Shown: positions 1-64,000 of the stretch, in pieces | How the letters are laid out: every line of letters starts with the position of its first letter | Numbering within the stretch: the stretch's first letter is position 1 | Assembly (NCBI RefSeq): GCF_011045215.1 | Contig: NZ_CP049201.1 | Origin: Escherichia coli | Lineage (GTDB): Bacteria > Pseudomonadota > Gammaproteobacteria > Enterobacterales > Enterobacteriaceae | Length of the DNA stretch: 64,000 nt | Reading direction: 5' to 3' (one strand) | Notes under the pieces: generated by a model | The model's input: only the letters and a program-made list of their open reading frames with translations | What the model was told of the DNA's origin: nothing | The model's database searches: none | Position numbers and translations under genes: made by a program

Positions 1-644
1 AATTTGGTATTGAAATCCGCGGCTGCCTGACCCAGATGGGCGACATTCCGCTGGAAATCAAAGACTGGTCGCAGGTTGAACAAAATCCGTTCTTCTGCCC
101 GGACCCGGACAAAATCGACGCGTTAGATGAACTGATGCGCGCGCTGAAAAAAGAGGGCGACTCCATCGGCGCGAAAGTCACCGTTGTAGCCAGTGGTGTC
201 CCCGCCGGACTTGGCGAGCCGGTCTTTGACCGCCTGGATGCCGACATCGCCCATGCGCTGATGAGCATCAACGCGGTGAAAGGCGTGGAAATTGGCGACG
301 GTTTTGACGTAGTGGCGCTGCGCGGCAGCCAGAATCGCGACGAAATCACCAAAGACGGTTTCCAGAGCAACCATGCGGGCGGCATTCTTGGCGGTATCAG
401 CAGCGGGCAGCAAATCATTGCCCATATGGCGCTGAAACCGACCTCCAGCATTACCGTGCCGGGGCGCACCATTAACCGCTTTGGCGAAGAAGTTGAGATG
501 ATCACCAAAGGCCGTCACGATCCTTGTGTCGGGATCCGCGCGGTGCCGATCGCTGAAGCGATGCTGGCGATCGTTTTAATGGATCACCTGCTACGGCAGC
601 GGGCGCAAAATGCCGATGTGAAGACTGATATTCCACGCTGGTAA
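1..644 (+). CDS. aroC: chorismate synthase, C-terminal part (5' end outside window)
   Basis: ORF 36..644 translation matches AroC C-terminus (..[31 protein letters not shown]); frame is open to the window start; followed by mepA as in E. coli. Confidence 0.9.
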
Positions 645-647
645 AAA

Positions 648-1472
648 ATGAACAAAACCGCGATTGCGCTGCTGGCCCTGCTTGCCAGTAGCGTCAGCCT
701 GGCAGCGACGCCGTGGCAAAAAATAACCCAACCTGTGCCGGGTAGCGCACAATCGATAGGCAGTTTTTCTAATGGCTGTATCGTCGGCGCTGACACTCTG
801 CCGATACAGTCCGAACATTATCAGGTCATGCGTACCGATCAGCGTCGCTATTTCGGTCACCCGGACCTGGTGATGTTTATCCAGCGTCTGAGTAGCCAGG
901 TGAGCAATCTGGGCATGGGTACGGTGCTGATTGGCGATATGGGGATGCCCGCTGGTGGGCGTTTCAACGGCGGTCATGCCAGCCACCAGACCGGACTGGA
1001 TGTCGATATCTTTCTGCAACTGCCGAAAACTCGCTGGACCTCCGCGCAGCTCTTGCGCCCGCAAGCACTGGACTTAGTTTCCCGCGACGGTAAACACGTT
1101 GTCTCCACGCTGTGGAAGCCAGAAATTTTCAGCTTGATCAAACTCGCCGCCCAGGACAAAGACGTCACGCGCATTTTTGTTAATCCGGCGATTAAACAAC
1201 AACTTTGCCTTGATGCGGGCACCGATCGCGACTGGTTGCGCAAAGTGCGACCCTGGTTCCAGCATCGCGCGCATATGCATGTACGATTACGTTGCCCTGC
1301 CGATAGTCTGGAGTGTGAAGATCAACCTTTACCGCCATCAGGCGATGGTTGCGGGGCAGAACTGCAAAGCTGGTTTGAACCTCCAAAACCGGGAACAACA
1401 AAGCCTGAGAAGAAGACACCGCCTCCGTTGCCGCCTTCCTGCCAGGCGCTACTGGATGAGCACGTGATCTAA
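648..1472 (+). CDS. mepA: penicillin-insensitive murein DD-endopeptidase
   Basis: 274 aa, signal peptide, His-rich metallopeptidase motifs; conserved position after aroC. Confidence 0.9.
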
Positions 1473-2281
1473 TGGAAACGTTTAATAGCCTGTTTATGGT
1501 TTCCCCGCTGTTGCTGGGAGTTCTCTTTTTTGTCGCCATGCTGGCGGGATTTATCGACTCGATTGCCGGTGGTGGTGGGTTACTCACGATTCCGGCATTA
1601 ATGGCAGCGGGGATGTCTCCCGCTAATGCGCTGGCAACCAATAAACTGCAAGCCTGCGGCGGCTCTATTTCCGCCACTATCTACTTTATTCGCCGCAAAG
1701 TGGTTAGTTTAAGCGATCAGAAACTCAATATCGCCATGACCTTTATCGGCTCAATGAGCGGCGCACTGCTGGTGCAATACGTTCAGGCTGATGTCTTACG
1801 GCAGATTTTGCCCATTCTGGTGATTTGTATCGGCCTCTATTTCTTGCTGATGCCAAAGCTGGGTGAAGAAGATCGCCAGCGCCGGATGTACGGTTTACCC
1901 TTCGCGTTAATTGCCGGTGGCTGCGTCGGTTTTTATGACGGATTCTTTGGTCCGGCAGCCGGATCGTTTTACGCGCTGGCATTTGTTACGCTGTGCGGAT
2001 TCAACCTCGCCAAAGCCACGGCTCACGCCAAATTACTCAACGCAACGTCAAACATCGGCGGTTTACTGCTGTTTATTCTCGGCGGCAAAGTGATTTGGGC
2101 GACGGGCTTTGTGATGCTAGTGGGGCAGTTCCTCGGCGCGCGCATGGGTTCAAGACTGGTGTTGAGCAAAGGACAAAAACTGATCCGCCCGATGATCGTT
2201 ATCGTCTCGGCGGTGATGAGTGCCAAATTACTTTATGATAGCCACGGACAGGAGATCCTCCACTGGTTGGGGATGAACTAA
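1472..2281 (+). CDS. yfcA: TauE/SafE family inner membrane protein
   Basis: 269 aa polytopic membrane protein; start overlaps the mepA stop. Confidence 0.88.
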   Translation: METFNSLFMVSPLLLGVLFFVAMLAGFIDSIAGGGGLLTIPALMAAGMSPANALATNKLQACGGSISATIYFIRRKVVSLSDQKLNIAMTFIGSMSGALLVQYVQADVLRQILPILVICIGLYFLLMPKLGEEDRQRRMYGLPFALIAGGCVGFYDGFFGPAAGSFYALAFVTLCGFNLAKATAHAKLLNATSNIGGLLLFILGGKVIWATGFVMLVGQFLGARMGSRLVLSKGQKLIRPMIVIVSAVMSAKLLYDSHGQEILHWLGMN

Positions 2282-2829
2282 TGAACAGTACACACCACTA
2301 TGAGCAGTTGATTGAAATTTTTAATAGCTGCTTTGCCGATGATTTTAATACCCGTCTGATTAAAGGCGACGACGAACCGATCTATCTTCCTGCTGATGCG
2401 GAAGTACCGTATAACCGAATCGTCTTTGCTCATGGCTTTTATGCCAGCGCAATTCATGAGATTTCGCACTGGTGTATTGCCGGAAAAGCGCGCCGTGAGC
2501 TGGTTGATTTCGGCTACTGGTATTGCCCGGACGGACGCGATGCCCAAACGCAAAGCCAGTTTGAAGATGTTGAAGTGAAGCCGCAGGCGCTCGACTGGTT
2601 GTTCTGCGTGGCGGCTGGATATCCGTTTAACGTCAGTTGCGACAATCTGGAAGGCGACTTCGAACCGGACCGCGTGGTGTTTCAACGGCGAGTACATGCG
2701 CAGGTGATGGATTATCTAACAAATGGCATTCCGGAACGCCCGGCACGTTTCATTAAAGCACTACAAAATTATTATCACACGCCGGAACTTACGGCGGAAC
2801 AGTTCCCGTGGCCGGAAGCGCTCAACTGA
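2281..2829 (+). CDS. epmC: elongation factor P hydroxylase
   Basis: 182 aa, translationally coupled to yfcA; matches remembered YfcM/EpmC. Confidence 0.85.
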   Translation: MNSTHHYEQLIEIFNSCFADDFNTRLIKGDDEPIYLPADAEVPYNRIVFAHGFYASAIHEISHWCIAGKARRELVDFGYWYCPDGRDAQTQSQFEDVEVKPQALDWLFCVAAGYPFNVSCDNLEGDFEPDRVVFQRRVHAQVMDYLTNGIPERPARFIKALQNYYHTPELTAEQFPWPEALN

Positions 2830-2862
2830 AGCCAGCGCCACGTTTTACAATGAGGAAAGAAG

Positions 2863-3141
2863 ATGATCGCGGAGTTTGAATCACGCATTCTGGCATTAAT
2901 CGACGGTATGGTTGACCATGCCAGTGATGATGAGTTGTTTGCCAGTGGGTATTTGCGTGGCCACCTGACATTAGCCATCGCAGAACTGGAAAGTGGTGAT
3001 GACCACTCCGCTCAGGCGGTGCATACGACCGTTAGCCAGAGTCTGGAAAAAGCCATTGGTGCTGGTGAATTGTCGCCGCGTGACCAGGCGCTGGTGACCG
3101 ATATGTGGGAAAACCTGTTTCAGCAGGCGTCACAGCAGTAA
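2863..3141 (+). CDS. yfcL: YfcL family protein
   Basis: 92 aa acidic protein in the conserved position. Confidence 0.8.
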
Positions 3142-3147
3142 GTTGCG

Positions 3148-3244
<97 letters not shown>

Positions 3245-3261
3245 AACACTGCGAGAGCAGA

Positions 3262-5334
<2,073 letters not shown>

Positions 5335-5362
5335 CTATTAATTGGCTGATCGGACTTGTTCG

Positions 5363-5400
5363 GCGTACAAGTGTACGCTATTGTGCATTCGAAACTTACT
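5363..5400 (+). promoter_or_regulatory. fabB control region: FabR-type palindrome plus adjacent FadR-type site
   Basis: Perfect palindrome GCGTACAAGTGTACGC at 5363..5378 followed by ttgtgcattcgaaacttact just upstream of fabB; assignment is from memory of the fabB promoter. Confidence 0.5.
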
Positions 5401-5426
5401 CTATGTGCGACTTACAGAGGTATTGA

Positions 5427-6647
5427 ATGAAACGTGCAGTGATTACTGGCCTGGGCATTGTTTCCAGCATCGGTAATAACCAGCAGGAAGTCCTGGCATC
5501 TCTGCGTGAAGGACGTTCAGGGATCACTTTCTCTCAGGAGCTGAAGGATTCCGGCATGCGTAGCCACGTCTGGGGCAACGTAAAACTGGATACCACTGGC
5601 CTCATTGACCGCAAAGTTGTGCGCTTTATGAGCGACGCATCCATTTATGCATTCCTTTCTATGGAGCAGGCAATCGCAGATGCGGGCCTCTCTCCGGAAG
5701 CTTACCAGAATAATCCGCGCGTTGGCCTGATTGCAGGTTCTGGCGGCGGTTCCCCGCGTTTCCAGGTGTTCGGCGCTGACGCAATGCGCGGCCCGCGCGG
5801 CCTGAAAGCGGTTGGCCCGTATGTGGTCACCAAAGCGATGGCATCCGGCGTTTCTGCCTGCCTCGCCACCCCGTTTAAAATTCATGGCGTTAACTACTCC
5901 ATCAGCTCCGCGTGTGCGACTTCCGCACACTGTATCGGTAACGCAGTAGAGCAGATCCAACTGGGCAAACAGGACATCGTGTTTGCTGGCGGCGGCGAAG
6001 AGCTGTGCTGGGAAATGGCTTGCGAATTCGACGCAATGGGTGCGCTGTCTACTAAATACAACGACACCCCGGAAAAAGCCTCCCGTACTTACGACGCTCA
6101 CCGTGACGGTTTCGTTATCGCTGGCGGCGGCGGTATGGTGGTGGTTGAAGAGCTGGAACACGCGCTGGCGCGTGGTGCTCATATCTATGCTGAAATCGTT
6201 GGCTACGGCGCAACGTCTGATGGCGCAGACATGGTTGCTCCGTCTGGCGAAGGCGCAGTACGTTGTATGCAGATGGCGATGCATGGCGTTGATACCCCAA
6301 TCGATTACCTGAACTCCCACGGCACTTCGACTCCGGTTGGCGACGTGAAAGAGCTGGCAGCTATCCGTGAAGTGTTCGGCGATAAGAGCCCGGCGATTTC
6401 TGCAACCAAAGCCATGACCGGTCACTCTCTGGGCGCTGCTGGCGTACAGGAAGCTATCTACTCTCTGTTGATGCTGGAACACGGCTTTATCGCCCCGAGC
6501 ATCAACATTGAAGAGCTGGACGAGCAGGCTGCGGGTCTGAACATCGTGACCGAAACGACCGATCGCGAACTGACCACTGTTATGTCTAACAGCTTCGGCT
6601 TCGGCGGCACCAACGCCACGCTGGTAATGCGCAAGCTGAAGGATTAA
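5427..6647 (+). CDS. fabB: 3-oxoacyl-ACP synthase I (KAS I)
   Basis: 406 aa; active-site Cys context ([14 protein letters not shown]) and C-terminal [10 protein letters not shown]. Confidence 0.95.
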
Positions 6648-6652
6648 TTCGC

Positions 6653-6725
6653 AGTAGGCCGGAGTAGGTCGGATAAGACGCGTCAGCGTCGCATCCGACG
6701 TTACGCGCCAATGCGGCCTCCGGCA
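6653..6725. repeat. REP-type palindromic repeats
   Basis: gtaggccggagtaggtcggataagacgcgtcagcgtcgcatccgac pattern. Confidence 0.5.
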
Positions 6726-6736
6726 CTAACGCCAAA

Positions 6737-6760
6737 GGGAACCCGATGGTTCCCTTTTTC
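6737..6760 (+). terminator. rho-independent terminator downstream of fabB
   Basis: gggaacccgatggttccc hairpin followed by TTTTT. Confidence 0.7.
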
Positions 6761-6918
6761 ACATCATTGACAATCGCCGCCTGTTCCAGGCAAACTTCCC
6801 GCTTTGTCGATTTCCTTCTGAAAAGACGTACGCGTTAAATCCTGCCAACGCACCGTAACCCTGAAACCAGAGAGATGAGACGGGGATACTCCTCGCCTTG
6901 CGCTGCATTCTGGAGTAA

Positions 6919-9092
<2,174 letters not shown>

Positions 9093-9183
9093 TACGTATC
9101 CTTATACCTGAAATCTTCGCAAGTATGCCTGGCCGCGAGATTATGGCACACTTGTCCGGTTAACTCTCGTCTCATACAGGTAA

Positions 9184-9203
9184 CACAAACGTGAAAATCC
9201 TTG
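9184..9203. repeat. prophage attL core (20-bp direct repeat)
   Basis: AAAATCCTTGTTGATGAAAA is repeated exactly at 46009..46028; the two copies bracket the prophage. Confidence 0.65.
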
Positions 9204-9296
9204 TTGATGAAAAAAACAAAGATTTAATTTATTGATATAAAAGGATTTGTATCAGCGTATGTCCACGCGGTGACCACATTTTCGAGAGGTAGAGTA

Positions 9297-9323
9297 AGCC
9301 CGCAACATTGCGGGCTTTGTCTT
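9297..9323 (+). terminator. plus-strand hairpin and T-tract just inside the prophage left end
   Basis: agcccgcaacattgcgggct followed by ttgtctt; in the circularised phage this would lie downstream of int across attP. Confidence 0.45.
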
Positions 9324-10113
9324 ATGGTTCGATCGCCGTTTTGAGACGTTGTGTTGCTACATCAAAATAATGATCACTGGTTTCTATACCAATAAATTTG
9401 CGTCCTGCTTTCAGTGCAGCCACACCCGTTGTCCCTGACCCCATAAAAGGATCAAGGACTGTTCCACCACTATTCGCAGTCCTGACCAGCTCTGCCATAA
9501 GTTCTTCTGGCTTTCCGGTCGGGTGCATTTTCTTTGACGGGATAACCGGGAACGTCATGCAGCCGTCGAACGGACCTGAAGGCGATTTATCTAAATGGCC
9601 TTTGCTGCCCCAGACGATGTATTCACACTGATGCCGGAAATACCCCGTATGGGGTGTTCGTGACCCCCTTCCTTTGTTCCACACAATGATTCCACGCCAT
9701 GTAAAACCGCTGGCCTGAAACGCATCGGTTAAAGCTGGTAGTTGTCGCCAGTCAGTAAATACCAGGGCATAACCGCCCGGTCTGACCGCGCGGTGTGCCT
9801 GTGCCATCCATAATTGTGTCCAGTAAGCCCACGAACGGGCGTCCATGTTTTCACCCGCGAACCCATCAAAGCGGTGAAGGTTCCCGCCGTTCAGATATTT
9901 TGCATGGCTGCCCTGGTTGGTGCGTCCGGCCTTGTGTGTCGCACCCGAACTGTAAGGCGGGTCAGTGATTAAAGCATCAATGCTTTCTGGCTCAATCAGC
10001 GGCAATATTTCCAGCGCATTCCCACGACAGAGCGTGGCATTGTCAGTCTGATAAACCTTAGTGTGTTCCGGTGTATGTGCTGGTTGGTGCTGGATTGCGA
10101 TCCCCACGGTCAT
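9322..10113 (-). CDS. DNA amino-methyltransferase (N6-adenine or N4-cytosine)
   Basis: 263 aa; DPPY motif (ITDPPYSSG) precedes the AdoMet motif (FMGSGTTG), i.e. permuted motif order; AGGAG 3 nt before the ATG, lying inside the com 3' end. Confidence 0.85.
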   Translation of the reverse strand: MTVGIAIQHQPAHTPEHTKVYQTDNATLCRGNALEILPLIEPESIDALITDPPYSSGATHKAGRTNQGSHAKYLNGGNLHRFDGFAGENMDARSWAYWTQLWMAQAHRAVRPGGYALVFTDWRQLPALTDAFQASGFTWRGIIVWNKGRGSRTPHTGYFRHQCEYIVWGSKGHLDKSPSGPFDGCMTFPVIPSKKMHPTGKPEELMAELVRTANSGGTVLDPFMGSGTTGVAALKAGRKFIGIETSDHYFDVATQRLKTAIEP

Positions 10114-10255
10114 AACTCCTCATGTGTGTGGGGTGCTCGATGGCTCTCGTTATCTGGTTAAGTGTTTTGCAGCGCGGACATTTTATTTCAATGTAGTGAA
10201 ATGAGGCGCGGGCAAGTAGTTTGTTGCAATTTTTGCATCGTACATTTTGCGTCAT
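10058..10255 (-). CDS. com: Com-like zinc-finger translational regulator
   Basis: MTQNVRCKNCNKLL...IEIKCPRCKTLN resembles Mu Com as recalled (CxxC...CxxC); 3' end overlaps the methyltransferase start by about 56 nt. Confidence 0.75.
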   Translation of the reverse strand: MTQNVRCKNCNKLLARASFHYIEIKCPRCKTLNQITRAIEHPTHMRSYDRGDRNPAPTSTYTGTH

Positions 10256-10302
10256 TTGCGGCACCTCTTGTGTGGTTACTGCTGCCGATATGATAGCAAA
10301 TC

Positions 10303-10337
10303 GATCGTTTTTATCGATCGGATTTATTGCATCGATC
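10303..10337 (-). promoter_or_regulatory. cluster of three GATC sites upstream of com
   Basis: Three TCGATC motifs at 10303, 10315 and 10334 within 35 bp, 40-80 bp upstream of the com start. Confidence 0.5.
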
Positions 10338-10365
10338 TGTTATGTCTATTGCTCATGGATGGGGA

Positions 10366-10401
10366 TACCAAAAAGAAAACCCGCAGTTTTTACGCTGCGG
10401 G
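10366..10401 (-). terminator. rho-independent terminator (minus strand)
   Basis: On the minus strand cccgcag-cgtaaaaa-ctgcggg followed by ttttctttttgg. Confidence 0.6.
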
Positions 10402-10490
10402 CTTGTTGTTCATGTCTGTGAGATAGGGTGCCTTATCGACCTTACCCTGACAACCGATTGACGGGGGATTGCTCCCCCGTCGCGGTTTCC

Positions 10491-10631
10491 TTACTGCTTA
10501 CACTGTAAGAACGCCGCAAACTCCGCTCCCCAGAAGCTCATCCGTATTTCGCATAGCGAACCGTGCAGCATCCAGATGATGAGGATTGCCGTCACGCAGA
10601 ACGTGATGGCCGTAAGCGATTTTTGCGACAT
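10491..10631 (-). CDS. hypothetical 46-aa hydrophobic peptide
   Basis: MSQKSLTAITFCVTAILIIWMLHG...; AAGGAG 8 nt upstream of the ATG; below the ORF-track cutoff so read directly from sequence. Confidence 0.3.
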   Translation of the reverse strand: MSQKSLTAITFCVTAILIIWMLHGSLCEIRMSFWGAEFAAFLQCKQ

Positions 10632-10821
10632 AGCACTTGCTCCTTTTCCGGAGAGGCGCTAACCTTTCACTTGTCAAGGTAATGCGGTTAGGGCCTCGGT
10701 TAAACAGAGATGTTTTCCGGGGCCTTTCCACATCTGGCCTTCGGGTATTCCCTCCGACCATCAGCCGAAAGGCACCCGCGCGTAATCTATCGCTTTTTTG
10801 TTACTCCGGCAATTCTGCCTG

Positions 10822-11082
10822 TTAATTCTGAGGTAAAGGCAAACTCATCTGATTGTTTCCCCTGTGTGAAGCTGGCAGATCATGCCATGGGATACCTTCT
10901 GATGAGTGAACGCCGGAGGCGTGTTTCGATGTAAATTTATGGAAAGCTTCCAGTGTTGAGAAGCATACGCCGCATTCCAGGTTGTTACACTGGTAATACT
11001 TTTGCCGCACGGTGTTTGAATCATTTTCCGGACGACTGGTGCGGATACGGGCAGATGCGCCACAAAGCGGACAACGGAACAT
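10822..11082 (-). CDS. ogr: Ogr/Delta-type zinc-finger late-gene activator
   Basis: MFRCPLCGASARIRTSR...YYQCNNLECGVCF resembles the P2 Ogr Cys4 finger as recalled. Confidence 0.85.
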   Translation of the reverse strand: MFRCPLCGASARIRTSRPENDSNTVRQKYYQCNNLECGVCFSTLEAFHKFTSKHASGVHSSEGIPWHDLPASHRGNNQMSLPLPQN

Positions 11083-11124
11083 AGCGACCTCCCTTAACGT
11101 GGTGCTGTCGCTATTCTAAGTTCC

Positions 11125-12234
11125 TCACTCTGTTTCCGCTATCCATTCCGGGATTTTTGCCTCAAGCTCAAGCTGTGTGGTAAAGCCACTGTTATCAATG
11201 GTGTGCTCGGCTTTTGCAATAATCCAGTCCTGATTATCAATCTCGCTTTTAAATCCTGTTACCGTGCCATGCATTTCGGGGTAGAGTTCTGCGCGTCCGC
11301 GTGCCAGTGTGATGGAGAATGATGCGGCTCCGCGTTGTAGTTGTTGCCACTTTGCCGCCGCTGCGCGTCTTGCTGCCTGCTCGTTCTGATAAGTCTTGCG
11401 TAACACAAACACATTGCCTTCCGCGCCTTCCATATAATCACCTTCACGGCTGCTGCTTTTCTCTTTTTTCGGTTTTGGCGGTTTGCGGCGTTTCACGCTG
11501 ACTTTTTTCTTTTTCCCGTAATTAAGATCAAGCCAGTAAGCGCGTACCCCCGTATACGCCTCGCGGTCAGCAATGCGGAACTGATGGCGATCGCCGCTGC
11601 TGCGTGTGATGGCGAACGAGGGCAACGGCTGGCCCTGTGCGTTCACGCCACCGCCGGGCATGATGAATAACAGATTACCGCTTTTTACCGTGGTGATTGC
11701 GCCCAGCATTTCCGCCATGCGCGTAAGGAAGGACATGTCACTTTCTTCGGTCTGGTCGGCGTGGTCGATTTCGATATCCATCAGCATTTCGCTGATTTGC
11801 GGTTTCAGACCGTACCGATGAGCGATGGCGGATACCACACGCTCAACGGTCACATCATGCCAGGACATCTCACGTTTAACGTTAAATTCATCCCGAAAAT
11901 CTGCGCTTCTGGCTGAAACAGTCAGCCTGTCCGGCGGTCCTTCGTGAGCGATTTCATCAACAATGTAAGTGCCTTTTTCTGTCAGCGGTTCTCCTTTCCA
12001 GCCAATGAGAACCGTCAGGCGCGCGCCCCGTGGCGGTAGCTGCAACTGACCATCCGCATCATCCAGCGTGATGGTGAGCTGGTCCGCCTCAAATCCCCGG
12101 TTGTCGGTCAGTGACAGGCTCATCAGGCGCTCGGCCACGCCTGACAGCGTTTTACCCTCCGCGAGAATATCAAAATCCGGCATTTTCACGGGGTCTGTGC
12201 CCTGACTGAGCAATTGCATGGTGGTATCGGTCAT
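11125..12234 (-). CDS. D: tail protein D (gpD / late control D family)
   Basis: Listed ORF 11125..12366; GGAGGG precedes ATG at 12234 (MTDTTMQLL..); lysine-rich central segment; C-terminal NSGFTTQLELEAKIPEW as in gpD. Confidence 0.85.
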   Translation of the reverse strand: MTDTTMQLLSQGTDPVKMPDFDILAEGKTLSGVAERLMSLSLTDNRGFEADQLTITLDDADGQLQLPPRGARLTVLIGWKGEPLTEKGTYIVDEIAHEGPPDRLTVSARSADFRDEFNVKREMSWHDVTVERVVSAIAHRYGLKPQISEMLMDIEIDHADQTEESDMSFLTRMAEMLGAITTVKSGNLLFIMPGGGVNAQGQPLPSFAITRSSGDRHQFRIADREAYTGVRAYWLDLNYGKKKKVSVKRRKPPKPKKEKSSSREGDYMEGAEGNVFVLRKTYQNEQAARRAAAAKWQQLQRGAASFSITLARGRAELYPEMHGTVTGFKSEIDNQDWIIAKAEHTIDNSGFTTQLELEAKIPEWIAETE

Positions 12235-12391
12235 CTGTTCCCTCCCTGTGCGGCATGGTCGCATGTGCGTGCGGAGGGGGTTACTGCTTTTTGTTGTCGC
12301 CGTGGCGGGAGAACGGCGCAGGGGTGAGATTACGCGCGTGGTGGGTGATGATTGTTGCCGAATCATTTAACGGATACAAGGGGCTGAAGCT

Positions 12392-13576
12392 ATGAGTGAA
12401 ACTCGTTTTCATGGTGCCCGTGTTACGGAAAATACCGACCTGGTAACAGCGATTAACGATGTTGATTCCAGCGTTATCGGTATCGTGGCAACGGCGGATG
12501 ATGCGGACGCGAAGCTGTTCCCGCTGAACAAGCCCACACTGCTGACCCGCGTCAATGACGTGCTGGGAAAATGCGGGACAACGGGGACGCTTTATCGTGC
12601 GCTTAAGGCCATCGCAGACCAGGTGAGCACAAAGGTGATCGTCGTTCGCGTGGCTGAACACAAAGAAGAAGACGGAAAAACGCAGGATCAACTGGTTATC
12701 GGTGGTTCTGAATCTGACGGCAGCTATACGGGGATGTATGCGCTGCTTGTTGCAGAGCAGGATGAAAGCATCGGATACCGTCCGCGTATTCTGGCCGCGC
12801 CGGAGCTGGACACGGAGGCGGTAACAAAATCCCTGTGCGTGATTGCGGGTAAACTGCGCGCGTTTGTGTATGCCTCATGTCACGGCTGTAACACGATGGC
12901 TGAGGCGATTACCTACCGCCAGAAATTCAACGAACGTGAGGTGATGCTCTTATGGCCGGACTTCATCGCCTACAACCCGAAAAGTGGCAAAAACGAAACG
13001 TTCCCCGCGCCTGCCTATGCGTGCGGCCTTCGTGCGTACATTGACCATGAGCAGGGATGGCACAAATCACTGTCCAACGTTCCGGTTAAAAATGTGCTGG
13101 GGATGTCGAGGCATGTGTTCTGGTCGTTGCAGGCCGAAGACAGCGATGCCAACAGCCTCAACAACAAAGAAATCACGACCATTATTCGTCGCAACGGGTT
13201 CCGCTTCTGGGGCAACCGCACACCGGAAACGAACGCCTACATCTTTGAGGTGTATACCCGAACCGCACAGGTGCTGGCTGATTCAATTGCGGAAGCGCAG
13301 TTTGAAACCATCGACAGTCCACTGACGCCTGCGAACGTGAAGGATGTTATCAGTGCCATCAGGGCAAAACTGGATTCACTGGTTACTGCCGGGAAACTGA
13401 TTGGCGCGGAGTGCTGGTATGACGTGGTGGATAACAGCACCACGGATTTACGTCAGGGGCGTGTGCGTATTCGCTACAAATATACGCCTGTTCCCCCGCT
13501 GGAAGACATGGAGCTTTACCAGACGTTTACTGATGAATACTTTGAACCCGCATTTGCGGTGCTGGGAGGTGCCTGA
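12392..13576 (+). CDS. FI: contractile tail sheath protein FI
   Basis: 394 aa; strong resemblance to P2 gpFI (..FPLNKP..RNGFRFWGNRT..YTPVPPLE..). Confidence 0.92.
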   Translation: MSETRFHGARVTENTDLVTAINDVDSSVIGIVATADDADAKLFPLNKPTLLTRVNDVLGKCGTTGTLYRALKAIADQVSTKVIVVRVAEHKEEDGKTQDQLVIGGSESDGSYTGMYALLVAEQDESIGYRPRILAAPELDTEAVTKSLCVIAGKLRAFVYASCHGCNTMAEAITYRQKFNEREVMLLWPDFIAYNPKSGKNETFPAPAYACGLRAYIDHEQGWHKSLSNVPVKNVLGMSRHVFWSLQAEDSDANSLNNKEITTIIRRNGFRFWGNRTPETNAYIFEVYTRTAQVLADSIAEAQFETIDSPLTPANVKDVISAIRAKLDSLVTAGKLIGAECWYDVVDNSTTDLRQGRVRIRYKYTPVPPLEDMELYQTFTDEYFEPAFAVLGGA

Positions 13577-14088
13577 TGGCTGTGCCAAAACATCTTCGCT
13601 TTTTTACGCTGTTTGTGGATGGTGAAAACGAAGTGGGTAAGGTGACGTCCGTCACTCTGCCTAAGCTGACGCGCAAAACCGACAGCTACCGGGGTGGCGG
13701 CATGATGGGTGCGGTAAGTATTGATCTCGGTCTGGACGACTCCGCGCTTGATGCGAGCTTTGTCATGGGGGGCGCAGTTCGTGAGCTGTTCCTTAAGTAT
13801 GGCGGCACGATTGACGGCACGCTGCTGCGTTTTGCGGGTGAATACTACACCGATGCAGAAAGCGACCTGTATGAAGTCGAAATGCGCGGACGTGTGACGG
13901 AAATTGATATGGGGGAAGCCAAACAGGGCGAAGCCACATCACACACTTACGCCATTAAAAACACCTACTACAAGCTGAGTGTTAACGATCGCCCGTTGTG
14001 GGAGATTGACCTGCTGAACTTCATTTACCGGAAGGACGGCAAGGACATTGTGCCCGATCGCATCCGTTCCGCGCTTGGGCTTGGCTGA
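13576..14088 (+). CDS. FII: tail tube protein FII
   Basis: 170 aa; VTLPKLTRK..YRGGGM motif of P2 gpFII. Confidence 0.9.
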   Translation: MAVPKHLRFFTLFVDGENEVGKVTSVTLPKLTRKTDSYRGGGMMGAVSIDLGLDDSALDASFVMGGAVRELFLKYGGTIDGTLLRFAGEYYTDAESDLYEVEMRGRVTEIDMGEAKQGEATSHTYAIKNTYYKLSVNDRPLWEIDLLNFIYRKDGKDIVPDRIRSALGLG

Positions 14089-14142
14089 TAAGTAATATGC
14101 AGGCGGCGCAGTGCGTCGCCTCTGACTGAAAGGAGTTTCCTG

Positions 14143-14508
14143 ATGAAAGAGACGAAAAACATCGATACCGAAAACACGGTAGTTACTGACACTGTGAAAG
14201 AAACCAGTGAGCGTGGCGTAAAACTTACCCAACCAATTGAGCGAGGCGGCGAAAAAATCACGTATGTGGAGATCACCGGGGCTATTGAGCAGGCTGGATC
14301 TCTGCGAGATTTGTCGCTGTCTGATGTGCTGAATCTGAAAGCGGAATCCATGTTTACGCTGCTGTCACGCGTGACATCACCGCGACTGGATGAAGTGACG
14401 ATCAAAAAAATGGCATCCCGTGACTTTATTCAGTTATGTGTGGTTGCCGTAAATTTTTTGAGCGGTGCGGACTCTGGCGGGAAGAACGAACAGGCGACGG
14501 AAGCCTGA
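14143..14508 (+). CDS. E: tail assembly chaperone gpE
   Basis: 121 aa ORF immediately upstream of the tape-measure gene; overlapped by a -1 frame extension. Confidence 0.8.
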   Translation: MKETKNIDTENTVVTDTVKETSERGVKLTQPIERGGEKITYVEITGAIEQAGSLRDLSLSDVLNLKAESMFTLLSRVTSPRLDEVTIKKMASRDFIQLCVVAVNFLSGADSGGKNEQATEA

Positions 14509-14672
14509 TCACGGTTGTGTGCTTTGAGCACATAGAAGACTTTGTGGCGGATATTGCCGCCATTTTTAACTGGTCGCCCGCCGAAATCTTCATGATGACG
14601 CCCGGCGAAGTGGTTAGCTGGCGTGAGCGGGCGGCACTTCGCAGCGGGAATGCAGACAATGAAGACTCTTGA
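14436..14672 (+). CDS. E': E' extension, translated as an E+E' fusion by -1 frameshift
   Basis: ORF in the -1 frame relative to E, overlapping the E 3' end and the T 5' end; conserved arrangement in long-tailed phages. Confidence 0.7.
   Translation: MCGCRKFFERCGLWREERTGDGSLITVVCFEHIEDFVADIAAIFNWSPAEIFMMTPGEVVSWRERAALRSGNADNEDS
14454..14460 (+). other. programmed -1 ribosomal frameshift slippery site (TTTTTTG) producing E+E'
   Basis: aaa-ttt-ttt-g within gpE; the -1 frame continues ..FFERCGLWREERTGDG.. to a stop at 14672. Confidence 0.75.
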
Positions 14673-17466
14673 TATCCGGGTCGCTTTCAGCGCCGTTGAC
14701 AGGCTGACCCGGCCTGCCGAAAACGCCCGCCGCCTGATGGGGCAGTTTGGTGACTCCATCCAGCGAACGCAGGGGGCGATCAAAAATCTCGAGCGTCAGG
14801 CGCGTTCATTTGAGCGCGCCCGTGACGCTGTCAGTAAAGCGGATGCTGGCATATTGAAAGCACGACGCCAGCTTAACGCCCTTAATCAGTTACAACGCAC
14901 GGGTACAGTGCTCAGCGAAAAACAACAAAAGCTGATGCAGCAGTTAAGCACCCGGCTTGAACGCCTGAATGAATCGCGCACACGTGAAATTCAGAAAATG
15001 CGGGAGCTTGGCGGAGAGCTGAAACGCCACGGCATTTCCCTGACAGGCAGCGATAACACCATCCAGCAGGCCATCAGACGCACCGAACAGTACAACAACC
15101 AGCTTGAACGCGAACGGCAGGCGCTTGCGCGTGTAACGCGGGCGCGTGAGCGGTATTCGCGCGTGCAGGAAACCGCGGGAAAACTGAAAACAGGTGGTGC
15201 GCTGGCAATTGGTGCGGCAGCGGCGGGCGGCTATGCTGCCGGGCGTTTTTTGCAGCCTGCGATCGGGTTCGGGAAAGAGATGTCCCGCGTTCAGGCGCTG
15301 ACGCGAATCGACCAGAACAGCCCACAGTTTAAGGCGCTGCGTGAGCAGGCGTTAAAACTTGGCTCTGAAACGCAGTTCACCGCTGGAGATGCCGCCAGTG
15401 GACAGGCATTTCTTGCAATGGCTGGCTTCACACCACAGGCCATTCAGGCTGCGCTTCCCGGTGTGCTGAGCATGGCAACGGCTGGCGGTATGGATCTCGG
15501 TGAGACGGCGGATATTGGCTCAAACATCCTGACGCAGTTCGGCCTTTCTGCCGACCAGATGGACCGGGTCGGTGACACGCTCACCGCAGCGTTTACCCGT
15601 ACCAACACTGACCTTCGCGCACTGGGCGAAACCATGAAATATGCAGGTCCGGTGGCGGGCAAGCTGGGAATATCGCTGGAGCAGGCCGCAGCGATGGCGG
15701 GCGTGCTGGCGAATATGGGTATCAGGGGAAGTGATGCCGGGACGGCAATGCGTGCCAGCCTGGCTCGTCTGGCATCACCGCCAAAGGCGGCAGCAGAGGC
15801 GCTGAAAGAGCTTGGTGTGGCAGTCTCTGACGCGAACGGCAAAATGCGCCCGATGGAGGATGTGCTGGCCGACCTTTATAAAGCCACCCGCAAATACGGG
15901 GAAGTTGACCGGGTATCGTTCTTTAAGGACATTGCCGGAGAAGAGGCTTTCACATCGTTTATGGCGCTCGTTGATGCAGCGGGTGACGGTTCCTTACCTA
16001 AACTGAGAAAAGAACTTGAAGGCGCGCGCGGTGAGGCTGAACGCACAGCAAAGGTTATGGCCAACAACCTTGACGGCGATCTGAAATCACTCGGCAGTGC
16101 ATGGGAAGGGTTGCGCATCCGCATTGCAGATCTGATTGACGGTCCGCTGCGTTCTGTCACGCAGTGGCTCACACGGGTGGTATCAAGGGTGACGGCGCTG
16201 GCGCAGGCCCATCCGACACTGACGCGCCAGCTACTGATAGCAGGCGGTGCGTTGCTGGCAATGACTGCAACGGTTGGCTCGTTGTCGCTGGCTATTGGTG
16301 TGCTTGCTGGCCCGCTGGCAAAACTGCGTCTTGGTTTTTCTCTCCTGACCGGATCAATGAATGCTGTCAGGGTCCTGCCAGCACTATGGGGAATGGTGAC
16401 GGGTTCCGTTTCTTTGCTGGGAGGTGCTATCGGGGCGCTGTTCAGTCCGGTTGGTCTTATCGTGGCTGCGCTTGCCGGAGCTGCCGTTCTTATCTGGAAA
16501 TACTGGGATCCCATCAGGGCATTTTTTGCCGGGGTGTTCAGCGGGATTATGGAAAGGCTGATCCCGTTGCGCGAAACCTTTGAACAGTTTGGTCCTGTTT
16601 TTGACGCAATCGGAAGCGGGATCAGCCAGGTGTTTAACTGGTTTAAATCGCTGCTGTCACCGATGGAGTCCAGCAAGGAAACGCTGGATAAATGTACCAG
16701 TGCTGGCGAGATATTCGGTAACGTTCTTGGTGGCGCGTTACAGCTTGTTCTGACGCCTGCAAAAATGTTGCTGGATACGCTGGCGTGGATACTTGAAAAA
16801 CTCGGTGTTCTTCCGGATGAAGCGGAAAGGGCGAGAAAGAAAATCGAAGACGCACAGCGTGCGGCCATTCTTCAGGACAAGGTTGCCTTGCTTCAGGGGG
16901 ACCTGGCGAAAATCAATCCGCCGAAGCCTGTGGAAAATGGCAATGGCACCGGAGGTGATAAACCCAAAGACAACAAACCGCTCACAGACAGCAATACCGG
17001 GACGCTACGCAGACTCAGCAAAATTGCTGATAACACAGGTAAGCTGGTTGATGAGACGAAAAAACGCATTGGCCCCGGCGATATTGTCTTTAAGAACCTG
17101 CCCCGCGCACTTGCTGTTCGTGGGGAGTGGCAGGAGCGGAAGATTGCGCAGGTCAGTAAGCCTGCCCCCGCAATTAATATCACACCCGTGGTCCCGGCTC
17201 CGCTGCCTCCGGCGCTGGTCCCTGTTGTTGCGGCCAGCTCCCGCCCGGTGGCGGAGGCTATACGATCTCCAGTGGCATCAGTTCCTGTAACTTCCCGTAA
17301 CCGGGAGCCTGTTGCCTCCGGATTTGGTGGTGAAATTCATGTTCATCTGCATAACGTTGTTACGCAGAATCCCCGCGAACTGGCGAAACTAGTCGGTGAA
17401 ATGGTCAGGGCAGAAATGGAACGGCGCGCCCGTGCCGGGCGTGGCAGTTTTTACGATAAAGATTGA
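14623..17466 (+). CDS. T: tail tape measure protein T
   Basis: 947 aa, coiled-coil N-terminal region, Gly/Ala-rich hydrophobic middle; position between E/E' and U. Confidence 0.9.
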   Translation: MSGRHFAAGMQTMKTLDIRVAFSAVDRLTRPAENARRLMGQFGDSIQRTQGAIKNLERQARSFERARDAVSKADAGILKARRQLNALNQLQRTGTVLSEKQQKLMQQLSTRLERLNESRTREIQKMRELGGELKRHGISLTGSDNTIQQAIRRTEQYNNQLERERQALARVTRARERYSRVQETAGKLKTGGALAIGAAAAGGYAAGRFLQPAIGFGKEMSRVQALTRIDQNSPQFKALREQALKLGSETQFTAGDAASGQAFLAMAGFTPQAIQAALPGVLSMATAGGMDLGETADIGSNILTQFGLSADQMDRVGDTLTAAFTRTNTDLRALGETMKYAGPVAGKLGISLEQAAAMAGVLANMGIRGSDAGTAMRASLARLASPPKAAAEALKELGVAVSDANGKMRPMEDVLADLYKATRKYGEVDRVSFFKDIAGEEAFTSFMALVDAAGDGSLPKLRKELEGARGEAERTAKVMANNLDGDLKSLGSAWEGLRIRIADLIDGPLRSVTQWLTRVVSRVTALAQAHPTLTRQLLIAGGALLAMTATVGSLSLAIGVLAGPLAKLRLGFSLLTGSMNAVRVLPALWGMVTGSVSLLGGAIGALFSPVGLIVAALAGAAVLIWKYWDPIRAFFAGVFSGIMERLIPLRETFEQFGPVFDAIGSGISQVFNWFKSLLSPMESSKETLDKCTSAGEIFGNVLGGALQLVLTPAKMLLDTLAWILEKLGVLPDEAERARKKIEDAQRAAILQDKVALLQGDLAKINPPKPVENGNGTGGDKPKDNKPLTDSNTGTLRRLSKIADNTGKLVDETKKRIGPGDIVFKNLPRALAVRGEWQERKIAQVSKPAPAINITPVVPAPLPPALVPVVAASSRPVAEAIRSPVASVPVTSRNREPVASGFGGEIHVHLHNVVTQNPRELAKLVGEMVRAEMERRARAGRGSFYDKD

Positions 17467-17472
17467 GGAGTC

Positions 17473-17967
17473 ATGGCCATGATGATGATCTACGGCATGT
17501 TTGTTTTTGAGCTGCGCACGCTGCCGCATCAGCAGTTACAGCAAAACAAAAGCTGGCGGCATGTGAAAAATGAACGCGTTAACCGTTCAGCAAGCTGGCA
17601 GTATATCGGTGCAGGTGATGATCGCATCGTTCTTTCTGGTGTGCTTTATCCTGAAATTACAGGTGGCGAAGTGTCGCTGTCGCTGCTGACCACGCAGGCG
17701 TATACAGGACGACCCTGGCCTTTGATTGATGGTGTCGGGCAGATTTACGGCATGTATGTCCTGACCGGAACGAATACGACCCGTTCCGAGTTTGATCGCT
17801 ACGGTAAGGCGAAAAAGATAGAATTTTCACTGACCCTTGAACGCTGTGATGAGGATTTGCGGGAGCGCCTGCAATCCTCATCGTTCAGTGATATGCTGTC
17901 CGGCTTCAAAGATAAGGTCACATCATCCCTTAACAGCGCGGCCAGCTCCGTTAAAGGGCTGTTTTGA
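17473..17967 (+). CDS. U: tail protein U
   Basis: 164 aa; MMMIYGMFVFELRTLPHQ..SWRH resembles the P2 gpU N-terminus. Confidence 0.85.
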   Translation: MAMMMIYGMFVFELRTLPHQQLQQNKSWRHVKNERVNRSASWQYIGAGDDRIVLSGVLYPEITGGEVSLSLLTTQAYTGRPWPLIDGVGQIYGMYVLTGTNTTRSEFDRYGKAKKIEFSLTLERCDEDLRERLQSSSFSDMLSGFKDKVTSSLNSAASSVKGLF

Positions 17968-17974
17968 TTAACGC

Positions 17975-18004
17975 AAAACCGCTAATGGTCAGATTAGCGG
18001 TTTT
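17975..18004. terminator. bidirectional hairpin terminator between convergent U and invertase genes
   Basis: aaaaccgctaat-ggtcag-attagcggtttt: perfect inverted repeat flanked by an A-run and a T-run. Confidence 0.6.
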
Positions 18005-18611
18005 CATTTTCCTGAGTCTGCCTGGTTGTTTCTTCAGCCTGTATATCGCCTACAGGGTGATAACGATAAATCGTCGATATGCCGATGCCGTAAATGATCG
18101 CCAGTTGTTTCCTGTCATGACCGTTTTTGATCAGCCTTGCTATTTGCTCATGCTGTTCTTTTGTCAGCTTCGGGCGACGTCCGCCTGTGCGCCCCCGTGC
18201 GCGCGCTGCCGCCAGTCCGGCCAGTGTACGTTCAACAATTAATTCACGTTCCATTTCAGCCAGGGCACCCATCACGTGGAAGAAAAAACGCCCCATTGGA
18301 GAAGATGTATCTATGCTGTCGGTCAGACTGCGAAAATTAATCCCTCGCTCCCGTAGTTCTCCGACGAGAGAAATCAGATGTTTCATGCTTCGCCCAAGGC
18401 GATCCAGTTTCCAGACAACCAGCGTGTCACCTTTTTGAAGCCGCTTTAAAGCGCGTTTTAATCCCGGTCGGTCTGTCTTTGTCCCGCTTAATTTATCTTC
18501 AAATATTTGTTCACATCCTGCACAAACAAGAGCGTTTCGTTGCAGGTCTGTATTCTGGTCATTTGTTGATACCCTTACATAACCAATCAGCACACTGAAT
18601 CTCCCGTCCAA
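17994..18611 (-). CDS. serine recombinase, DNA invertase (Gin/Pin/Cin/Hin family)
   Basis: ..LIGYVRVSTNDQNTDLQRNAL.. catalytic-Ser N-terminus and C-terminal HTH; true start may be the GTG at 18593 (GGGAG upstream). Confidence 0.92.
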   Translation of the reverse strand: MDGRFSVLIGYVRVSTNDQNTDLQRNALVCAGCEQIFEDKLSGTKTDRPGLKRALKRLQKGDTLVVWKLDRLGRSMKHLISLVGELRERGINFRSLTDSIDTSSPMGRFFFHVMGALAEMERELIVERTLAGLAAARARGRTGGRRPKLTKEQHEQIARLIKNGHDRKQLAIIYGIGISTIYRYHPVGDIQAEETTRQTQENENR

Positions 18612-18647
18612 AAGCGCAAATCATGCCATGCAGGCCGGAAACGGCCA

Positions 18648-18673
18648 TTATCTAAAACCTCGGTTTACAGGAA
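18648..18673. repeat. gix/hix-like recombination site (left end of invertible segment)
   Basis: Reverse complement reads TTCCTGTAAACCGAGGTTTTAGATAA, close to the remembered Gin gix consensus; inverted copy at 21716..21741. Confidence 0.8.
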
Positions 18674-19618
18674 ACGGTAAATCAGGCTTCTGGCGCATTA
18701 CAGAAAAACCAGAACGGCGCAGATATTCCGGGAAAAGATACCTTCACCAAAAATATTGGGGCCTGCCGCGCATATAGCGCATGGCTGGATATTGGTGGCG
18801 ATAGTCAGGTCTGGACAACCGCGCAATTTATTTCGTGGCTGGAGAGTCAGGGAGCATTTAACCATCCTTACTGGATGTGCAAAGGCTCATGGGCTTATGC
18901 AAATAATAAGGTCATTACAGATACAGGTTGCGGAAATATTTGTCTTGCAGGTGCTGTGGTGGAAGTTATTGGCACTCGCGGCGCAATGACCATACGCGTT
19001 ACCACGCCGAGCACGTCCAGCGGTGGAGGAATTACTAACGCTCAATTCACTTATATTAATCATGGTGATGCTTACGCTCCTGGCTGGCGACGAGACTACA
19101 ACACGAAAAATCAACAACCTGCATTTGCTTTAGGGCAAACAGGAAGCACTGTCGGAAATGATAAAGCTGTTGGCTGGAACTGGAATAGCGGGGTCTATAA
19201 CGCAAATATTGGTGGCGCATCGACATTAATCCTCCACTTCAATATGAATACGGGGAGCTGCCCTGCTGCACAGTTCCGCGTGAATTACAGAAATGGCGGA
19301 ATCTTTTATCGTTCAGCGCGTGATGGTTATGGCTTTGAAGCTGACTGGTCAGAGTTTTACACCACAACCCGCAAACCCTCTGCGGGAGATGTTGGTGCAT
19401 ATACGCAGGCAGAATGTAACTCAAGGTTTATTACAGGTATTCGCCTTGGCGGTCTGTCATCTGTTCAGACATGGAATGGTCCCGGCTGGTCTGACAGGTC
19501 AGGTTATGTCGTTACGGGTTCAGTTAACGGAAACCGTGATGAATTAATTGATACAACTCAGGCAAGGCCAATTCAGTATTGCATTAATGGGACGTGGTAT
19601 AACGCGGGGAGTATTTAA
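18674..19618 (+). CDS. alternative (currently silent) tail-fibre C-terminal exon
   Basis: Frame is open from the crossover site ([22 protein letters not shown]..) with no start codon of its own; would fuse in frame to the H constant region after inversion; listed ORF 18875..19618 is its downstream part. Confidence 0.75.
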
Positions 19619-19620
19619 CG

Positions 19621-20154
19621 ATGATGCACTTAAAAAACATTACTGCTGGCAACCCTAAAACAAAAGAGCAATACCAGCTAACGAAACAATTTAACATCAA
19701 ATGGCTTTATTCAGAGGATGGAAAAAACTGGTATGAGGAACAAAAGAATTTCCAGCCAGACACTTTGAAAATGGTCTATGACCATAACGGCGTTATTATT
19801 TGTATTGAAAAGGATGTTTCAGCAATTAATCCGGAAGGCGCAAGCGTCGTTGAATTACCTGATATTACAGCAAATCGCCGTGCTGACATTTCGGGTAAAT
19901 GGATGTTCAAAGATGGCGTAGTGGTAAAGCGAACTTATACCGAGGAAGAGCAGAGGCAGCAGGCGGAAAATGAAAAGCAAAGCCTGCTACAGCTCGTCAG
20001 GGATAAAACCCAGCTATGGGACTCACAGCTACGGCTGGGCATCATTTCCGACGAGAATAAACAAAAATTAACCGAGTGGATGCTCTATGCGCAGAAAGTC
20101 GAATCCACAGACACCTCCAGCCTGCCAGTAACGTTTCCAGGACAACCAGAATGA
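19621..20154 (+). CDS. tail fibre assembly protein, alternative copy (G'/U'-type)
   Basis: 177 aa, [19 protein letters not shown]..; paralogue of the 20183..20710 product with a diverged C-terminus. Confidence 0.85.
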
Positions 20155-20157
20155 GAC

Positions 20158-20182
20158 AAGGCCCGCTATCGGGCCTTAATTT
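20158..20182. terminator. hairpin terminator between the two convergent tail-fibre assembly genes
   Basis: aaggcccgctatcgggcctt followed by aatttttatt. Confidence 0.5.
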
Positions 20183-20710
20183 TTATTCAGGCTTTTGTGG
20201 CCATTCAGGATTTGCCGTATCCACACGGCTGACCAGAACACTGTAGCGTTCCCATGACTCCAGTCGTGTGCGTTCCTCATCCGTCGCCATATTCAGCCTG
20301 ACAGCGCGTTCCAGTGGCTGAATAACGCTTTCAGCTTCGGAAAGTAACGCAGCCTTTTGTGATTCGGCCTGTTGTTGTTGCTCGTCTGCCGTATAAATCC
20401 GTTTAACTACAGCTCCATCCTTAAACATCCACTTTCCTGAACCATCAGCGCGGCGGTTGGCTGTAATATCGGGAACCTCAACGACGCTAAAACCTTCAGG
20501 GTTAAGCGTGGAGGCATCTTTAGTAATGGCGACAATAATATTATTTGCATCGTAAACAATCTTTATTGTGTCTGGCTGAAAGTTTTTCACTTCCTCATAC
20601 CAGTTTTTTCCGTCCTCAGAGTAAAGCCAGATAACTCCGTGTTTCTTTGTTAACTCATACTGTTCCAGTGTTTTAGCGTTACCCGCTTTTATGTTCTTTA
20701 AGTGCATCAT
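20183..20710 (-). CDS. G: tail fibre assembly protein (gpG-type), expressed orientation
   Basis: 175 aa immediately downstream of H on the same strand. Confidence 0.85.
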
Positions 20711-20711
20711 A

Positions 20712-22874
20712 TTAAACGCTCGCTACATTATACCAGGTGCCATTTATATACTTTTGAACGGGTCTGTAATAAACGCCCGCTATATTATCGGCAGAGTTGG
20801 AGCCTGTATCCTGAACATTAATACCAGACAATACATGACCTGACGGGCACTGGAAATTCCATGTTTGCCAGTTGTTCACTCCATAATATTGCTGTGAACC
20901 AAGTCGAACATCTTTCACATATCTGGAATCAAAATTGCCATAATTGCCGGGAATAACTTGCGCACCGCAAAGCCAGTTCCCGTTATTATCCATGTACGCC
21001 TGACCATCGGTGCCATTGGCTGTCCTTGAGTTATTAATCATGTAGATGCCAAATTGCTTATTTCCCAGACCGCCAATCATAAATTTTCGGTCGGCATGGT
21101 CCTGACGGAGCAAGGCCTGGGCGCTATCAGTGTTAACTATATTTTTCCCAAAGATAGCGTTGTTATCGCGCATCTGAATCCACATACCATTACCGCTGTT
21201 AATAGCAAAACGGTCTGAAAGTGTTTCTCCTGAAACATTAAGGCCACGCCCCATCGAAACAGCGCCAGTAGCGTTATTAATCCATAATGGCCTTAATCCG
21301 TTATAAGTCCCCATGTTGTCACCGGAGTTTGTCAACATGAAGTATGTATTTGAACCATCATTACGAATAAAGAATCCGTAACTACCATAAGCAATACGTA
21401 GGCCGTTTGCTGATTTTGATATGACTTCGCCATTTACAATGGCATTGACAAGAACATACAAAGCATCCCATTTAAGATTCATCAGGTCTTTTGTTGTGGT
21501 GCCTTGTTTGCTTCTCCATTTGAAATATTCATTGCCGTTGTCGCCTGTTTCAAACCACATGTATGAATCAGTATCGCTGTCGGCATCATTTTTAAATCCA
21601 ATCTTTGCCCAGTCAGTATTTCGAATCCAGGCAAGGATTGAGTCGTTTTCAAAAGTAAGTCCACCGGACAAGGTATCGCCTGTCTTTTGAACGGCGTTAC
21701 CAGCCTTGTTTACCGTTTCCTGTAAACCGAGGTATTCGATAACGGCGGCAACGGTCGATTTCGCAAGAATATCCCGCCCAACTTTTGTCAGGGTTGCCAA
21801 GCTGGCAACATCATTCCCCGTAAAATACGGAAACCTGTCTGCCGCAGTAGCAAGCCCGGCCAGCGCCGTCAGGGTGGCATCTTTCGGTTGCTTACCCGCA
21901 AGCGCGTTAGTCATGGTGGTCGCAAAATTCGGGTCGTTGCCCAACGCCGCAGCCAGCTCGTTCAGCGTATTCAGTGCGTCAGGCGACGAGTCCACGAGGG
22001 CAGCGATCGCAGCCATAACATAAGCCGTGCTTGCGATCTGAGTATTGTTAGTACCTTTTGGCGCAGTTGGTGTTGTTGGTGTTCCGGTCAGTGCCGGGCT
22101 GTTTAATGGGGCTTTCTTGTTCGTTTCATCCATTACCGCCTTAACCGCTTTTGGTGTCGCTGCCAGCGTTTCAGACGTGCTGTTGGTTGCACTACTAAGC
22201 TGGACAAGGCCTTTTCGCGTTGTAGTGGCGTCCTGAGCGGTATATTTTCCGTTAGCCAGGTCATACGCGGCCTTTACTGCTTTCGGCGTTGCAGCCTGCG
22301 TTTCAGAATCGTTGTTAGTGGCGCTACTGAGTTGAACAAAGCCTTTTGCGGTCAGCGAGGCATCCGGGTGACGTCGTGACTGTTCATGCTCTTTCAGTTT
22401 GTCATTCACGTAATCCACTGTGGCCATAACCATGGTGTTATCCACGGTAAGCGCCACGGTGGCAGTGCTGGATACGGTCAGAATGGTGCGAAATGTTTGT
22501 GCACGTCCGGACCCTTCGGCAACGGCTGGCTTGTAACTTTCGGCAGTATTGCCCACCGCGATCAAATCGCCGTGCTCATCAAACACACCAATTTCCCGGA
22601 TCCAGAATCCGCCCGTTTCAGGAGGAATAACCAGCTCTGCAATAATGCGGTTCTGATGTGTTGCGTCCAGGATGATGCGATTAACAGTATGTCGCCACAC
22701 CTCATGCACCAGACGGGTCTGCTTACTGTCTGGTGTGGGCAATGTACCGCCACCGTCGCCCACGGCCATATGAGTCAGGCGGACAGGCTTACCATCTGGC
22801 GCGGCTGCCTGAGCTAATTTTTTGGCACCCGTATCGGTGATAACGGTTTTAAATTTTCGTGTTGTGGTACTCAT
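20712..22874 (-). CDS. H: tail fibre protein H (constant N-terminus 22874..21742, variable C-terminus 21715..20712)
   Basis: 720 aa; N-terminus [34 protein letters not shown] resembles P2 gpH; a gix-like site lies in frame inside the gene. Confidence 0.9.
21716..21741. repeat. gix/hix-like recombination site (right end, inside H)
   Basis: TTCCTGTAAACCGAGGTATTCGATAA; inverted repeat of 18648..18673, differing only near the centre. Confidence 0.8.
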
Positions 22875-22876
22875 GC

Positions 22877-23407
22877 TTAATCGTCCGGATAAATGGTAAT
22901 GACTTCGCCGTCGTAAGTTGCTGCCGCCGCGAAAATATCTCCCTGAATCTCCTGAATGATATTCAGCCCTGTCATGTGGCGGCTGACCGGGCGGGCATCA
23001 GCAATCAACCGCTCCATTTCCAGATACATTTCCTCGGTCACACCACTGTCCAGCGTGCCGACTTCAACGGTAAATGTTCCCGGTTCTCCGCCGAACTCCC
23101 ACCACTCAGACACACGAATGAGGTATCCCAGCGGCTCAATGGCCCGGCGCAGTGCGCTGATGGTCCCTTTGTGTCGGTGTATCAGCCATGCATCACGAAT
23201 CACCTGTCGTTTTGTCTCTTCCGGCCAGTTGCGATCCCAGCGGTCAACGGAAAATGCCCAGGCGAGATAAGGCAGCAGGTGCACCGGGCAGGTGTCCGGC
23301 GACCACAGCGTGTTGAGGTCTACCGGAATGTCTGTAATGCGTGTTCCGACGGCTTCGGCACAACGCATGAAACTGCTGGCTGATGGCGGTAACAGTGAAT
23401 TACTCAT
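22877..23407 (-). CDS. I: baseplate protein I
   Basis: Listed ORF 22877..23440; probable start MSNSLLPP; P2 gpI-like, follows J. Confidence 0.82.
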   Translation of the reverse strand: MSNSLLPPSASSFMRCAEAVGTRITDIPVDLNTLWSPDTCPVHLLPYLAWAFSVDRWDRNWPEETKRQVIRDAWLIHRHKGTISALRRAIEPLGYLIRVSEWWEFGGEPGTFTVEVGTLDSGVTEEMYLEMERLIADARPVSRHMTGLNIIQEIQGDIFAAAATYDGEVITIYPDD

Positions 23408-24296
23408 TGCGCCCACCTTCGCTGATGGTGAATGACTCACAGCGCGCCGCCTGTATGTCGCTGATGGCCATATTCTGTGTGGGTTCGATTATCTCCACGC
23501 GTTGCACACCGTGCACATGCAGTGCGGCAGCAATGGCGGACAACGCCACGTCCTGACCGATAAGCCCCTGCTCAGCCAGCCACTTCCTGAACGACGATTC
23601 CGCCGCCGCCAGAATAGGTTCGGATTCCGGACCGGGGTAAAAGTACAGTTTTGCATTCAGCCGCCATGTCACGATTCTGGCGCTCTGTACGGTCAGGCGG
23701 TCGGCCACCGGGCGGGTATCCTCTGCATTCAGAACGGCGCGAACGGTATTAAGCAACGCCTCCGTTGCTGTGCCGTCGCCTTCAGTGGACAGGATGGAAA
23801 CCGTCACATTTGCCGGAGACGGACTGATAGCCCGCGCATCACGCACCAGACCGCTGGCGCTGCGGGCAAAATACTCGTATGCACCTGACGGGCCAGCAAC
23901 ACTCAGGCCGTCGTACGCCCGTTGCGCCCGCAGTCTCAGCGAGGTGTCGCTTTCCATCACCGCGTCGGTGGTATCCGTTGCCGGAGTGATAACCAGGCGC
24001 TTTGTGTTCATATTGCCCGCGAGGTTGTCCAGGTCTGTCCCGGCGCTGTGGCTTAACATGCAGGCGCGTGCACCCTCGTTAACCCGCTGGCGTAACAGCA
24101 TTTCACGAAACGACATGGTTTGAGCGATAACGTTAAGGGGTTCCGATTCCAGCTCCAGCGCGGCGGAAACGGCTTCACGCTGTTCGGCGGGATAAGCCGC
24201 AATCATCATGGCCTTTGTGTCAGCCAGAATTGCCTCAAAGTCAGGCTCCGCGATGATGGCGGGGTCCGGTAACTGTGAAAGGTCAACGGCGGGCAT
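23400..24296 (-). CDS. J: baseplate assembly protein J
   Basis: 298 aa; P2 gpJ-like in length and position. Confidence 0.85.
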   Translation of the reverse strand: MPAVDLSQLPDPAIIAEPDFEAILADTKAMMIAAYPAEQREAVSAALELESEPLNVIAQTMSFREMLLRQRVNEGARACMLSHSAGTDLDNLAGNMNTKRLVITPATDTTDAVMESDTSLRLRAQRAYDGLSVAGPSGAYEYFARSASGLVRDARAISPSPANVTVSILSTEGDGTATEALLNTVRAVLNAEDTRPVADRLTVQSARIVTWRLNAKLYFYPGPESEPILAAAESSFRKWLAEQGLIGQDVALSAIAAALHVHGVQRVEIIEPTQNMAISDIQAARCESFTISEGGRNE

Positions 24297-24299
24297 GAT

Positions 24300-24650
24300 T
24301 TACTCCCTCAGCGTGATGGTTAATTCAACATTCTGCATGGTCTGCATGACAGTGCCCGACAGCGTCACCCCGGCGCGGCCTCCCGCTTTCCAGACAACGT
24401 CGATGGCATCCAGGGCAATGCGGGGTTCCCATCGTGTCAGCGCAATCACGGCAGCACTCATGCATTGCAGACGCGTGGTGTTATTCATGGGTTCGTCAAT
24501 CAAATCAGGCACAAGGCTGCCATATTCCCGTCGCATAACCCGGCTTGCCAGCGGGGTGGTCAGGATATCCCTGACTGACTGTTTCAGGTGCTCCATATCG
24601 TTCAGGTTTCCCGTCCCGTCCGGATTCATTCCTGTGTAGCGGGTTGTCAC
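24300..24650 (-). CDS. W: baseplate wedge protein W (gp25-like)
   Basis: 116 aa; size and position as P2 gpW. Confidence 0.85.
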   Translation of the reverse strand: MTTRYTGMNPDGTGNLNDMEHLKQSVRDILTTPLASRVMRREYGSLVPDLIDEPMNNTTRLQCMSAAVIALTRWEPRIALDAIDVVWKAGGRAGVTLSGTVMQTMQNVELTITLRE

Positions 24651-25228
24651 TGCGGGCCTCCTGTCGAATCGCTGCCGCCTTTCACGCCACCGTGTTTATG
24701 CGTATGCACGGTAATGCCGTTTGAGGTGAAGTTGCCGCCGCTGTGCGTGATATTGCCGCTCATCTTTCCTCCTTTTGTGACGTCAAGCGTCGCCGTTCTC
24801 AGAAGGTTTGTGCATTCCACGACGGGCGTATCCAGTTTCACGCTGACGGATGCCTGTAAAGTGGCCGTTTTCATGCCGCTGGCGCTCAGTGCGCCAGCGT
24901 CCGCGTCGTAGCGGAACATCGCGCCGTCCGGCGCGCTGATCACGATTTCTTTCAGGCTTTTGCCGGGTGCCGGATTGGCATCACTCCACAGACTGCCAAT
25001 TATCATGGCGGTTTCCGGGTTGCCGCCAATGCAGGCAATTACCACCTGTTCGCCTGGTGATGGCGGCAGCCACACATTGAAGGCTCCCGCGCGCGTGGTG
25101 TTCCAGCGCAACCAGCCTGTTTCCAGTTCGCCGCTGCGAACGCGCACGCGCCAGGACTTCTCATCAACTTCAGAGATGATCCCGGTGCGGATGATGTTGC
25201 TCAGCAGTCGCATGAGTTCTGCGCTCAC
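24647..25228 (-). CDS. V: baseplate spike/assembly protein V
   Basis: 193 aa; C-terminal ..HTHKHGGVKGGSDSTGGP typical of gpV. Confidence 0.85.
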   Translation of the reverse strand: MSAELMRLLSNIIRTGIISEVDEKSWRVRVRSGELETGWLRWNTTRAGAFNVWLPPSPGEQVVIACIGGNPETAMIIGSLWSDANPAPGKSLKEIVISAPDGAMFRYDADAGALSASGMKTATLQASVSVKLDTPVVECTNLLRTATLDVTKGGKMSGNITHSGGNFTSNGITVHTHKHGGVKGGSDSTGGPQ

Positions 25229-25869
25229 CGTACAGCCTCCGCAATCCGGCCCAGCACCGTGTTATAAATCAGGCGCTCATCTGCCTGGCTGATACCCAGC
25301 AGCTCACGTACCGGGTAATCGGTGAAAATGCCCGGCGCAACCTGATCGCGCTCACCGAACTGATGAACGCGGGCAATACGTGCGGCCACGCCGCTGTAAC
25401 CCACCGTCACACCGGAAGCATCTGCACGTGCTTTCAGGTAGCGGGCGGTGCGCAGTTTCACGAACATGGGGACGCGCTTTGTGCTGTCCTGGTTGATGCG
25501 CCGGGTGCGTATTTCCAGAAAACGGTCGATGTCATCCCGGTAAAACGTGCGGATGTTGTTTTTATCCTCATCCCACCCGGTAATGGTTCGCCCGTATTTC
25601 CCCGTGTCGTGATGCCAGTTTTTCAGCGTGCGTGCTTCGTTATTCCAGATAAAGCGAATGCGTTCCTGTATCCGGGTTACGCGGCGTCTGCGTGGTGTCC
25701 ACGCGGTCTCGTCCGGCGCTTTCTGTGACCGGATACGCGCCTGCTGGGCGCGGCGTAAATCCTGTGCCAGCTTTCTGGCGATGTTATTGATGGCCTGCTG
25801 ATTCAGGCTGTCGCGGATGGCCTCAAAGGTTTCATCCACGCGGGTGAATGCCTTATCCATCGCTTTCAC
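25225..25869 (-). CDS. S: virion morphogenesis / tail completion protein (gpS-like)
   Basis: 214 aa basic protein between R and V; longer than P2 gpS, so family assignment is tentative. Confidence 0.7.
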   Translation of the reverse strand: MKAMDKAFTRVDETFEAIRDSLNQQAINNIARKLAQDLRRAQQARIRSQKAPDETAWTPRRRRVTRIQERIRFIWNNEARTLKNWHHDTGKYGRTITGWDEDKNNIRTFYRDDIDRFLEIRTRRINQDSTKRVPMFVKLRTARYLKARADASGVTVGYSGVAARIARVHQFGERDQVAPGIFTDYPVRELLGISQADERLIYNTVLGRIAEAVR

Positions 25870-26320
25870 CCCACGTCACATCCTGGAATACATGCGACCA
25901 GTCGCCTTCGGAAGATGGCAGGCGGGGTTTTGGCTCCGGCAGGTGTTCTGCCTGCGGTGTGCCCTGACTGCTGCGCGTGATGCGAACGCGTTCCCGCAGG
26001 GGGAGCGTAAACAGGAGATCGGCGCTGTCATCGTCATTGATAACGGCGGAGAATTTGATGTCCTGATTACGCTCAGGGTTGAGCAACAACTGTGGCTGAT
26101 TTTCGGATAACCACGCCAGCAGCGGCAGCGTGAGGTCGTCCAGCTCCCCGGCGTAATCCATGACAAACATCACCATCTGATAGCGGTAAACAAACGATGG
26201 GGTTTCTCCTGTCGTTTCAATGTTGCCGCTCTCCACGAAAATGGTGAATTTTTCCGGGTTGGCCTGACACCATCGGCATGAACGGGTCATGGCTTCACGC
26301 AGGGAATCAGTTTTCAGCAT
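25853..26320 (-). CDS. R: tail completion protein R
   Basis: 155 aa; size and position match P2 gpR. Confidence 0.78.
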   Translation of the reverse strand: MLKTDSLREAMTRSCRWCQANPEKFTIFVESGNIETTGETPSFVYRYQMVMFVMDYAGELDDLTLPLLAWLSENQPQLLLNPERNQDIKFSAVINDDDSADLLFTLPLRERVRITRSSQGTPQAEHLPEPKPRLPSSEGDWSHVFQDVTWGESDG

Positions 26321-26597
26321 GGTTGTTGTCCTCGTTGTTCAGTCTTTGCAGCCTGCGCTGTTCCAGTAATTCAATGGCCCGTTTATCCGCGTTACAGGTT
26401 TCCAGTGCATCCAGAAGGCGGTCGCCCCATATACCGAGATTTCCCCATGTGGGAGTGTCAGGGAAGGGGGGAGGCGTTACCGGTATGGTCAGCGTCTGCG
26501 GTATAAGCCGGACTGACGGCGCTGGCCGTGGCGCGTTCTGCGTGCCTGCGCAACCTGTCAGTAAAACGAGCGTCAGGCAAAGCGTGGGCGCATTCAT
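26307..26597 (-). CDS. lysC: o-spanin (Rz1/LysC-like outer-membrane lipoprotein)
   Basis: Lipobox LTGCAG after a signal peptide, Pro-rich body; embedded in a different frame in the 3' part of the i-spanin gene; listed ORF 26307..26627, start assumed at MNAPTL. Confidence 0.7.
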   Translation of the reverse strand: MNAPTLCLTLVLLTGCAGTQNAPRPAPSVRLIPQTLTIPVTPPPFPDTPTWGNLGIWGDRLLDALETCNADKRAIELLEQRRLQRLNNEDNNHAEN

Positions 26598-26865
26598 CTT
26601 TTGCAATATCGTTGCGTAGCTGTTCACGTCTTACCTCTCCGTCCTGATTGCGTTGCTGATTTTCCACGCGGAGTTGCGCCAGCACCTGCTGCATATCCTG
26701 TACCCCGGCGCTGATGATATTCAGGGTGTCGGCGGTACTTTTCAGGGTGCTGGCCTGCGCTTCGTTTCTGGCGTTCTCCCGGCCCAGCGACCACGACAGA
26801 CGCATGGATGTTCCCCATCCGGCAATCAGAAGGAAAGCGACGCCAAGCGTGGGCCAGAGCTTCAT
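26458..26865 (-). CDS. lysB: i-spanin (Rz/LysB-like)
   Basis: MKLWPTLGVAFLLIAGWG N-terminal TM then coiled-coil; listed ORF extends further upstream but the sensible start is MKLW. Confidence 0.72.
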   Translation of the reverse strand: MKLWPTLGVAFLLIAGWGTSMRLSWSLGRENARNEAQASTLKSTADTLNIISAGVQDMQQVLAQLRVENQQRNQDGEVRREQLRNDIAKDECAHALPDARFTDRLRRHAERATASAVSPAYTADADHTGNASPLP

Positions 26866-27254
26866 GCCGGATAGGCTCCGTGTGGTAACTGAAAATGCGG
26901 TCCGTCTTTCAGGGTCTTCCAGTCGCCGCCCCATTCCACCGGAATATTCAGTTCCCGGCTGGCCTGTCTGAATGCTGCTGCGATTTTTTCGTACAGCGGC
27001 CATTCCCATGACACCTGGCTGCCGATATAAGCCACAACATCCACGGCATGCCCCGTAAGGTGGCGGCTGTTCATGGTCTGGCTCTTACCTGTGGCCACAA
27101 GTTGCTTCTGGCGGTAACGGCTGCGCAACCCTTCGGTGATACCAAAATCCACTTCCGAGATTTCCAGTGCCCGTCGGGTCACTTTCACCAGATCAGGATT
27201 TACGCCCTGCAAATTCTTTTCGCTCCGGCTGCTGAATTTAAATGTGTTGCTCAT
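26862..27254 (-). CDS. endolysin, peptidase M15-type (L-Ala-D-Glu endopeptidase-like)
   Basis: 130 aa; ..HLTGHAVDV.. metal-binding context typical of small M15 phage endolysins; sits in the lysis cassette. Confidence 0.75.
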   Translation of the reverse strand: MSNTFKFSSRSEKNLQGVNPDLVKVTRRALEISEVDFGITEGLRSRYRQKQLVATGKSQTMNSRHLTGHAVDVVAYIGSQVSWEWPLYEKIAAAFRQASRELNIPVEWGGDWKTLKDGPHFQLPHGAYPA

Positions 27255-27574
27255 TCGTCCTTCTCCTTCACCCTGCGATTAAAGGCCGCAATAACCTTGT
27301 CGCGTGCTTTCTCTGCCCCCATAAAACCGATTGATGCGCCGATAAACGTCACGGCATCTTCAGGAAAACCGAAGAAGCGCAACGACCCGGCCACGGCCAT
27401 GGCAAGAACGCCGCACGCCAGCGATCCCGTTACGGTCTGAACCAGTGTTCGTCCGTCATAAAGACTCATCAGCGCGGAAATGCTGACCGCCGCGCCTACT
27501 GCATACACCGTTGGCAGGTGGTCAAAGAGCCATGCAATAACCTGCTCTGTGATCCCTGTTTGAATGGTGCTCAC
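27251..27574 (-). CDS. putative holin
   Basis: About 107 aa with hydrophobic segments and a charged C-terminus, between X and the endolysin; start (GTG at 27574) is uncertain. Confidence 0.5.
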   Translation of the reverse strand: MSTIQTGITEQVIAWLFDHLPTVYAVGAAVSISALMSLYDGRTLVQTVTGSLACGVLAMAVAGSLRFFGFPEDAVTFIGASIGFMGAEKARDKVIAAFNRRVKEKDE

Positions 27575-27576
27575 TG

Positions 27577-27777
27577 CTACTCCCCCCACAACTGAATCAT
27601 TTCTCGTTTCTTCTTCTCCGGCTCCGGCATCTCCACTTCCTGCCCGGCGTCCAGAAATACCTGCTGACAGAGTCCGGGGTTGGCATCCAGCACCTTTTCG
27701 GTGACGCCCTGCGTCGTGCCGTAGTACCGGAAACAGAGCGAATCCACGGTGTCGCCTTCCAGTGCCTTCACTTTCAT
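27577..27777 (-). CDS. X: tail protein X (LysM-like)
   Basis: MKVKALEGDTVDSLCFRYYGTTQGVTEKVLDANPGL resembles P2 gpX. Confidence 0.8.
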   Translation of the reverse strand: MKVKALEGDTVDSLCFRYYGTTQGVTEKVLDANPGLCQQVFLDAGQEVEMPEPEKKKREMIQLWGE

Positions 27778-28280
27778 CAGCACAACTCCGCAAAGATTCG
27801 CGGGCGGCACAGAATGTCAGAGATGGCCCAGCTCACATCGCGCCACAAATCCGATGTCTGTATATCCAGTGCGTCCGCCCGGCGGTCGCCCTTGTCCGTT
27901 GTGTCCGCATCGCGGTAACGCTCCAGAATCAGGGCGCGTGTGGCGGTATAAACAGCATTGCGCCAGTGCCAGAGATTGACGCTTTCTCCGTTAATTACGG
28001 GTGCCGGAACATCGGCCAGCGTCTGATGGCCAGCTGCCTGCTGTTCCTGCTGCCATGCTTCCAGCTCGCGGGTAACGTGTGCCACAGCCCCGGTGGCGGT
28101 ATGCAGCAGGCGGGAGGTGGTCACACGGCCCGGCAGTCGTATCGCCAGACGCAGCTCACGCAGCACAATATCCGGCCAGAATGCACCCGCTGAAATACGG
28201 GTATCACCATCATCGGTATCGGTGATGTCGTCCTCTGCGGGGCCGGGGTTGGTTCTGGCAACCATACTCATGGGGTTCAC
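27777..28280 (-). CDS. L: head completion/stabilisation protein L
   Basis: 167 aa; position and size as P2 gpL. Confidence 0.82.
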   Translation of the reverse strand: MNPMSMVARTNPGPAEDDITDTDDGDTRISAGAFWPDIVLRELRLAIRLPGRVTTSRLLHTATGAVAHVTRELEAWQQEQQAAGHQTLADVPAPVINGESVNLWHWRNAVYTATRALILERYRDADTTDKGDRRADALDIQTSDLWRDVSWAISDILCRPRIFAELC

Positions 28281-28372
28281 TCCTGAAAAAATCGGGCGGT
28301 GGGTGCGCGGTGTAAACGGTCACGGAGTCAAACCGGAACACCGCGCACGCCGCCCGCTGACGGGGTCAGTCG

Positions 28373-29173
28373 TTAACCGCGCTTCGCCTTCTGCGTCGCG
28401 GTGGTTTTACGTGTTGCAGGCTTCCGCGTTGTCTTTTTACTTTTGCTGCTTTCGTCCTGCGCCTGTGGTGTGCTGGCGTCTTCTGGTGCGGCTGCGGAAT
28501 CGGCTTTTTTCAGGGCGCGGGAAAGGGTTGCAATCTCGCGTTTCACACCTGCGTTCGGGTTCAGGTGCATTGCTTCGCGCAGCAGCTTCAGTGACAGGGC
28601 CATGCTGTCTGCATCGGTCAGGCCACGGCGGGCAAAGGCGCACGCCTTGCATAATTTGGCGCGCACTTCGTCCGGCATGTCCTGGTCGGTGACAATCTCC
28701 CGGAGGGTGTCCAGTGGTTCGATAAAGGCGGACAAATCCGCGTCGGCATCCGTCCCGGCTTGCGTCAGTACCGGATTGCAGATTTCTTCGGTCAGCACTG
28801 TGGCAGCAGTACGGCCAAAGTTATCCGGCATGATGAGGTTGTGACGGACCACATACGCACCAATACGCAGCGCCAGCGGAAGATCGCCGCAGTCAATCGC
28901 CCACACCATCAGCGTGGCAATCACTTCATCCTGCTGCCCGCCGTCAGCCTCCAGCGTTCCCTCAATCCAGCCGGAAAAATCCGGCAACAACTCTTTTTTG
29001 ATGGCGGCTTTCGCGCTTCTGGCCTGTACGCCCTTAAGCCGGGCCTGTGCCAGACGCAGACGATACAGCACCTCTTCATGCGCGGTACGCGCGGCGTGGT
29101 CCACGCCTTCATTCGCCCGGCCTGCGCGCTGTGCCATCACGTTCTGCCAGTGTTGCTGTGCAGGAGTAATCAT
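28373..29173 (-). CDS. M: terminase endonuclease (small) subunit M
   Basis: 266 aa with basic Lys/Thr-rich C-terminus; P2 gpM-like. Confidence 0.85.
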   Translation of the reverse strand: MITPAQQHWQNVMAQRAGRANEGVDHAARTAHEEVLYRLRLAQARLKGVQARSAKAAIKKELLPDFSGWIEGTLEADGGQQDEVIATLMVWAIDCGDLPLALRIGAYVVRHNLIMPDNFGRTAATVLTEEICNPVLTQAGTDADADLSAFIEPLDTLREIVTDQDMPDEVRAKLCKACAFARRGLTDADSMALSLKLLREAMHLNPNAGVKREIATLSRALKKADSAAAPEDASTPQAQDESSKSKKTTRKPATRKTTATQKAKRG

Positions 29174-29218
29174 TTTTTCTCTCCGTTACAGGCGGGCATG
29201 ATGCCCGCCGTGAGTTGA

Positions 29219-30271
29219 TTAGCTGTCGGCGAACTTCAGGCCAGTGACCATCGCGCACTTGCCATAGTCTTCAACGACATAAGCGTCATTGATGGACTGG
29301 TAGGTGGCGATGCGGTTGTATTCCGGTTCGTCTTTCATCAGACGACGCATTGAACCTTTCTGCCAGTAAATTGACAGGTTGTTGAATGAGGTGATCAGCA
29401 TCGTTGAATCCGGGAAGAACGGCGCAAGGAACACGCCCAGCCCGCCAATGGTGCGCGATGACAGAATGAGCTGCCCGGCGAGTAATTCCGCATTAGGATT
29501 CTGGCCGCTGATGCTGTTCAGCACGGGCAGACGCAGCGAGTTAAACAGGTTGCGCCCCATAATCACCACGAGGTCGTCAGCTTCCTTGTGCCATTCATCC
29601 AGCAGGGATGAACGCGCGTCCTGTACCAGTGCATCAGCGTTCGCATACTTACCCGCGTGTGCCACGGTGTTGTCCATGTTGCGGGAGGTCAGCGTCACGT
29701 CATTCATAACGCGTTCGCTGGCGTCGGTTCTGATGTGCTCCAGCCAGCCCACGTTAACGTCCTGAAGCAGCTTGTTGGTGCTGAAGTTGGACTCATCCGC
29801 GTGAGACGTGCCGTTGAAACCGATCATGATGCGATCAAGTGCCACCTGTCGGGCAATCTGTGCGCTGATGCGGGACTGAAAATCAGGGTGTGCCGCCCAG
29901 GCATCAAGCTGCGGATATGAAATAAACGTGTCGTAGTTCACCTGTTCGCACTGGTATTTGCGGTTTTTCAGATCAACCACGTTATTCGGGTTACGGCGTT
30001 TTGTGCCGTCATAACTGGTATTCGTGCGCGCAATCGGCCCGGTGGTATCCAGGAGGATTTTTTCGCCTTTCTGGTCGGTCACGCCGATCACGTTAATTCT
30101 TTTTGTAAATTCGGTGCTTTCCTTTGAGGCGTTTTCAAAACGCTGCTGTACCGAGGGTTCCACGGTAAATCGCGATACCAGTGCGGAAACCGGGATATTG
30201 TTAAGCGACGCCTGCTGCGCCATATAGCAACCCAGCTTGTTGCGGGTAATATCTGACATCACCAGATTCAT
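29219..30271 (-). CDS. N: major capsid protein N
   Basis: 350 aa; ..FTVEPSVQQ.. and ..VVIMGRNLF.. resemble P2 gpN. Confidence 0.9.
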   Translation of the reverse strand: MNLVMSDITRNKLGCYMAQQASLNNIPVSALVSRFTVEPSVQQRFENASKESTEFTKRINVIGVTDQKGEKILLDTTGPIARTNTSYDGTKRRNPNNVVDLKNRKYQCEQVNYDTFISYPQLDAWAAHPDFQSRISAQIARQVALDRIMIGFNGTSHADESNFSTNKLLQDVNVGWLEHIRTDASERVMNDVTLTSRNMDNTVAHAGKYANADALVQDARSSLLDEWHKEADDLVVIMGRNLFNSLRLPVLNSISGQNPNAELLAGQLILSSRTIGGLGVFLAPFFPDSTMLITSFNNLSIYWQKGSMRRLMKDEPEYNRIATYQSINDAYVVEDYGKCAMVTGLKFADS

Positions 30272-30294
30272 AAAAAATTTGCTCCTTTGTCTTA

Positions 30295-31131
30295 TCAGAA
30301 GTCAGCCAGCTGGTCGGAGGCTGCGCCCGTTGCGGTGAACCGGTTCTGCGGATCGCCGTCCTGCGTGCGCAGTTTTTCCTTCAGTGCTGTCAGCTCTGTG
30401 GTCAGTGACGTAATTTTCTGGCGGTCCTGCTGATGGCGGGTTTCCAGCACATTAAAACGGTCGATAATGTCGGCCTGTGACGTTGCGACGCCTTCCACCG
30501 CTTCCTGAATACGGGAAAAACTGGCGTCATCCGCTTTGCGGCCACGGCCAATAATCCCCATTACGCGGTTAAACCACTGGGTGCCTTCTTCCTGGCGTTG
30601 TTCTGCCATTTCGATGATTTCAGACTCGATGGCTTCGGAGATAAGCGGCGCTTCACCCTGGACACTGTTGAACGTCATTACCGCCTGACGTTGCTGTGCC
30701 GTGAATTTCAGGCGCTCAGTGCCCAGGCTTGCCGGGGTGTCGGTCATCGCCAGCCCGACCAGATAGGCGCGCCCGTTAACGGAGAACTGCGGGTGCAGTT
30801 CGATACTGGAATAGATTTTCTTGCCGTCAGCGACAAGCTGCTTCATGCGCTCGGTCGGTTCGATTTCTGCATACAGCGCAGTACGTCCGGCCAGCGGGCC
30901 TTCCGTAATATCTTCCGTACTCAGCGCGGTGACATCGCCCATTGCGCAAAAGTCGCTTGATGGATATGGCGAGAGAATGTGCTCAACGTTCACGCGGGCA
31001 GCGTAAACATCCGGGTTGAAGTTCTCGGCGGCTTCACGCAGATGCACCGGACTGATTTCACGGCCATCAACAGTTGATCCGGAGACAGCCACGCGAAACT
31101 TTTTGCGGGATGTCTTTTTTTCATTAGCCAT
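30295..31131 (-). CDS. O: capsid scaffolding protein O
   Basis: Listed ORF 30295..31164; likely start MANEKKTSRKKFRVA; P2 gpO-like. Confidence 0.85.
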   Translation of the reverse strand: MANEKKTSRKKFRVAVSGSTVDGREISPVHLREAAENFNPDVYAARVNVEHILSPYPSSDFCAMGDVTALSTEDITEGPLAGRTALYAEIEPTERMKQLVADGKKIYSSIELHPQFSVNGRAYLVGLAMTDTPASLGTERLKFTAQQRQAVMTFNSVQGEAPLISEAIESEIIEMAEQRQEEGTQWFNRVMGIIGRGRKADDASFSRIQEAVEGVATSQADIIDRFNVLETRHQQDRQKITSLTTELTALKEKLRTQDGDPQNRFTATGAASDQLADF

Positions 31132-31285
31132 AGTTTTTGCCCCTCTGACTGGTTCTTCAGTCATGATGGCAAAGCGTAACAGGCTGATACAAAGGGCTTT
31201 TGTTGTAAGAAAACGGCCAGAACAGGGGGTTAAGGAGAACGGTTTCGCGCGCGGGTAATCTTCCTGTAATTACTCAGGGGGAGCA

Positions 31286-33037
31286 ATGATTCAGGACGCT
31301 TTTGTGCGCCAGCGTGCGCGACAACTTTACTGGCAGGGTTATCCGCCCGCAGAAATATCACGTCTGATGGGAATAAACCCGAACACGATTTATGCGTGGA
31401 AAAAACGCGACCAGTGGGATGAAACGCCACCCGTGCAGCGTGTCACGCAGTCCATCGATGCGCGTCTCATCCAGCTTACTGAAAAACAGAATAAAACAGG
31501 CGGTGACTTCAAGGAAATAGACCTGCTGACCCGGCAGCTTAAAAAGCTGCATGATGGCCAGCCGGATGTGACGGCCACAGGAAAGAAAGGCCGGGCGAAA
31601 AAACTCAAAAATCATTTCACGCCGGAACAGATTGCCGCACTGCGGGAAAAAATCATCAGCAGGCTGGAGTGGCATCAGCGGGGCTGGTTTGACTCCCTGA
31701 CCCTTTGCAGGGAAGCCGGGATACGTAACAGGATGATCCTGAAATCCCGACAGATTGGGGCGACCTGGTATTTTGCACAGGAAGCACTGCTGATGGCGCT
31801 GCGTGACGATGTGGCGCAACCTTACCAGCGTAACCAGATTTTTTTGTCTGCGTCGCGTCGTCAGGCGTTCCAGTTTAAAAGCATTATTCAGAAGGCCGCG
31901 GCTGAAGTTGATGTGGAGCTGAAAGGGGGCGATAAAATCATCCTCTCCAACGGCGCAGAGCTGCATTTTCTCGGCACTTCTGCTGCGTCGGCACAGTCCT
32001 ATACGGGCAATTTTTATTTTGATGAATTTTTCTGGGTCAGTCGCTTTGCTGAACTGCGCAAGGTGGCTGGCGCTATGGCAACCCTCAGCGGACTGCGGCG
32101 CACCTACTTCTCCACGCCATCCACCGAAACGCACGAGGCATACGCCTACTGGAACGGCGACCGCTGGAACGAGAAAAAGGCCTCGCATAAACGCCAGCGT
32201 TTTTCTGTGGACTGGAAAACGCTGCATAACGGGCTTATCTGCCCTGACCGGACGTGGCGGCAAATTGTCACGCTGGAAGATGTGGTTAATCACGGCTGGA
32301 AACACACCGATATTGACGAAATCCGTGATGAAAACACCGAAGACGAGTTCCTCAATCTCTATATGTGTGAGTTTGTTCGCGAAGGGGAATCGGCATTTAA
32401 CCTGAATATCCTGATTGGCTGCGGTGTTGACGGATACGACGACTGGAAAGACTGGAAACCTTTTGCTCCCCGCCCGATGGGGAATCGTCCGGTATGGATT
32501 GGGTATGACGCAAACGGCAGCAGTGGCAACGGCGACAGCGGCGCTGTGTCCGTGGTGGTTCCTCCGGCTGTTCCTGGTGGCCGTTTTCGAACGGTGGAGA
32601 CGCGACGCGTTCAGGGGCTGGAGTTTGAAGAACAGGCCAGAGTCATTGAAGAGTTCACGTATCGCTACAACGTGGAACACATCGGCATTGATGTGACGGG
32701 CGGGAACGGGGAGGCTGTTTATCAGATAGTGAAACGGTTTTTCCCTGCTGCTATTCCGTACACCTTCACGCTGTCATCAAAACGGTCGCTGGTACTGAAA
32801 ATGCTGCAAATAATGCGTGCCGGGCGGTGGGAATACGATCGCGCCGAACGCGAGCTGGTCGCGGCCTTTAACGCCGTGCGTAAGGTGAAAACACCGGGCG
32901 GCTTTATCACTTACGAAACGGACCGCGCGAGGGGGATCAGCCACGGCGACCTTGCGTGGGCAACCATGCTTGCTGTCATTAACGAACCGATTGGCGGCGA
33001 AGGAGAAAACGAGCGTTTCACGGTTATGGAGTTCTGA
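31286..33037 (+). CDS. P: terminase ATPase (large) subunit P
   Basis: 583 aa; divergent from O as in P2. Confidence 0.92.
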   Translation: MIQDAFVRQRARQLYWQGYPPAEISRLMGINPNTIYAWKKRDQWDETPPVQRVTQSIDARLIQLTEKQNKTGGDFKEIDLLTRQLKKLHDGQPDVTATGKKGRAKKLKNHFTPEQIAALREKIISRLEWHQRGWFDSLTLCREAGIRNRMILKSRQIGATWYFAQEALLMALRDDVAQPYQRNQIFLSASRRQAFQFKSIIQKAAAEVDVELKGGDKIILSNGAELHFLGTSAASAQSYTGNFYFDEFFWVSRFAELRKVAGAMATLSGLRRTYFSTPSTETHEAYAYWNGDRWNEKKASHKRQRFSVDWKTLHNGLICPDRTWRQIVTLEDVVNHGWKHTDIDEIRDENTEDEFLNLYMCEFVREGESAFNLNILIGCGVDGYDDWKDWKPFAPRPMGNRPVWIGYDANGSSGNGDSGAVSVVVPPAVPGGRFRTVETRRVQGLEFEEQARVIEEFTYRYNVEHIGIDVTGGNGEAVYQIVKRFFPAAIPYTFTLSSKRSLVLKMLQIMRAGRWEYDRAERELVAAFNAVRKVKTPGGFITYETDRARGISHGDLAWATMLAVINEPIGGEGENERFTVMEF

Positions 33038-34083
33038 TGAGCAGAAAAAATAAAAAAGTGCGCATGAGTTCACGCATTGATCTCGCTGATGCGCTCAGGA
33101 AAGAATCATCGCTCAGTGCATTCACATTTGATGGTCCTTATCGCCTGACCGGGCATGACCTGCTGGACAATATGTACTGTGCTGATAACGGGCGGTGGTA
33201 TGAAACCCCGGTGGACTGGTACGGTCTGGCAAGAGCTGCCCGGCAAACGTCCTGGCATCAGTCTGCGCTTTACTTTAAGCGCAATGTATTACTCGGTTGC
33301 TACATCCCGCACCCGCTGCTTTCCCGGCAGGATTTCTCGGCGCTGGCGCTGGACTGGTTTGTGTTCGGTAACGCATTCCTTGAGCTTCGGAGCAATATGC
33401 TCGGCGAACCACTTAAATTACGGCACGCACTGGCGAAATACATGCGACGCGGAAGCGATCTTGAATCATGGTGGTATGTGCAGGATGGCAAGGACGCGTT
33501 TCAGTTTCGCCCTGGCAAAGTGTGCCACCTGATGAATCCGGACATTAACCAGGAAATTTACGGCATGCCGGAATATCTTGGAGCATTACTCTCGGCCAGC
33601 CTGTCTCATTCGGCGGACATGTTCAGAAAACTGTATTACGACAACGGATCCCACGCCGGGTGCATCATCTACATCGGTGCAGCGCAGGTAAACCGCGAAA
33701 GCATGGACTCCCTGAAAGAAACGTTACAGGGTGCGCGTGGTGGTGGTGCGTTTAAAAACGTGCTCATCCACGCGCCCAACGGGGGCAAAGAGGGGGTGCA
33801 AATTTTGCCGTTCCAGCAGATCACCGCAAAGGATGAGTTCATGAATGTTAAGGCGGCATCCCGTGATGATGTGCTGGCTGCGCACCGCGTTCCGCCGCAA
33901 CTGATGGGGGCGATGCCGGGCGAAAAAAGTGCGTTTGGTGATGTGGAGAAGGCCGCGCGGGTTTACGCAATTAACGAGCTGATGCCCGTCATGGAGGCTA
34001 TGAAGCACATCAATGACTGGCTTGGCGAAGAGGTGATCCGCTTTAACCCTTACGCACTGCTGGACACCCAGCCCACATCCTGA
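33037..34083 (+). CDS. Q: portal vertex protein Q
   Basis: 348 aa; translationally coupled to P; P2 gpQ-like. Confidence 0.92.
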   Translation: MSRKNKKVRMSSRIDLADALRKESSLSAFTFDGPYRLTGHDLLDNMYCADNGRWYETPVDWYGLARAARQTSWHQSALYFKRNVLLGCYIPHPLLSRQDFSALALDWFVFGNAFLELRSNMLGEPLKLRHALAKYMRRGSDLESWWYVQDGKDAFQFRPGKVCHLMNPDINQEIYGMPEYLGALLSASLSHSADMFRKLYYDNGSHAGCIIYIGAAQVNRESMDSLKETLQGARGGGAFKNVLIHAPNGGKEGVQILPFQQITAKDEFMNVKAASRDDVLAAHRVPPQLMGAMPGEKSAFGDVEKAARVYAINELMPVMEAMKHINDWLGEEVIRFNPYALLDTQPTS

Positions 34084-34420
34084 CGCGCTTCGCTTGTCTG
34101 CTGCTTCGCCGGGGCATAAAAAATTTATGCCCCGACTCTCCAGCTCTTGTATCAATCAGATAATTTCACGACGCTTTCCTGCTTATTGCCATCATCGACA
34201 GTCAGACTCTTACGCAATCCCACCGCGTTGACTGCATGTTCTCGCCGTCTCAGTGCGATTTTGACGGCCTTACCTTTCACCCCATCAAATCAAAAGCCCT
34301 CACGTCTTTTTCACGCTCAGCGTGAGAAATACAGCCATTCTGTTGTGTCGCTGCGACATCGTTCAGGGGATGCTATTTACCCCCTGAAACGCGGGCTGTT
34401 CCCCCGTCACCTGCGCGCAG

Positions 34421-34534
34421 AAAAAACGCGTTTTTTTGTGCACGCACGGTTCCCTGACGGATCCAGCCGCCACGCGGGTCGGAAGGGCAAAAAGTCGTTC
34501 AAAAAAATTGTGCAAATTTGTGCACTTTTGTGCA
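34421..34534. repeat. palindrome AAAAAACGCGTTTTTT plus four TTGTGCA repeats
   Basis: tttgtgcac (34435), attgtgcaa (34508), tttgtgcac (34517), tttgtgcag (34526), in the non-coding stretch downstream of Q. Confidence 0.4.
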
Positions 34535-34634
34535 GGTAAGCATGCCCATATATTTGACCGTAGCTTGCCTTTGATGTAGTTTATGCGTCACAAAAACCAC
34601 AAAACGTGGTTATGATTTCTATGAGGGGGTTGAT

Positions 34635-34670
34635 ATGAAAAAAATGTATGATGAATTTGATGGTTTCTAA
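34635..34670 (+). other. candidate 11-codon uORF (MKKMYDEFDGF)
   Basis: GAGGGGG 5 nt upstream of the ATG; stop lies 20 nt before a hairpin and T-tract. Confidence 0.25.
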
Positions 34671-34688
34671 GCTACGTTGACCTCTAAT

Positions 34689-34722
34689 GAGGCGGGGATT
34701 TGCTCCCCGCCTTTTTTATGGA
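34689..34722 (+). terminator. hairpin plus T-tract; also contains a P2 cos-like GAGGCGGGGA motif
   Basis: ggcggggatttgctccccgcc followed by TTTTTTAT; GAGGCGGGGA partially matches the remembered P2 cohesive-end sequence. Confidence 0.45.
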
Positions 34723-34731
34723 TGAAATAGG

Positions 34732-35229
34732 ATGAACCCAATAACACTACAAATCATCAGCAATGCTATTGTTCTGCTTGGCGTTTTGGTTGCCATTGGA
34801 ACCATTATCTACAATGTGCGTACCGCAAAAAAAACTCAAACGGCCAACTTTCTTTTTGAGAGTCGGCAAGATATGCAATATATAGAGTCATTGCATACCC
34901 TGAAACAAGTGCATCGTTCAGGCAAATCATTTCGTTCTTATGTTTTTCCTTGTGATGGTTGTACAATAACAGATGAGGAAATGGCCGAGCGTCGAAAATT
35001 TCAATATATTTTAAATTTTTACGAGCGAGTTGCTGTAAGTATTCGTGAAGGTATTTATGATGAAAAAATGATAAAAAGAACATCTTACACAACAGTTGTA
35101 GAGACATATGATATTGCCGAGCCATTAATTAAAGCAATCAGAGAAAGCATTAATTCGGATACTACATATCAAGAATTCGAATGGTTAGTAAGAAGATGGA
35201 AAGCTAATCCTTTACGGAAAAACAAATAA
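34732..35229 (+). CDS. hypothetical protein with single N-terminal TM helix (accessory cassette gene 1)
   Basis: 165 aa; N-terminal hydrophobic helix then a charged soluble domain; no family recognised. Confidence 0.65.
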   Translation: MNPITLQIISNAIVLLGVLVAIGTIIYNVRTAKKTQTANFLFESRQDMQYIESLHTLKQVHRSGKSFRSYVFPCDGCTITDEEMAERRKFQYILNFYERVAVSIREGIYDEKMIKRTSYTTVVETYDIAEPLIKAIRESINSDTTYQEFEWLVRRWKANPLRKNK

Positions 35230-35268
35230 TGTTTTACCCTTTAATTTACAAGTAACACAGGGGGAAGT

Positions 35269-36111
35269 GTGACACAGAATCCGTTTTCATTTTATGACTT
35301 TTTGGGCTATCTAATTCCAGGTGGGTTATTCCTGTTTATCCTTTTTTTGTTTTCTATTGAAATTAACCCTGTTTATATAGAAGGTATTCTTAACCACATC
35401 CTGAAATATAAAGAAATAATAAGTGTATTTATATATGTGGTATTAATTGTTCTATCATATATTTCAGGTCACTTCATATCTATTCTATCATCCTGTTTAA
35501 TTGAAAAATACATGAACAGTAAACTTGGGTATCCTTCAATTTATCTGTTTTCTAAAAGAAGCTCCCTGAAAATAAAACGACATAATACTAAGTTCAGTAT
35601 AGTTCATTTTATCCGTGGAGTTTTTTTACTTCCTGTATCAGCTTTTGATAAAGCAGAACATCATAAAACCACTCTGCATTCTATACTTATTAAAGTCTTT
35701 TGGCCGCAAATACGAGATGGTTATATAAATGTTTTTTCTGTATCTACGCTATATCGACGTAAGGGCTTGAGGGGCGATCTTTTTCGCCTTGCTTATCATT
35801 ATGTGTATGAACATTCTAAAAATCATCAGGTGAAAATGCAAAACTATGTTGCTTTGTATGGTTTTTGTAGAAACATTACATTTGTTTTTCTCGCTTCAGT
35901 CTGGTTGCTTATATGCCTGTTCCCTCTATCCTTTTTAATAGATATAAATATCAGGTTGTTACCTTTTTGTTTTCTTCTCTTGTTTTGTATTGCTGCATCC
36001 CGAGTATTTTATTATGGTTTTGTTAAGTATTATCGCCGCTATTCTCTTGAGGTTTTAATGGCATTTGCGGTACTTCAGCACGATAAAAAAACTTCGGCAA
36101 TTCCATCATGA
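35269..36111 (+). CDS. hypothetical polytopic membrane protein (accessory cassette gene 2)
   Basis: 280 aa, GTG start preceded by AGGGGGAAG; about 5-6 hydrophobic segments; visibly AT-rich; no family recognised. Confidence 0.65.
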   Translation: MTQNPFSFYDFLGYLIPGGLFLFILFLFSIEINPVYIEGILNHILKYKEIISVFIYVVLIVLSYISGHFISILSSCLIEKYMNSKLGYPSIYLFSKRSSLKIKRHNTKFSIVHFIRGVFLLPVSAFDKAEHHKTTLHSILIKVFWPQIRDGYINVFSVSTLYRRKGLRGDLFRLAYHYVYEHSKNHQVKMQNYVALYGFCRNITFVFLASVWLLICLFPLSFLIDINIRLLPFCFLLLFCIAASRVFYYGFVKYYRRYSLEVLMAFAVLQHDKKTSAIPS

Positions 36112-36194
36112 TTTGAAACATTGGCACCCTGTTAGCAAGGGTGCCAGAATGATGTGTTGGTATGTATTTTATTAGTTCAAATACAATTGTCAGA

Positions 36195-36509
36195 TTATTC
36201 TGGGAATAAGGTCTGAATATTCTTTTTTATTTTATAAAAATTGCATTCAACTCCGCTAGGCTGATTAGCCTGGTATGTTTCCTTGATGCTAACGGTATTG
36301 AAGGGGAGGTTGTCCTCTGGCCATTCGGCCATCCAGTAGGCAAATGCTGGGTTGCGCTTTATGAGTGCTAGCCCAGCCAGAAAGGCCGCGCGTTGCGCGC
36401 GGCTGCGTTCGGAGGCTGGCAGGCTATCGAGGTAATTGCACGCCTCCTGTTCACTCTTGACGGCGGCGGGCTTCAGATAGAAACTTATCCGTCTGGTTGG
36501 TGTCGTCAT
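36195..36509 (-). CDS. ParR-like partition adaptor / DNA-binding protein
   Basis: 104 aa; N-terminus (RRISFYLKP..CNYLDSLPASERSRAQRAAFLAGLALIKRNP) resembles plasmid R1 ParR as recalled; directly downstream of the ParM-like gene. Confidence 0.65.
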   Translation of the reverse strand: MTTPTRRISFYLKPAAVKSEQEACNYLDSLPASERSRAQRAAFLAGLALIKRNPAFAYWMAEWPEDNLPFNTVSIKETYQANQPSGVECNFYKIKKNIQTLFPE

Positions 36510-36513
36510 TGGT

Positions 36514-37473
36514 TTACTCCTTGTTCATTGCGTACAGTCCATTAACCAGAGCAAACTGTGGCACCCCGTCCGCGATGAAAGTCGCATTAACTCCGCAGGC
36601 TTCGCGGATAGCGGGTGCCACAATCTCCGCCCCGCCACCGACAACCATCACCCGCCCGTAACCCGAAAAAACCGCCAGCGCGCGGATCACGCGTTGTTTC
36701 AGTGTTTCTTCCTTTTCACGAATAACCGCCATCAGGCTGGCGTAATGCGCGTCATTGTGGATGTGCTGGCGCAGCCAGGCTTCATCATGGCGATGTTCGA
36801 TAATGGTATTGGCGATGTGGTGACTGGTGCGCATACCGTTAGTGGCCATCACCGACAGTACGGCATCGGCCATCAGAGAAACGCCTACGTGTGGATCGCA
36901 AAACACCTGGCTGATACCTGCCAGTTGCCCCTGGACCTTTGCCACATCCAGCGTGGTTCCGCCCAAATCCACAATCAGCAGGGATTCAAACGGACTCATG
37001 TCAGCCAGTGCCTTAAAGCCAGCCGGAATGGATTCAGGCATAACCCGTACGTTACGGATAGTGAATGCTTCGCCGTTCTGGTACTCCACCGGGCGCATGA
37101 CGTTCGCTTTTTTGCGGTTGATGTTGGCCATGTCCGGCTGTGCGTTTGTGTCGAAATATTCGCTCAGTGGCAGGGTGACAACCACATCCACTTCCTGTGG
37201 TGTGATGCCTGATTTGACCAGCGCGTGATGAATGGCAATGACATTCACATCGCTGTACTGGTATTGCGTGTCGGTCGTCTGGACAAAGCGATCGCTGACC
37301 GGATCAAAACCATAGCGCACGCCATCAACCATGTAGTTCGCGGGCTGCGTGCCACCGAACGGCGCAGACCATTCCGACTTGAAGCTGTTCGGGCTGATGG
37401 CGTTGCGGCGTTCGCCGTTCTCAGTCCATGCCAGCTTGATGTTGGTGGAGCCGTCATCGATACAAATTTTCAT
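36514..37473 (-). CDS. ParM/StbA-like actin-type segregation ATPase
   Basis: 319 aa; MKICIDDGSTNIKLAW..ISPNSF..YQYSDVNVIAIHHAL..VMPESIPAG..LIVDLGGTTLD..VMVVGGGAE resembles R1 ParM/StbA along its length. Confidence 0.85.
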   Translation of the reverse strand: MKICIDDGSTNIKLAWTENGERRNAISPNSFKSEWSAPFGGTQPANYMVDGVRYGFDPVSDRFVQTTDTQYQYSDVNVIAIHHALVKSGITPQEVDVVVTLPLSEYFDTNAQPDMANINRKKANVMRPVEYQNGEAFTIRNVRVMPESIPAGFKALADMSPFESLLIVDLGGTTLDVAKVQGQLAGISQVFCDPHVGVSLMADAVLSVMATNGMRTSHHIANTIIEHRHDEAWLRQHIHNDAHYASLMAVIREKEETLKQRVIRALAVFSGYGRVMVVGGGAEIVAPAIREACGVNATFIADGVPQFALVNGLYAMNKE

Positions 37474-37508
37474 GTCGCTTTTCCTTATGTTGATTAATTA
37501 ATCGTTTG

Positions 37509-37615
37509 CGGGATTCTGAAATCCCGTTTTTGCCTGTTTTATGCGCGCTTCATATATCGCGGCGCGTTTTTTGCTCATTTACGGGATTTGTGAATCCCGT
37601 TTCTGTCTGTTTTTT
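37509..37615. repeat. two copies of a ~33-bp direct repeat, each with an 18-bp hairpin palindrome
   Basis: cgggattctgaaatcccg (37509..37526) and cgggatttgtgaatcccg (37582..37599), each followed by a T-rich tail; the second lies within the last codons of A. Confidence 0.5.
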
Positions 37616-40373
37616 TGTTTCCACTGGTCAGGCTACCCTGCAGCAGGTCTGCTTTGCGGCGGGCGCGTTCAGTGGTTTCACTGATTCTCTGTGCGTGCTC
37701 TGCGTCACAAATGGCGCGCAGCATGTCAGAAAGCACGGTAACGGGTGTTTTCATGGTGTTCTGGACCTGCTGAAGTGTGGATGCCAGGCGTGCGGCGGCT
37801 TCGGGGTCTGATGCCCCGAGCTGTGCCAGATAGCTGGCGACCGGGTTATGGCGGATCTCCGTGCTGCTTACGCCGTGATTACGGCTCAGGCGCTGCCAGA
37901 GCTGCGTGATTCGGCTGTCCGGGCGGGTATCCGGTTTACGTACAATTTCAAATCCCTGCGGTGAAATGATGCTGCCGTCAACGTACAGACTGCCGCCCCG
38001 TAACAGGTGCTGCATCTGCTGTTCACCGATATGCAGGCCGAGAGATTCAGCAGACTCCCGCCATTCTTTAGCGAGTAACTCGTGGTTATCAGGCAAAGGC
38101 CGCGGCTGTTTGCGGCTCTGTGTCCAGCTCTGCATTTCATCGCTGCTGTTTTTTGCCTGTTTGTCACGAAGCGAACGCATCAGCGCCCGGCGTTCGTGCC
38201 GTTTCAGTGAGCGCATCCATTCATTCACTTCAACGCCGTCAGGAAGCTGCGGCCACGGTGCTGGCCGTTCTTCCGACTGTTCTGTCCCGCTGTTGCCTGT
38301 TTCCTGTACACGGGGACAGTTATTGCCACGAGTCCAAGGGGCGGCAGGGCCGCCCTGAAGGTCAAAACCATTTTCGCGGGCGCTGTCTTCCGCTTCCGGT
38401 TTACGTCTTACCAGCTTCCAGTTATCCGGATGCGTGCACACACGGGAGGATTCCCCGATGAGTGGTGACCAGATCCCGTAAATCTGTACGCTCTGTTCGC
38501 CGTAATCGTTCAGCTCATCTGCGAGGTCGTAGGCGGTGCGAATCAGGTAGTCTTTACGTGGAACAAGTACGCCACCCTGTTTCTCAATGTAGGTGGCAAA
38601 ACATCCGGCATCAGCGGCAGCAAGAACCGCATCCATTGCGTCATCCTTCAGCCGTTGCGGGCCTTCCGGGTTGCGTGCCATCTGGCTGGCAAGGCGGCGG
38701 AGTTCACGCCACACCTGACGGGAGGGAATGCCAAAGAACTGGAACTGGCGGACCCGGTGAAGGCGCGCCCAGCCGATGGCGCGCTCCACGCTCTCGGCCA
38801 TTGATTTACCTGTTTCGTGGTCAACGCGTGGCTTGCCCGTTTTCGGGTCGATGCCATCCACGGCACGGCTGTCCAGGTTTTTCCCAATGTAGGTGGCGAT
38901 GTAGCTGGTCGGTGTGCCTTTTGAGCCGTCGACGTACTCCGCCTTAAAGCGTGGGGTAATATCATCACCCAGCTCGTGACGATCTTCCTGAATGGCAATA
39001 TCGCGGGTGTGGGACACAATGGTGTCGATTTCTTCCGGATGAGCAAAGACCATCATATGCCAGTGCACGGTGCCGTCATGGTGAGGCTCCACCGTGCGGA
39101 TGCCATACCAGCGCAGGCCGTCGCGGTTCAGTTTCTTGCGGACCGCCGCAAAAAACGTGTTAACCAGGTAATCGCTGGAGTCGCGCATGGTGGCCCCGTT
39201 CCATTTGGGATTCGGATGACCGTTCTCCGTTGTTGCGTGGTATTTTGACGGGCAGGTGACAGTCAGAAACACCGCTCTGTCGCCACGGGCTTCGGCCAGA
39301 AGTTCCAGCCCCTTCATGGTGGCCATCATTTCTGCCTTACGGTGAACCGGGTTACTTACTCCCGCGTAATACACTGTCTCGAGATCAATCGTGAACCCGT
39401 CTTCATTTTCCAGCATGAAACTTTTCAGGAAATCGCGTGTTTTCTCGCGCTGTGCGCGAAACTCGCTTAACGCGTCCTGGCTCAGATATGGTGATGTTTT
39501 TCTGGAAACCAGACAGGCGGCGCGGAGTTGTTCTTCTCTCCACTCGCAACGTAACAGCCACAGTTTGCGTTTCCACCATTCCGCACAGGTCAGGCGAAGG
39601 ATTGCGCCCGGCAGCAGCTCCGTGTCCGGTTCGTTCCTCCGGTCTTTGTCTGTCGTCAGTGCGTCATAATGTGGAGGCATGGCGTGCAGGTGTAACGCCA
39701 TGCGGGCCAGCATCTGATACGCCTTCAGCGTTACATCCATGGTCAGTTCACCATCAGTCGCGCCAAAGCCATCGCAGAGTTTTTCGAAGGTGCTGCTGAA
39801 CATCGCCGCCGTCATGGTGGCCAGCGTCTGTATCTGGTGTTTGTTGAGCTGCGGCAGGTAAAGCAAATCGTCCAGGCGTTCGCGTCCGGCAAGGGAGCGA
39901 TAACCCGGTGTCAGCCAGCGTCCGTCAGTGCGATCCAGACGTTCGAATATTTTGCGCAGGGTTCCGCGTGCATAGCGTTCCGCCTGCCAGCTCTTTTTGC
40001 CTTTCCTGCGATCGGCTTCCTGTTTTTTGCGCAGGAAGGAGAGGTGGCGAATAAGCGGATCGCGCAGATAGGACGGCAGCAGGCGCAGCGAGGCCATGGC
40101 TTCATCCACCGCGCCGCGTGCCTGTTTTCTGGCGTCTCCTGCCAGTGTGATGGTTTTGTCCTGTTTTTCCTGTGCGTCCAGGCTTTTATTAATCAGGTTG
40201 CCCAGCGGCGTGGCGGAGAACGCCGCATCAGCCATTTCCTGGCGGCGCTCGTTCTCTGCCCGGTAGGCATCCAGCCAGGAGGAAAGCGCGGATTCAGGAG
40301 CGGGGATCCCCGTTCCTTCACGCCCCACTGCGTGGCGCGGTTGTTGCCAGTCCCTGATGTACTCTGCCGTCAT
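37575..40373 (-). CDS. A: replication initiation endonuclease A (rolling-circle initiator)
   Basis: 932 aa; ..VHWHMMVF.. and ..YIATYIGKN.. (HUH and catalytic-Tyr contexts) as in P2 gpA. Confidence 0.88.
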   Translation of the reverse strand: MTAEYIRDWQQPRHAVGREGTGIPAPESALSSWLDAYRAENERRQEMADAAFSATPLGNLINKSLDAQEKQDKTITLAGDARKQARGAVDEAMASLRLLPSYLRDPLIRHLSFLRKKQEADRRKGKKSWQAERYARGTLRKIFERLDRTDGRWLTPGYRSLAGRERLDDLLYLPQLNKHQIQTLATMTAAMFSSTFEKLCDGFGATDGELTMDVTLKAYQMLARMALHLHAMPPHYDALTTDKDRRNEPDTELLPGAILRLTCAEWWKRKLWLLRCEWREEQLRAACLVSRKTSPYLSQDALSEFRAQREKTRDFLKSFMLENEDGFTIDLETVYYAGVSNPVHRKAEMMATMKGLELLAEARGDRAVFLTVTCPSKYHATTENGHPNPKWNGATMRDSSDYLVNTFFAAVRKKLNRDGLRWYGIRTVEPHHDGTVHWHMMVFAHPEEIDTIVSHTRDIAIQEDRHELGDDITPRFKAEYVDGSKGTPTSYIATYIGKNLDSRAVDGIDPKTGKPRVDHETGKSMAESVERAIGWARLHRVRQFQFFGIPSRQVWRELRRLASQMARNPEGPQRLKDDAMDAVLAAADAGCFATYIEKQGGVLVPRKDYLIRTAYDLADELNDYGEQSVQIYGIWSPLIGESSRVCTHPDNWKLVRRKPEAEDSARENGFDLQGGPAAPWTRGNNCPRVQETGNSGTEQSEERPAPWPQLPDGVEVNEWMRSLKRHERRALMRSLRDKQAKNSSDEMQSWTQSRKQPRPLPDNHELLAKEWRESAESLGLHIGEQQMQHLLRGGSLYVDGSIISPQGFEIVRKPDTRPDSRITQLWQRLSRNHGVSSTEIRHNPVASYLAQLGASDPEAAARLASTLQQVQNTMKTPVTVLSDMLRAICDAEHAQRISETTERARRKADLLQGSLTSGNKKTDRNGIHKSRK

Positions 40374-40379
40374 AGTGAT

Positions 40380-40745
40380 TTACTTCGTCATGCCATTCAG
40401 GGTGTCGCGGCAGACTGTAGCCAGCCGCTGAATTTCCAGCACGGTGTCTTCTGTGTCGGCATGGCGATGTGTGATGCGGATGCTGTCGGCAATCACATCG
40501 ACGATTGCAGAGGATGGGCGCTGGTAAATGCCAATAACGGACGGGGTGCCACCTTCAATGCGGTAAAGCCTGTAATTTCCCTCGTGGCTGTCAATCATGT
40601 AGCGACCATCAATAACAATCTTTCCGTCAGCGAGCTGCGGTACAGGCAGAGATTTCAGGTACATGTCATAACGATCACGCACGCGAGCGGCAAGATCACG
40701 TTCTGTGTTGAGCAGGTATTCAAGAAAGTCGTTGGCGAGAATCAT
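40380..40745 (-). CDS. hypothetical early protein
   Basis: 121 aa ORF immediately upstream of A on the same strand. Confidence 0.55.
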   Translation of the reverse strand: MILANDFLEYLLNTERDLAARVRDRYDMYLKSLPVPQLADGKIVIDGRYMIDSHEGNYRLYRIEGGTPSVIGIYQRPSSAIVDVIADSIRITHRHADTEDTVLEIQRLATVCRDTLNGMTK

Positions 40746-41227
40746 TGCGGCAATCCTCTTGTTACAGATGTGCGAAGGCCTCCCGCCGCAAGGTGCAGGA
40801 AAGGCCCGGAACAGGAATTAATGGAGTTTGTTTTGCTGCTGGATGAGCTGTTGAAGCTCGTGCAGATCATCCGCCAGATAGCTGAAAACAGAGGCGGAAT
40901 AAATGTTTGATAGTGCGTGGCTGCGCTCATGCCGCATATTGATGTGCATGATTTGCGCGACGCGTGATGCGCGGGAAAGTCTGCGGTTGATTTCAGTCTG
41001 GATGTGACGACGCTCCGCGATAGCGCGGTGCTGTTTGCGGTCTGCCATGGTGTGGCCTCTTTGCTCGGTGATAGAAATAACTCACCATCCAGAGTTGAGA
41101 ATCTCGGGGTGGCGAGACGTACAGGGTTCTCAACACCGGAGAGCAAAGAATCCGGCCCGACCGAAGTCGGCCCCGTACGCCCCGCCATAATTCTGACGCG
41201 AAAAAGACGTGGCAATACAGTACGCAC

Positions 41228-41248
41228 AAAAAAACCGCTTGCGCGGTT
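41228..41248 (-). terminator. rho-independent terminator (minus strand)
   Basis: On the minus strand aaccgcgcaagcggtt followed by TTTTTTT. Confidence 0.5.
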
Positions 41249-41370
41249 ATGCGCTTTGCTCTGTATCGGGTTGAGAATCCCGGCACCCGTTTTATGAGGT
41301 GCAGCGGAAATGTAACCTGACCGATTGAGGCATGGCAAGCGGTTTTTTTGTGTGTGCATGTTCTGGTTTC

Positions 41371-41670
41371 TTAGTGGTTCAGAAAAAAATCAAAAACCTT
41401 GTCAATGCGTTGCAGCAGCTCTTTCTGTATTGCTTCCGGCGTTTCCGGTTCGCCTGGCGCCTCCAACGTCGCGCAGAAATCCTCGATTTCATGACGGAGC
41501 GTCAGGCGAATGGCGAGAGGTGTGGTTTTGGCGTGCTCCAGCTGATCCAGCAGTGCCAGCACAGCAGACGGCGAGAGCATTGCGCGAAATGCCAGTAATT
41601 TTTGAGGAGTTGCCATTCGTTGCAGGGCAAATGCCAGTTCGCGTAGCTTCTGGTGGTTGGTGGTGCTCAT
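41371..41670 (-). CDS. hypothetical early protein
   Basis: 99 aa ORF in the early leftward operon. Confidence 0.5.
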   Translation of the reverse strand: MSTTNHQKLRELAFALQRMATPQKLLAFRAMLSPSAVLALLDQLEHAKTTPLAIRLTLRHEIEDFCATLEAPGEPETPEAIQKELLQRIDKVFDFFLNH

Positions 41671-41933
41671 GTTCTGGCTTCCTTCAGTAGCTGGTTAAAC
41701 ATGTGAGTAAGTGGATTGCTACACCCGAACGGCATCGGGTTTACGTGGTAAGAAGCCTGGCCTCCAGTTTTGCGAGCGCGACCACCTGTGCTGCGGTTTG
41801 TTCTGATGACTAAGCCGCCGCGCCAAAGTCGGCGTAACTCAGTATTAATAGCTGTGGTTGGGGTGTTCAATGCTGCGGCGATCTCTCCGCCGCTACACCC
41901 CGGATGAGTAGCGATGTAGTCCAGAATGGTCAT
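41667..41933 (-). CDS. hypothetical early protein, possible winged-helix DNA-binding
   Basis: 88 aa, overlapping start/stop with neighbours. Confidence 0.5.
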   Translation of the reverse strand: MTILDYIATHPGCSGGEIAAALNTPTTAINTELRRLWRGGLVIRTNRSTGGRARKTGGQASYHVNPMPFGCSNPLTHMFNQLLKEART

Positions 41934-42133
41934 CTGCGTGGCTCCTGTACCTGTCGGATAAGATTCACCCGCGCCACGTTGGTGGCGCAGAAGTAAGTGC
42001 CGTCAGTGAGGTAGATGTGGTGTGCATCCTTTTCCGAACGATGTTTGTCGATAGTGGTAATCAGGCGTTCGTCGACCTCGTATTCGCGCCCTCTGGAGGT
42101 AAAGCGAACGACGGGAAAATGCTTAATTGCCAT
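41930..42133 (-). CDS. hypothetical early protein
   Basis: 67 aa, translationally coupled within the operon. Confidence 0.45.
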   Translation of the reverse strand: MAIKHFPVVRFTSRGREYEVDERLITTIDKHRSEKDAHHIYLTDGTYFCATNVARVNLIRQVQEPRR

Positions 42134-42156
42134 TGCGCCCCCTTTGTCCAGTAACC

Positions 42157-42573
42157 CTATGCGTTAAATACGGCACGTTGCGCGTCATCAATGAATACAG
42201 CTTGAGAGCGTTCTATCAGGCGGAGATTTGTCAGAAGCTCTGACTCTTTTGTGTGGTAAGGCGTTATCAGGTATTTGCCGTGCAGTTCGGCAATAATGGT
42301 GTATTGCAGCATCATTGCTGAACCAAGAATATAAATGCAGCGTCCAATGCTGGACGGATTCATGGCTGCAACTGTTGACTGTGTTTTAAGAGTGTCGATT
42401 TCTTTGCTCTGTTCCTCAATAATTTTGGCTGCGTCAGCGGTGATTTTTGCAATGGTCAGTGCGTGAAGTGCTGCCATATGTTGGCTACGCTTCACGGCAT
42501 CTTTAGCCATTTCATCTTCCGCTTCTGATATTTTTTTTAATGTGTCGATAATGCCTTCTTCTTTTGCGTTCAT
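42157..42573 (-). CDS. hypothetical early protein
   Basis: 138 aa ORF. Confidence 0.5.
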   Translation of the reverse strand: MNAKEEGIIDTLKKISEAEDEMAKDAVKRSQHMAALHALTIAKITADAAKIIEEQSKEIDTLKTQSTVAAMNPSSIGRCIYILGSAMMLQYTIIAELHGKYLITPYHTKESELLTNLRLIERSQAVFIDDAQRAVFNA

Positions 42574-42775
42574 TTTATATCTCCGTTATTTACGTGTGCG
42601 AATACCTCCGCGAATGCGGATAGTTTTCAGGTTTTCGGGTTTAATCTGGTGTTTTGTTTAAGCTGTTATTCGTCAGTGAAAAAGCGTTCAATCTTTTTTA
42701 CTGAATGAATAATTCGCATAATCCCAATGGCGCAGGCCACCGAAATAATCAGAACAAGCCATGAGATAAATATAC

Positions 42776-43018
42776 TCATGCGATATTCCCCAGCTTATAC
42801 GGTTCAATGTGTTCCCCGCATTCTGCGGCACAGATCAGCTCGGAAAGTTCGTTAAGTGCATCCAGATCATCAGCGTAAAAAGCGACGTCATACAAACTCC
42901 GGATTGCCCTGGTCAATGAGTCACGGGCTGCACGTTCAGCATGAGCGCCTGATGCACTTAAGCGAAAATAAAATCGTTCAAGTGCTTTATTAATGAGAGT
43001 TTTATATTCTTTGCCCAT
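42776..43018 (-). CDS. hypothetical early protein
   Basis: 80 aa ORF. Confidence 0.45.
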   Translation of the reverse strand: MGKEYKTLINKALERFYFRLSASGAHAERAARDSLTRAIRSLYDVAFYADDLDALNELSELICAAECGEHIEPYKLGNIA

Positions 43019-43029
43019 CGCAACGCCCT

Positions 43030-43308
43030 TTAATCTGCTTTCTGAATTTCAGCTTCTGAATCCATACAAATAATTTCGATATAGGGTTCATCGCCATTAA
43101 CCTGACGTGCCTTTTCAGCTTCGCTAATGATTTCTCGTACGGTCTGGTACGGAAGCTCCACAGTCAGGCGCGTACCGTTCAGATAAACGTAAGTAGCTGC
43201 GTTTTTTTCTGATGGGACGACTCCATCAATAGCTGATGCGCGTAATAACAGTTCACCGCGAAAATCAATAAAACGGATAAATACACCTTGTGCATGCTCT
43301 TTGGCCAT
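43030..43308 (-). CDS. hypothetical early protein
   Basis: Listed ORF 43030..43407; plausible start at MAKEH. Confidence 0.5.
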   Translation of the reverse strand: MAKEHAQGVFIRFIDFRGELLLRASAIDGVVPSEKNAATYVYLNGTRLTVELPYQTVREIISEAEKARQVNGDEPYIEIICMDSEAEIQKAD

Positions 43309-43318
43309 AAAGCACCTG

Positions 43319-43804
43319 TTATAAATCAGCCTGTTTAATGAAATTCTGTCCGCGCAGCAGACGATCAACCGTGCGTAGCGCTTCGTACAATGTGAAATCC
43401 TGCCCAAACTGATTGTCGCCGTTGCTCAGAGCAAAAATGCGGTTTCCGGTAAATGGGTTGTGCGGGCATCTGTGAACCACGATTCCAGCTTTCTCAATCA
43501 GCCAGGTGTGTTCACCAATTTGTTTTACGGGATGGCCATCAGGTGTGGCGTGTGTTTCGCTCAAGCTGTAGCGAGAGTTGCTACGCGATGCACTGTTAGC
43601 GAAACGGTTAGCATGGTGTTCCGCCCCGTTGCGGAAGCGTTGCTGTGAAGAATTGCACTGTTGCTTCATGTCAAAAACTCCGTACCTATTTACTTCCCCG
43701 GCATAACGCCCATTTTCAAAGTAATTGCGACGAAATCCCGTGTTGTGGGGCTTGCCATTTCGCTGCTGCTTACTCATTTTTCGTGCCTCTACCCGATGAG
43801 CCAA
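43319..43804 (-). CDS. hypothetical early protein
   Basis: 161 aa basic protein; start may be the internal MSKQQ. Confidence 0.55.
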   Translation of the reverse strand: MAHRVEARKMSKQQRNGKPHNTGFRRNYFENGRYAGEVNRYGVFDMKQQCNSSQQRFRNGAEHHANRFANSASRSNSRYSLSETHATPDGHPVKQIGEHTWLIEKAGIVVHRCPHNPFTGNRIFALSNGDNQFGQDFTLYEALRTVDRLLRGQNFIKQADL

Positions 43805-43995
43805 ATAACAAACGCTGTGAGCACCGCACCAATGGTGATCGGAAAAAGACCTCTGGCATAAGCGGCGAGGTAATGAACGTTGAGAACAATAAAGCGTTCT
43901 TTTTGTCCTGTTAGCTTGCTAAGCAGATAAATCGCTATTACACCCACTTCTAGGAATACAAGGTCCAAAATGGCGCTGGTGATATTGTTGGTCAT
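43789..43995 (-). CDS. hypothetical small membrane protein
   Basis: 68 aa, two hydrophobic helices, directly downstream of cox. Confidence 0.45.
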   Translation of the reverse strand: MTNNITSAILDLVFLEVGVIAIYLLSKLTGQKERFIVLNVHYLAAYARGLFPITIGAVLTAFVIWLIG

Positions 43996-44001
43996 TTATG
44001 A

Positions 44002-44289
44002 TTAAAGCCCCAGCCACAACAACCATGCATCGCGGCGTTCTTTCGGCTGATCAAAAAACGCTTTGCGCATACCTGCGTTAAATGCTGGCAGATATACCCA
44101 GTTTTCTGATGCTCGCGTCTTCACTGAACCTGGTTTCACAAAGTCAATCGTTGGTAATTTTGCAGCGTCAATCATGGTTCTGACGGTTGATTCTTTGCGA
44201 CCAATCATCTTGGCAAATAGTTGATATGGCACCGCTTCAAGTGGATATGGTGCTACCTGAATGAACCCCTCAAGCTCTGATTCGCTCAT
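44002..44289 (-). CDS. cox: Cox-like excisionase / switch regulator
   Basis: ..VPYQLFAKMIGRKESTVRTMIDAAKLPTIDFVKPGS..ENWVYLPAFNAGMRKAFFDQPKERRDAWLLWLGL resembles P2 Cox; listed ORF 44002..44325, start taken as MSESELEG. Confidence 0.8.
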   Translation of the reverse strand: MSESELEGFIQVAPYPLEAVPYQLFAKMIGRKESTVRTMIDAAKLPTIDFVKPGSVKTRASENWVYLPAFNAGMRKAFFDQPKERRDAWLLWLGL

Positions 44290-44404
44290 TGTGGTAATCT
44301 CCTTAATTCGTCCAAATGGCCCCAAATGGCTTATATAGGCTTATTTTGGCTATTTGAATGTTTTGTATTACATGTAACCCAATAGCGTGGAGTTTAGATC
44401 ACAT
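44290..44404. promoter_or_regulatory. immunity switch region with divergent promoters and operator repeats
   Basis: Direct repeats CCAAATGGC at 44312 and 44322 between divergent cox and C. Confidence 0.5.
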
Positions 44405-44725
44405 ATGATCCATAAATCAAGCCTTGGAGAAAAACTTCGCCTGATTCGAGAGGCAGAGGGATTGTCACGTAGAGAGATGGAAGAGGTGACAGGGGTATCT
44501 CAAAACAATCTCAAAAATTATGAAATATTGGGAAGAATGATACCTGGAGAAACGCTACTCCTGATTTTGAATCATCCTCGTTTTCGGAAGTATTCGGATT
44601 GGGTGATGTTTAATCAAACTAATGCTGCGACGGGGCAGATTGCTCCGCCTCTCTCTCTTGATGGCTTCTTCGATTCGGAGGGCGATCAGGTTTCAACCGA
44701 AACAAACCAAAAATCACCCCGCTAA
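44405..44725 (+). CDS. C: immunity repressor C (HTH)
   Basis: ..LRLIREAEGLSRREMEEVTGVSQNNLKNYE.. HTH and ..TGQIAP.. resemble P2 C; listed ORF 44387..44725. Confidence 0.78.
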   Translation: MIHKSSLGEKLRLIREAEGLSRREMEEVTGVSQNNLKNYEILGRMIPGETLLLILNHPRFRKYSDWVMFNQTNAATGQIAPPLSLDGFFDSEGDQVSTETNQKSPR

Positions 44726-44821
44726 GGCCAGAAAACTGGTTAGACCTGCTCTTTGTCTGGTCTGATTATTGCTGGAAAGAGGCTGGAGAAATTGTAGAGC
44801 GGTTCATTGGAGGGCTTCGCA

Positions 44822-45826
44822 ATGTCAATTAAGAAGCTCGAAGATGGTCGTTATTTGCTGGACATCAGGCCGAACGGACGCAAGGGAAAGCGCGTGCGTA
44901 AGGTATTTGACAAAAAATCGGTAGCGGTGGCCACTGAACGCTACATCATGGCGAACGCTGAAAAGCGGGAATATATACAGGGCTACCGTGATCGCCGAAC
45001 GCTAAATGATTTGCTTGAGTTGTGGTGGATGTATCACGGTCAACACAGGCGTAAGGCGGAAGAAGACCGAAAACAACTGCGCAACATAATCAATGAGCTT
45101 GGCGCTGATATGCAGGCTGTGGATCTTGATAAGCTGAAAATTATCGCGTGGCGTTCTCAAAAGATAGCTGATGGATTGAAACCGTCATCTGCTAACAGAT
45201 ACATGAATCGGTTATCCGGAATGTTTACCGTACTGAAGAAAATAGGCCTCTGGGATGCAGAACATCCGGTAAGGGGAATTTCTATTCTTTATGTATCTCC
45301 ACGAGAAATGGCTTTCCTGTCCCAGAAGGAAGTGGCGCTATTGCTCGATACACTGGAGGGCGATTACTGGCGTGTTGCGCTTTTGTGTTTAAGCACGGGG
45401 GCGCGCTGGAGTGAAGCTTGTAAGCTTCGTGGTGAACAGATAGTTCATAACCGTGTAACGTTTCTTGAAACCAAAAATGGCCGAAAGAGAACAGTGCCAA
45501 TTTCGCAGGCAGTTTGTGAGGCGATCAAAACCAGAGAAACAGGCGGCTTGTTTGAGGTGAAGTACCGGGAATTCTGCTTGGCGCTGAAAAGAGTTAAGCC
45601 CGATTTGCCAAAAGGCCAGGCTGCACATGTGCTGCGGCATACGTTCGCCAGCCATTTTGTGATGAACGGAGGAAACATTATTGCGCTTCAGAAGATTCTT
45701 GGCCACGCAACCATTCAGCAAACAATGGCATATGCACATTTTGCACCGGATTACCTGCAGGATGCGGTGGCCCTTAATCCGCTGAAAGGTGGCGTGAGTG
45801 TCCACGCAGTGTCCACGGGGGATTAA
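44822..45826 (+). CDS. int: tyrosine integrase (P2 Int family)
   Basis: MSIKKLEDGRYLLDIRPNGRKGKRVRK.. N-terminus and C-terminal ..HVLRHTFASHFVMNGGNIIALQKILGHATIQQTMAYAHFAPDYLQDA.. resemble P2 Int. Confidence 0.93.
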   Translation: MSIKKLEDGRYLLDIRPNGRKGKRVRKVFDKKSVAVATERYIMANAEKREYIQGYRDRRTLNDLLELWWMYHGQHRRKAEEDRKQLRNIINELGADMQAVDLDKLKIIAWRSQKIADGLKPSSANRYMNRLSGMFTVLKKIGLWDAEHPVRGISILYVSPREMAFLSQKEVALLLDTLEGDYWRVALLCLSTGARWSEACKLRGEQIVHNRVTFLETKNGRKRTVPISQAVCEAIKTRETGGLFEVKYREFCLALKRVKPDLPKGQAAHVLRHTFASHFVMNGGNIIALQKILGHATIQQTMAYAHFAPDYLQDAVALNPLKGGVSVHAVSTGD

Positions 45827-45984
45827 TTTTATATAGCCTGAAACGGCTTAAAGGGCGATACTGAATAACAATTTTTCAGTATTGCCCGTCTAAATGGTTA
45901 TGTTGTTATCTGTATGATTATGAATGTTTTTTCAGATTAAACAGCAGTTTGCAAATGGGCGTTTGTTAATAAAGGAGCCTTAGA

Positions 45985-47142
45985 TTGTCAGAGACTGAAA
46001 AAGGGTTAAAAATCCTTGTTGATGAAAATATGCCTTATGCCCGCGACTTATTTAGCCGTTTGGGTGAGGTGATCGCGGTTCCCGGGCGTCCAATCCCCGT
46101 CGCTCAACTGGCAGACGCGGATGCGCTGATGGTGCGTTCGGTCACGAAAGTGAATGAATCTTTGCTGGCAGGAAAACCCATTAAATTTGTTGGCACTGCC
46201 ACTGCGGGGACCGACCATGTCGATGAAGCATGGTTGAAGCAGGCGGGAATTGGTTTTTCCGCTGCACCTGGCTGTAATGCGATTGCGGTGGTGGAATATG
46301 TTTTCTCCTCCCTGCTGATGCTTGCCGAACGCGATGGATTTTCACTGCACGAGCGTACCGTGGGGATCGTAGGCGTTGGTAACGTTGGTCGGCGTTTACA
46401 GGCACGACTGGAAGCGTTAGGGATTAAAACCTTACTTTGCGATCCGCCTCGCGCCGACTGTGGGGATGAGGGTGATTTCCGCTCGCTGGATGAGTTAGTC
46501 CAGCGCGCGGATATTCTGACTTTCCATACGCCACTCTTCAAAGACGGGCCGTACAAAACGCTGCATCTGGCGGATGAAAAACTGATCCGTAGCCTGAAGC
46601 CCGGAGCGATTCTGATTAACGCCTGCCGTGGCGCAGTCGTCGATAATACCGCGCTGCTGACCTGCCTGAATGAAGGCCAGAAGTTAAGCGTAGTGCTGGA
46701 TGTCTGGGAAGGCGAACCGGAACTAAATGTGGAATTGCTGACAAAAGTGGATATCGGCACGCCGCATATTGCAGGCTATACCCTGGAAGGTAAAGCACGC
46801 GGTACTACGCAAGTGTTTGAAGCCTATAGCAAGTTTATTGGGCATGAACAGCACGTTGCGCTGGATACATTACTGCCCGCGCCAGAGTTTGGTCGCATTA
46901 CTCTGCATGGACCGCTCGATCAACCGACGCTGAAAAAGCTGGTGCATTTGGTGTATGATGTGCGCCGCGATGACGCACCGTTGCGTAAAGTCGCCGGGAT
47001 ACCGGGTGAGTTCGATAAACTGCGCAAAAACTATCTTGAGCGCCGTGAATGGTCATCTCTGTATGTAATTTGTGATGACGCCAGTGCGGCATCATTGCTG
47101 TGTAAACTGGGTTTTAACGCCGTTCATCATCCGGCACGTTAA
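45985..47142 (+). CDS. pdxB: erythronate-4-phosphate dehydrogenase (start supplied by prophage-derived sequence)
   Basis: 385 aa; body matches remembered PdxB from [11 protein letters not shown] onward; first 8 codons (TTG start with AGGAG upstream, MSETEKGL) lie in phage-derived DNA left of the att core. Confidence 0.88.
46009..46028. repeat. prophage attR core (20-bp direct repeat)
   Basis: AAAATCCTTGTTGATGAAAA, identical to 9184..9203; lies within the first codons of pdxB. Confidence 0.65.
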
Positions 47143-47207
47143 TCTCTTCTTCATGCTCTCTGCTGTAACATTGGCAGGGAGCTTTGCTATTTCTGGAGTA
47201 AACCACC

Positions 47208-48221
47208 ATGTCTGAAGGCTGGAACATTGCCGTCCTGGGCGCAACTGGCGCTGTGGGCGAAGCCCTGCTTGAAACGCTGGCTGAACGTCAGTTCCCGGTT
47301 GGGGAAATTTATGCACTGGCACGTAACGAAAGCGCAGGCGAACAACTGCGCTTTGGTGGTAAGACAATCACCGTGCAGGATGCTGCTGAATTCGACTGGA
47401 CGCAGGCGCAGCTGGCATTTTTTGTCGCAGGCAAAGAAGCTACCGCTGCCTGGGTTGAAGAAGCGACCAACTCAGGTTGCCTGGTGATCGACAGCAGCGG
47501 ACTGTTTGCTCTCGAACCCGACGTACCGCTGGTGGTGCCGGAAGTAAACCCGTTTGTACTGACCGATTACCGCAACCGGAATGTCATCGCCGTACCGGAC
47601 AGTCTGACCAGTCAGTTGCTGGCGGCACTGAAACCGTTAATCGATCAGGGCGGTTTATCACGTATCAGCGTTACCAGCCTGATTTCAGCCTCCGCCCAGG
47701 GCAAAAAAGCGGTCGATGCGTTAGCGGGACAGAGTGCTAAATTGCTCAACGGCATTCCGATTGACGAAGAAGATTTCTTCGGGCGTCAGCTGGCGTTCAA
47801 CATGCTGCCGTTACTGCCGGATAGCGAAGGTAGCGTGCGTGAAGAACGTCGTATCGTTGACGAAGTACGCAAAATCCTGCAGGACGAAGGACTGATGATT
47901 TCGGCAAGCGTCGTCCAGGCACCGGTATTCTACGGTCATGCCCAGATGGTCAACTTTGAAGCTCTGCGTCCACTGGCAGCAGAAGAAGCGCGTGATGCGT
48001 TTGTTCAAGGGGAAGATATTGTGCTCTCTGAAGAGAACGAATTCCCAACTCAGGTAGGGGATGCTTCGGGTACGCCGCATCTTTCTGTTGGCTGCGTGCG
48101 TAATGACTACGGTATGCCGGAGCAAGTCCAGTTCTGGTCGGTGGCCGATAACGTTCGCTTTGGCGGCGCGCTGATGGCAGTAAAAATCGCCGAGAAACTG
48201 GTGCAGGAGTATCTGTACTAA
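47208..48221 (+). CDS. usg: aspartate-semialdehyde dehydrogenase homologue Usg
   Basis: 337 aa, NAD-binding GATGAVG N-terminus; between pdxB and truA. Confidence 0.88.
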
Positions 48222-49033
48222 TGTCCGACCAGCAACAACCGCCAGTTTATAAAATTGCGCTGGGCATTGAGTACGACGGCAGTAAGTATTACGGCTGGCA
48301 ACGGCAGAACGAAGTTCGCAGTGTGCAGGAGAAGCTGGAAAAGGCGCTCTCCCAGGTGGCGAACGAACCCATCACCGTCTTCTGCGCCGGGCGTACTGAC
48401 GCAGGGGTACACGGTACCGGGCAGGTTGTGCATTTCGAAACTACCGCGCAGCGCAAAGACGCTGCGTGGACGTTGGGCGTAAATGCGAATTTACCTGGTG
48501 ACATCGCCGTGCGTTGGGTTAAAGCTGTACCTGATGATTTTCATGCCCGATTTAGCGCCACGGCTCGCCGTTATCGCTACATCATCTACAATCATCGGCT
48601 GCGCCCGGCGGTACTGAGTAAAGGGGTAACCCATTTTTACGAACCGCTGGACGCTGAACGGATGCATCGGGCTGCGCAATGCTTGCTGGGCGAGAATGAT
48701 TTCACCTCGTTCCGTGCGGTGCAGTGCCAGTCCCGAACCCCGTGGCGCAACGTTATGCATATTAATGTCACGCGTCACGGTCCTTATGTGGTGGTTGATA
48801 TCAAAGCGAATGCCTTTGTACATCATATGGTCAGGAATATTGTCGGCAGCCTGATGGAAGTCGGTGCCCACAACCAGCCGGAGAGCTGGATAGCAGAGTT
48901 GCTGGCGGCAAAGGACAGAACGCTGGCGGCAGCAACGGCAAAAGCGGAAGGGCTGTATCTGGTCGCGGTGGATTACCCTGACCGGTATGATCTTCCAAAA
49001 CCGCCAATGGGCCCGCTATTTCTGGCGGACTAA
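48221..49033 (+). CDS. truA: tRNA pseudouridine(38-40) synthase
   Basis: 270 aa; catalytic ..[12 protein letters not shown].. Confidence 0.93.
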
Positions 49034-49115
49034 CGAGAATAATGCTCGGAACATTTCAGGCTGTAGCCAACGTAGTTACAGCCTGAAAGATGACGAGTAC
49101 AAGGCATAGGCAAAT

Positions 49116-49775
49116 ATGGACCTGATTTATTTCCTCATCGATTTTATCCTGCACATTGACGTGCATCTGGCAGAGCTGGTCGCGGAGTACGGCGTCTGGG
49201 TTTATGCCATTTTGTTCTTAATTTTGTTCTGTGAAACCGGTCTGGTGGTAACGCCGTTTTTACCGGGTGATTCATTGCTGTTTGTTGCCGGAGCGTTGGC
49301 ATCACTGGAAACCAACGATCTCAACGTCCATATGATGGTGGTGCTGATGCTGATCGCCGCGATTGTGGGTGACGCGGTCAATTACACAATCGGGCGGTTG
49401 TTCGGTGAAAAGTTATTCAGTAATCCCAATTCGAAAATTTTCCGTCGCAGTTATCTCGACAAAACCCATCAGTTTTATGAGAAACATGGCGGCAAAACGA
49501 TTATTCTCGCCCGTTTTGTGCCGATCGTCAGAACGTTCGCCCCGTTTGTTGCGGGAATGGGCCACATGTCGTACCGTCATTTCGCTGCTTATAACGTGAT
49601 CGGCGCACTGTTGTGGGTACTGCTTTTTACCTACGCAGGCTATTTCTTCGGTACAATCCCGATGGTTCAGGATAACCTTAAGCTGCTGATCGTCGGGATT
49701 ATTGTGGTTTCTATTTTGCCGGGCGTCATCGAAATAATCCGTCACAAACGCGCTGCGGCACGCGCCGCAAAATAA
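49116..49775 (+). CDS. dedA: DedA family inner membrane protein
   Basis: 219 aa multi-TM. Confidence 0.88.
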
Positions 49776-49930
49776 AAAGTAACTCCGCGGTTCGACCACT
49801 TTTTTATCCAAAGTTTCGGGCTGTTATGTTTTAATGTGCAACATTCATGGTCTGTTGGGGGCAAAAATGGCATTATGCGTCCCCAAAGATAAAACTGGCA
49901 TCGAACCAGGTTCAGACAGAAAGGTCCCTA

Positions 49931-50845
49931 ATGAGCTGGATTGAACGAATTAAAAGCAACATTACTCCCACCCGCAAGGCGAGCATTCCTGAAGGGGTGT
50001 GGACTAAGTGTGATAGCTGCGGTCAGGTTTTATACCGCGCTGAGCTGGAACGTAATCTTGAGGTCTGTCCGAAGTGTGACCATCACATGCGTATGACAGC
50101 GCGTAATCGCCTGCATAGCCTGTTAGATGAAGGAAGCCTTGTGGAGCTGGGTAGCGAGCTTGAGCCGAAAGATGTGCTGAAGTTTCGTGACTCCAAGAAG
50201 TATAAAGACCGTCTGGCATCTGCGCAGAAAGAAACCGGCGAAAAAGATGCGCTGGTGGTGATGAAAGGCACTCTGTATGGAATGCCGGTTGTCGCTGCGG
50301 CATTCGAGTTCGCCTTTATGGGCGGTTCAATGGGGTCTGTTGTGGGTGCACGTTTCGTGCGTGCCGTTGAGCAGGCGCTGGAAGATAACTGCCCGCTGAT
50401 CTGCTTCTCCGCCTCTGGTGGCGCACGTATGCAGGAAGCACTGATGTCGCTGATGCAGATGGCGAAAACCTCTGCGGCACTGGCAAAAATGCAGGAGCGC
50501 GGCTTGCCGTACATCTCCGTGCTGACCGACCCGACGATGGGCGGTGTTTCTGCAAGTTTCGCCATGCTGGGCGATCTCAACATCGCTGAACCGAAAGCGT
50601 TAATCGGCTTTGCCGGTCCGCGTGTTATCGAACAGACCGTTCGCGAAAAACTGCCGCCAGGATTCCAGCGCAGTGAATTCCTGATCGAGAAAGGCGCCAT
50701 CGACATGATCGTCCGTCGTCCGGAAATGCGCCTGAAACTGGCGAGCATTCTGGCGAAGTTGATGAATCTGCCAGCGCCGAATCCTGAAGCGCCGCGTGAA
50801 GGCGTAGTGGTACCCCCGGTACCGGATCAGGAACCTGAGGCCTGA
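49931..50845 (+). CDS. accD: acetyl-CoA carboxylase carboxyltransferase beta subunit
   Basis: Listed ORF starts at 49847; true start MSWIERIK at 49931; Cys4 zinc ribbon CDSCGQ..CPKCDHH. Confidence 0.93.
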
Positions 50846-50855
50846 TAACTGATAA

Positions 50856-50882
50856 GGGCAGGGCCACTGGCTCTGCCCTTTT
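50856..50882 (+). terminator. rho-independent terminator after accD
   Basis: gggcagggccactggctctgccc followed by TTTT. Confidence 0.7.
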
Positions 50883-50914
50883 GCTATTCTCACCGTAACG
50901 AATCAGCGGATACC

Positions 50915-52183
50915 ATGATTATCAAACGCACTCCTCAAGCCGCGTCGCCTCTGGCTTCGTGGCTTTCTTATCTGGAAAACCTGCACAGTAAAACTATCGA
51001 TCTCGGCCTTGAGCGCGTGAGCCAGGTCGCGGCGCGTCTTGGCGTCCTGAAACCAGCGCCATTTGTGTTTACCGTTGCGGGTACGAATGGCAAAGGCACC
51101 ACCTGCCGTACGCTGGAGTCGATTCTGATGGCGGCAGGGTACAAAGTGGGCGTCTACAGTTCGCCTCATCTGGTGCGTTATACCGAGCGCGTACGTGTGC
51201 AGGGTCAGGAATTGCCGGAATCGGCCCACACCGCCTCTTTTGCGGAGATTGAATCGGCACGCGGTGATATTTCCCTGACCTATTTCGAGTACGGTACGCT
51301 GTCGGCGTTGTGGCTGTTCAAACAGGCACAACTTGACGTGGTGATTCTGGAAGTAGGGCTGGGCGGTCGTCTGGACGCAACCAATATTGTCGACGCCGAT
51401 GTCGCGGTAGTAACCAGTATTGCGCTGGATCATACCGACTGGCTGGGGCCAGATCGCGAAAGTATTGGTCGCGAGAAAGCAGGCATCTTTCGCAGCGAAA
51501 AACCGGCAATTGTCGGTGAGCCGGAAATGCCTTCTACCATTGCTGATGTGGCGCAGGAAAAAGGTGCACTGTTACAACGTCGGGGCGTTGAGTGGAACTA
51601 TTCCGTCACCGATCATGACTGGGCGTTTAGCGATGCTCACGGCACGCTGGAAAACCTGCCGTTGCCGCTTGTCCCGCAACCGAATGCCGCAACGGCGCTG
51701 GCGGCACTGCGTGCCAGCGGGCTGGAGGTCAGTGAAAATGCCATTCGAGACGGGATTGCCAGCGCAATTTTGCCGGGACGTTTCCAGATTGTGAGCGAGT
51801 CGCCACGCGTTATTTTTGATGTCGCGCATAATCCACATGCGGCGGAATATCTCACCGGGCGTATGAAAGCGCTACCGAAAAACGGGCGCGTGCTGGCGGT
51901 TATCGGTATGCTACATGATAAAGATATTGCCGGAACTCTGGCCTGGTTGAAAAGCGTGGTTGATGACTGGTATTGTGCGCCACTGGAAGGGCCGCGCGGT
52001 GCCACGGCAGAACAACTGCTTGAGCATTTGGGTAACGGCAAATCATTTGATAGCGTTGCGCAGGCATGGGATGCCGCAATGGCGAACGCTAAAGCGGAAG
52101 ACACCGTGCTGGTGTGTGGTTCTTTCCACACGGTCGCACATGTCATGGAAGTGATTGACGCGAGGAGAAGCGGTGGCAAGTAA
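50915..52183 (+). CDS. folC: dihydrofolate synthase / folylpolyglutamate synthase
   Basis: 422 aa; P-loop ..VAGTNGKGTT.. Confidence 0.93.
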   Translation: MIIKRTPQAASPLASWLSYLENLHSKTIDLGLERVSQVAARLGVLKPAPFVFTVAGTNGKGTTCRTLESILMAAGYKVGVYSSPHLVRYTERVRVQGQELPESAHTASFAEIESARGDISLTYFEYGTLSALWLFKQAQLDVVILEVGLGGRLDATNIVDADVAVVTSIALDHTDWLGPDRESIGREKAGIFRSEKPAIVGEPEMPSTIADVAQEKGALLQRRGVEWNYSVTDHDWAFSDAHGTLENLPLPLVPQPNAATALAALRASGLEVSENAIRDGIASAILPGRFQIVSESPRVIFDVAHNPHAAEYLTGRMKALPKNGRVLAVIGMLHDKDIAGTLAWLKSVVDDWYCAPLEGPRGATAEQLLEHLGNGKSFDSVAQAWDAAMANAKAEDTVLVCGSFHTVAHVMEVIDARRSGGK

Positions 52184-52835
52184 GTTTCAGAATCGGTTAG
52201 TGGGCACGATCGTGCTGGTGGCGCTGGGGGTGATTGTACTTCCAGGGCTGCTGGACGGGCAGAAAAAACATTATCAGGATGAGTTCGCGGCTATCCCGCT
52301 GGTGCCGAAAGCGGGCGATCGTGATGAACCTGATATGATGCCAGCCGCCACCCAGGCGTTGCCGACGCAGCCGCCGGAAGGCGCAGCGGAAGAGGTGCGG
52401 GCAGGTGATGCCGCAGCACCGTCGCTCGATCCGACCACTATTGCAGCCAATAACACCGAGTTTGAACCGGAACCTGCACCGGTCGTCCCACCGAAGCCGA
52501 AACCGGTGGAGCCGCCTAAGCCGAAGGTTGAAGCACCACCTGCGCCGAAGCCAGAACCGAAGCCGGTCGTGGAAGAAAAAGCTGCACCGACGGGTAAAGC
52601 CTATGTTGTGCAACTGGGTGCGCTGAAAAATGCCGATAAAGTGAATGAAATTGTCGGTAAGCTGCGCGGTGCCGGTTATCGGGTTTATACGTCGCCATCC
52701 ACGCCAGTGCAGGGTAAAATTACCCGTATTCTGGTTGGGCCGGATGCCTCGAAAGATAAGCTGAAAGGTTCGCTGGGTGAGTTGAAGCAACTTTCTGGCT
52801 TAAGTGGCGTGGTAATGGGCTATACGCCGAATTAA
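52173..52835 (+). CDS. dedD: cell division protein DedD (SPOR domain)
   Basis: GTG start (AGGAG upstream) giving MASKFQNRLVGTIV..; TM then Pro-rich linker and C-terminal SPOR domain; listed ORF begins at 52155. Confidence 0.85.
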   Translation: MASKFQNRLVGTIVLVALGVIVLPGLLDGQKKHYQDEFAAIPLVPKAGDRDEPDMMPAATQALPTQPPEGAAEEVRAGDAAAPSLDPTTIAANNTEFEPEPAPVVPPKPKPVEPPKPKVEAPPAPKPEPKPVVEEKAAPTGKAYVVQLGALKNADKVNEIVGKLRGAGYRVYTSPSTPVQGKITRILVGPDASKDKLKGSLGELKQLSGLSGVVMGYTPN

Positions 52836-52844
52836 TACGGTCTT

Positions 52845-52955
52845 GCCTGATGCGACGCTGGCGCGTCTTATCAGGCCTACGCAGGGTTAGAACCGTAGGT
52901 CGGATAAGGCGTTTACGCCGCATCCGACACGCATTGTCCGATGCCGCAAAGGCAT
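52845..52955. repeat. REP/BIME-type palindromic repeats
   Basis: gcctgatgcgacgctggcgcgtcttatcaggcctac ... gtaggtcggataaggcgtttacgccgcatccgac. Confidence 0.55.
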
Positions 52956-53021
52956 AAAAAGTCGATGGCGTTGAATATTTTTTCAGCGCCATTTTTATTG
53001 ATGCGCGGGAAGGAAATCCCT

Positions 53022-53037
53022 ACGCAAACGTTTTCTT
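53022..53037 (+). promoter_or_regulatory. PurR box upstream of cvpA-purF
   Basis: ACGCAAACGTTTTCTT matches the PurR operator consensus; cvpA-purF is a known PurR target. Confidence 0.65.
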
Positions 53038-53093
53038 TTTCTGTTAGAATGCGCCCCGAACAGGATGACAGGGCGTAAAATCGTGGGACACAT

Positions 53094-53582
53094 ATGGTCT
53101 GGATTGATTACGCCATAATCGCGGTGATTGCTTTTTCCTCTCTGGTTAGCCTGATCCGCGGCTTTGTTCGTGAAGCGTTATCGCTGGTGACATGGGGTTG
53201 TGCTTTCTTTGTTGCCAGTCATTACTACACTTACCTGTCAGTCTGGTTTACGGGCTTTGAAGACGAACTGGTTCGAAATGGGATTGCCATCGCGGTACTG
53301 TTTATCGCTACCCTGATCGTTGGTGCTATCGTGAACTTCGTGATAGGCCAGCTGGTGGAGAAAACGGGGTTGTCAGGCACCGATCGGGTGCTGGGCGTCT
53401 GTTTCGGTGCGTTGCGCGGTGTGTTGATTGTTGCTGCCATTCTCTTCTTTCTCGACTCCTTTACCGGGGTGTCGAAAAGCGAAGACTGGAGCAAATCACA
53501 GCTGATCCCGCAGTTCAGTTTTATCATCAGATGGTTTTTTGATTATCTGCAAAGCTCGTCAAGTTTCTTGCCCAGAGCGTAA
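53094..53582 (+). CDS. cvpA: colicin V production membrane protein
   Basis: 162 aa, four TM segments, directly upstream of purF. Confidence 0.9.
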   Translation: MVWIDYAIIAVIAFSSLVSLIRGFVREALSLVTWGCAFFVASHYYTYLSVWFTGFEDELVRNGIAIAVLFIATLIVGAIVNFVIGQLVEKTGLSGTDRVLGVCFGALRGVLIVAAILFFLDSFTGVSKSEDWSKSQLIPQFSFIIRWFFDYLQSSSSFLPRA

Positions 53583-53618
53583 GTGCTCTGAGATGTGGCT
53601 TAACGAGGAAAAAGACGT

Positions 53619-55136
53619 ATGTGCGGTATTGTCGGTATCGCCGGTGTTATGCCGGTTAACCAGTCGATTTATGATGCCTTAACGGTGCTTCAGCATCGCG
53701 GTCAGGATGCCGCCGGCATCATCACCATAGATGCCAATAACTGCTTCCGTTTGCGTAAAGCGAACGGGCTGGTGAGCGATGTATTTGAAGCTCGCCATAT
53801 GCAGCGTTTGCAGGGCAATATGGGCATTGGTCATGTGCGTTACCCCACGGCTGGCAGCTCCAGCGCCTCTGAAGCGCAGCCGTTTTACGTTAACTCCCCG
53901 TATGGCATTACGCTTGCCCACAACGGCAATCTGACCAACGCTCACGAGTTGCGTAAAAAACTGTTTGAAGAAAAACGCCGCCACATCAACACCACTTCCG
54001 ACTCGGAAATTCTGCTTAATATCTTCGCCAGCGAGCTGGACAACTTCCGCCACTACCCGCTGGAAGCCGACAACATTTTCGCCGCCATCGCTGCTACAAA
54101 CCGCTTAATCCGCGGCGCGTATGCCTGTGTGGCGATGATTATCGGCCACGGTATGGTTGCTTTCCGCGATCCAAACGGTATTCGTCCGCTGGTTCTGGGA
54201 AAACGTGATATTGACGAGAACCGCACAGAATATATGGTCGCTTCCGAAAGCGTAGCGCTCGATACGCTGGGCTTTGATTTCCTGCGTGATGTCGCGCCGG
54301 GCGAAGCGATTTACATCACTGAAGAAGGGCAGTTGTTTACCCGTCAATGTGCTGACAATCCGGTCAGCAATCCGTGCCTGTTTGAGTATGTATACTTTGC
54401 CCGCCCGGACTCGTTCATCGACAAAATTTCCGTTTACAGCGCGCGTGTGAATATGGGCACGAAACTGGGCGAGAAAATTGCCCGCGAATGGGAAGATCTG
54501 GATATCGACGTGGTGATCCCGATCCCGGAAACCTCGTGTGATATCGCGCTGGAAATTGCTCGTATTCTGGGCAAGCCGTACCGCCAGGGCTTCGTTAAAA
54601 ACCGCTATGTTGGCCGCACCTTCATCATGCCGGGCCAGCAGCTGCGTCGTAAGTCCGTGCGCCGTAAACTGAACGCCAACCGCGCCGAGTTCCGCGATAA
54701 AAACGTCCTGCTGGTCGACGATTCCATCGTCCGTGGCACCACTTCTGAGCAGATTATCGAGATGGCACGCGAAGCCGGAGCGAAGAAAGTGTACCTCGCT
54801 TCTGCGGCACCGGAAATTCGCTTCCCGAACGTTTATGGTATTGATATGCCGAGCGCCACGGAGCTTATCGCTCACGGTCGCGAAGTTGATGAAATTCGCC
54901 AGATCATCGGTGCTGACGGGTTGATTTTCCAGGATCTGAACGATCTGATCGACGCCGTTCGCGCTGAAAATCCGGATATCCAGCAGTTTGAATGCTCGGT
55001 GTTCAACGGCGTCTACGTCACCAAAGATGTTGATCAGGGCTACCTCGATTTCCTCGATACTTTACGTAATGACGACGCCAAAGCAGTGCAACGTCAGAAC
55101 GAAGTGGAAAATCTCGAAATGCATAACGAAGGATGA
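53619..55136 (+). CDS. purF: amidophosphoribosyltransferase
   Basis: 505 aa; N-terminal MCGIVGI (Ntn Cys) and PRPP-binding ..[13 protein letters not shown].. Confidence 0.95.
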
Positions 55137-55230
55137 TGCCTTCGCTGAGGGTGCCGGTCTGGCACCCTGACTTGCAACTCCCGCCGAAATCCTGCAAAGT
55201 CTGCCTGCAAGTCTGACAGGGCAACTATTT

Positions 55231-55800
55231 ATGAAACGACTCATTGTAGGCATCAGCGGTGCCAGCGGCGCGATTTATGGCGTGCGCTTATTACAGGTTC
55301 TGCGCGATGTCACAGATATCGAAACGCATCTGGTGATGAGCCAGGCAGCGCGCCAGACCTTATCCCTCGAAACGGATTTTTCTCTGCGCGAAGTGCAGGC
55401 ATTAGCCGATGTCACGCACGATGCGCGCGATATTGCCGCCAGCATCTCTTCCGGTTCTTTCCAGACGCTGGGGATGGTGATTTTACCCTGTTCAATCAAA
55501 ACCCTTTCCGGCATTGTCCATAGCTATACTGATGGCTTACTGACCCGTGCGGCAGATGTGGTGCTGAAAGAGCGTCGCCCGTTGGTGCTCTGCGTGCGTG
55601 AAACACCATTGCACTTAGGCCATCTGCGTTTAATGACTCAGGCGGCAGAAATCGGTGCGGTGATTATGCCTCCCGTTCCGGCGTTTTATCATCGCCCGCA
55701 ATCCCTTGATGATGTGATAAATCAGACGGTTAATCGTGTTCTTGACCAGTTTGCAATAACCCTTCCTGAAGATCTCTTTGCCCGCTGGCAGGGCGCATAA
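55231..55800 (+). CDS. ubiX: flavin prenyltransferase UbiX
   Basis: 189 aa; MKRLIVGISGASGAIYGVRLL flavoprotein fold. Confidence 0.92.
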   Translation: MKRLIVGISGASGAIYGVRLLQVLRDVTDIETHLVMSQAARQTLSLETDFSLREVQALADVTHDARDIAASISSGSFQTLGMVILPCSIKTLSGIVHSYTDGLLTRAADVVLKERRPLVLCVRETPLHLGHLRLMTQAAEIGAVIMPPVPAFYHRPQSLDDVINQTVNRVLDQFAITLPEDLFARWQGA

Positions 55801-55807
55801 CTCCGCT

Positions 55808-55835
55808 GTTGCCCTGTTTCAGGGCAATTTTGCAA
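55808..55835 (+). terminator. rho-independent terminator after ubiX
   Basis: ttgccctgtttcagggcaa followed by TTTTGC. Confidence 0.55.
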
Positions 55836-56065
55836 CCGCGATCAAATCCTCGACATTTTGTTTCTGCCATTCAATCGAAACGCTGCGATTCAACCGCTAT
55901 ACCTGTTATCTTCAACTTCAGGACAATAATGCAACGTCTTATTAACATATTTAACGTTGAATGTTACTGTTGTCGTCAAGATGGCATAAGACCTGCATGA
56001 AAGAGCCTGCAAACACACAACACAATACACAACATAAAAAAGCCATTTTCACTTGAGGGTTATGT

Positions 56066-56848
56066 ATGAAGAAGTCGATTCTCGCTCTGTCTTTGTTAGT
56101 CGGTCTCTCCGCAGCGGCTTCCAGCTATGCGGCGCTACCGGAGACGGTACGTATCGGAACCGATACCACCTATGCGCCGTTCTCGTCGAAAGATGCTAAA
56201 GGTGATTTTGTTGGCTTTGATATCGATCTCGGTAACGAGATGTGCAAACGGATGCAGGTGAAATGTACCTGGGTTGCCAGTGACTTTGACGCGCTGATCC
56301 CCTCACTGAAAGCGAAAAAAATCGACGCCATTATTTCGTCGCTCTCCATTACCGATAAACGTCAGCAGGAGATTGCTTTCTCCGACAAGTTGTACGCCGC
56401 AGATTCTCGTTTGATTGCCGCCAAAGGTTCGCCGATTCAGCCAACGCTGGATTCACTGAAAGGTAAACATGTTGGTGTGCTGCAGGGATCAACCCAGGAA
56501 GCTTACGCTAACGAGACCTGGCGTAGCAAAGGTGTGGATGTGGTGGCCTATGCCAACCAGGATTTGGTCTATTCCGATCTGGCTGCAGGACGTCTGGATG
56601 CGGCATTACAGGATGAAGTCGCCGCCAGCGAAGGATTCCTCAAGCAACCTGCTGGTAAAGACTTCGCCTTTGCTGGCTCATCAGTGAAAGACAAAAAATA
56701 CTTCGGTGATGGCACCGGTGTAGGGCTACGTAAAGATGATACTGAACTGACGGCTGCGTTTAATAAGGCGCTTGGAGAGCTGCGTCAGGACGGCACTTAC
56801 GACAAGATGGCGAAAAAGTATTTTGACTTTAATGTCTACGGTGACTGA
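56066..56848 (+). CDS. argT: lysine/arginine/ornithine-binding periplasmic protein
   Basis: 260 aa, signal peptide; paralogue of the downstream hisJ. Confidence 0.92.
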
Positions 56849-57068
56849 TACGTCGCAGGGAAGCTGTGCCTGATGGAATGATCATCATGGTGCACGCCAG
56901 GTTTGTTGCACTATCGTGGTGCATTGAAATGCATACTTAAGCATTTTTAATGAAAAATAATACGCCTAACGGGGCGGGATATTTTGCCTTGATGGTCAAT
57001 TTTATGGCACGATAAGTGTAACAAACCTGTAAATATTCCCTATAAAAAGACTGTCAGTTGAGGACATT

Positions 57069-57851
57069 ATGAAAAAACTGGTGCTATCGCTCTCTCTGGT
57101 TCTGGCCTTCTCCAGCGCAACTGCGGCATTTGCTGCGATTCCGCAAAACATCCGCATCGGTACCGACCCGACCTATGCGCCATTTGAATCAAAAAATTCA
57201 CAAGGCGAACTGGTTGGCTTCGATATCGATCTGGCAAAGGAATTATGCAAACGCATCAATACGCAATGTACGTTTGTCGAAAATCCGCTGGATGCGTTAA
57301 TCCCGTCCTTAAAAGCGAAGAAGATTGACGCCATCATGTCATCGCTTTCCATTACGGAAAAACGTCAGCAAGAAATAGCCTTCACCGACAAACTGTACGC
57401 TGCCGATTCTCGTCTGGTGGTGGCGAAAAATTCCGACATTCAGCCGACAGTCGAGTCGCTGAAAGGCAAACGGGTAGGCGTATTGCAGGGCACCACTCAG
57501 GAGACGTTCGGTAATGAACATTGGGCACCAAAAGGCATTGAAATCGTCTCGTATCAGGGGCAGGACAACATTTATTCTGACCTGACTGCCGGACGTATTG
57601 ATGCCGCGTTCCAGGATGAGGTCGCTGCCAGCGAAGGTTTCCTCAAACAACCTGTCGGTAAAGATTACAAATTCGGTGGCCCGTCTGTTAAAGATGAAAA
57701 ACTGTTTGGCGTAGGGACCGGCATGGGCCTGCGTAAAGAAGATAACGAACTGCGCGAGGCACTGAACAAAGCCTTTGCCGAAATGCGCGCTGACGGTACT
57801 TACGAGAAATTAGCGAAAAAGTACTTCGATTTTGATGTTTATGGTGGTTAA
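57069..57851 (+). CDS. hisJ: histidine-binding periplasmic protein
   Basis: 260 aa, signal peptide; first gene of hisJQMP. Confidence 0.92.
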
Positions 57852-57940
57852 TCGCCATCGGTGAAAGAAAGCCCGCTCCCTTCGGGTAACCGGAGGGAGA
57901 CAAGAGGCGGTAATTCACCACACACGACAGGACAGGCAGC

Positions 57941-58627
57941 ATGTTGTATGGGTTTTCAGGTGTTATTTTACAGGGTGCGCTCGTCACGCTGGAGCTGGCT
58001 ATCAGCTCTGTAGTGCTCGCTGTAATCATCGGTTTAATTGGCGCTGGCGGTAAGCTCTCGCAAAATCGGCTTTCGGGGCTGATTTTCGAAGGGTACACCA
58101 CGCTGATTCGTGGCGTGCCGGACTTAGTGTTGATGCTGCTGATTTTCTACGGTTTGCAGATTGCACTAAACACGGTGACGGAGGCGATGGGCGTCGGGCA
58201 GATTGATATCGATCCGATGGTCGCTGGTATTATCACTCTCGGTTTTATCTACGGTGCTTATTTTACCGAAACGTTCCGTGGTGCTTTTATGGCAGTGCCG
58301 AAAGGACATATAGAGGCGGCGACGGCGTTCGGTTTTACTCGTGGGCAAGTGTTTCGGCGGATCATGTTTCCGGCGATGATGCGTTACGCCCTGCCAGGCA
58401 TTGGCAACAACTGGCAGGTGATCCTCAAATCTACCGCACTGGTTTCGTTACTCGGCCTGGAAGATGTGGTCAAAGCCACGCAGCTGGCAGGCAAAAGTAC
58501 CTGGGAGCCGTTCTATTTCGCCATAGTCTGTGGCGTGATTTACCTGGTTTTCACCACCGTTTCCAATGGTGTGCTGCTGTTCCTTGAGCGCCGCTACTCC
58601 GTGGGTGTGAAGAGGGCTGACCTGTGA
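57941..58627 (+). CDS. hisQ: histidine ABC transporter permease
   Basis: 228 aa polytopic membrane protein. Confidence 0.92.
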   Translation: MLYGFSGVILQGALVTLELAISSVVLAVIIGLIGAGGKLSQNRLSGLIFEGYTTLIRGVPDLVLMLLIFYGLQIALNTVTEAMGVGQIDIDPMVAGIITLGFIYGAYFTETFRGAFMAVPKGHIEAATAFGFTRGQVFRRIMFPAMMRYALPGIGNNWQVILKSTALVSLLGLEDVVKATQLAGKSTWEPFYFAIVCGVIYLVFTTVSNGVLLFLERRYSVGVKRADL

Positions 58628-59340
58628 TCGAAATCTTACATGAATACTGGAAACCGCTGCTGTGGACCGACGGTTATCGCTTTACCGGTGTGGCGATCAC
58701 TCTGTGGCTGCTTATTTTGTCGGTAGTGATAGGCGGAGTCCTGGCGCTGTTTCTGGCGATTGGTCGTGTCTCCAGTAATAAATACATCCAGTTTCCAATC
58801 TGGTTATTTACCTATATTTTTCGCGGTACGCCGCTGTATGTTCAGTTGCTGGTGTTCTATTCCGGCATGTATACGCTGGAAATTGTTAAGGGGACCGAGT
58901 TTCTTAACGCCTTTTTCCGTAGTGGCCTGAACTGTACCGTGCTGGCGCTGACGCTTAACACCTGCGCTTACACTACCGAGATTTTTGCTGGGGCAATCCG
59001 TTCGGTTCCGCATGGGGAAATTGAAGCCGCCAGAGCCTATGGCTTCTCGACTTTTAAAATGTATCGCTGCATTATTTTGCCTTCTGCGCTGCGTATTGCG
59101 TTACCGGCATACAGCAACGAAGTGATCCTGATGCTGCACTCTACTGCGTTGGCATTTACTGCCACGGTGCCGGATCTGCTGAAAATAGCCCGCGATATTA
59201 ACGCCGCCACGTATCAACCTTTTACCGCCTTCGGCATTGCCGCGGTGCTCTATTTAATCATCTCTTATGTCCTGATCAGCCTCTTTCGCAGAGCGGAAAA
59301 ACGCTGGTTGCAGCATGTGAAACCTTCTTCAACGCACTGA
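58624..59340 (+). CDS. hisM: histidine ABC transporter permease
   Basis: 238 aa; start overlaps the hisQ stop. Confidence 0.92.
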
Positions 59341-59347
59341 GAATACG

Positions 59348-60121
59348 ATGTCCGAGAATAAATTAAACGTTATCGATTTGCACAAACGCTATGGCGAACA
59401 CGAAGTGCTGAAAGGGGTGTCACTGCAAGCGAATGCCGGAGATGTAATAAGCATCATCGGATCGTCGGGATCGGGGAAAAGTACCTTTCTGCGCTGCATT
59501 AACTTCCTCGAAAAACCGAGTGAAGGGGCGATCGTGGTCAATGGCCAGACGATCAATCTGGTGCGCGACAAAGACGGTCAACTCAAAGTCGCCGATAAAA
59601 ATCAACTGCGCTTACTGCGCACACGCCTGACGATGGTATTCCAGCACTTCAATCTCTGGAGCCATATGACGGTGCTGGAAAACGTCATGGAAGCGCCGAT
59701 TCAGGTGTTGGGCCTGAGCAAGCAGGAAGCGCGCGAGCGGGCGGTGAAGTATCTGGCAAAAGTCGGGATAGACGAACGTGCACAGGGGAAATATCCGGTG
59801 CATCTTTCCGGCGGTCAGCAACAGCGTGTTTCTATCGCGCGGGCGCTGGCGATGGAACCGGAAGTTTTACTGTTTGATGAACCTACCTCGGCGCTCGATC
59901 CTGAACTGGTAGGCGAAGTGTTGCGCATTATGCAGCAACTGGCAGAAGAGGGGAAAACCATGGTGGTAGTGACTCACGAAATGGGCTTTGCTCGTCATGT
60001 TTCTACTCACGTCATTTTCCTCCATCAGGGGAAAATAGAGGAAGAAGGCGCGCCGGAGCAGTTATTTGGCAACCCGCAAAGCCCTCGTCTGCAACAGTTC
60101 CTTAAAGGTTCGCTGAAATAA
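59348..60121 (+). CDS. hisP: histidine ABC transporter ATP-binding protein
   Basis: 257 aa; Walker [10 protein letters not shown], signature LSGGQQQR, Walker [12 protein letters not shown]. Confidence 0.95.
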
Positions 60122-60317
60122 TTGCCTCTCCGGTGGCTAACGCTGCCGGAGTATTTTCAAGGGGAATTTGCGAGTCAGCTTCCGCTGAAATGTAAAAGTT
60201 GCAGTCCGCTAAAAATACTTCTGAATTCGCTGTCCAAAGATAAAAACTGCCTGCTGCATTGGGTGTTAATCGTGGTTATTGTCGCGTCATCTTAAATTTG
60301 AGGGGTGACGGAACGCC

Positions 60318-61220
60318 ATGACAATATCGACAACTTCCACGCCGCATGATGCGGTATTTAAATCTTTTTTACGCCATCCAGACACCGCGCGGGATTTTAT
60401 TGATATTCATCTTCCTGCGCCGCTGCGCAAACTGTGTGATTTAACGACGCTTAAACTGGAACCAAACAGTTTTATTGATGAAGACCTGCGGCAATATTAT
60501 TCCGACCTCTTGTGGTCTGTGAAAACGCAGGAGGGAGTGGGTTATATTTATGTAGTGATAGAGCACCAAAGTAAGCCGGAAGAATTAATGGCTTTTCGCA
60601 TGATGCGTTATTCCATTGCGGCAATGCAAAACCATCTTGATGCGGGCTATAAAGAGCTTCCATTGGTGATCCCGATGCTGTTTTATCATGGTTGCAGAAG
60701 TCCTTATCCTTATTCACTCTGCTGGCTTGATGAATTTGCCGAGCCTGCGATTGCCCGTAAAATATATTCATCGGCTTTTCCGTTGGTGGATATTACCGTG
60801 GTGCCGGATGACGAGATTATGCAACATCGCAAAATGGCGCTGTTGGAGTTAATTCAGAAACATATTCGTCAGCGCGATCTGTTGGGATTAGTCGACCAAA
60901 TTGTTTCGCTGCTAGTTACAGGGAACACTAATGACAGACAGCTAAAAGCCCTGTTTAATTATGTATTACAAACGGGAGATGCCCAGCGTTTCCGTGCATT
61001 TATTGGTGAGATAGCAGAACGCGCACCACAGGAAAAGGAGAAACTGATGACCATTGCTGACAGATTACGTGAAGAAGGGCGGAATGATGGATTAATTCTT
61101 GGCAAACGCGAAGAAGCCCTGCGTATTGCTCAGGAGATGCTGGATAGAGGTTTAGACCGAGAGTTAGTTATGATGGTGACCCGACTTTCACCAGACGATC
61201 TTATCGCGCAAAGCCACTAA
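60318..61220 (+). CDS. yfcI: Rpn-family recombination-promoting nuclease (transposase_31 / YhgA-like)
   Basis: 300 aa; N-terminal HDAVFKSFL motif typical of Rpn/YhgA proteins; position after hisP. Confidence 0.8.
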
Positions 61221-61267
61221 CCCTGTAACACCGGGAGTTAACTGGCGGATGTTTGCAGTAAACCACA

Positions 61268-62161
61268 TCAGCGAACGACATCCGCCAGCGCCTCTTCTAA
61301 ATCGTACCAACGAAACGCAAAACCCGCTTCTTCCAGCCGTTTAGGCAGCGCGCGTTGTCCACCTAATACCAGTACTGAAGATTCGCCCATTAACAGCCGA
61401 ATGGCGGTTGCGGGGACGCGCAAAATAGCCGGGCGATGCAGCGCATGACCGAGCGCATGGGCAAATTGTTCATGGCGTATCGGGTAGGGCGAAACCATAT
61501 TAAATGGCCCGCGCAGCTCGTTATCCAGCAGCCAGAGAATGCCGTTGACCATATCATCGATATGAATCCAGGCCAGATACTGCCGACCGGAACCAATCGG
61601 CCCGCCCAGGCCAAGACGAAACGGCGGCAGCATTTTACCGAGAATACCGCCATCCGGTGCCAGCACTACGCCGGTACGCAGCAGGCACACTCGCGTTTTG
61701 TCACTTTGCGCCCGGCAGGCAATTTCTTCCCAGCGGGCGCAGAGTTTATGGGTAAATTCGTTATGCGGCGGTTCCTCTTCGGTAACCACCACTTCACCTA
61801 AGTCGCCATAATAGCCCGTTGCCGAGCCGGAAATGAGTACCGACGGTGGCGTGTCGCTGGCATTAATCAAATCGACCAGTTTTTGCGTGATATTCCAGCG
61901 GCTTTGGCAGAGACGCTCTTTTTGCTCGTGAGTCCAGCGTTTATCAGCAATCGGTTCTCCGGCGAGGTTGATTACCGCATCAACGCCGTTGAGGTTGCTT
62001 TGATCGGCAAGCCCTTGCCATAGCGTCACCTGCGGCCCGAGCACGGAACTGGCTTTCTGCGGGTTACGCGTCACTACCGTGATTTTATGGCCCAGATCCA
62101 GCAAACGCGGAATCAAATGGCGACCAATTAATCCCGTCCCTCCGGTGATCACTATGTTCAT
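61268..62161 (-). CDS. yfcH: NAD-dependent epimerase/dehydratase family protein
   Basis: 297 aa; Rossmann N-terminus [16 protein letters not shown]. Confidence 0.88.
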
Positions 62162-62181
62162 GCAGCCTCCCGATATGGCGG

Positions 62182-62544
62182 TTAACGCTGCCAGCTTAAG
62201 GTCATGGATACCGAATCGGCGTAGCGCAGCGCGTGCAGTTTATCGATCTCCACTTCAGCATACGTCACCCAGTGATGTTCACGTGCGATATCGAGCACAT
62301 CCTGAGTTAATTTTTCCAGCAAAGAGAAACGGTTATTCTCTACATGCTGAATAATGTTTTTCGTTACGGTGCGATAATTCAGCGCATCGTTGATATCTTC
62401 GCTGGTGCGCGCTTTATCGGCGGGGTAGTGGATCGTCACATTGATAACAATATCCTGACGGTTGTTAATTTCTTCTTCCTTAATTCCGATAAACGTACGC
62501 AAACGAAGGTTCTTTATACGAATAATAGCGGCAGGTTGTGCCAT
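62182..62544 (-). CDS. folX: dihydroneopterin triphosphate 2'-epimerase
   Basis: 120 aa; FolB/FolX fold; conserved position. Confidence 0.88.
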
Positions 62545-62600
62545 TGCAGGTTCTCCGTTGTTTTACTTAGGATGAAATAATACACGAGAACCTGTTTCTG

Positions 62601-64000
<1,400 letters not shown>

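What the first reader, a model, noticed from the sequence alone, without database searches (positions are those of the whole stretch)
34732..36111. AT-rich two-gene membrane-protein cassette in the prophage accessory position between portal gene Q and replication gene A
Two co-oriented genes (165 aa with one N-terminal TM helix; 280 aa polytopic membrane protein, GTG start, 40-bp gap) sit where P2 carries its non-essential tin/old genes, opposite in orientation to gene A. Codon usage is visibly AT-rich compared with the flanking phage and host genes, which points to recent horizontal acquisition. I recognise neither protein as a known phage structural, replication or lysis protein, nor as a known defence family. 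Membrane-protein morons at this position are good candidates for superinfection exclusion, abortive infection or surface modification. This is the strongest candidate in the window for an undescribed system.
Basis: partly seen in the sequence, partly recalled or inferred. Interest (0 to 1): 0.8.

Follow-up and report, generated by a model that had tools for sequence, protein, structure and literature searches.

The report
Two separate prophage membrane-protein genes
The two AT-rich membrane-protein genes are real, common in E. coli P2-like prophages and already catalogued but untested, and they look like two independent single-gene modules rather than one system; the first sits behind a conserved mini-gene plus terminator that seems undescribed.

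Summary
ORFs 34732-35229 (165 aa, 1 TM) and 35269-36111 (280 aa, 4 TM) have 32-35% GC against about 55% in the flanks. They lie between portal Q and ParMR/gpA of a P2-like prophage (E. coli KSC9).

The pair is not uncatalogued. Rousset et al. 2022 list it as P2-hotspot "system #3, DUF4760" (1,102 occurrences) but apparently never tested it.

The evidence argues against a two-component system.
- Outside one shallow E. coli lineage each gene occurs alone.
- DUF4760 is a stand-alone moron in P2-like, lambdoid, Pseudomonas and Acinetobacter phages. In P2-likes it keeps a fixed place after Q, followed by varying cargo such as Gabija.
- ORF2 is a remote Csx27-like 4-TM protein found alone in lambdoid prophages and in defence islands.

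Two further leads emerged.
- Nearly every DUF4760 gene examined follows a Shine-Dalgarno site, a 7-21-codon ORF (here MKKMYDEFDGF-stop), and in nearly every case an intrinsic terminator. The ORF is under peptide-level selection.

Function is untested. Inner-membrane anti-phage action by each gene separately is the best guess.

The parts
34587..34616 (+). Promoter-like site (GTCACA-18-TATGAT) upstream of the leader ORF
   Evidence: Consensus scan only. The number of such sites in the region is no higher than in shuffles, so this is weak evidence. The only support is its position ahead of the leader.
34623..34670 (+). Leader mini-gene: Shine-Dalgarno site GAGGGGG (34623-34629) and an 11-codon ORF at 34635-34670 encoding MKKMYDEFDGF-stop
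   Evidence: Read from the sequence. A short ORF ending in [DE][DE]F[DE][GW][FV]-stop lies upstream of DUF4760 in 53 of 62 loci; the other nine are explained in the full report.

In 2.1 Mb searched in six frames, the motif appeared 57 times. Of these, 55 lie directly upstream of DUF4760 and 2 are separated from it by an IS insertion.

Codon positions 1+2 are 98% conserved and position 3 is 59% conserved. Pairwise differences number 613 at position 3, 72 at position 1 and 0 at position 2.
34661..34674 (+). Small RNA hairpin (5 bp, loop UCUA) with the leader's stop codon at its apex
   Evidence: RNAalifold prediction. 83% of cells are paired against 71.6 +/- 2.5% in shuffles (0 of 500 reach the observed value). 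There are 15 double-sided changes against 5.5 expected. It beats all slid registers, which reach at most 52%.

Analogous stop-enclosing stems occur in Pseudomonas phage zjk6 and Acinetobacter phage PhabP_R1. Support is moderate because the sequences are related.
34689..34719 (+). Intrinsic terminator (GAGGCGGGGA-TTTGC-TCCCCGCCTT plus a T-run), ending about 12 nt before the DUF4760 ATG
   Evidence: Terminator scan: 10 pairs, 7 of them G-C. RNAfold predicts the hairpin in all 20 leaders folded, with different stem sequences such as GGCGGGG/CCCCGCC, GCGGAGCC/GGCTCCGC and GATCGGAGGC/GCCTCCGATT. IS186 has inserted into this hairpin in one contig.
34732..35229 (+). ORF1: DUF4760 protein, 165 aa, with an N-terminal TM helix and a cytoplasmic all-helical domain
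   Evidence: Pfam PF15956, E 1.3e-34; phrog_2284, E 4e-74, unknown function. AF2 model pLDDT 92.8.

There is no HMM match to PDB sequences or to Pfam EDS1_EP. The Shine-Dalgarno site is weak or absent.
35258..36111 (+). ORF2 with its ribosome-binding site: 280-aa, 4-TM, Csx27-like membrane protein (GTG start at 35269)
   Evidence: phrog_12528, E 1e-71; no Pfam family. The PADLOC Csx27 model hits it at E 6e-6, and hits 9 of 10 diverse relatives at E 1e-8 to 3e-3.

Invariant residues are F6, D10, G13, Y14, P17, Y64, G67, E79, H177, Y193, R201 and K253.
36123..36145 (.). Hairpin GGCACCCT-GTTAGCA-AGGGTGCC between ORF2 and the convergent parR-like gene
   Evidence: Read from the sequence. It has no T-run and was not reported by the terminator scan. 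Its role as a bidirectional transcript end is inferred.

Best explanation
The 'cassette' is two independent single-gene inner-membrane modules lying in tandem in the cos-proximal hotspot of a P2-like prophage.

Module 1 is a unit conserved across the DUF4760 family: a promoter, a strongly translated 11-codon leader ORF (MKKMYDEFDGF-stop), a small hairpin holding the stop codon, an intrinsic terminator, and then DUF4760 with a poor ribosome-binding site. This layout should keep the 1-TM DUF4760 protein at very low levels unless termination is overcome. Such tight throttling is expected of a membrane-active protein that is harmful when abundant.

Module 2 is a Csx27-like 4-TM protein. Its conserved polar residues sit on the cytoplasmic face. 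It occupies the variable slot where related prophages carry Gabija or other cargo.

I infer that each protein acts on its own at the lysogen's inner membrane against incoming phages, either by excluding them or by aborting infection.

Shown here: the anatomy, the separability of the two genes, conservation of the leader, and the defence-island context of ORF2. Inferred: the anti-phage role, the topology, and how the leader controls expression.
For: Separability:
- ORF2 relatives of about 44% identity stand alone next to xis/int in lambdoid prophages.
- None of 74 diverse genomic ORF2 loci has a DUF4760 neighbour.
- In IMG/VR the two genes are adjacent only in the E. coli variant of >=97% identity. 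That is 7 of 59 ORF2 loci; none of the roughly 40 diverged DUF4760 loci (<=90% identity to the window protein) has ORF2 within 6 kb.
- In L201, DUF4760 is 99.6% nt-identical but ORF2 only 88.7% (dN/dS 0.28). A recombination break therefore lies between them.

Fixed gene, variable slot:
- DUF4760 sits about 600 bp after portal Q in at least 12 other P2-like loci.
- It is followed there by Gabija (GajA E 7e-228, GajB E 2e-146), Dam-like methyltransferases or ParA-like genes.

Defence context of ORF2:
- 7 of 20 randomly chosen flanking proteins, in 6 of 10 loci, hit PADLOC models. These were REase III, Shedu SduA, type I S subunit, RmrA, PtuB-like, PDC-S66 and PD-Lambda-3_A.
- SIR2/HerA-like neighbours occur in Prevotella loci (identified by eye).
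- The Csx27 profile match is consistent across the family.

Leader. No Rfam family matches and the motif is absent from the searchable literature.

Hotspot: the Q-A locus is an experimentally supported reservoir of anti-phage systems (PMC9122126).
Against: - No phenotype exists for either gene. Rousset et al. catalogued the pair but apparently did not test it.
- In E. coli the two genes are almost always together (298 against 288 of 5,426 complete genomes), are 39 nt apart with no terminator between them, and are equally AT-rich. Cooperation in this lineage is therefore not excluded.
- The neighbour enrichment for ORF2 has no formal control.
- DUF4760 usually sits co-directionally inside late operons. 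It could therefore serve the phage's own lytic cycle rather than defend the lysogen.
- About a quarter of P2-like hotspots carry non-defence cargo such as ParMR.
- No antiterminator structure common to all leaders was found.
Confidence: 0.5

Rival explanations
1. The pair is a genuine two-component system, as catalogued by Rousset et al. DUF4760 would sense or regulate, and the 4-TM protein would be the membrane effector (or the reverse). They would be co-transcribed and act together.
For: - The genes are co-oriented with a 39-nt gap and no terminator between them, and have similar AT content.
- They co-occur in about 288 E. coli genomes and in 1,102 hotspot loci.
- The pairing persists in a variant whose ORF2 is 86% identical.
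- Other hotspot systems pair a cytoplasmic sensor with TM effectors.
Against: - The adjacency is limited to one shallow lineage. Both families are otherwise solitary across more than 150 loci.
- A recombination break lies between the genes.
- ORF2 relatives have their own AT-rich upstream regions with Shine-Dalgarno sites and no shared leader.
- DUF4760 keeps its own leader wherever it is found.
Confidence: 0.15
2. Module 1 is a toxin-antitoxin-like abortive-infection or addiction unit. The leader's product (the 7-21-aa peptide or the short terminated RNA) would be made in large excess and neutralise the membrane toxin DUF4760. The terminator would set the ratio, as it does between toxI and toxN in type III ToxIN (this comparison is from memory). 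Loss of the labile product after host shut-off would free the toxin.
For: - The architecture is promoter, strongly translated short ORF, terminator, then a poorly translated membrane protein.
- The leader is under peptide-level selection.
- The leader exists as an intact module without DUF4760 on a family of 46-49 kb plasmids, with the homology break right after the terminator. This resembles an orphan antitoxin or anti-defence element.
- Peptide variants partly track DUF4760 clades.
Against: - Conservation is anchored at the residues next to the stop codon, and the stop sits in a hairpin. This pattern is more typical of cis-acting nascent-peptide control.
- The orphan leader is a single lineage (>=98.8% identical) and could be a deletion remnant.
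- Toxicity of DUF4760 is unknown.
- No peptide antitoxin this short is known to me.
Confidence: 0.15
3. The genes are not defence genes. They would serve the phage or lysogen in another way, for example lysis timing or DNA exit and entry during the phage's own cycle, membrane homeostasis, or support of a plasmid-like prophage state together with the adjacent ParMR.
For: - DUF4760 is typically co-directional with, and embedded in, late structural operons. In lambdoid phages, antiterminated late transcription would read through its leader terminator (inference).
- In E. coli the cassette always accompanies ParMR.
- Hotspots also carry non-defence cargo.
Against: - Both genes are accessory, AT-rich and patchily distributed.
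- DUF4760 occurs in P2-like loci without ParMR.
- ORF2 relatives sit among RM, Shedu and SIR2/HerA genes in non-phage defence islands.
- Neither protein resembles known holins, spanins or partition proteins.
Confidence: 0.15

Closest known systems
P2-hotspot 'System #3: DUF4760' of Rousset et al. 2022 (Cell Host Microbe; PMC9122126, Table S5B)
   Same: It is the same two proteins, 97-99% identical, at the same Q-A locus and with the same TM counts ('1 TM in protein 1, 4 TM in protein 2'). It has 1,102 occurrences among 18,150 loci.
   Different: There it is only a catalogue entry treated as one system. Neither protein's N-terminal sequence appears in the tables of tested constructs. The separability of the genes, the leader, the Csx27 link and the EP-like fold are not mentioned there.
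Csx27, the 4-TM accessory protein of type VI-B1 CRISPR-Cas13b
   Same: ORF2 and 9 of 10 diverse relatives match the PADLOC Csx27 profile over most of its length (E 1e-8 to 3e-3). Both have four TM helices and occur in defence contexts. Csx27 has been proposed to form a membrane channel for nucleic acid (Makarova 2019, as cited in PMC7642515 and PMC11662929).
   Different: ORF2 is 280 aa against a 206-position profile, with an extra cytoplasmic insert of about 125 aa. No Cas13b or other recurrent partner appears in 74 genomic loci (neighbour clustering) or in the window; the 59 viral loci were screened only for DUF4760 and a few phage reference proteins. The scores are far too weak to claim membership.
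EP domain of the plant EDS1/PAD4/SAG101 family (Pfam PF18117), the receptor for TIR-made ADP-ribose-derived nucleotides
   Different: - There is no sequence or profile similarity.
- DUF4760 has no lipase-like domain and instead has a TM anchor.
- No TIR gene lies nearby.
- The plant literature calls the EP domain 'unique' and dates the family to seed plants (10.1101/572826; PMC9153377).
- Homology is unproven, because a predicted model was compared with solved structures.
Leader-peptide transcription attenuators and nascent-peptide arrest elements (for example tnaC, erm/cat leaders, ARE-ABCF leaders; recalled from memory)
   Same: Both have a Shine-Dalgarno site and a short ORF, then an intrinsic terminator, then the regulated gene. 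Peptide sequence is conserved most strongly next to the stop codon.
   Different: No conserved antiterminator was found. The spacer from stop to terminator varies from 17 to 47 nt. The motif (D/E)(D/E)F(D/E)G(F)-stop matches no described leader. The regulated gene is a phage membrane protein, not a biosynthetic or resistance gene.
Prophage moron-encoded inner-membrane exclusion proteins (HK97 gp15, P22 SieA, T4 Imm; recalled from memory)
   Same: All are small inner-membrane proteins encoded by AT-rich accessory genes inserted among tail or late genes or at hotspots of temperate phages.
   Different: There is no sequence similarity in PADLOC or PHROGs, and no exclusion phenotype is known for either gene.

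Membership tests
Pfam DUF4760 (PF15956) | Significant match to the family HMM over its full length | tested here: met
   E 1.3e-34, model positions 2-141 of 141. All 43 aligned relatives match.
Csx27 (type VI-B1 CRISPR accessory) | Sequence match to the Csx27 profile | tested here: inconclusive
   E 6e-6 for ORF2. 9 of 10 relatives score E 1e-8 to 3e-3, at only 16-34 bits. This fits remote relatedness, but membrane-protein composition could inflate the scores.
Csx27 (type VI-B1 CRISPR accessory) | Encoded next to cas13b and a CRISPR array | tested here: not met
   Neighbour clustering in 74 genomic loci found no recurrent large neighbour. The window has P2 phage genes on both sides. No explicit Cas13b HMM was run.
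Csx27 (type VI-B1 CRISPR accessory) | Four predicted TM helices | tested here: met
   Hydropathy and the AF2 model; Rousset Table S5B gives '4 TM'.
EDS1-family EP domain (PF18117) | EP-type all-helical fold | tested here: met
EDS1-family EP domain (PF18117) | Sequence or profile match to EDS1_EP or to EDS1-family proteins | tested here: not met
   No PDB sequence hit at E<=10 other than nopaline-binding proteins. No EDS1_EP hit in Pfam scans of 43 members.
EDS1-family EP domain (PF18117) | N-terminal lipase-like domain; heterodimer that binds TIR-derived nucleotides | tested here: not met
   DUF4760 is 165 aa and has only a TM helix before the bundle. No TIR gene was seen in the loci inspected. 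Ligand binding cannot be tested with these tools.
Rst_2TM_1TM_TIR (phage AC1 hotspot system, Rousset 2022) | Adjacent TIR protein, and relatedness of the 1-TM or 2-TM components | tested here: not met
   There is no TIR gene in the locus. hhalign of the DUF4760 profile against the AC1 1-TM protein gave probability 0.4%. PADLOC found no hit.
P2 old / tin exclusion genes | Sequence similarity to Old (OLD-family nuclease) or Tin | tested here: not met
   Neither protein hit any PADLOC model apart from the weak Csx27 match. I assume, from memory, that PADLOC holds Old and Tin models. Only the genomic position is shared.
Leader-peptide transcription attenuator | Translated short ORF followed by an intrinsic terminator upstream of the regulated gene | tested here: met
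   Shine-Dalgarno site plus ORF at 34623-34670, terminator at 34689-34719, gene at 34732. The layout is conserved in nearly all loci examined that have upstream sequence.
Leader-peptide transcription attenuator | Mutually exclusive antiterminator structure governed by ribosome position | tested here: inconclusive
   MFE folds show only the terminator and a small stop-codon hairpin. A CCUC:GAGG alternative exists only in the P2-like subgroup.
Toxin-antitoxin module with terminator-set stoichiometry (ToxIN-like layout) | Toxicity of the downstream product and neutralisation by the upstream product | not testable with these tools
   Only the gene order (short product, terminator, larger product) is shown.

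The most novel reading that the evidence does not exclude
DUF4760 may be a phage and bacterial counterpart of the plant EDS1-family EP domain: a membrane-tethered, ligand-sensing helical bundle. Its dedicated, family-wide mini-gene, encoding an acidic-aromatic peptide ending ...DEFDGF, would be part of the switch. The peptide could act as a nascent-peptide sensor that gates terminator read-through, or as a trans-acting peptide ligand or antitoxin of the EP-like domain. If so, this would be a new kind of peptide-controlled membrane immune effector. It would also give the 'plant-unique' EP domain a prokaryotic or viral ancestry, as already established for TIR and NLR-like modules.
Probability: 0.1. 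Interest if true: 0.9.

Novelty: new variant of a known kind. Interest (0 to 1): 0.62.

Why it matters
The cassette is the third most common cargo of the E. coli P2 hotspot. It is present in about 5% of complete E. coli genomes, including ST131, yet no function is known for either protein.

Showing that it is two separable modules changes how it should be tested: each gene alone, and with or without the leader. It also changes how hotspot 'systems' are delimited.

The leader is a compact, strongly conserved cis element, or mini-gene, found with a widespread phage gene family. It appears absent from Rfam and from the searchable literature. It could be a new regulatory or antitoxin principle, and mutagenesis can test this directly.

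ORF2 extends the poorly understood Csx27-like membrane family to stand-alone genes in prophages and defence islands.

The EP-like fold, if confirmed, bears on where a central plant immune receptor domain came from.

Tried and rejected
- **Known defence families.** PADLOC, NCBIfam, PHROGs and Pfam gave nothing beyond DUF4760, 'unknown function' PHROGs and the weak Csx27 hit.
- **Solved-structure relatives by sequence.** None for either family.
- **Relation of DUF4760 to other hotspot 1-TM proteins.** hhalign against the 1-TM proteins of the AC1 TIR system and of the RT-nitrilase system gave probability 0.4-0.5%. Rejected.
- **P2 cos core sequence.** No match with up to 3 mismatches anywhere in the window, so I could not place cos.
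- **Rfam.** Nothing near the gathering score over the leader.
- **Terminator in the leader alignment.** RNAalifold missed it because the stems are out of register. I relied on single-sequence folds instead.
- **Profile search for remote DUF4760 members.** It returned only the same enterobacterial subfamily.
- **Makarova et al. 2019 on the Csx27 family.** The paper is not held, so it is cited only through secondary sources.
- **A leader upstream of ORF2 relatives.** None found.
- **The IS insertion between leader ORF and DUF4760 in L091.** I considered it a selected 'deregulated' variant. From memory, the transposase looks like IS186, which targets GC-rich hairpins, so target preference explains it.
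Full report
**1. The observation**

ORF1 is 34732-35229 (ATG, 165 aa) and ORF2 is 35269-36111 (GTG, 280 aa), both on the + strand. The gap is 39 nt and holds a strong Shine-Dalgarno site before the GTG.

GC falls to 29-35% across the cassette against 51-60% in the flanks. Per gene, ORF1 has 35.1% GC and ORF2 has 32.1%, with GC3 of 27% and 26%. Genes P, Q, parM and A have 54-58% GC and GC3 of 61-65%.

Hydropathy and two confident AlphaFold models (pLDDT 92.8 and 87.7) give the membrane layout. ORF1 has one N-terminal TM helix followed by a helical domain. ORF2 has four TM helices with an insert of about 125 aa between TM2 and TM3. By the positive-inside rule, the soluble parts of both proteins face the cytoplasm; this topology is inferred.

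The neighbours are terminase P, portal Q, a ParR/ParM-like partition pair and replication gene A. The window is 100% identical to E. coli KSC9.

**2. It is already catalogued, but apparently not tested**

ORF1 is Pfam DUF4760 (E 1.3e-34). Rousset et al. 2022 analysed exactly this Q-A locus in 18,150 E. coli P2-like prophages. Their Table S5B lists "System #3, DUF4760", with 1,102 occurrences.

Neither protein's N-terminal sequence appears in their tables of tested constructs. The text names other systems as the ones cloned.

A 2026 preprint on P2 and P4 hotspots tested only P4 loci of unknown function. "DUF4760" occurs in only one unrelated paper in the searchable library.

The cassette is in 288 of 5,426 complete E. 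coli genomes, including ST131, and in three deposited P2-like phages.

**3. The two genes are separable**

ORF2 without DUF4760:
- ORF2 relatives of about 44% identity are very common in E. coli, Salmonella, Enterobacter and Klebsiella.
- There they stand alone in lambdoid prophages, just upstream of a DUF4224/integrase pair or in a CPS-53-like element. No DUF4760 is present.
- In 74 diverse genomic loci of the ORF2 family, spanning Gammaproteobacteria, Bacteroidota, Firmicutes, Verrucomicrobia and others, a DUF4760 HMM built from the enterobacterial alignment (A2) found nothing, even at E<=10. This narrow profile could miss remote DUF4760 members, because it scored only 104-171 bits on the 33-39%-identical viral homologues.

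DUF4760 without ORF2:
- DUF4760 homologues of 47-79% identity stand alone in a Pectobacterium P2-like hotspot, between the tail genes of a Yersinia lambdoid prophage, and in a Providencia phage.

Counts in IMG/VR:
- The two genes are adjacent only in the E. coli variant of >=97% identity. That is 7 of 59 ORF2 loci.
- None of the roughly 40 DUF4760 loci at 90% identity or less has an ORF2 within 6 kb.

Recombination break:
- In contig L201 the pair is kept, but DUF4760 is 99.6% nt-identical to the window while ORF2 is only 88.7% identical (86% aa, dN/dS 0.28).
- A recombination break therefore lies in the 39-nt spacer.

In E. coli itself the two are nearly always together (298 against 288 genomes), and ORF2 is the more variable partner.

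**4. A fixed gene followed by a variable slot**

In at least 12 further P2-like loci, DUF4760 lies about 600 bp after portal Q, in the same orientation. Different cargo follows it before gene A:
- a complete Gabija system (GajA E 7e-228, GajB E 2e-146);
- Dam-like methyltransferases;
- a ParA-like pair.

ORF2 therefore occupies the variable defence slot, and DUF4760 is a more persistent accessory gene at its Q-proximal edge. In those phages DUF4760 has 43-46% GC. The E. coli allele has 35%.

**5. What ORF2 is**

- The family has 683 representatives at E<=1e-3 in a library of 1.84 billion proteins and no Pfam family.
- The alignment shows an N-terminal motif NPFSxYDFLGYLIPG. It also shows a set of invariant polar residues: D10, H68 (nearly invariant), E79, H177, E181 and H186 (both nearly invariant), K189, N192-Y193, R201, K253 and E261.
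- In the predicted topology these residues cluster at the cytoplasmic ends of the TM helices. This suggests a specific binding or catalytic site rather than a featureless pore (inference).
- AFDB relatives are all uncharacterised. PDB fold and sequence searches give nothing specific.
- The one recurrent signal is the PADLOC Csx27 profile: E 6e-6 for ORF2, and 9 of 10 diverse relatives at E 1e-8 to 3e-3.
- Csx27 is the 4-TM accessory protein of type VI-B1 CRISPR. It represses Cas13b and has been proposed to form a nucleic-acid channel (Makarova 2019).
- ORF2 is at best a remote relative and is not CRISPR-linked.

Its genomic company points to defence. Of 20 randomly chosen flanking proteins from 10 loci, 7 hit PADLOC models at E<=1e-5, spread over 6 loci. 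These were type III REase, Shedu SduA, type I S subunit, RmrA, PtuB-like HNH, PDC-S66/CHAT and PD-Lambda-3_A. Several Prevotella and Bacteroides loci carry SIR2- and HerA-like genes upstream (identified by eye). No matched control was run.

**6. What DUF4760 is**

It is a classic moron. It is AT-rich relative to its flanks and solitary. It lies among tail genes or next to integrase or immunity genes in phages of Enterobacterales, Pseudomonas, Alteromonas and Acinetobacter.

There is no sequence support. HMM searches of PDB sequences and Pfam scans of 43 members find no EDS1-family or EDS1_EP match. No TIR gene is nearby. I treat this as a fold-level lead, not as homology.

**7. A conserved leader in front of DUF4760**

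Reading 34560-34735 shows the following elements in order:
- a promoter-like site;
- a strong Shine-Dalgarno site (GAGGGGG, 34623-34629);
- an 11-codon ORF, 34635-34670 (MKKMYDEFDGF-stop);
- a strong intrinsic terminator, 34689-34713, plus a T-run;
- the DUF4760 ATG at 34732, about 12 nt after the T-run, with little or no Shine-Dalgarno site of its own.

The same layout precedes DUF4760 in 53 of 62 loci. The remaining nine are explained as follows:
- Two loci have no upstream sequence.
- Two are the same contig, where an IS element, apparently IS186, has inserted into the terminator.
- Five are high-GC phages with variant leaders: MTFKRDDYEGF, MRDVVDGF, MKDVIGGF, MREVIDGL and MRDVIDGL. Each is followed by a hairpin.

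The leader persists where DUF4760 identity is only 26-37%:
- Pseudomonas phage zjk6 has ...REEYEGI-stop, a stop-enclosing stem and a terminator.
- Acinetobacter phage PhabP_R1 has ...MNEGWDF-stop, a stem and a terminator.
- Alteromonas phage P24 has MNLRDGWDDI-stop but no clear terminator.

The motif is specific. In 2.1 Mb searched in six frames it occurs 57 times. Of these, 55 lie directly upstream of DUF4760, and the other 2 are the IS-split case.

Selection acts on the peptide. Across 20 distinct enterobacterial leaders, codon positions 1+2 of the six motif codons are 98% conserved and position 3 is 59% conserved. Pairwise differences are 613, 72 and 0 at positions 3, 1 and 2.

The RNA features are as follows:
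- Terminator stems differ in sequence but are always predicted.
- A 5-bp hairpin holds the stop codon in its loop. Synonymous third positions of the Asp and Gly codons covary with non-coding bases after the stop.
- For this hairpin, 83% of cells are paired against 71.6% in shuffles (0 of 500), and it beats all slid registers. Support is moderate because the sequences are related.

No Rfam family matches, and the peptide motif is absent from the searchable literature.

An intact leader without DUF4760 sits on a family of 46-49 kb non-mobilizable plasmids. It encodes MKKRYDEFDGF-stop and has a compensated terminator stem. Homology ends right after TTTTTTATGG. This is one lineage, so it could be either a remnant or a functional orphan.

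**8. How it most likely works**

Shown: DUF4760 is placed behind an efficient terminator and has a poor ribosome-binding site, while a tiny upstream ORF is set up for strong translation and is under peptide-level selection.

Inferred: DUF4760 is kept very scarce, and either the leader gates its expression or the leader's product counteracts it.

Two mechanisms fit.
- (i) Cis-acting control by the nascent peptide at termination. This is favoured by conservation being anchored at the last residues and by the stop-codon hairpin.
- (ii) A trans-acting labile peptide or RNA made in excess over a membrane toxin, with the terminator setting the ratio as in ToxIN (recalled from memory). This is favoured by the orphan leader and by the modular homology break.

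I could not find an antiterminator common to all leaders, and the stop-to-terminator spacing varies from 17 to 47 nt.

For ORF2 the best-supported statement is that it is a stand-alone Csx27-like inner-membrane protein of defence islands. The data do not show whether it blocks DNA entry or collapses the membrane on a phage cue.

**9. Verdict**

However, the item is already catalogued, and "two-gene system" is probably the wrong unit.

The added value here is fourfold: the dissection into two modules, the family-wide leader mini-gene, the Csx27-family link, and the EP-like fold. None of the functional claims has been tested.

Noticed in passing
window 34623-34719: A conserved leader lies in front of DUF4760: a Shine-Dalgarno site, an 11-codon ORF (MKKMYDEFDGF-stop), a stop-codon hairpin and an intrinsic terminator. 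It is found family-wide, is under peptide-level selection, has no Rfam match and is absent from the searchable literature.
   Followed up: yes
L205 2501-2622 (E. coli plasmid pGPT24-02-C) and 6 PLSDB plasmids of 46-49 kb: An intact leader module (MKKRYDEFDGF-stop plus terminator) occurs with no DUF4760 downstream. Similarity to the P2-like leader stops right after the terminator. It could be an orphan functional module or a deletion remnant.
   Followed up: partly
L091 4675-5793 (same contig as L143): An IS element with a 372-aa transposase, which looks like IS186 from memory, has inserted into the leader terminator hairpin. It separates the leader ORF from DUF4760 by about 1.4 kb and removes the 5' arm of the stem.
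   Followed up: partly
window 34650-34670 (peptide C-terminus): The acidic-aromatic C-terminus ...FDEFDGF-COOH resembles, from memory, the SSB C-terminal tip ...DFDDDIPF-COOH and the Phe-terminated acidic tails of T7 gp2.5 and gp4. This was not tested.
   Followed up: no
window 37550-40373 (-): RefSeq annotates replication gene A as a frameshifted pseudogene in strain KSC9. The open frame in the window is 932 aa, longer than gpA in related loci (768-879 aa). The prophage may be replication-defective.
   Followed up: no
window 36195-37473 (-): A ParR-like (phrog_2515) and ParM/StbA-like (phrog_691) partition pair lies between the cassette and gene A. In the E. coli arrangements seen in Table S5A it accompanies the cassette. 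Rousset et al. note such pairs in about a quarter of P2-like phages.
   Followed up: partly
L120 6529-8033 and L122 6578-7520 (Serratia-type phage loci): Here DUF4760 is followed by two or three AT-rich paralogous genes. Each encodes a protein of about 160 aa with an N-terminal TM helix. None has a PADLOC hit. This looks like an array of small membrane morons.
   Followed up: no
L072, L073, L084 and related Prevotella/Bacteroides loci, genes -1 to -4 relative to the ORF2 homologue: ORF2 homologues are preceded in 5-6 loci by a conserved 323-aa protein and a 93-aa protein. In some loci HerA-like ATPase and SIR2-like genes lie further upstream. This could be a conserved multi-gene context for the ORF2 family in Bacteroidota.
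   Followed up: no
L208 1207-2067 (Acinetobacter phage A3926.3): The DUF4760-like region is the C-terminal part of a longer annotated 286-aa protein, a possible fusion or N-terminal extension.
   Followed up: no
NZ_CP018323.1 (E. coli KSC9), hits H4 and H34: The source genome reports two places matching the cassette, which suggests a second P2-like prophage or a partial copy in the same chromosome.
   Followed up: no

Follow-up and report, generated by a model that had tools for sequence, protein, structure and literature searches.

A P2-like prophage in the chromosome of Escherichia coli carries an intact partition cassette of the R1/pB171 ParMRC type directly downstream of its replication initiator gene, and on balance we believe that the cassette serves to move replicating circles of the phage genome after excision or infection. 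The host element is an integrated P88-type (Xuanwuvirus) prophage that adjoins pdxB and encodes an integrase, as the first-pass annotation of this DNA had it in calling the prophage an integrating one. Identification of the cassette is not new. Both genes are already named by RefSeq/PGAP and by PHROGs, and Rousset et al. 2022 (PMC9122126) note a 'putative plasmid partitioning system' in roughly one in four of the P2-like phages of E. coli; the earlier view that such a cassette is unexpected on an integrating phage is therefore not supported. Among integrating elements, type II-like systems are already characterized in AlpAC (PMC4446434) and SrpMRC (PMC4489591).

Coordinates below refer to the window, the whole stretch of 64,000 nucleotides that was analyzed. 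Its relevant features are:

36123..36145, no strand assigned: GC-rich hairpin GGCACCCT-N7-AGGGTGCC separating parR from the convergent cargo genes, read from sequence
36195..36509, minus strand: parR, predicted ribbon-helix-helix (RHH) centromere-binding adaptor of 104 aa, from PF10784 and a profile match to 2jd3
36514..37473, minus strand: parM, actin-like segregation ATPase of 319 aa, from the R1 ParM match, Pfam and invariant motifs
37482..37486, minus strand: parM Shine-Dalgarno sequence AAGGA, read from sequence
37502..37540, minus strand: repeat unit 2 of the candidate centromere, with dyad 2 (GGGATT-TCAG-AATCCC) at 37509-37526
37541..37574, minus strand: spacer between the repeat units, A-rich, GC-palindromic GCGCCGCGATATATGAAGCGCGC; the gene A stop codon lies here in relatives
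37575..37613, minus strand: repeat unit 1 of the candidate centromere, with dyad 1 (GGGATT-CACA-AATCCC) at 37582-37599
37575..40373, minus strand: gene A, a replication initiator of the P2 gpA family, from its match to PHROG 91 'nicking at origin of replication' (5e-269)

The 319-aa protein is an actin-like ATPase with both ParM domains. It matches R1 ParM (PDB 1mwk) over residues 2-316 (E=1.9e-92), and Pfam finds StbA_N (PF06406, 1.9e-82) and the ParM C-terminal domain (PF21523, 9.8e-69). Alignment with R1 ParM runs end to end at ~47-50% identity and keeps all the nucleotide-binding motifs: DDGST, PESIPAG, DLGGTTLD and GGGA are invariant among the loci compared and intact in the window. The gene order (site, parM, parR) is also that of R1/NR1 ParMRC (parA/stb). 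NCBIfam matched ParM below threshold only and ParR not at all, and the assignments are taken from Pfam, PDB and PHROGs instead.

ParM is under purifying selection: across 66 alleles its pN/pS, or dN/dS, is 0.061. Its gene is intact in 69/69 loci, with no internal stop in any. Such strong purifying selection (dN/dS 0.06) contradicts the idea that the cassette is left over from an old plasmid-phage recombination, decaying and no longer functional. The gene A frameshift beside the cassette in the window and a 73-bp repeat deletion at one other locus could be taken as signs of decay, but the cassette is kept across genera and is present in the active phages P88 and PhiSM, and we give this idea almost no credence.

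The start of parR lies 4 nt past the parM stop, and its Shine-Dalgarno sequence (AAGGAG) is inside the 3′ end of parM. Its product is a small RHH protein encoded directly 3′ of the ATPase gene, as in type II systems. Plasmid_stab_B (PF10784) covers residues 6-75 (9.4e-29), and pB171 ParR (PDB 2jd3), the sole solved structure matched by the phage ParR family, is matched at E=0.012 by the single sequence and at 3.2e-14 by the family profile. The Pfam and PDB searches thus bear out what had been proposed for both proteins, that the first resembles ParM/StbA over its full length and the second ParR at its N-terminus. The ParR of pB171 par1 (StbA/StbB) belongs to the same PF10784 fold family but is plasmid-borne and has 130 aa. 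R1 ParR shares the N-terminal RHH family and the C-terminal motif KKN-x-x-x-L, but it has 116 aa and is only ~30% identical to the 104-aa phage protein.

Conservation within ParR is concentrated at its two ends. The N-terminal beta-strand MTTPTRRISFYLKP is near-invariant and the linker is hypervariable; after the linker, [KR]-x-N-[IA]-x-x-L-F-P lies at the very C-terminal end of ParRs from phages and plasmids alike. Two residues, N97 and L101, do not vary, and the segment N-[IA]-x-x-L-F-P lines up with the C-terminal tail of R1-type ParRs. According to a review (PMC5016525), ParR ends in a conserved tail that docks in a hydrophobic pocket of ParM; at the level of sequence the phage protein has such a tail.

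Relatives place the cassette with the phage replication genes. P2-like prophages of Hafnia, Plesiomonas, Serratia and Enterobacter have ParM homologs of 54-62% identity at the same place, after gene A, in the order gpA, 0-2 ORFs, parM, parR, variable genes, portal. Every locus with ParM of at least 54% identity has gpA upstream and none with 53% or less does; plasmid ParMs are at most 53% identical and never adjoin gene A, and in a neighbor-joining tree the phage-context ParMs stand apart from the plasmid ones. The only other R1-type ParM in the phage collection is the ParM/StbA of the P1-like phage-plasmid D6 (48% identity), which is at the level of plasmid ParMs and falls short of the 54% found in the P2-context clade; unlike the present element, D6 is a 91-kb plasmid-prophage, where partition is expected. 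We considered and rejected a recent origin of the cassette by capture from a plasmid: the only near-identical plasmid matches are prophages in large replicons, and plasmid ParMs otherwise do not exceed 52%. A scan of IMG/VR yielded 80 loci with parM, all of them 98-99% identical copies. The Serratia/Enterobacter clade departs from the others in its ParR N-terminus (NRK versus TRR) and in having another repeat architecture.

At the E. albertii locus, gpA is 97% identical and the portal 30%; therefore the cassette travels with the replication module. Base composition agrees: parM has 54-57% GC, like gene A, against 29-35% for the cargo downstream. Turnover and atypical composition, the marks of variable cargo or defense genes, are seen in the genes 3′ of parR, where at least 16 cargo types occur in 47 loci; the cassette itself shows neither these nor likeness to defense systems, PADLOC finding no match in it. 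The cassette is most likely a stable lineage-specific part of the P88-type replication (early) module and not transient cargo. Rousset et al. 2022 (PMC9122126) described the same cassette ('DUF4760 + StbA + Plasmid_stab_B + ...' between gpA and gpQ, as in the window) as a system of a variable hotspot, suggesting plasmid maintenance in passing with no further analysis. Our comparison instead shows a conserved gpA-linked module that is almost never on a separate replicon.

The same data bear on whether the cassette is accessory cargo of the gpA-to-portal hotspot, benefiting the host or excluding competitors, for example through centromere-based incompatibility with plasmids or phages or through stabilization of other replicons in trans. 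It does sit at the edge of the P2 accessory/defense hotspot (PMC9122126), the PhiSM authors list the partition gene as 'fitness' cargo (PMC6456863), and the distal two-thirds of parR is exchanged along with the downstream cargo. However, its position and orientation are fixed across phages whose gpA and portal are just 29-55% identical, its GC content is that of the phage core and not of true cargo, PADLOC gives 0 matches, and a conserved cis-acting dyad pair is kept on the phage itself. Cross-talk with R1-type plasmids is not expected, since their ParR beta-strand and parC differ. We regard a cargo role as very improbable.

The candidate centromere consists of two 39-nt repeat copies (79% identity, 73 bp apart), each with an 8-bp-stem palindrome, and dyad 2 begins 52 nt 5′ of the parM ATG. 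Exact matches to CGGGATT-N4-AATCCCG in the 64-kb window are confined to these two sites; with up to two mismatches 0.28 matches are expected by chance, and 0 shuffles reached the observed count. The dyads are retained in place. Counted from the parM ATG, the first GGG-N10-CCC dyad lies at -125 in E. coli, -128 in Hafnia and -131 in Plesiomonas, and a GGG-N10-CCC pair 72-73 bp apart has the same position and spacing at loci with ParM only 62% identical, though the flanking sequence differs. At each locus the pair at -125/-52 is the sole one with 70-75 bp spacing. This comparison covers three lineages, a scan of species-representative genomes having given few further diverged phage-clade loci. 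The stretch around the parM Shine-Dalgarno sequence, TTAATCAA..AAGGA, is likewise kept in the Hafnia and Plesiomonas loci.

Across 66 haplotypes the core GG/CC never varies, and polymorphism is seen at the loop positions of the dyads. Nucleotide diversity of the repeats as a whole (0.04-0.10) is not below that of parM third codon positions (0.051), and constraint is visible at the core bases only. One natural locus has lost one repeat unit by a clean 73-bp deletion. A third, partial copy of the A/C-rich motif at 38285-38302, inside gene A, is without a dyad and was judged to be due to chance.

Could the palindromes instead be hairpins, acting as antisense terminators, mRNA-stabilizing stem-loops or single-strand replication signals, with the real centromere elsewhere or absent? 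On the plus strand both look like terminators, with 8-bp stems followed by T-rich tails, and folding of the region is much stronger than in shuffled controls (z=-5.0). Moreover, the palindromes are flanked by 17-nt A/C-rich repeats, which resemble the A/C-rich iterons of R1-type parC. Against this, every stem change among the 66 haplotypes is one-sided, with 0 compensatory changes in either stem and a C.A mismatch in 25/66. Hafnia and Plesiomonas keep the outer GGG/CCC and the spacing only, leaving 3-4-bp stems, 10-nt loops and no T-tails. No plus-strand gene runs into the palindromes, and another hairpin already divides parR from the convergent cargo. An Rfam scan of 34000-38500 returned two chance-level matches only, placing the repeats in no known RNA family. 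We rejected the hairpin or terminator as the main explanation on the one-sided stem changes and the Hafnia/Plesiomonas comparison, and think it improbable. Because the stem changes are one-sided and the C.A mismatch is so frequent, the conserved unit appears to be the double-stranded dyad and not a hairpin.

The two repeat copies reported in the first-pass annotation accordingly stand, now as 39-nt units with palindromes, while their description as hairpins does not. Its suggestion of a parC-like site is strengthened by the conservation of the dyads down to 62% ParM identity, with two refinements: the candidate site would be read as dyads, and repeat 1 lies inside gene A. Like R1 parC, the candidate site is upstream of parM and in two blocks (PMC5016525). 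R1 parC has about ten 11-bp iterons, with one ParR dimer per iteron (PMC5016525); its 2 x 5 direct iterons contrast with the two 39-bp GGG-N10-CCC units here, and no array of 10-11-bp iterons like that of R1-type plasmid parC was found upstream of parM. In type II systems of this kind the iteron array overlaps an autoregulated promoter. Also unlike R1, there is no recognizable promoter between the blocks, and one block is inside the upstream gene. With only two large units, a ring-like ParR-parC complex may not form as it does in R1.

Gene A lies directly upstream of the cassette in the same orientation. In the window it is labeled 'replication endonuclease, frameshifted' by PGAP: a poly-A run at ~37614-37620 has seven A residues instead of six, cutting the product to 932 aa (940 aa in P88). 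We mapped the gene end by alignment with P88 and 75 IMG/VR loci. In P88 and most relatives, which have A6, gene A reads through repeat 1 to a TGA in the spacer at ~37549-37551, so that repeat 1 with dyad 1 is within the gene A coding sequence. The statement that the repeats overlap the gene A stop is thus correct for the window, where the gene is frameshifted, but in P88 and most relatives the stop is in the spacer.

The interval between gene A and parM has no sense-strand terminator and, by a simple consensus scan, no sigma-70-like promoter. Downstream, the GC-rich hairpin at 36123..36145 is likely the end of the early transcript; it was not called by the terminator scan, as it has no T-run. 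Judging from this anatomy and from known ParMRC systems, gene A and the cassette would be co-transcribed.

Is the phage then maintained as a plasmid? Rousset et al. 2022 suggested plasmid maintenance, and one can imagine facultative lysogeny as a low-copy partitioned plasmid, for example where attB is absent or integration fails. The cassette is complete in cis and in trans, and one plasmid record, NZ_CP148288.1, is a complete P88-like genome submitted as a circular 'plasmid' of 34,461 bp with its ends joined at attP. The distribution is otherwise. The cassette is found in 1303/5426 complete E. coli genomes, in line with the prevalence given by Rousset et al. 2022, and 1440/1442 of its copies in these genomes are chromosomal, which disfavors episomal maintenance. 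PLSDB has it in 7/72,556 records: five are replicons of 0.2-1.4 Mb, a sixth is a linear fragment ridden with IS elements, and just one is a circle of phage size. The phage of NZ_CP148288.1 is itself chromosomally integrated (99.9% identical) in a strain of the same naming series. NZ_CP049283 (26.7 kb, labeled 'plasmid') was rejected as evidence for an episome, being linear and riddled with IS1. A query spanning attP found no intact internal attP in complete E. coli genomes, a weak result in that circles whose record starts at attP give two split matches.

P88 and PhiSM are ordinary lysogens, PhiSM having been shown to integrate at pdxB (PMC6456863), and an integrase is present in all loci with enough flank. 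The element thus has the integrase, att site and chromosomal location that set it apart from phage-plasmids of the P1/D6, N15 and SSU5 types (autonomous replicons, usually with a plasmid-type replicon and no integrase), and as an integrated prophage it differs from low-copy autonomous plasmids, R1 among them. A stable episome would further require gpA expression under immunity. We consider plasmid lysogeny unlikely, and as a lasting state it is not what normally results.

Among the three functions that the first-pass annotation lists (episomal maintenance, segregation of replicating phage DNA, co-option for something else), the best fit is segregation of replicating phage DNA. The two genes parM and parR would come at the end of the early transcript, which also carries the gene for the rolling-circle initiator gpA, and would therefore be expressed while, following infection or excision, the phage genome replicates as a circle outside the chromosome. 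ParR dimers would bind, through the N-terminal beta-ribbon, to the two GGG-N10-CCC dyads 73 bp apart that straddle the end of gene A, and their clustered C-terminal tails (...KKNIQTLFPE) would catch the growing ends of ParM-ATP filaments. Bipolar ParM filaments would then drive sister phage circles apart. The benefit is likely to be dispersal or positioning of the replicating genomes, giving efficient replication and copies in both cell halves before integration or packaging. P2-like phages complete their lytic cycle quickly, and why they should directly need active segregation during it is not obvious. The searchable literature yielded no experiment on this cassette.

For such a role the closest parallels are AlpAC of prophage CGP3 and SrpMRC of the SXT/R391 ICEs. 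In the Corynebacterium glutamicum prophage, AlpAC is switched on early, its adaptor binds upstream of the operon that encodes it, and efficient replication of the excised, circular CGP3 DNA depends on the system (PMC4446434). Like the P88-type cassette, AlpC/AlpA/alpS (PMC4446434, PMC5539076) combines an actin-like filament protein with a DNA-binding adaptor on an integrated prophage. The likeness is functional and architectural only: AlpAC belongs to another actin-like family with another adaptor, in an unrelated prophage of a Gram-positive host, whereas the P88-type cassette is closely related to plasmid ParMR and is not a distant Alp. SrpMRC is likewise a type II-like partition system on a normally integrated element. 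It is expressed only when the functions for excision and replication are, and it stabilizes the transient excised form (PMC4489591). It differs in that SrpM is distant from R1 ParM and SrpR has no recognizable ParR homology, and its element is conjugative and not a phage.

More tentatively, the cassette may be a small 'mitotic' apparatus for the phage's own extrachromosomal phase, be it gpA replication, lysogenization or packaging, that works from a minimal centromere of two dyads, one of them set within the 3′ end of gene A. A variant would give the phage a dual lifestyle, integrated in some hosts and a ParMRC-partitioned plasmid in others. If the two-dyad centromere is real, ParR-DNA recognition and the coupling of replication to segregation would be unlike those at the iteron-array parC of plasmids.

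About one-fourth of complete E. coli genomes carry this cassette in a P2-like prophage, and what use it is to an integrating phage has apparently never been asked. If it organizes replicating phage DNA, the phage cytoskeleton theme of AlpAC and PhuZ would reach small, tractable coliphages (P88, PhiSM), in a form built from the best-understood bacterial actin, and the candidate two-dyad site, if true, would allow ParR-DNA recognition to be dissected on a centromere that is minimal by nature. If instead the cassette is of no use to the phage, a partition system would be under strong selection for another reason.

Immediately downstream of the gene for the P2-family replication initiator gpA (gene A) lies a two-gene cassette, preceded by a pair of repeats and followed by two convergent genes.

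37575..40373, minus strand: gene A homologue, 932 aa, the ORF upstream of two adjacent ORFs
37502-37540 and 37575-37613, minus strand: two copies of a 39-nt direct repeat, found by repeat search
36514..37473, minus strand: parM, 319 aa, the ORF directly downstream of gene A
36195..36509, minus strand: parR, 104 aa, the ORF adjacent to parM
within 34732..36111, plus strand: cargo gene for a DUF4760 protein, 165 aa (PHROG 2284)
within 34732..36111, plus strand: cargo gene for a multi-pass membrane protein, 280 aa (PHROG 12528; weak PADLOC match to Csx27, 6e-6)

The first-pass annotation took the two cassette products for ParM-like and ParR-like proteins, and profile searches against Pfam, PDB and PHROGs confirm both, establishing the identity and integrity of the parts. 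Residues 2 to 316 of the 319-aa protein align with R1 ParM (PDB 1mwk, E=1.9e-92); both Pfam ParM domains are present (StbA_N, 1.9e-82; ParM C-terminal domain, 9.8e-69). When phage and plasmid homologues are aligned with it, the motifs DDGST (phosphate-1), PESIPAG (catalytic), DLGGTTLD (phosphate-2) and GGGA (adenosine) do not vary. The 104-aa protein belongs to the Plasmid_stab_B (StbB/ParR) family (PF10784, 9.4e-29), and a profile from eight phage and plasmid ParRs matches the pB171 ParR structure 2jd3 at 3.2e-14. PHROGs labels both proteins ‘partition protein’. Four bases separate the parM stop codon from the parR start, and the Shine-Dalgarno sequence of parR lies within the 3′ end of parM.

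Such a cassette had been called unexpected in this setting, a view that is not supported: RefSeq already names the genes ParM and ‘plasmid partitioning/stability family protein’, and a supplementary table of Rousset et al., on the gpA-portal hotspot of E. coli P2-like phages, lists ‘DUF4760 + StbA + Plasmid_stab_B’ loci like that of the window (PMC9122126). The cassette is an already-reported observation, one more case of a known kind of system. No functional study of it was found in the searchable literature.

The cassette region is 100% identical to that of E. coli KSC9, whose PGAP annotation bears out the placement within an integrase-bearing P2-like prophage: integrase, C-like repressor, Cox, A, ParM, ParR, two cargo genes, portal, terminase and late genes, inserted next to pdxB. 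In this otherwise near-identical record, 18657..21733 of the window (3077 bp) is exactly inverted. The segment holds a tail-fibre C-terminus and tail-fibre assembly genes and adjoins a Gin/Cin-like ‘recombinase family protein’ gene, and so it is an invertible host-range segment in the opposite orientation.

Rousset et al. suggested stable plasmid lysogeny for such phages. Of 5426 complete E. coli genomes, 1303 carry near-identical cassettes, and 1440 of the 1442 copies are chromosomal. The phage-type cassette is found in only seven of 72 556 plasmid records, five being replicons of 0.2-1.4 Mb and one a linear IS-ridden fragment. The nearest named phages, P88 (Xuanwuvirus, Peduoviridae) and Citrobacter PhiSM, are active temperate phages; mitomycin C induces P88, and PhiSM lysogens are ordinary ones, integrated at pdxB (PMC5285337, PMC6456863). 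We disfavour plasmid lysogeny in view of the near-total chromosomal location and the behaviour of these two phages, while allowing for a rare or conditional plasmid state. A new point of this analysis is that the genomic distribution speaks against a main role in plasmid maintenance. The seventh plasmid record, from a cat isolate, is a complete P88-like genome (L011; NZ_CP148288.1, 34 461 bp, circular) deposited as plasmid pZ1323PEC0009-2; it is closed at attP, with int adjoining ogr, and a phage 99.9% identical to it is integrated in the chromosome of Z1323HEC0067, a strain from the same naming series. Enterobacterial parM loci also appear in metagenome-assembled genomes (MAGs) labelled Collinsella, Lachnospiraceae or Clostridiales (L095, L100, L108 (contigs of a ‘Collinsella sp.’ MAG), L111 and L115; one a 98% P88-type copy), most likely through binning contamination.

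Within the phage collection, R1-type ParM is confined to P88-type phages and the P1-like phage-plasmid D6 (48% identity); the abundant plasmid ParMs reach at most ~52% identity. Proteins of intermediate identity, traced back to their contigs in Hafnia (62%), Plesiomonas (62%), Serratia (58%) and Enterobacter (54%), are without exception encoded in P2-like prophages, in the fixed order gpA, zero to two small ORFs, parM, parR, variable genes, portal. In a local tblastn comparison of 45 loci, gpA stands upstream of every ParM at least 54% identical and of none at 53% or below, and phage-context ParMs cluster together in a neighbour-joining tree. Two chromosomal R1-type parMR loci lie outside phages: an integrated conjugative element in Dickeya (ParM 48%; TraG, TraU, integrase) and an integrated plasmid-like region in Mangrovibacter (ParM 50%; Rep3, ParA/ParB). 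Among these phages gpA and portal are themselves conserved to just 29-55% identity. A mosaic in Escherichia albertii NBRC 107761 has gpA 97%, ParM 99% and portal 30% identical to those of the window; it is an early/replication module, parMR included, joined to a different structural module. The gpA and portal divergence, together with this mosaic, indicates that the cassette is old and moves together with the replication module.

parM and gene A agree in GC content (54-57%), while the genes past parR fall to 29-35% and comprise at least 16 unrelated types among 47 loci, which places the start of the Rousset et al. hotspot after, or inside, parR. We conclude, as a new result, that in one P2-like lineage the cassette forms a core module linked to gpA and is not hotspot cargo. 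The two AT-rich genes at 34732..36111, convergent with parR, lie in the hotspot and may be an uncharacterised anti-phage pair. A host-benefit or exclusion role for the cassette itself is disfavoured by its synteny, its base composition, the lack of any PADLOC defence-family match and the retention of a candidate cis site. That it is a functionless relic is excluded by strong purifying selection, also newly reported here: pN/pS for parM is 0.061 over 66 E. coli alleles, and all 69 copies checked are free of internal stops.

Variation within ParR locates the hotspot boundary. Comparison of 33 distinct E. coli ParRs shows an N-terminus of 18 residues (MTTPTRRISFYLKPAAVK, predicted beta-strand included) that hardly varies, helices of two main types ~53% identical overall, a hypervariable stretch at residues ~60-95 and a conserved C-terminal end, [KG]-N-I-[QR]-x-x-F-P-[EKD]. 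When plasmid ParRs, R1-type and others, are aligned with the phage proteins, the terminal N and L do not vary, KKNAMKLIN of R1-type ParR aligning with the phage tail KKNIQTLFPE. This is the published ParR layout, in which the RHH domain precedes a conserved, unstructured C-terminal tail that docks in a hydrophobic pocket of ParM (PMC5016525). Nucleotide identity between the window and P88 falls sharply past parR codon 18, and downstream cargo type correlates with ParR allele type, so cargo-swapping recombination often ends inside parR. The mosaic part (36195..36455, codon ~18 onward) is seen across IMG/VR loci L012-L091, with alleles ~53% identical. The recombination boundary lies within parR rather than after it, and the predicted DNA-reading strand and ParM-binding tail are always preserved.

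Upstream of parM, the direct repeats with palindromes of the first-pass annotation were recovered as two 39-nt copies, 79% identical and 73 bp apart, each with an 8-bp-stem palindrome. Nowhere else in the 64-kb window does the exact palindrome pattern occur; when as many as two mismatches are allowed, the chance expectation is 0.28 matches, and the observed count was not attained in any shuffle. The reported overlap with the gene A stop codon needs one correction: in P88 and most relatives gene A encodes 940 aa, traverses repeat 1 and stops in the spacer. These have A6 in a poly-A run at ~37614..37620, and the window has A7; among 75 related loci a few have A5 and one other A7. The extra A shifts the frame, so the window gpA ends eight residues early, at 932 aa, with a changed tail. 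PGAP flags the gene as ‘frameshifted’, and the extra base may reflect either a sequencing error in the homopolymer or genuine variation. At one IMG/VR locus a clean 73-bp deletion, probably arisen by recombination between the repeats, merges the two units and removes the usual gene A stop.

Aligning the window with P88, Hafnia and Plesiomonas leaves little conserved upstream of parM beyond two GGGA...CCC elements, the short A-rich tracts after them and the TTAATCAA...AAGGA ribosome-binding region. Each locus has a sole GGG-N10-CCC pair with 70-75 bp spacing, at -125/-52, -128/-55 or -131/-59 from the parM ATG; Hafnia and Plesiomonas have lost the inner palindrome, keeping stems of 3-4 bp and loops of 10 nt. 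Among 66 E. coli haplotypes the loop bases vary freely, the central GG/CC never, and stem changes are one-sided throughout, among them a C.A mismatch shared by 25 haplotypes. Such a pattern does not fit a hairpin, whether of RNA or of DNA, although both E. coli palindromes score as antisense-strand terminators. It fits a double-stranded dyad read by protein, a candidate ParR site. In the Serratia/Enterobacter clade ParR starts NRK, not TRR, and the dyad pair is replaced by an inverted repeat of 14-20 bp whose arms lie 26-28 bp apart; this, in two lineages only, is the adaptor-site co-variation expected of a centromere. The assignment has its limits: mean diversity of the repeats is not lower than at synonymous sites, only two units are present, compared with about ten iterons in the R1-type plasmid, and at one natural locus the two have collapsed into one. 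The likely centromere is the pair of dyads, one inside gene A, a proposal new in this analysis.

Between gene A and parM, scans (a simple consensus scan in the case of promoters) gave neither a sense-strand terminator nor a sigma-70-like promoter; gene A, parM and parR share one orientation in every lineage, and a GC-rich hairpin lies 3′ of parR, which points to parMR as the distal genes of the early (replication) transcript. We infer the ParR binding site, the timing of parMR and its benefit to the phage. ParM and ParR would be made while gpA is copying the phage genome as an extrachromosomal circle; through dyad-bound ParR each circle would be linked to ParM filaments, and these would push the phage copies apart. 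In prophage CGP3, AlpAC is switched on early, the adaptor binds DNA upstream of the operon that encodes it, and the excised phage depends on the system to replicate efficiently (PMC4446434); SrpMRC, which SXT/R391 ICEs express along with the excision regulon, stabilises the plasmid-like form that they adopt transiently (PMC4489591). Both, on integrating elements, are published cases of the segregation logic that the P2-like cassette would follow.

Follow-up and report, generated by a model that had tools for sequence, protein, structure and literature searches.

The immunity region of satellite phage P4 is arranged as PLE - seqA - CI RNA/seqB - seqC - epsilon - orf151 - cnr - alpha, and in the immI region of P1 and P7 the c4 antisense RNA is followed by icd and ant. 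The characterised members of this RNA family, P1 c4 and P4 CI, are processed, stable, trans-acting RNAs. The C repressor of P2 is the known target of P4 epsilon. For P1 and P7, Citron and Schuster are said to have reported in 1990 that two recognition sites, a' and b', have target copies both upstream (a1/b1) and downstream (a2/b2), that the anti-repressor operon has the ribosome-binding site of its first ORF within the downstream target, and that specificity differs between related phages through compensatory changes. The isrK - orf45/STnc1160 - anrP region of Salmonella Gifsy-1 has an isrK sRNA that is transcribed from a promoter of its own and ends at a leaky terminator; a processed RNA of the C4 kind and a gene of the anti-repressor type come after it. 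The documented outcome there is activation by the short RNA: Hfq binding by IsrK and trans activation of the read-through mRNA were shown by experiment (PMC4825925). The literature has already equated IsrK with seqA and C4 with CI, and has described both trans activation by IsrK and its constitutive expression in lysogens (PMC4825925; PMC3632133; PMC7067206).

We analysed a 64,000-nucleotide stretch of E. coli DNA (the window) and found that positions ~41049-41370, minus strand, very probably hold an IsrK-C4 antisense-RNA control cassette in the early operon of a P88-like prophage (Xuanwuvirus, P2 family). With good confidence the cassette can be assigned to the type that serves P4 immunity (seqA - CI RNA - seqC) and anti-repressor control in P1 and P7 (c4). 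Judged from sequence, it consists of two small RNAs, one IsrK/seqA-like and one C4/CI-like, with matching target sites, and the repeats of the region are RNA-RNA recognition sequences (Table 1). The same tandem is found upstream of anti-repressor or regulator genes in lambdoid E. coli phages; the cassette is not present in classical P2 and 186.

The original prediction described 40746-41370 as about 600 bp of non-coding DNA in an early operon, which could encode a small RNA or be an attenuator or a protein-binding or replication element. The operon placement agrees with the genes that flank the cassette, cox and a P2-C-like repressor upstream and gpA downstream. The small-RNA reading is borne out by two curated Rfam families, isrK and C4, both of which exceed their gathering scores on the minus strand with full-length matches. 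The absence of a convincing coding frame holds for ~41049-41370, the only non-coding portion, but not for the left 40% of the interval, where a conserved 76-aa gene of the PF25738 family occupies 40818-41048. A conserved protein gene found by homology had been named as evidence against an RNA element; the gene found here is the putative regulated target, and the RNA element stands.

Table 1. Coordinates of the cassette, its predicted functional sites and the neighbouring genes in the window
Feature	Position	Strand	Evidence or location
P2-C-like repressor	44405-44725	-	35% identity to P2 C, E=4e-20
cox	44289..44002	minus	upstream of cassette
Long repeat, upstream arm (ACACACAAAAAAACCGCUUGC)	41355..41335	minus	upstream of sRNA start; overlaps A-tract and -35
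Promoter-like site of sRNA	41349..41309	minus	predicted by consensus scan; activity inferred
IsrK/seqA-like sRNA	41302..41228	minus	Rfam RF01394 isrK, 63.1 bits vs gathering score 50, E=3.9e-11, full model
Target copy b1 (UUCUCAAC)	41277..41270	minus	in hairpin loop of sRNA
Target copy a1 (AGAGCAAAG)	41262..41254	minus	within sRNA
Intrinsic terminator of sRNA	stem 41248..41233, seven U 41234..41228	minus	first two U close the stem
Long repeat, downstream arm	41242..41222	minus	3' half of sRNA terminator, U-tract and GUGCGU
C4/CI-type antisense RNA	41192..41105	minus	Rfam RF01695, 78.5 bits vs gathering score 45, E=1.1e-13, model 1-87/87
Recognition site a' (CUUUGCUCU)	41148..41140	minus	loop of C4 hairpin 2
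Recognition site b' (GUUGAGAA)	41134..41127	minus	single-stranded junction of C4
Target copy b2 (UUCUCAAC)	41101..41094	minus	downstream of C4
Target copy a2 (GAGCAAAGAG)	41066..41057	minus	overlaps SD of epsilon-like gene
P4 epsilon (helper derepression protein) family gene, 76 aa	41048..40818	minus	Pfam PF25738 'Derepression', 34.4 bits vs cut-off 27
orf121	40745..40380	minus	matches phrog_3237
Replication endonuclease gpA	40373..37575	minus	Pfam Phage_GPA, E=4.7e-131

The likeness to P4 covers the same two Rfam matches, with order and strand unchanged, the geometry of the promoter-like site before the isrK/seqA element, and an epsilon-family gene followed by a replication gene 3' of the RNAs; P4-like relatives also carry the same three-way complementary sites, in many alleles. 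However, P4 is a satellite, and the element that carries the present cassette is a complete P2-type phage possessing a Cox/C switch. The cassette lies mid-operon, ~3 kb from the early promoter Pe, while in P4 and P1 it stands directly behind the controlling promoter. It is also more compact than in P4, with 35 nt instead of 107 nt between sRNA and C4 and 56 nt instead of ~245 nt from C4 to the start of the epsilon-family gene. Where P4 has the alpha primase-helicase for replication, this phage has gpA, a rolling-circle nickase; the downstream target falls right on the epsilon-like SD, and a long antiterminator-like inverted repeat is present that is absent from P4. With P1 and P7 the locus shares the C4 family RF01695, two recognition sites, a target that covers the RBS and compensatory specificity; the downstream genes are epsilon-family and replication genes instead of icd/ant, and the upstream target forms part of an IsrK-type sRNA that has a terminator of its own. 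Compared with Gifsy-1, the host phage is P2-like and not lambdoid, and the regulated ORF, which overlaps the C4-like RNA in Gifsy-1, starts 56 nt past C4 with its own SD in a2.

Membership of the sRNA in RF01394 is indicated by a score over threshold and by the presence of the two 5' hairpins and the Rho-independent terminator; the latter is the minus-strand hairpin terminator of the original prediction. The promoter-like site is composed of an A-tract (41349..41343), a -35 element TTGCCA (41338..41333), an 18-nt spacer and a -10 element TACATT (41314..41309). The predicted start falls near 41302, and the isrK model match begins 7 nt past the -10. This promoter block is almost invariant (entropy 0.14 bits, 73 related modules), and the site ahead of the P4 isrK match shares its geometry, TTGCCT-18-TATAGT followed by 6 nt to that match. 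We also scored the c4-a1b1 motif RF03163, which reaches 15.9 bits at 41315..41263, below its threshold of 46.7, and is fitted better by the overlapping isrK model; P4 itself, at 44.1 bits, is also slightly under this threshold.

RF01695, the family of the second RNA, belongs to clan CL00128 (P1 c4 / P4 CI). The predicted C4 fold has a 17-bp closing stem around two hairpins, and its minimum free energy structure (-47.6 kcal/mol, z=-4.9) is the Rfam consensus. Among 19 versions of the closing stem 18 are paired at 17/17 positions, with double (compensatory) changes at eight positions. The sequence ACCC follows the stem at the 3' end. A second promoter-like site, TTGCCA-17-AATTAT (41215..41187), was rejected as a C4 promoter because its start would fall inside the C4 5' stem.

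The three copies of GTTGAGAATCYCGG that had been noted in the region turned out to be two exact copies, GTTGAGAATCTCGG at 41094-41107 and GTTGAGAATCCCGG at 41270-41283, which are the sole exact copies in the window, and an inverted one at 41121-41134 with the core GGGTTCTCAAC at 41124-41134. As a 14-mer with 3 mismatches this third copy is not above chance (14 matches in the window versus 8.6 expected). A second motif set, overlooked at the time, is formed by GAGCAAAG, on the minus strand at 41059-41066 and 41254-41261 and on the plus strand at 41141-41148. The bipartite pattern TTCTCAAC-N(3-33)-GAGCAAAG has exactly 3 occurrences in the window versus 0 expected, all of them in the region. The GTTGAGAATCYCGG and GAGCAAAG sets resolve into the C4 recognition sites (a', b') and two target copies of each. 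Exact complements of a' and b' are each present twice, in the sRNA (b1, a1) and right after C4 (b2, a2), where a small hairpin separates b2 from a2. No other targets of this C4 were found in the 64-kb window.

In an alignment with five P88-like phages four specificity types can be told apart. Changes at both sites are compensated perfectly in all three copies, against a background of invariant stems, promoter and terminator. On a larger scale, 120 viral contigs yielded 94 unique modules with 32 (a', b') combinations, built from at least 22 a-alleles and at least 10 b-alleles, and the three copies of each site change together; these modules were found with one conserved C4 hairpin sequence, and nearly all are P88-like. 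Own-site complements of at least 7 nt are present in 27-31 of the 32 combinations, versus ~1.5-2% in cross-type controls. The six recognition patches have entropies of 0.6-0.9 bits, against 0.05-0.33 bits in the other non-coding segments. The joint change of all three copies of each site in relatives argues that RNA-RNA pairing is under selection, although the co-variation is equally compatible with cis and trans pairing and does not tell them apart.

Phages with 96% identity across the 1.9 kb around the cassette are 85% identical in the cassette itself, a divergence hot-spot that is explained once the cassette is recognised. We considered whether P88-like phages and P4-like satellites share specificities and rejected this: the alleles that seemed to be shared belonged to P4 satellites that had been misclassified, and in the sample the two groups have no allele in common. 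Modules co-resident in one genome differ in specificity in 4/4 pairs, a number that, together with the expected rate of identity, is too low for significance.

The epsilon-like protein is 32% identical to P4 epsilon (BLASTP, E=3e-8), and RefSeq and GenBank label the product of 40818..41048 'derepression protein'. Its entropy by codon position is 23.8/24.3/38.8, the third position being the most variable. Of 73 related modules, 62 have the ORF intact, and in 99 loci its distance from the start of the scan pattern inside C4 is constant at +127 nt. Its SD, AAGAGG (41061..41056), stands 7 nt ahead of the AUG at 41048 and is covered by a2, an overlap seen in 4/4 aligned specificity types. By analogy, this would be the first regulated gene 3' of the cassette. 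Downstream of it, orf121 and gpA (37575..40745) belong to the same transcription unit, and the order epsilon-like gene, (orf121), gpA is kept in ~100 of 127 related loci. We found no BLASTP alignment between orf121 and P2 Orf83, and a weak DUF5405 hint (E=0.074).

The inverted repeat pair of the original prediction is confirmed as two 21-nt arms, 95% complementary. In folds of transcripts that start at 41375 the long repeat pairs at a probability of ~1 and the terminator has a probability of 0.0, whereas in folds of transcripts from 41302 the terminator reaches 0.99; these are thermodynamic folds, which leave out co-transcriptional kinetics. We hypothesize that the long repeat could pair the terminator with the pre-promoter segment and so abolish the terminator only in early-promoter transcripts, and the suggestion of an attenuator is consistent with this predicted pairing. 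Within the P88-like group CACAAAAAAACCGCT is kept in most modules and both arms are invariant, with no co-variation in support of an antiterminator; the overlap of the upstream arm with the -35 and the A-tract could also be the reason for its conservation. An equivalent long repeat was not seen in the other lineages: P4-like and other modules carry different terminators, and their match to the upstream arm extends over only 6-8 nt, mostly the A-run. Hence the folding is what the antiterminator idea is built on.

By analogy with P4, P1 and Gifsy-1, the internal promoter would give rise in a lysogen to mostly short sRNA and some read-through transcript. C4 would be excised from the latter, as RNase P does in P1 and P4, and would pair with b2/a2, which would keep the epsilon-like gene untranslated. 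Polarity would then lower orf121 and gpA expression as well, so that both the anti-repressor-type function and replication would stay silent, and incoming phages that share the RNA specificity would be expected to meet the same block in trans. The b1/a1 sites of the sRNA may compete for C4; in doing so they could serve as a decoy or activator, which is the Gifsy-1 situation, or provide a second target for termination, which is that of P4. In transcripts started at Pe, pairing of the long repeat over the 3' half of the terminator would allow read-through, and internal-promoter transcripts, which lack the upstream arm, would terminate. Since the cassette lies mid-operon, unlike in P4 and P1, its role in a lysogen depends on the predicted internal promoter. 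We infer the activity of this promoter, C4 processing, trans action and the effect on epsilon-like and gpA expression from the characterised systems.

In Gifsy-1 the short IsrK activates translation of the downstream ORF and the anti-repressor and is needed for induction (PMC4825925). The locus studied here could be mainly an activator switch of this sort, in which internal pairing keeps the read-through mRNA translationally silent and the sRNA opens it in trans, turns on the epsilon-like anti-repressor and leads to induction, with no superinfection immunity. We consider this rather unlikely. It would agree with the isrK score above the gathering threshold, with the anti-repressor-type family of the downstream gene and with the recovery of P88 after mitomycin C treatment. 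However, the same architecture represses in P4 and P1, and the large number of recombining specificity alleles is easier to reconcile with selection for hetero-immunity than with a switch that is purely internal. The activator and immunity readings are compatible, in that the sRNA:C4 ratio could set the state. A cis-only leader or attenuator of the early operon, in which a'/b' pair with b2/a2 or b1/a1 of the same transcript and no stable trans RNA is made, appears less probable still. Minimum free energy folds of long transcripts do pair a'/b' with b2/a2 and bury the SD, and the co-variation fits cis pairing equally. Against it, the C4 fold is strongly conserved, with compensatory stem changes and a z of -4.9, and the characterised members P1 c4 and P4 CI act as processed RNAs in trans. 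STnc1160, moreover, accumulates in Gifsy-1 lysogens (PMC4825925; PMC7067206).

The cassette might also be translated, through the 205-aa minus-strand ORF 41359..40742 (the 'Ash' frame) or the part of it that begins at AUG 41188. We regard this as very improbable, and no less so the idea that translation from AUG 41188, at the C4 5' edge, crosses C4 and couples to orf121. The 'Ash' frame is open in 71/73 related modules and the 205-aa ORF is annotated in two phage records, but the Pfam Phage_ASH match (PF10554) is weak, at 18.2 bits below the cut-off of 26. Stops arising from variable patches are about as rare as in another frame (2 versus 4 of 59 variants), within the epsilon overlap it is the second codon position that varies most, unlike in a protein-coding frame, and openness over epsilon is only weakly non-random (P ~0.2-0.3 per lineage, ~3 lineages). 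With no coding signature, a sub-cut-off Pfam score and no extra stop avoidance, we rejected the 205-aa ORF as a gene. For the shorter ORF, its end overlaps the orf121 start as ATGA in 74 of 103 unique modules, and Gifsy-1 orf45, which lies 3' of IsrK and overlaps the C4-like STnc1160, is translated and coupled to the next gene (PMC4825925); judging by transcript positions, orf45 would start at the AUG equivalent to 41188. Against this, no SD precedes AUG 41188, and the ATGA coupling occurs in 0/8 variants of a divergent 68-nt spacer class, so leader-ORF coupling is not a conserved feature. We give almost no credence to the repeats being protein-binding or replication-origin sites at the DNA level, an option that found no support: they do lie just upstream of the replication gene, but P2 and 186 have their origin at a nick site within gene A, iteron arrays are absent, and the RNA families, together with a strand-specific complementarity whose changes preserve base pairs, account for every repeat.

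Of 5426 complete E. coli genomes, 1295 have a match to the 625-bp interval made up of the cassette and the epsilon-like gene. In the RefSeq and GenBank records that we inspected, nothing but CDSs is listed there, with no RNA annotation and sometimes a spurious 205-aa ORF or an 'ash-like' note. The cassette is common and, in the inspected records, unannotated as RNA. Its RNA families and logic have already been described, so that the finding adds to known biology without defining a new kind of system.

An IsrK-C4 cassette at this locus means that helper-type phages of the P2 family carry, ahead of gpA, a P4-type RNA immunity module together with an epsilon-family gene. As a tentative possibility, P88-like phages, which occur in roughly a quarter of complete E. 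coli genomes, may have a second, RNA-coded layer over the Cox/C switch, combining a freely recombining two-site code, a promoter-selective antiterminator and a P4 module common to the helper lineage; the code would then decide the expression of an epsilon-type anti-repressor, aimed at P2-C-type repressors, and of the replication gene. If this is true, the P4 immunity-plus-epsilon module would be common to the helper lineage, and RNA alleles could determine whether helper, satellite and rival prophages silence or derepress one another. Overall, the finding bears on hetero-immunity among P2-like prophages, on how P88-like phages, unlike P2, might be induced, and on the origin of the P4 immunity and derepression genes.

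The region lies in a P2-family prophage whose insertion adjoins pdxB; its closest relatives among phages, P88 among them, belong to Xuanwuvirus (Peduoviridae). Its placement in the early operon by the original prediction is correct, the operon running leftward from Cox to gpA. Across the whole window, Rfam gave only two gathering-level matches, isrK and C4, both full length, on the minus strand, and within the region. The suspected small RNA is thus borne out by two families, and the minus-strand hairpin terminator noticed earlier is that of isrK, a stem running into seven U. The C4 sequence adopts the long stem and two hairpins of its family (–47.6 kcal/mol, z = –4.9), and 18 of 19 versions of the 17-bp closing stem pair in full, with compensatory changes. 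The element is an unannotated IsrK-C4 cassette of the P4/P1/Gifsy-1 type in a P2-family phage lineage; no RNA is annotated at the cassette in the RefSeq and GenBank records inspected.

Features of the prophage and of the IsrK-C4 cassette (window positions)
Feature	Position	Strand	Remarks
Integrase	44822-45826	+	
P2-C-like repressor	44405-44725	+	35% identity to P2 C, E = 4e–20
Cox	44289..44002	-	
Upstream arm, long inverted repeat	41355..41335	-	5′ of sRNA start
Sigma-70-like site	41338..41309	-	TTGCCA-18-TACATT; seven-A run before; ends 7 nt 5′ of isrK match
isrK (RF01394)	41302..41228	-	63.1 bits; gathering score 50
b1 UUCUCAAC	41277..41270	-	within sRNA
a1 AGAGCAAAG	41262..41254	-	within sRNA
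isrK terminator	stem 41248..41233, U-run 41234..41228	-	
Downstream arm, long inverted repeat	41242..41222	-	3′ half of sRNA terminator and U-tract
C4 antisense RNA (RF01695)	41192..41105	-	78.5 bits; gathering score 45
a′ CUUUGCUCU	41148..41140	-	C4, hairpin 2 loop
b′ GUUGAGAA	41134..41127	-	C4 junction
b2 UUCUCAAC	41101..41094	-	directly 3′ of C4
a2 GAGCAAAGAG	41066..41057	-	directly 3′ of C4
Epsilon-like gene	40818-41048	-	76 aa
Replication endonuclease gpA	40373..37575	-	end of leftward early operon, about ten small ORFs before

Complements of the C4 recognition sites a′ and b′ occur twice, each time as a bipartite unit. This pattern has three occurrences in the 64 kb window, all in the cassette, where none is expected; the repeats are real and well above chance. 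All repeats listed in the original prediction were found: the three GTTGAGAATCYCGG copies correspond to b2, b′, and b1, and the supposed hairpin around 41091..41140 is b′ opposite b2. The a set had been overlooked. The a2 site overlaps a Shine-Dalgarno sequence (AAGAGG) 7 nt 5′ of the epsilon-like AUG.

Among phages sharing 96% identity over the flanking 1.9 kb, identity in the 320-bp stretch is only 85%. In the alignment, only six patches differ, and each site varies in concert across its three copies, as in the window type (b′ GUUGAGAA, a′ CUUUGCUC), the PV468777/P88_4B11/PhiR44_2 type (CUGCGAA, CUUGUGUAG), the Shae_phiSM type (GUUCCAA, CUUUGGUUG), and the P88 type (GUGGAAA, CUGUAGUUG). Searching viral contigs for the invariant hairpin-1 sequence yielded 120 loci. 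Pooled with the window and previously collected loci, these comprise 94 unique modules (cassette copies) in 32 combinations of 22 a-loops and 10 b-cores. For 27–31 of the 32 combinations, a module's own C4 is complementary over at least 7 nt to a1, a2, b1, and b2; with C4 sequences of other types, this occurs in about 1.5–2% of comparisons. Column entropy is 0.6–0.9 bits in the six patches versus 0.05–0.33 bits in the remaining non-coding segments. Since a and b alleles occur in many different combinations, these sequences suggest recombination between the two sites. Where one source supplied two cassettes, all four pairs (L008/L009, L013/L014, and L073/L074 from three isolate genomes, L056/L057 from one metagenome sample) differed at least in the a-site allele, a count that fits hetero-immunity and is not statistically meaningful. 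The genes directly upstream of the cassette are exchanged between relatives (P88, L006, versus window 41371–41700): the window has orf99, P88 an SPFH-domain gene and a hairpin, and Shae_phiSM a DNA-binding gene. The long inverted repeat's upstream arm is the exact point at which P88 and the window become homologous again; the cassette thus behaves like a separate module.

The interval 40746–41370 had been taken as uniformly non-coding; this is refuted by the epsilon-like gene, and the true non-coding part is ~41049–41370. The ORF passes the cut-off of the Pfam family "Derepression" (34.4 bits versus 27), which has P4 epsilon as its founder, and its product is 32% identical to P4 epsilon. Among related modules it varies most at third codon positions and is intact in 62 of 73; followed by gpA, it lies at a fixed distance after the module in about 100 of 127 loci (P4-like satellites make up 7 of the 127). 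A conserved hairpin with a 20-nt loop, GGCCU...AGGCC (40807..40776, minus strand), separates its stop from the orf121 start; a second spacer class has the stem GGAAGC...GCUUCC instead, a compensatory change. Near its 3′ end (~37590–37600), gpA has an A7 run where relatives have A6; with the extra A, its final ~20 residues are replaced (932 versus 940 aa). In strain KSC9, RefSeq marks this gene as frameshifted, so the prophage may be slightly defective. Genes for a ParM segregation ATPase and for plasmid partitioning/stability lie 3′ of gpA (below ~37475), as they do in relatives (L001, 1–1175; L002, 454–1729), which suggests a capacity for plasmid-like maintenance.

The P4 immunity region is like the window, with the same two Rfam matches in the same order, a promoter of identical geometry before the isrK/seqA element, and then epsilon, orf151, cnr, and the replication gene alpha. 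The P2 and 186 early regions contain neither RNA at gathering level. In the lambdoid E. coli phages ASU11 and phi346, an isrK-C4 tandem lies 5′ of anti-repressor or regulator genes. IsrK is a structural homologue of P4 seqA and STnc1160/C4 a homologue of P4 CI; such RNAs are expressed in lysogens, "IsrK-C4 immunity systems" are present in P4-like and lambdoid prophages, and in Gifsy-1 the short IsrK switches on translation of the read-through mRNA and the anti-repressor (PMC4825925, PMC7067206, PMC3632133). For P88-like or P2-family phages, our literature search turned up no account of such a cassette.

The upstream arm of the long inverted repeat precedes the sRNA start and is therefore present only in transcripts from upstream. 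In folds, which disregard folding kinetics, the terminator has a probability of 0.99 when the RNA starts at 41302; from 41375, the long pairing reaches ~1 and the terminator 0.0. On this modelling, a role of the repeat as a promoter-selective antiterminator is possible, somewhat short of probable. The pairing shows no co-variation, since neither arm varies within the P88-like group and no equivalent repeat exists in other lineages; the upstream arm, moreover, shares nucleotides with the –35 and the A-tract.

Two of the alternatives considered, a purely cis-acting leader and an IsrK-type activator switch, invoke this RNA mechanism in variant form. Nothing supports an origin or binding site at the DNA level. 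Translation of a further ORF in the "Ash" frame would agree with a frame that most relatives keep open and whose end often overlaps orf121 (ATGA); however, the divergent 68-nt spacer class lacks this overlap, the frame scores below the Pfam cut-off, and no coding signature was found. From a conserved AUG at the C4 5′ edge, 148 codons (41188..40742, minus strand) run out of frame through the epsilon-like gene to a TGA overlapping the orf121 ATG (ATGA, 40745..40742), as in 74 of 103 unique related modules; an equivalent 110-codon ORF in P4-like loci overlaps the start of a 75–76-aa downstream ORF. The Pfam "Ash protein family" (PF10554) itself appears to rest on a translated RNA locus. The old 137-aa "cI" CDS of P4 (L003, 8168–8584) scores 59.7 bits to PF10554 and overlaps the CI/C4 RNA, a junk 205-aa ORF of the window scores 18.2 bits over the isrK-C4 stretch (41036–41314, minus strand), and one GenBank record calls this stretch "similar to ash family protein". 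As a counterpoint, translation has been reported for Gifsy-1 orf45, which lies 3′ of IsrK and overlaps the C4-like STnc1160 transcript; judging by transcript positions, its start would be the corresponding AUG at the 5′ edge of C4.

At the level of sequence, the comparisons demonstrate the cassette's architecture, family membership, selected three-way complementarity, and the position of a2 on the ribosome-binding site. By analogy with P4, P1, and Gifsy-1, the internal promoter of the IsrK-C4 cassette would be active in the lysogen and yield mostly short sRNA with some read-through, from which stable C4 would be processed. C4 would pair with b2/a2 and block epsilon-like translation, lowering orf121 and gpA expression by polarity, and would impose the same block in trans on incoming genomes sharing its alleles. 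The b1/a1 copy would compete for C4, the sRNA serving either activation, the Gifsy-1 way, or termination, the P4 way. P4 epsilon inactivates the P2 C repressor and the prophage has a P2-C-type repressor, so the regulated gene plausibly encodes an anti-repressor; if it does, the cassette is functionally parallel to c4-ant of P1. Antitermination by the long inverted repeat, if true, would solve the problem of an intrinsic terminator in the early operon 5′ of the essential gene A. Overall, the cassette is of moderate interest in three respects: it sits mid-operon, ahead of an epsilon-type gene and gpA; its specificity alleles are many and recombining; and it may contain an antiterminator that is promoter-selective.

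Follow-up and report, generated by a model that had tools for sequence, protein, structure and literature searches.

Nine small genes downstream of cox in a P88-type Escherichia coli prophage as a probable accessory segment of the early lytic operon

We examined the run of small genes that follows cox in a P2-like prophage of Escherichia coli and, on balance, favor reading it as the protein-coding genes nearest the promoter in the early lytic operon of a P88-type prophage, with accessory products proposed to act on the host. The structural assignment is secure, and we hold it with high confidence; a host-directed function, proposed by analogy, is a weak guess to which we give somewhat less than an even chance. 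Because no gene of the block has a detectable relative of known function, all functional statements rest on position and analogy. The products are probably neither replication enzymes nor proven anti-defense factors. P88-type prophages are very common, yet the first genes after their cox have had no function attached to them, and separating core from swappable genes with corrected boundaries replaces a set of vague hypothetical proteins with a short testable list.

The window, the whole 64-kb stretch analyzed here, was 100% identical to the E. coli KSC9 chromosome (RefSeq NZ_CP018323.1) and has, inserted between flk and pdxB, a P2-like prophage of the P88 type (Xuanwuvirus, Peduoviridae). Of 5426 complete E. 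coli genomes, 1457 contain matches to this stretch of P88-type prophage. The first gene of the early operon, cox (44002..44289, minus strand; 95 aa), matched Pfam Phage_Cox (E = 1.7e-22) and P2 Cox (phmmer, E = 6.9e-30) and bears the RefSeq name 'Cox family DNA-binding protein', and a helix-turn-helix (HTH) repressor (44405..44725) and an integrase (44822..45826) lie on the opposite strand. Every gene between cox and the replication gene A is on the minus strand, as in an operon of the P2 type. Furthermore, the synteny int-C | cox-...-A is common to the window prophage, P88, Citrobacter phage Shae_phiSM (phiSM) and P2.

Downstream of cox we identified nine co-oriented genes, o1 to o8 and o4b, which are separated by spacers of 6-23 nt or joined by 4-nt ATGA overlaps (o4/o4b, o6/o7 and o7/o8). 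The sole long intergenic gap within the block, 92 nt, precedes o5, and no promoter-like or terminator-like site was predicted on the coding (minus) strand of 41371..43995. The initial annotation had placed eight ORFs here, at 43789..43995 (68 aa), 43319..43804 (161 aa), 43030..43407 (125 aa), 42776..43018 (80 aa), 42157..42573 (138 aa), 41930..42133 (67 aa), 41667..41933 (88 aa) and 41371..41670 (99 aa). All eight are real genes at these places on the minus strand directly downstream of cox, as attested by a PHROG match for each (E = 1e-28 to 1e-81), by the annotation of all of them in NZ_CP018323.1 and by mostly purifying selection. The count itself was one short, since the 37-aa gene o4b (42666..42779), kept in 83 of 85 relatives, had been missed. 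Moreover, the 161-aa and 125-aa models represent the longest TTG starts, and profiles, RefSeq and relatives favor 152 or 116 aa for the former and 92 aa for the latter. The genuine overlaps are the three ATGA ones, and the two large overlaps are artifacts of these over-extended models.

The first gene, o1 (43789..43995, minus strand; 68 aa; phrog_14475, E = 1.2e-28), encodes the two-helix membrane protein originally proposed, with hydrophobic segments at residues 4-30 and 46-68. It was found in 24 of 85 loci, mostly together with the same cox type, at allele identities of 59-97% and a pN/pS of 0.44, and is linked to the cox/immunity type of the window. The following gene, o2 (43319..43777, minus strand), encodes a DUF4761 protein (Pfam PF15958, E = 7.7e-68; 225.7 bits against a cut-off of 27) that starts at ATG 43777 (152 aa) or at ATG 43669 (116 aa, the RefSeq choice). 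The upstream ATG is preceded by a conserved GAGG ribosome-binding site, and the N-terminal extension is open in 9 alleles, with a pN/pS of 0.18 in the extension and 0.12 in the core. The conserved core corresponds to the C-terminal ~70 aa, for which an AF2 model predicts a beta-meander of five strands plus one helix (pLDDT 70.9). Distant DUF4761 homologues of 66-75 aa occur in SEN5, phiT5282H, Kosakonia, Erwinia, Enterobacter, Citrobacter and Serratia, where they follow the excisionase gene and open the early operon or lie close to its beginning; a scan of genome contigs with DUF4761 returned just 8 loci.

The 92-aa acidic protein o3 (43030..43308, minus strand), whose ATG at 43308 is also the RefSeq start, matched phrog_3800 (E = 4.1e-58), which covers only the 92-aa form. 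Its gene is always contiguous with o2 and o4, has a pN/pS of 0.15 and was detected by tblastn in only 14 phage records, all of the Xuanwuvirus type, to which it appears specific. The 80-aa DUF4754 protein o4 (42776..43018, minus strand; Pfam PF15946, E = 2.8e-54; 181.7 bits against a cut-off of 27) is probably helical, judging from its sequence, and shows the lowest ratio of the block (pN/pS 0.09). DUF4754 has ~6 diverged representatives among 1.84 billion proteins, and in a Serratia prophage a DUF4754-like gene directly follows the DUF4761 gene (hhalign probability 96.4%). The ATG of o4b (minus strand; RefSeq WP_000021654.1) overlaps the o4 stop, and its product is a single-transmembrane peptide, hydrophobic at residues 1-28, whose P88 orthologue gp07 is annotated as 'membrane protein'; its pN/pS is 0.38.

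The 138-aa accessory protein o5 (42157..42573, minus strand) occupies a swap slot within a low-GC stretch (0.42). Its shape combines an N-terminal helical hairpin (coiled coil) with a small C-terminal beta domain. Across relatives the slot is empty, holds an o5-type gene or holds an unrelated 105-aa gene; the o5 allelic types are ~55% identical, and the pN/pS of 0.75 is the highest of the block. The 67-aa basic protein o6 (41930..42133, minus strand; phrog_3459, E = 1.1e-45) was present in 82 of 85 loci with a pN/pS of 0.14, belongs to a family restricted to Escherichia-type prophages and abuts o7 wherever o7 is present. The start of o7 (41667..41933, minus strand) overlaps the o6 stop, and the 88-aa product is a MarR-type winged-helix DNA-binding protein that matched phrog_1687 'MarR family' (E = 2e-31) and, over the HTH part only, Pfam MarR_2 (PF12802; E = 1.8e-7, 31.6 bits, cut-off 27); it is without the typical MarR dimerization region. 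Relatives carry two allelic types of o7 (~77% and ~97% identical) or, in some cases, no detectable homologue, and its pN/pS is 0.17. In phrog_19053, o6-like and o7-like segments are found within one longer protein. The last gene of the block, o8 (41371..41670, minus strand; 99 aa; phrog_4144, E = 4.3e-59), overlaps the o7 stop with its start, is variable or absent among relatives (pN/pS 0.45) and is weakly Ead/Ea22-like: its match to Pfam Ead_Ea22 (PF13935; E = 0.0081, 17.2 bits) lies under the 27-bit cut-off, and its orthologues in P88 and phiSM are annotated ead/Ea22-like at NCBI. It shares a short N-terminal motif region with the lambdoid Ead/Ea22 proteins, whose own function is poorly defined, but is much shorter.

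Comparison of ~160 related loci revealed that DUF4761-o3-DUF4754-o4b make up a rigid module with no interruption in any of them, although the constancy of DUF4761 and DUF4754 is partly a selection effect because the loci were fetched via one or the other of these two genes. The second rigid unit is the pair of o6 and the winged-helix gene o7. The pN/pS was below 1 in every gene, at 0.09-0.17 for o2, o3, o4, o6 and o7 versus 0.38-0.75 for o1, o4b, o5 and o8, and most core genes are under strong purifying selection. The core is kept across heterologous cox/immunity types and A alleles (31-99% identity), whereas o1, o5 and o8 are lineage-variable and faster-evolving. The families of o5, o6 and DUF4754 are narrow and centered on Escherichia and Citrobacter, and deep homologue searches for these three yielded no informative names and no domain fusions.

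That the ORFs are uncharacterized, as the initial annotation held, was confirmed by Pfam, NCBIfam and PHROG scans, by PDB sequence searches and by the literature, none of which supplied a function. The same applied to PADLOC, whose defense models gave only weak, chance-level matches (best E = 0.008). PDB sequence searches with o2, o3, o4, o5 and o7 gave nothing below E = 0.1, and two AlphaFold models found no informative fold match. DUF4761, DUF4754 and the RefSeq protein accessions were mentioned in no paper found, and, judging by titles and abstracts, papers on P88 and Xuanwuvirus apparently do not address these genes. All nine genes fall in known families of no assigned function; they are already catalogued (DUF4761, DUF4754, PHROGs, RefSeq), and the block is ordinary, with no indication of a new kind of system. 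A candidate paralogy of o3 and o6, with an FlbD-like beta pattern, was unsupported (BLASTP E = 0.24; hhalign probability 0.5% with shallow profiles).

The closest known systems are P88 (NC_026014; gp04-gp10) and phiSM (040-045), both of the Xuanwuvirus type, which carry direct orthologues, likewise downstream of cox and in unchanged order, with no function assigned to any of them. Identities to P88 are 90% for DUF4761, 80% for o3, 100% for DUF4754, 97% for the 37-aa peptide, 84% for o6, 76% for the winged-helix protein and 83% for the Ead/Ea22-like protein. P88 is without o1 and o5 and has extra cargo, a membrane protein and an SPFH-like lipoprotein, between its Ead/Ea22-like and derepression genes; all nine genes are present in phiSM (o1 at 97% and o5 at 57%). 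The early operon of P2, cox-orf78-B-orf80-orf81-orf82-orf83-A, shares the architecture of divergent C and int, cox in first place, a run of small ORFs and the A nickase last. However, the nine ORFs are not homologous to orf78, B or orf80-83, the block contains neither a DksA-like zinc finger nor a DUF2732 gene, and P2 has a terminator after B in place of the isrK/C4 cassette described below. None of the nine resembled a P4 protein.

The early lytic operon of phage 186, apl-cII-fil-dhr-(CP79..CP84)-A, likewise places small early genes between the excisionase/repressor genes and A, and these comprise host-takeover genes and dispensable ORFs: fil is annotated as a cell division inhibitor and dhr as inhibiting host DNA replication, and the small ORFs that come after them carry the label 'not essential'. 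In SEN5-type phages, DUF4761 stands directly before Fil-like and Dhr-like genes. The initial remark that this position often hosts host-takeover genes has precedent in 186 and the SEN5-type phages, but no evidence links the genes of the block to anti-restriction or anti-defense. The window ORFs themselves lack sequence similarity to CII, Fil and Dhr; neither Fil (PF10893) nor Dhr was matched in Pfam or phmmer searches, in which the positive control, SEN5 gp39, hit Fil at 4e-18. Functional equivalence is therefore an analogy only.

If P2 and 186 are a guide, the block would be transcribed together with cox from the early promoter Pe. It would remain silent while the C repressor is bound and furnish the first products after derepression or infection, presumably ahead of the replicase A, which lies past a putative isrK/C4 antisense-RNA checkpoint. 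The products would most likely be small accessory factors that bind proteins or DNA and act on invariant host targets, in a host takeover of the kind exerted by Fil (division block) or Dhr (host replication block). Consistent with this model, other Peduoviridae genera have DUF4761 where the early operon begins or close to that point, beside Fil-like (4e-18) and Dhr-like genes or, in Serratia, beside a DUF4754-like gene, and the DUF4761 module lies alongside Fil/Dhr there or takes their place. The strong purifying selection on the core would fit just as well with an essential role inside the phage, in regulation or replication, and the MarR-type winged helix predicted for o7 points to DNA binding and away from inhibition of a host protein. 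A bolder version, which we regard as speculative, is that DUF4761-(o3)-DUF4754-TM-peptide may be an unrecognized host-takeover cassette blocking division or replication and, separately, that at least one of o5 and o1 may be a new counter-defense or exclusion factor. If so, such a factor would be carried in P88-type prophages matching about a quarter of complete E. coli genomes.

We considered whether at least one variable gene (o1, o5, o8 and perhaps o4b are the candidates) acts as a counter-defense, anti-restriction or superinfection-exclusion factor, which we judge unlikely. The alternation of the o5 slot between empty, o5-type and unrelated content, the divergence and elevated pN/pS of o5, its low-GC surroundings following the one long spacer and the tracking of immunity type by o1 with its pN/pS of 0.44 are all in keeping with such a role, and these candidates would, as in P2 and 186, belong to the earliest proteins produced on infection or derepression. 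However, the searches against Pfam, NCBIfam, PHROG and PADLOC and the structural comparisons matched no known defense or anti-defense protein, and a high pN/pS may equally reflect relaxed constraint on dispensable genes. The invariant, constrained core (pN/pS ~0.1) does not look like arms-race cargo.

Similarly, the conserved core might comprise non-homologous analogues of P2 B or other replication accessories, such as a loader of the DnaB helicase that cooperates with the A nickase; this has a low probability in our estimation. The core precedes A within their common operon, is strongly conserved and sits in exactly the region where P2 has its essential B gene, and BLASTP aligned 45 residues of DUF4754 with the C-terminus of P2 B at E = 3e-4. 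Profile-profile comparison of a 7-member DUF4754 alignment with a 14-member B alignment, in contrast, returned an hhalign probability of 0.4%, and the identification of DUF4754 with P2 B was rejected. In addition, phmmer found nothing significant between any ORF and P2 B (PF26815) or orf78-83, in line with the earlier failure to assign an ORF to B, and the core is unchanged beside very different A alleles. No B-like protein was present. Phage 186 is not known to have a B analogue and relies on host initiation functions, which also counts against this alternative.

A regulatory role is comparably improbable: the block would then serve mainly to regulate the choice between lysis and lysogeny, or transcription at later stages, with DUF4761 replacing 186 CII and o7, perhaps with o6, controlling isrK/C4/epsilon or late genes. 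The position of DUF4761 between the excisionase gene and fil, which is that of cII in 186, the above-threshold match of o7 to MarR_2 and the joining of o6-like and o7-like segments in phrog_19053 agree with this idea. Nevertheless, DUF4761, modeled as a beta-meander with one helix, would be without an HTH and has no similarity to CII, binding sites were not found, and the core occurs irrespective of the cox/C immunity type, which is unexpected for components of a switch. Finally, although the 161-aa and 125-aa models were mechanically extended, it is highly improbable that any ORFs are chance reading frames, given strong PHROG or Pfam matches, RefSeq annotation, conservation and pN/pS below 1 for every ORF.

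The block had been described as lying between cox and A; it does follow cox directly, but an isrK-like RNA, a C4 RNA and two further genes, o9 and o10, separate it from A. The isrK-like RNA (41228..41302, minus strand; Rfam RF01394, 63.1 bits against a gathering score of 50), the equivalent of P4 seqA, marks the 3′ boundary of the block and has a promoter-like site (41338..41309) and a terminator formed by a hairpin and U7 (41248..41233). It is followed by a C4 antisense RNA of the P1 C4/P4 CI RNA type (41105..41192, minus strand; Rfam RF01695, 78.5 bits against a gathering score of 45), the loops of which show striking covariation with targets located in the isrK-like RNA and the leader of o9. 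The 76-aa product of o9 (40818..41048, minus strand) is a P4-epsilon-like derepression (antirepressor) protein, matching Pfam PF25738 (E = 1.8e-8) and, alone among the ORFs compared with P4 proteins, P4 epsilon (phmmer, E = 6.6e-8); its P88 orthologue is annotated 'derepression protein', and no LexA box was seen by eye upstream of o9. The isrK/C4 antisense-RNA cassette appears to control o9, which would imply that a P2-like phage has an additional layer of immunity, based on RNA and of many specificities, and we consider this cassette a more promising lead than the gene block. Immediately upstream of A, the 121-aa product of o10 (40380..40745, minus strand) matched phrog_3237 (E = 3e-55) and, weakly, DUF5405, the family of P2 Orf81 and Orf83 (E = 0.074). 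The rolling-circle replication endonuclease gene A (37575..40373, minus strand; a 932-aa ORF) matched Pfam Phage_GPA (E = 4.7e-131), P2 A (E = 1.4e-84) and 186 A (E = 2.1e-93), and is flagged as frameshifted in RefSeq.

Eight small ORFs follow cox directly on the minus strand of the window (43995 to 41371), exactly where the initial annotation had placed them. Each was annotated in RefSeq and matched a PHROG family, with E values from 1e-28 to 1e-81. Pooled pN/pS, calculated against alleles from related loci, was low for the DUF4761 core of o2 (0.12), o3 (0.15), the DUF4754 gene o4 (0.09), o6 (0.14) and the winged-helix gene o7 (0.17), and higher for o1 (0.44), o4b (0.38), o5 (0.75) and o8 (0.45). 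On this sequence evidence the block ORFs are genes; the PHROG matches, RefSeq annotation and pN/pS values ruled out chance reading frames. A ninth gene, o4b (42666..42779, minus strand), had been missed: its product is a peptide of 37 aa with a single TM segment, and its ATG overlaps the stop codon of DUF4754 (ATGA). The gene is annotated in RefSeq and in phage P88 (there as 'membrane protein') and was found in 83 of 85 relatives. Two gene models were also revised. The 125-aa model of o3 is correctly 92 aa, beginning at ATG 43308, on which PHROG profile, RefSeq and relatives concur; the 161-aa model of o2 should start at ATG 43669 (116 aa, RefSeq) or at ATG 43777 (152 aa), the latter being preceded by a conserved GAGG, open in 9/9 alleles examined (pN/pS 0.18) and used by phage phiSM. 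Genuine 4-nt overlaps between stop and start codons occur at o4/o4b, o6/o7 and o7/o8; elsewhere the genes are separated by spacers of 6-23 nt, save for 92 nt ahead of o5. The reading of o1 as a two-helix membrane protein held, with two hydrophobic segments present. The block does not adjoin the replicase gene A, since an isrK-like RNA, a C4 RNA and the epsilon-like gene o9 come directly after o8.

RefSeq annotation of the surrounding 37 kb delineated a complete P2-type prophage, with flk on one side and pdxB on the other, in which the order is integrase, C-type repressor, divergent cox-to-A operon, ParM, capsid, tail and lysis genes, and ogr. The cox gene just ahead of the block matched Pfam Phage_Cox (E 1.7e-22). 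The closest phages were Citrobacter phage Shae_phiSM, Xuanwuvirus P884B11 and Escherichia phage P88, which belong to the Peduoviridae, genus Xuanwuvirus, wherever the record states a classification. A 4.1-kb stretch around the block shared 100% identity with the chromosome of E. coli KSC9 (NZ_CP018323.1). Among 5426 complete E. coli genomes, 1457 contained a match to this stretch, and in 780 of these the match covered 80% or more of it. The structural conclusion is secure: the block represents the part of the early operon next to cox in a P88-type prophage. It is already catalogued and, as a finding, ordinary.

Several features of the wider prophage were also observed. The A ORF (37550-40373, minus strand) encodes 932 aa, against 940-946 aa in relatives, and is frameshifted according to RefSeq, which flags further frameshifts in the tail sheath, gpD-like and Mom-like methyltransferase genes; these reflect either a decaying prophage or indel errors in the assembly. 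The A protein is approximately 170 aa longer than P2 A. Directly 3′ of A, a ParM actin-like segregation gene and a small 'partitioning/stability' gene (36195-37473, minus strand) constitute a plasmid-type partition module within a P2-like prophage. At the far prophage end, beside ogr (~9333-10614, mapped from RefSeq), lie a Hok/Gef toxin gene, a Com-family regulator and the frameshifted Mom-like DNA methyltransferase gene. Ahead of A, the 121-aa gene o10 (40380-40745, minus strand) ends 6 nt before the A start and only weakly resembles DUF5405 (E 0.074), to which P2 Orf81 and Orf83, holding the same place, belong; o10 was found only alongside A alleles 95-99% identical to that of the window, with one exception at 88%.

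Comparison of related loci, 85 retrieved via DUF4754 and 80 via DUF4761, was the most informative line of analysis and revealed a conserved core and three variable slots in the early operon. DUF4761, o3, DUF4754 and o4b were contiguous in every locus compared, and this core was kept alongside heterologous cox/immunity modules and across A alleles of 31-99% identity. o6 was present in 82/85 loci and invariably abutted o7 where o7 was present. The slot between cox and DUF4761 varied from 200 to 1750 bp and housed o1 in loci with the window's cox type; that between o4b and o6 was empty (n = 89) or held an o5-type gene (n = 58) or an unrelated 105-aa gene (n = 11). The third, between o8 and o9, spanned ~300 bp or contained ~1.1 kb of extra cargo with genes for a membrane protein of 67 aa and an SPFH-like lipoprotein of 276 aa. 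This cargo, lacking in the window, was carried by 42 related loci (for example, P88 locus L002, 3617-4647) in the slot that separates the Ead/Ea22-like gene from the isrK-like RNA. The lipoprotein is annotated as SPFH-domain or serine protease, and the cargo is a candidate moron or exclusion module. GC content was 0.42-0.45 from DUF4761 to o5 (~42250-43250) versus 0.52-0.59 from o6 to A, and this drop suggests a mosaic early operon with two origins.

Most of the gene families were narrow. o3 was limited to Xuanwuvirus, o5 and o6 occurred almost exclusively in Escherichia and Citrobacter, and DUF4754 had about six diverged representatives among 1.84 billion proteins. DUF4761 was more widely spread, with homologues of 66-75 aa (34-39% identical) in Salmonella phage SEN5 (locus L090, 2977-4208), Enterobacter phage phiT5282H and prophages of Kosakonia, Erwinia, Enterobacter and Citrobacter; these minimal forms are found at the beginning of the early operon or close to it, downstream of the excisionase gene. 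DUF4761 precedes a Pfam Phage_186_Fil gene (4e-18) and a Dhr-like gene in SEN5, phiT5282H, Kosakonia, Enterobacter and Citrobacter, and a DUF4754-like gene (hhalign 96.4%) in Serratia sp. PL17 (locus L179, 4669-5443). DUF4761 is therefore a widespread cox-proximal gene in the Peduoviridae.

Judging from P2 and 186, and from the finding that no promoter-like or terminator-like sites were detected on the coding strand inside the block, its genes would be transcribed from the early promoter Pe, silent under the C repressor and expressed ahead of A. Our preferred guess, a tentative one drawn by analogy, is that the products may be small host-directed accessory factors: the block sits where Fil and Dhr are encoded, other phages carry DUF4761 in synteny with fil and dhr genes, the core persists independently of the variable immunity and replicase modules of the phage itself, and the 186 genes downstream of dhr in the same region are annotated as not essential. 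The core might just as well serve phage-internal regulation or replication, a role that its strong constraint and the winged-helix protein would suit. An anti-defense role, as the initial annotation had raised, is possible mainly for o5 and o1, which are fast-evolving, swappable and low in GC, but family, profile and defense-model searches yielded no positive evidence for it. Taken as a whole, the interpretation given in the initial annotation was supported in part.

By family, o2 belongs to DUF4761 (E 7.7e-68) and o4 to DUF4754 (E 2.8e-54); o7 passed the MarR_2 winged-helix threshold (31.6 bits versus 27), o8 was only weakly Ead/Ea22-like (17.2 bits versus 27), and o1, o3, o5 and o6 matched only function-unknown PHROGs. 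NCBIfam and PADLOC scans returned weak, chance-level matches that pointed to no function, PDB sequence searches gave no match below E 0.1, and neither the DUF names nor the block's protein accessions were found in the literature searched. No block ORF resembled P2 orf78, B or orf80-83, phage 186 CII, Fil, Dhr or CP79-84, or P4 proteins. Pairwise BLASTP had aligned DUF4754 with the C-terminal part of P2 B (E 3e-4), but this similarity vanished in profile-profile comparison (probability 0.4%), so the earlier statement that B is absent from the block stands.

The RNA cassette beside the block (41040-41345, minus strand) merits its own follow-up. It comprises an isrK-like RNA (41302..41228; 63.1 bits versus an Rfam gathering score of 50) ending in a hairpin and U7 terminator, a C4 antisense RNA (41192..41105; 78.5 bits versus 45) and the leader of o9 (41049-41104), with a promoter-like site upstream of each RNA. 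o9 itself (40818-41048, minus strand), found in 63/85 related loci, encodes a 76-aa P4-epsilon-like 'derepression' protein (PF25738, E 1.8e-8; P4 epsilon, 6.6e-8). IsrK and C4 have been equated with P4 seqA and CI RNA (Barquist et al., PMC3632133). Two loop elements of C4 show complementarity both to sites in the isrK-like RNA and to sites in the o9 leader, where the second site overlaps the o9 Shine-Dalgarno sequence. Across 40 distinct alleles, comprising five 'a' and 12 'b' loop specificities in 16 combinations, these three-way pairings covaried: 94.7-95.2% of cells were paired versus 27-58% with slid partners, compensatory changes occurred in 10/16 pairs, and the covariation score of 0.60 (versus ≤0.16 for slid controls) was reached by 0/500 shuffles. 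The cassette is a P1 immI/P4-type RNA immunity cassette within a P2-like phage. P4 epsilon is annotated as the 'helper derepression protein' of the satellite; here the P2-like phage carries such a gene, o9, in its own genome, behind the C4 RNA. The cassette probably gates o9 as an antirepressor, and possibly o10 and A too; by analogy with the P1 immI system, the Pe transcript of the nine-gene block would supply upstream decoy sites.

Finally, a 15-nt perfect long-range inverted repeat was observed on the minus strand, with arms at 41332-41346 and 41226-41240. The upstream arm, AAAAAAACCGCTTGC, lies just past the o8 stop codon, and the downstream arm, GCAAGCGGTTTTTTT, corresponds to the 3′ half of the isrK terminator plus the U-tract. 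Because the upstream arm is contained only in transcripts from the nine-gene block, it could have an anti-terminator role. In most other alleles there is one mismatch (GCCAGCGG).
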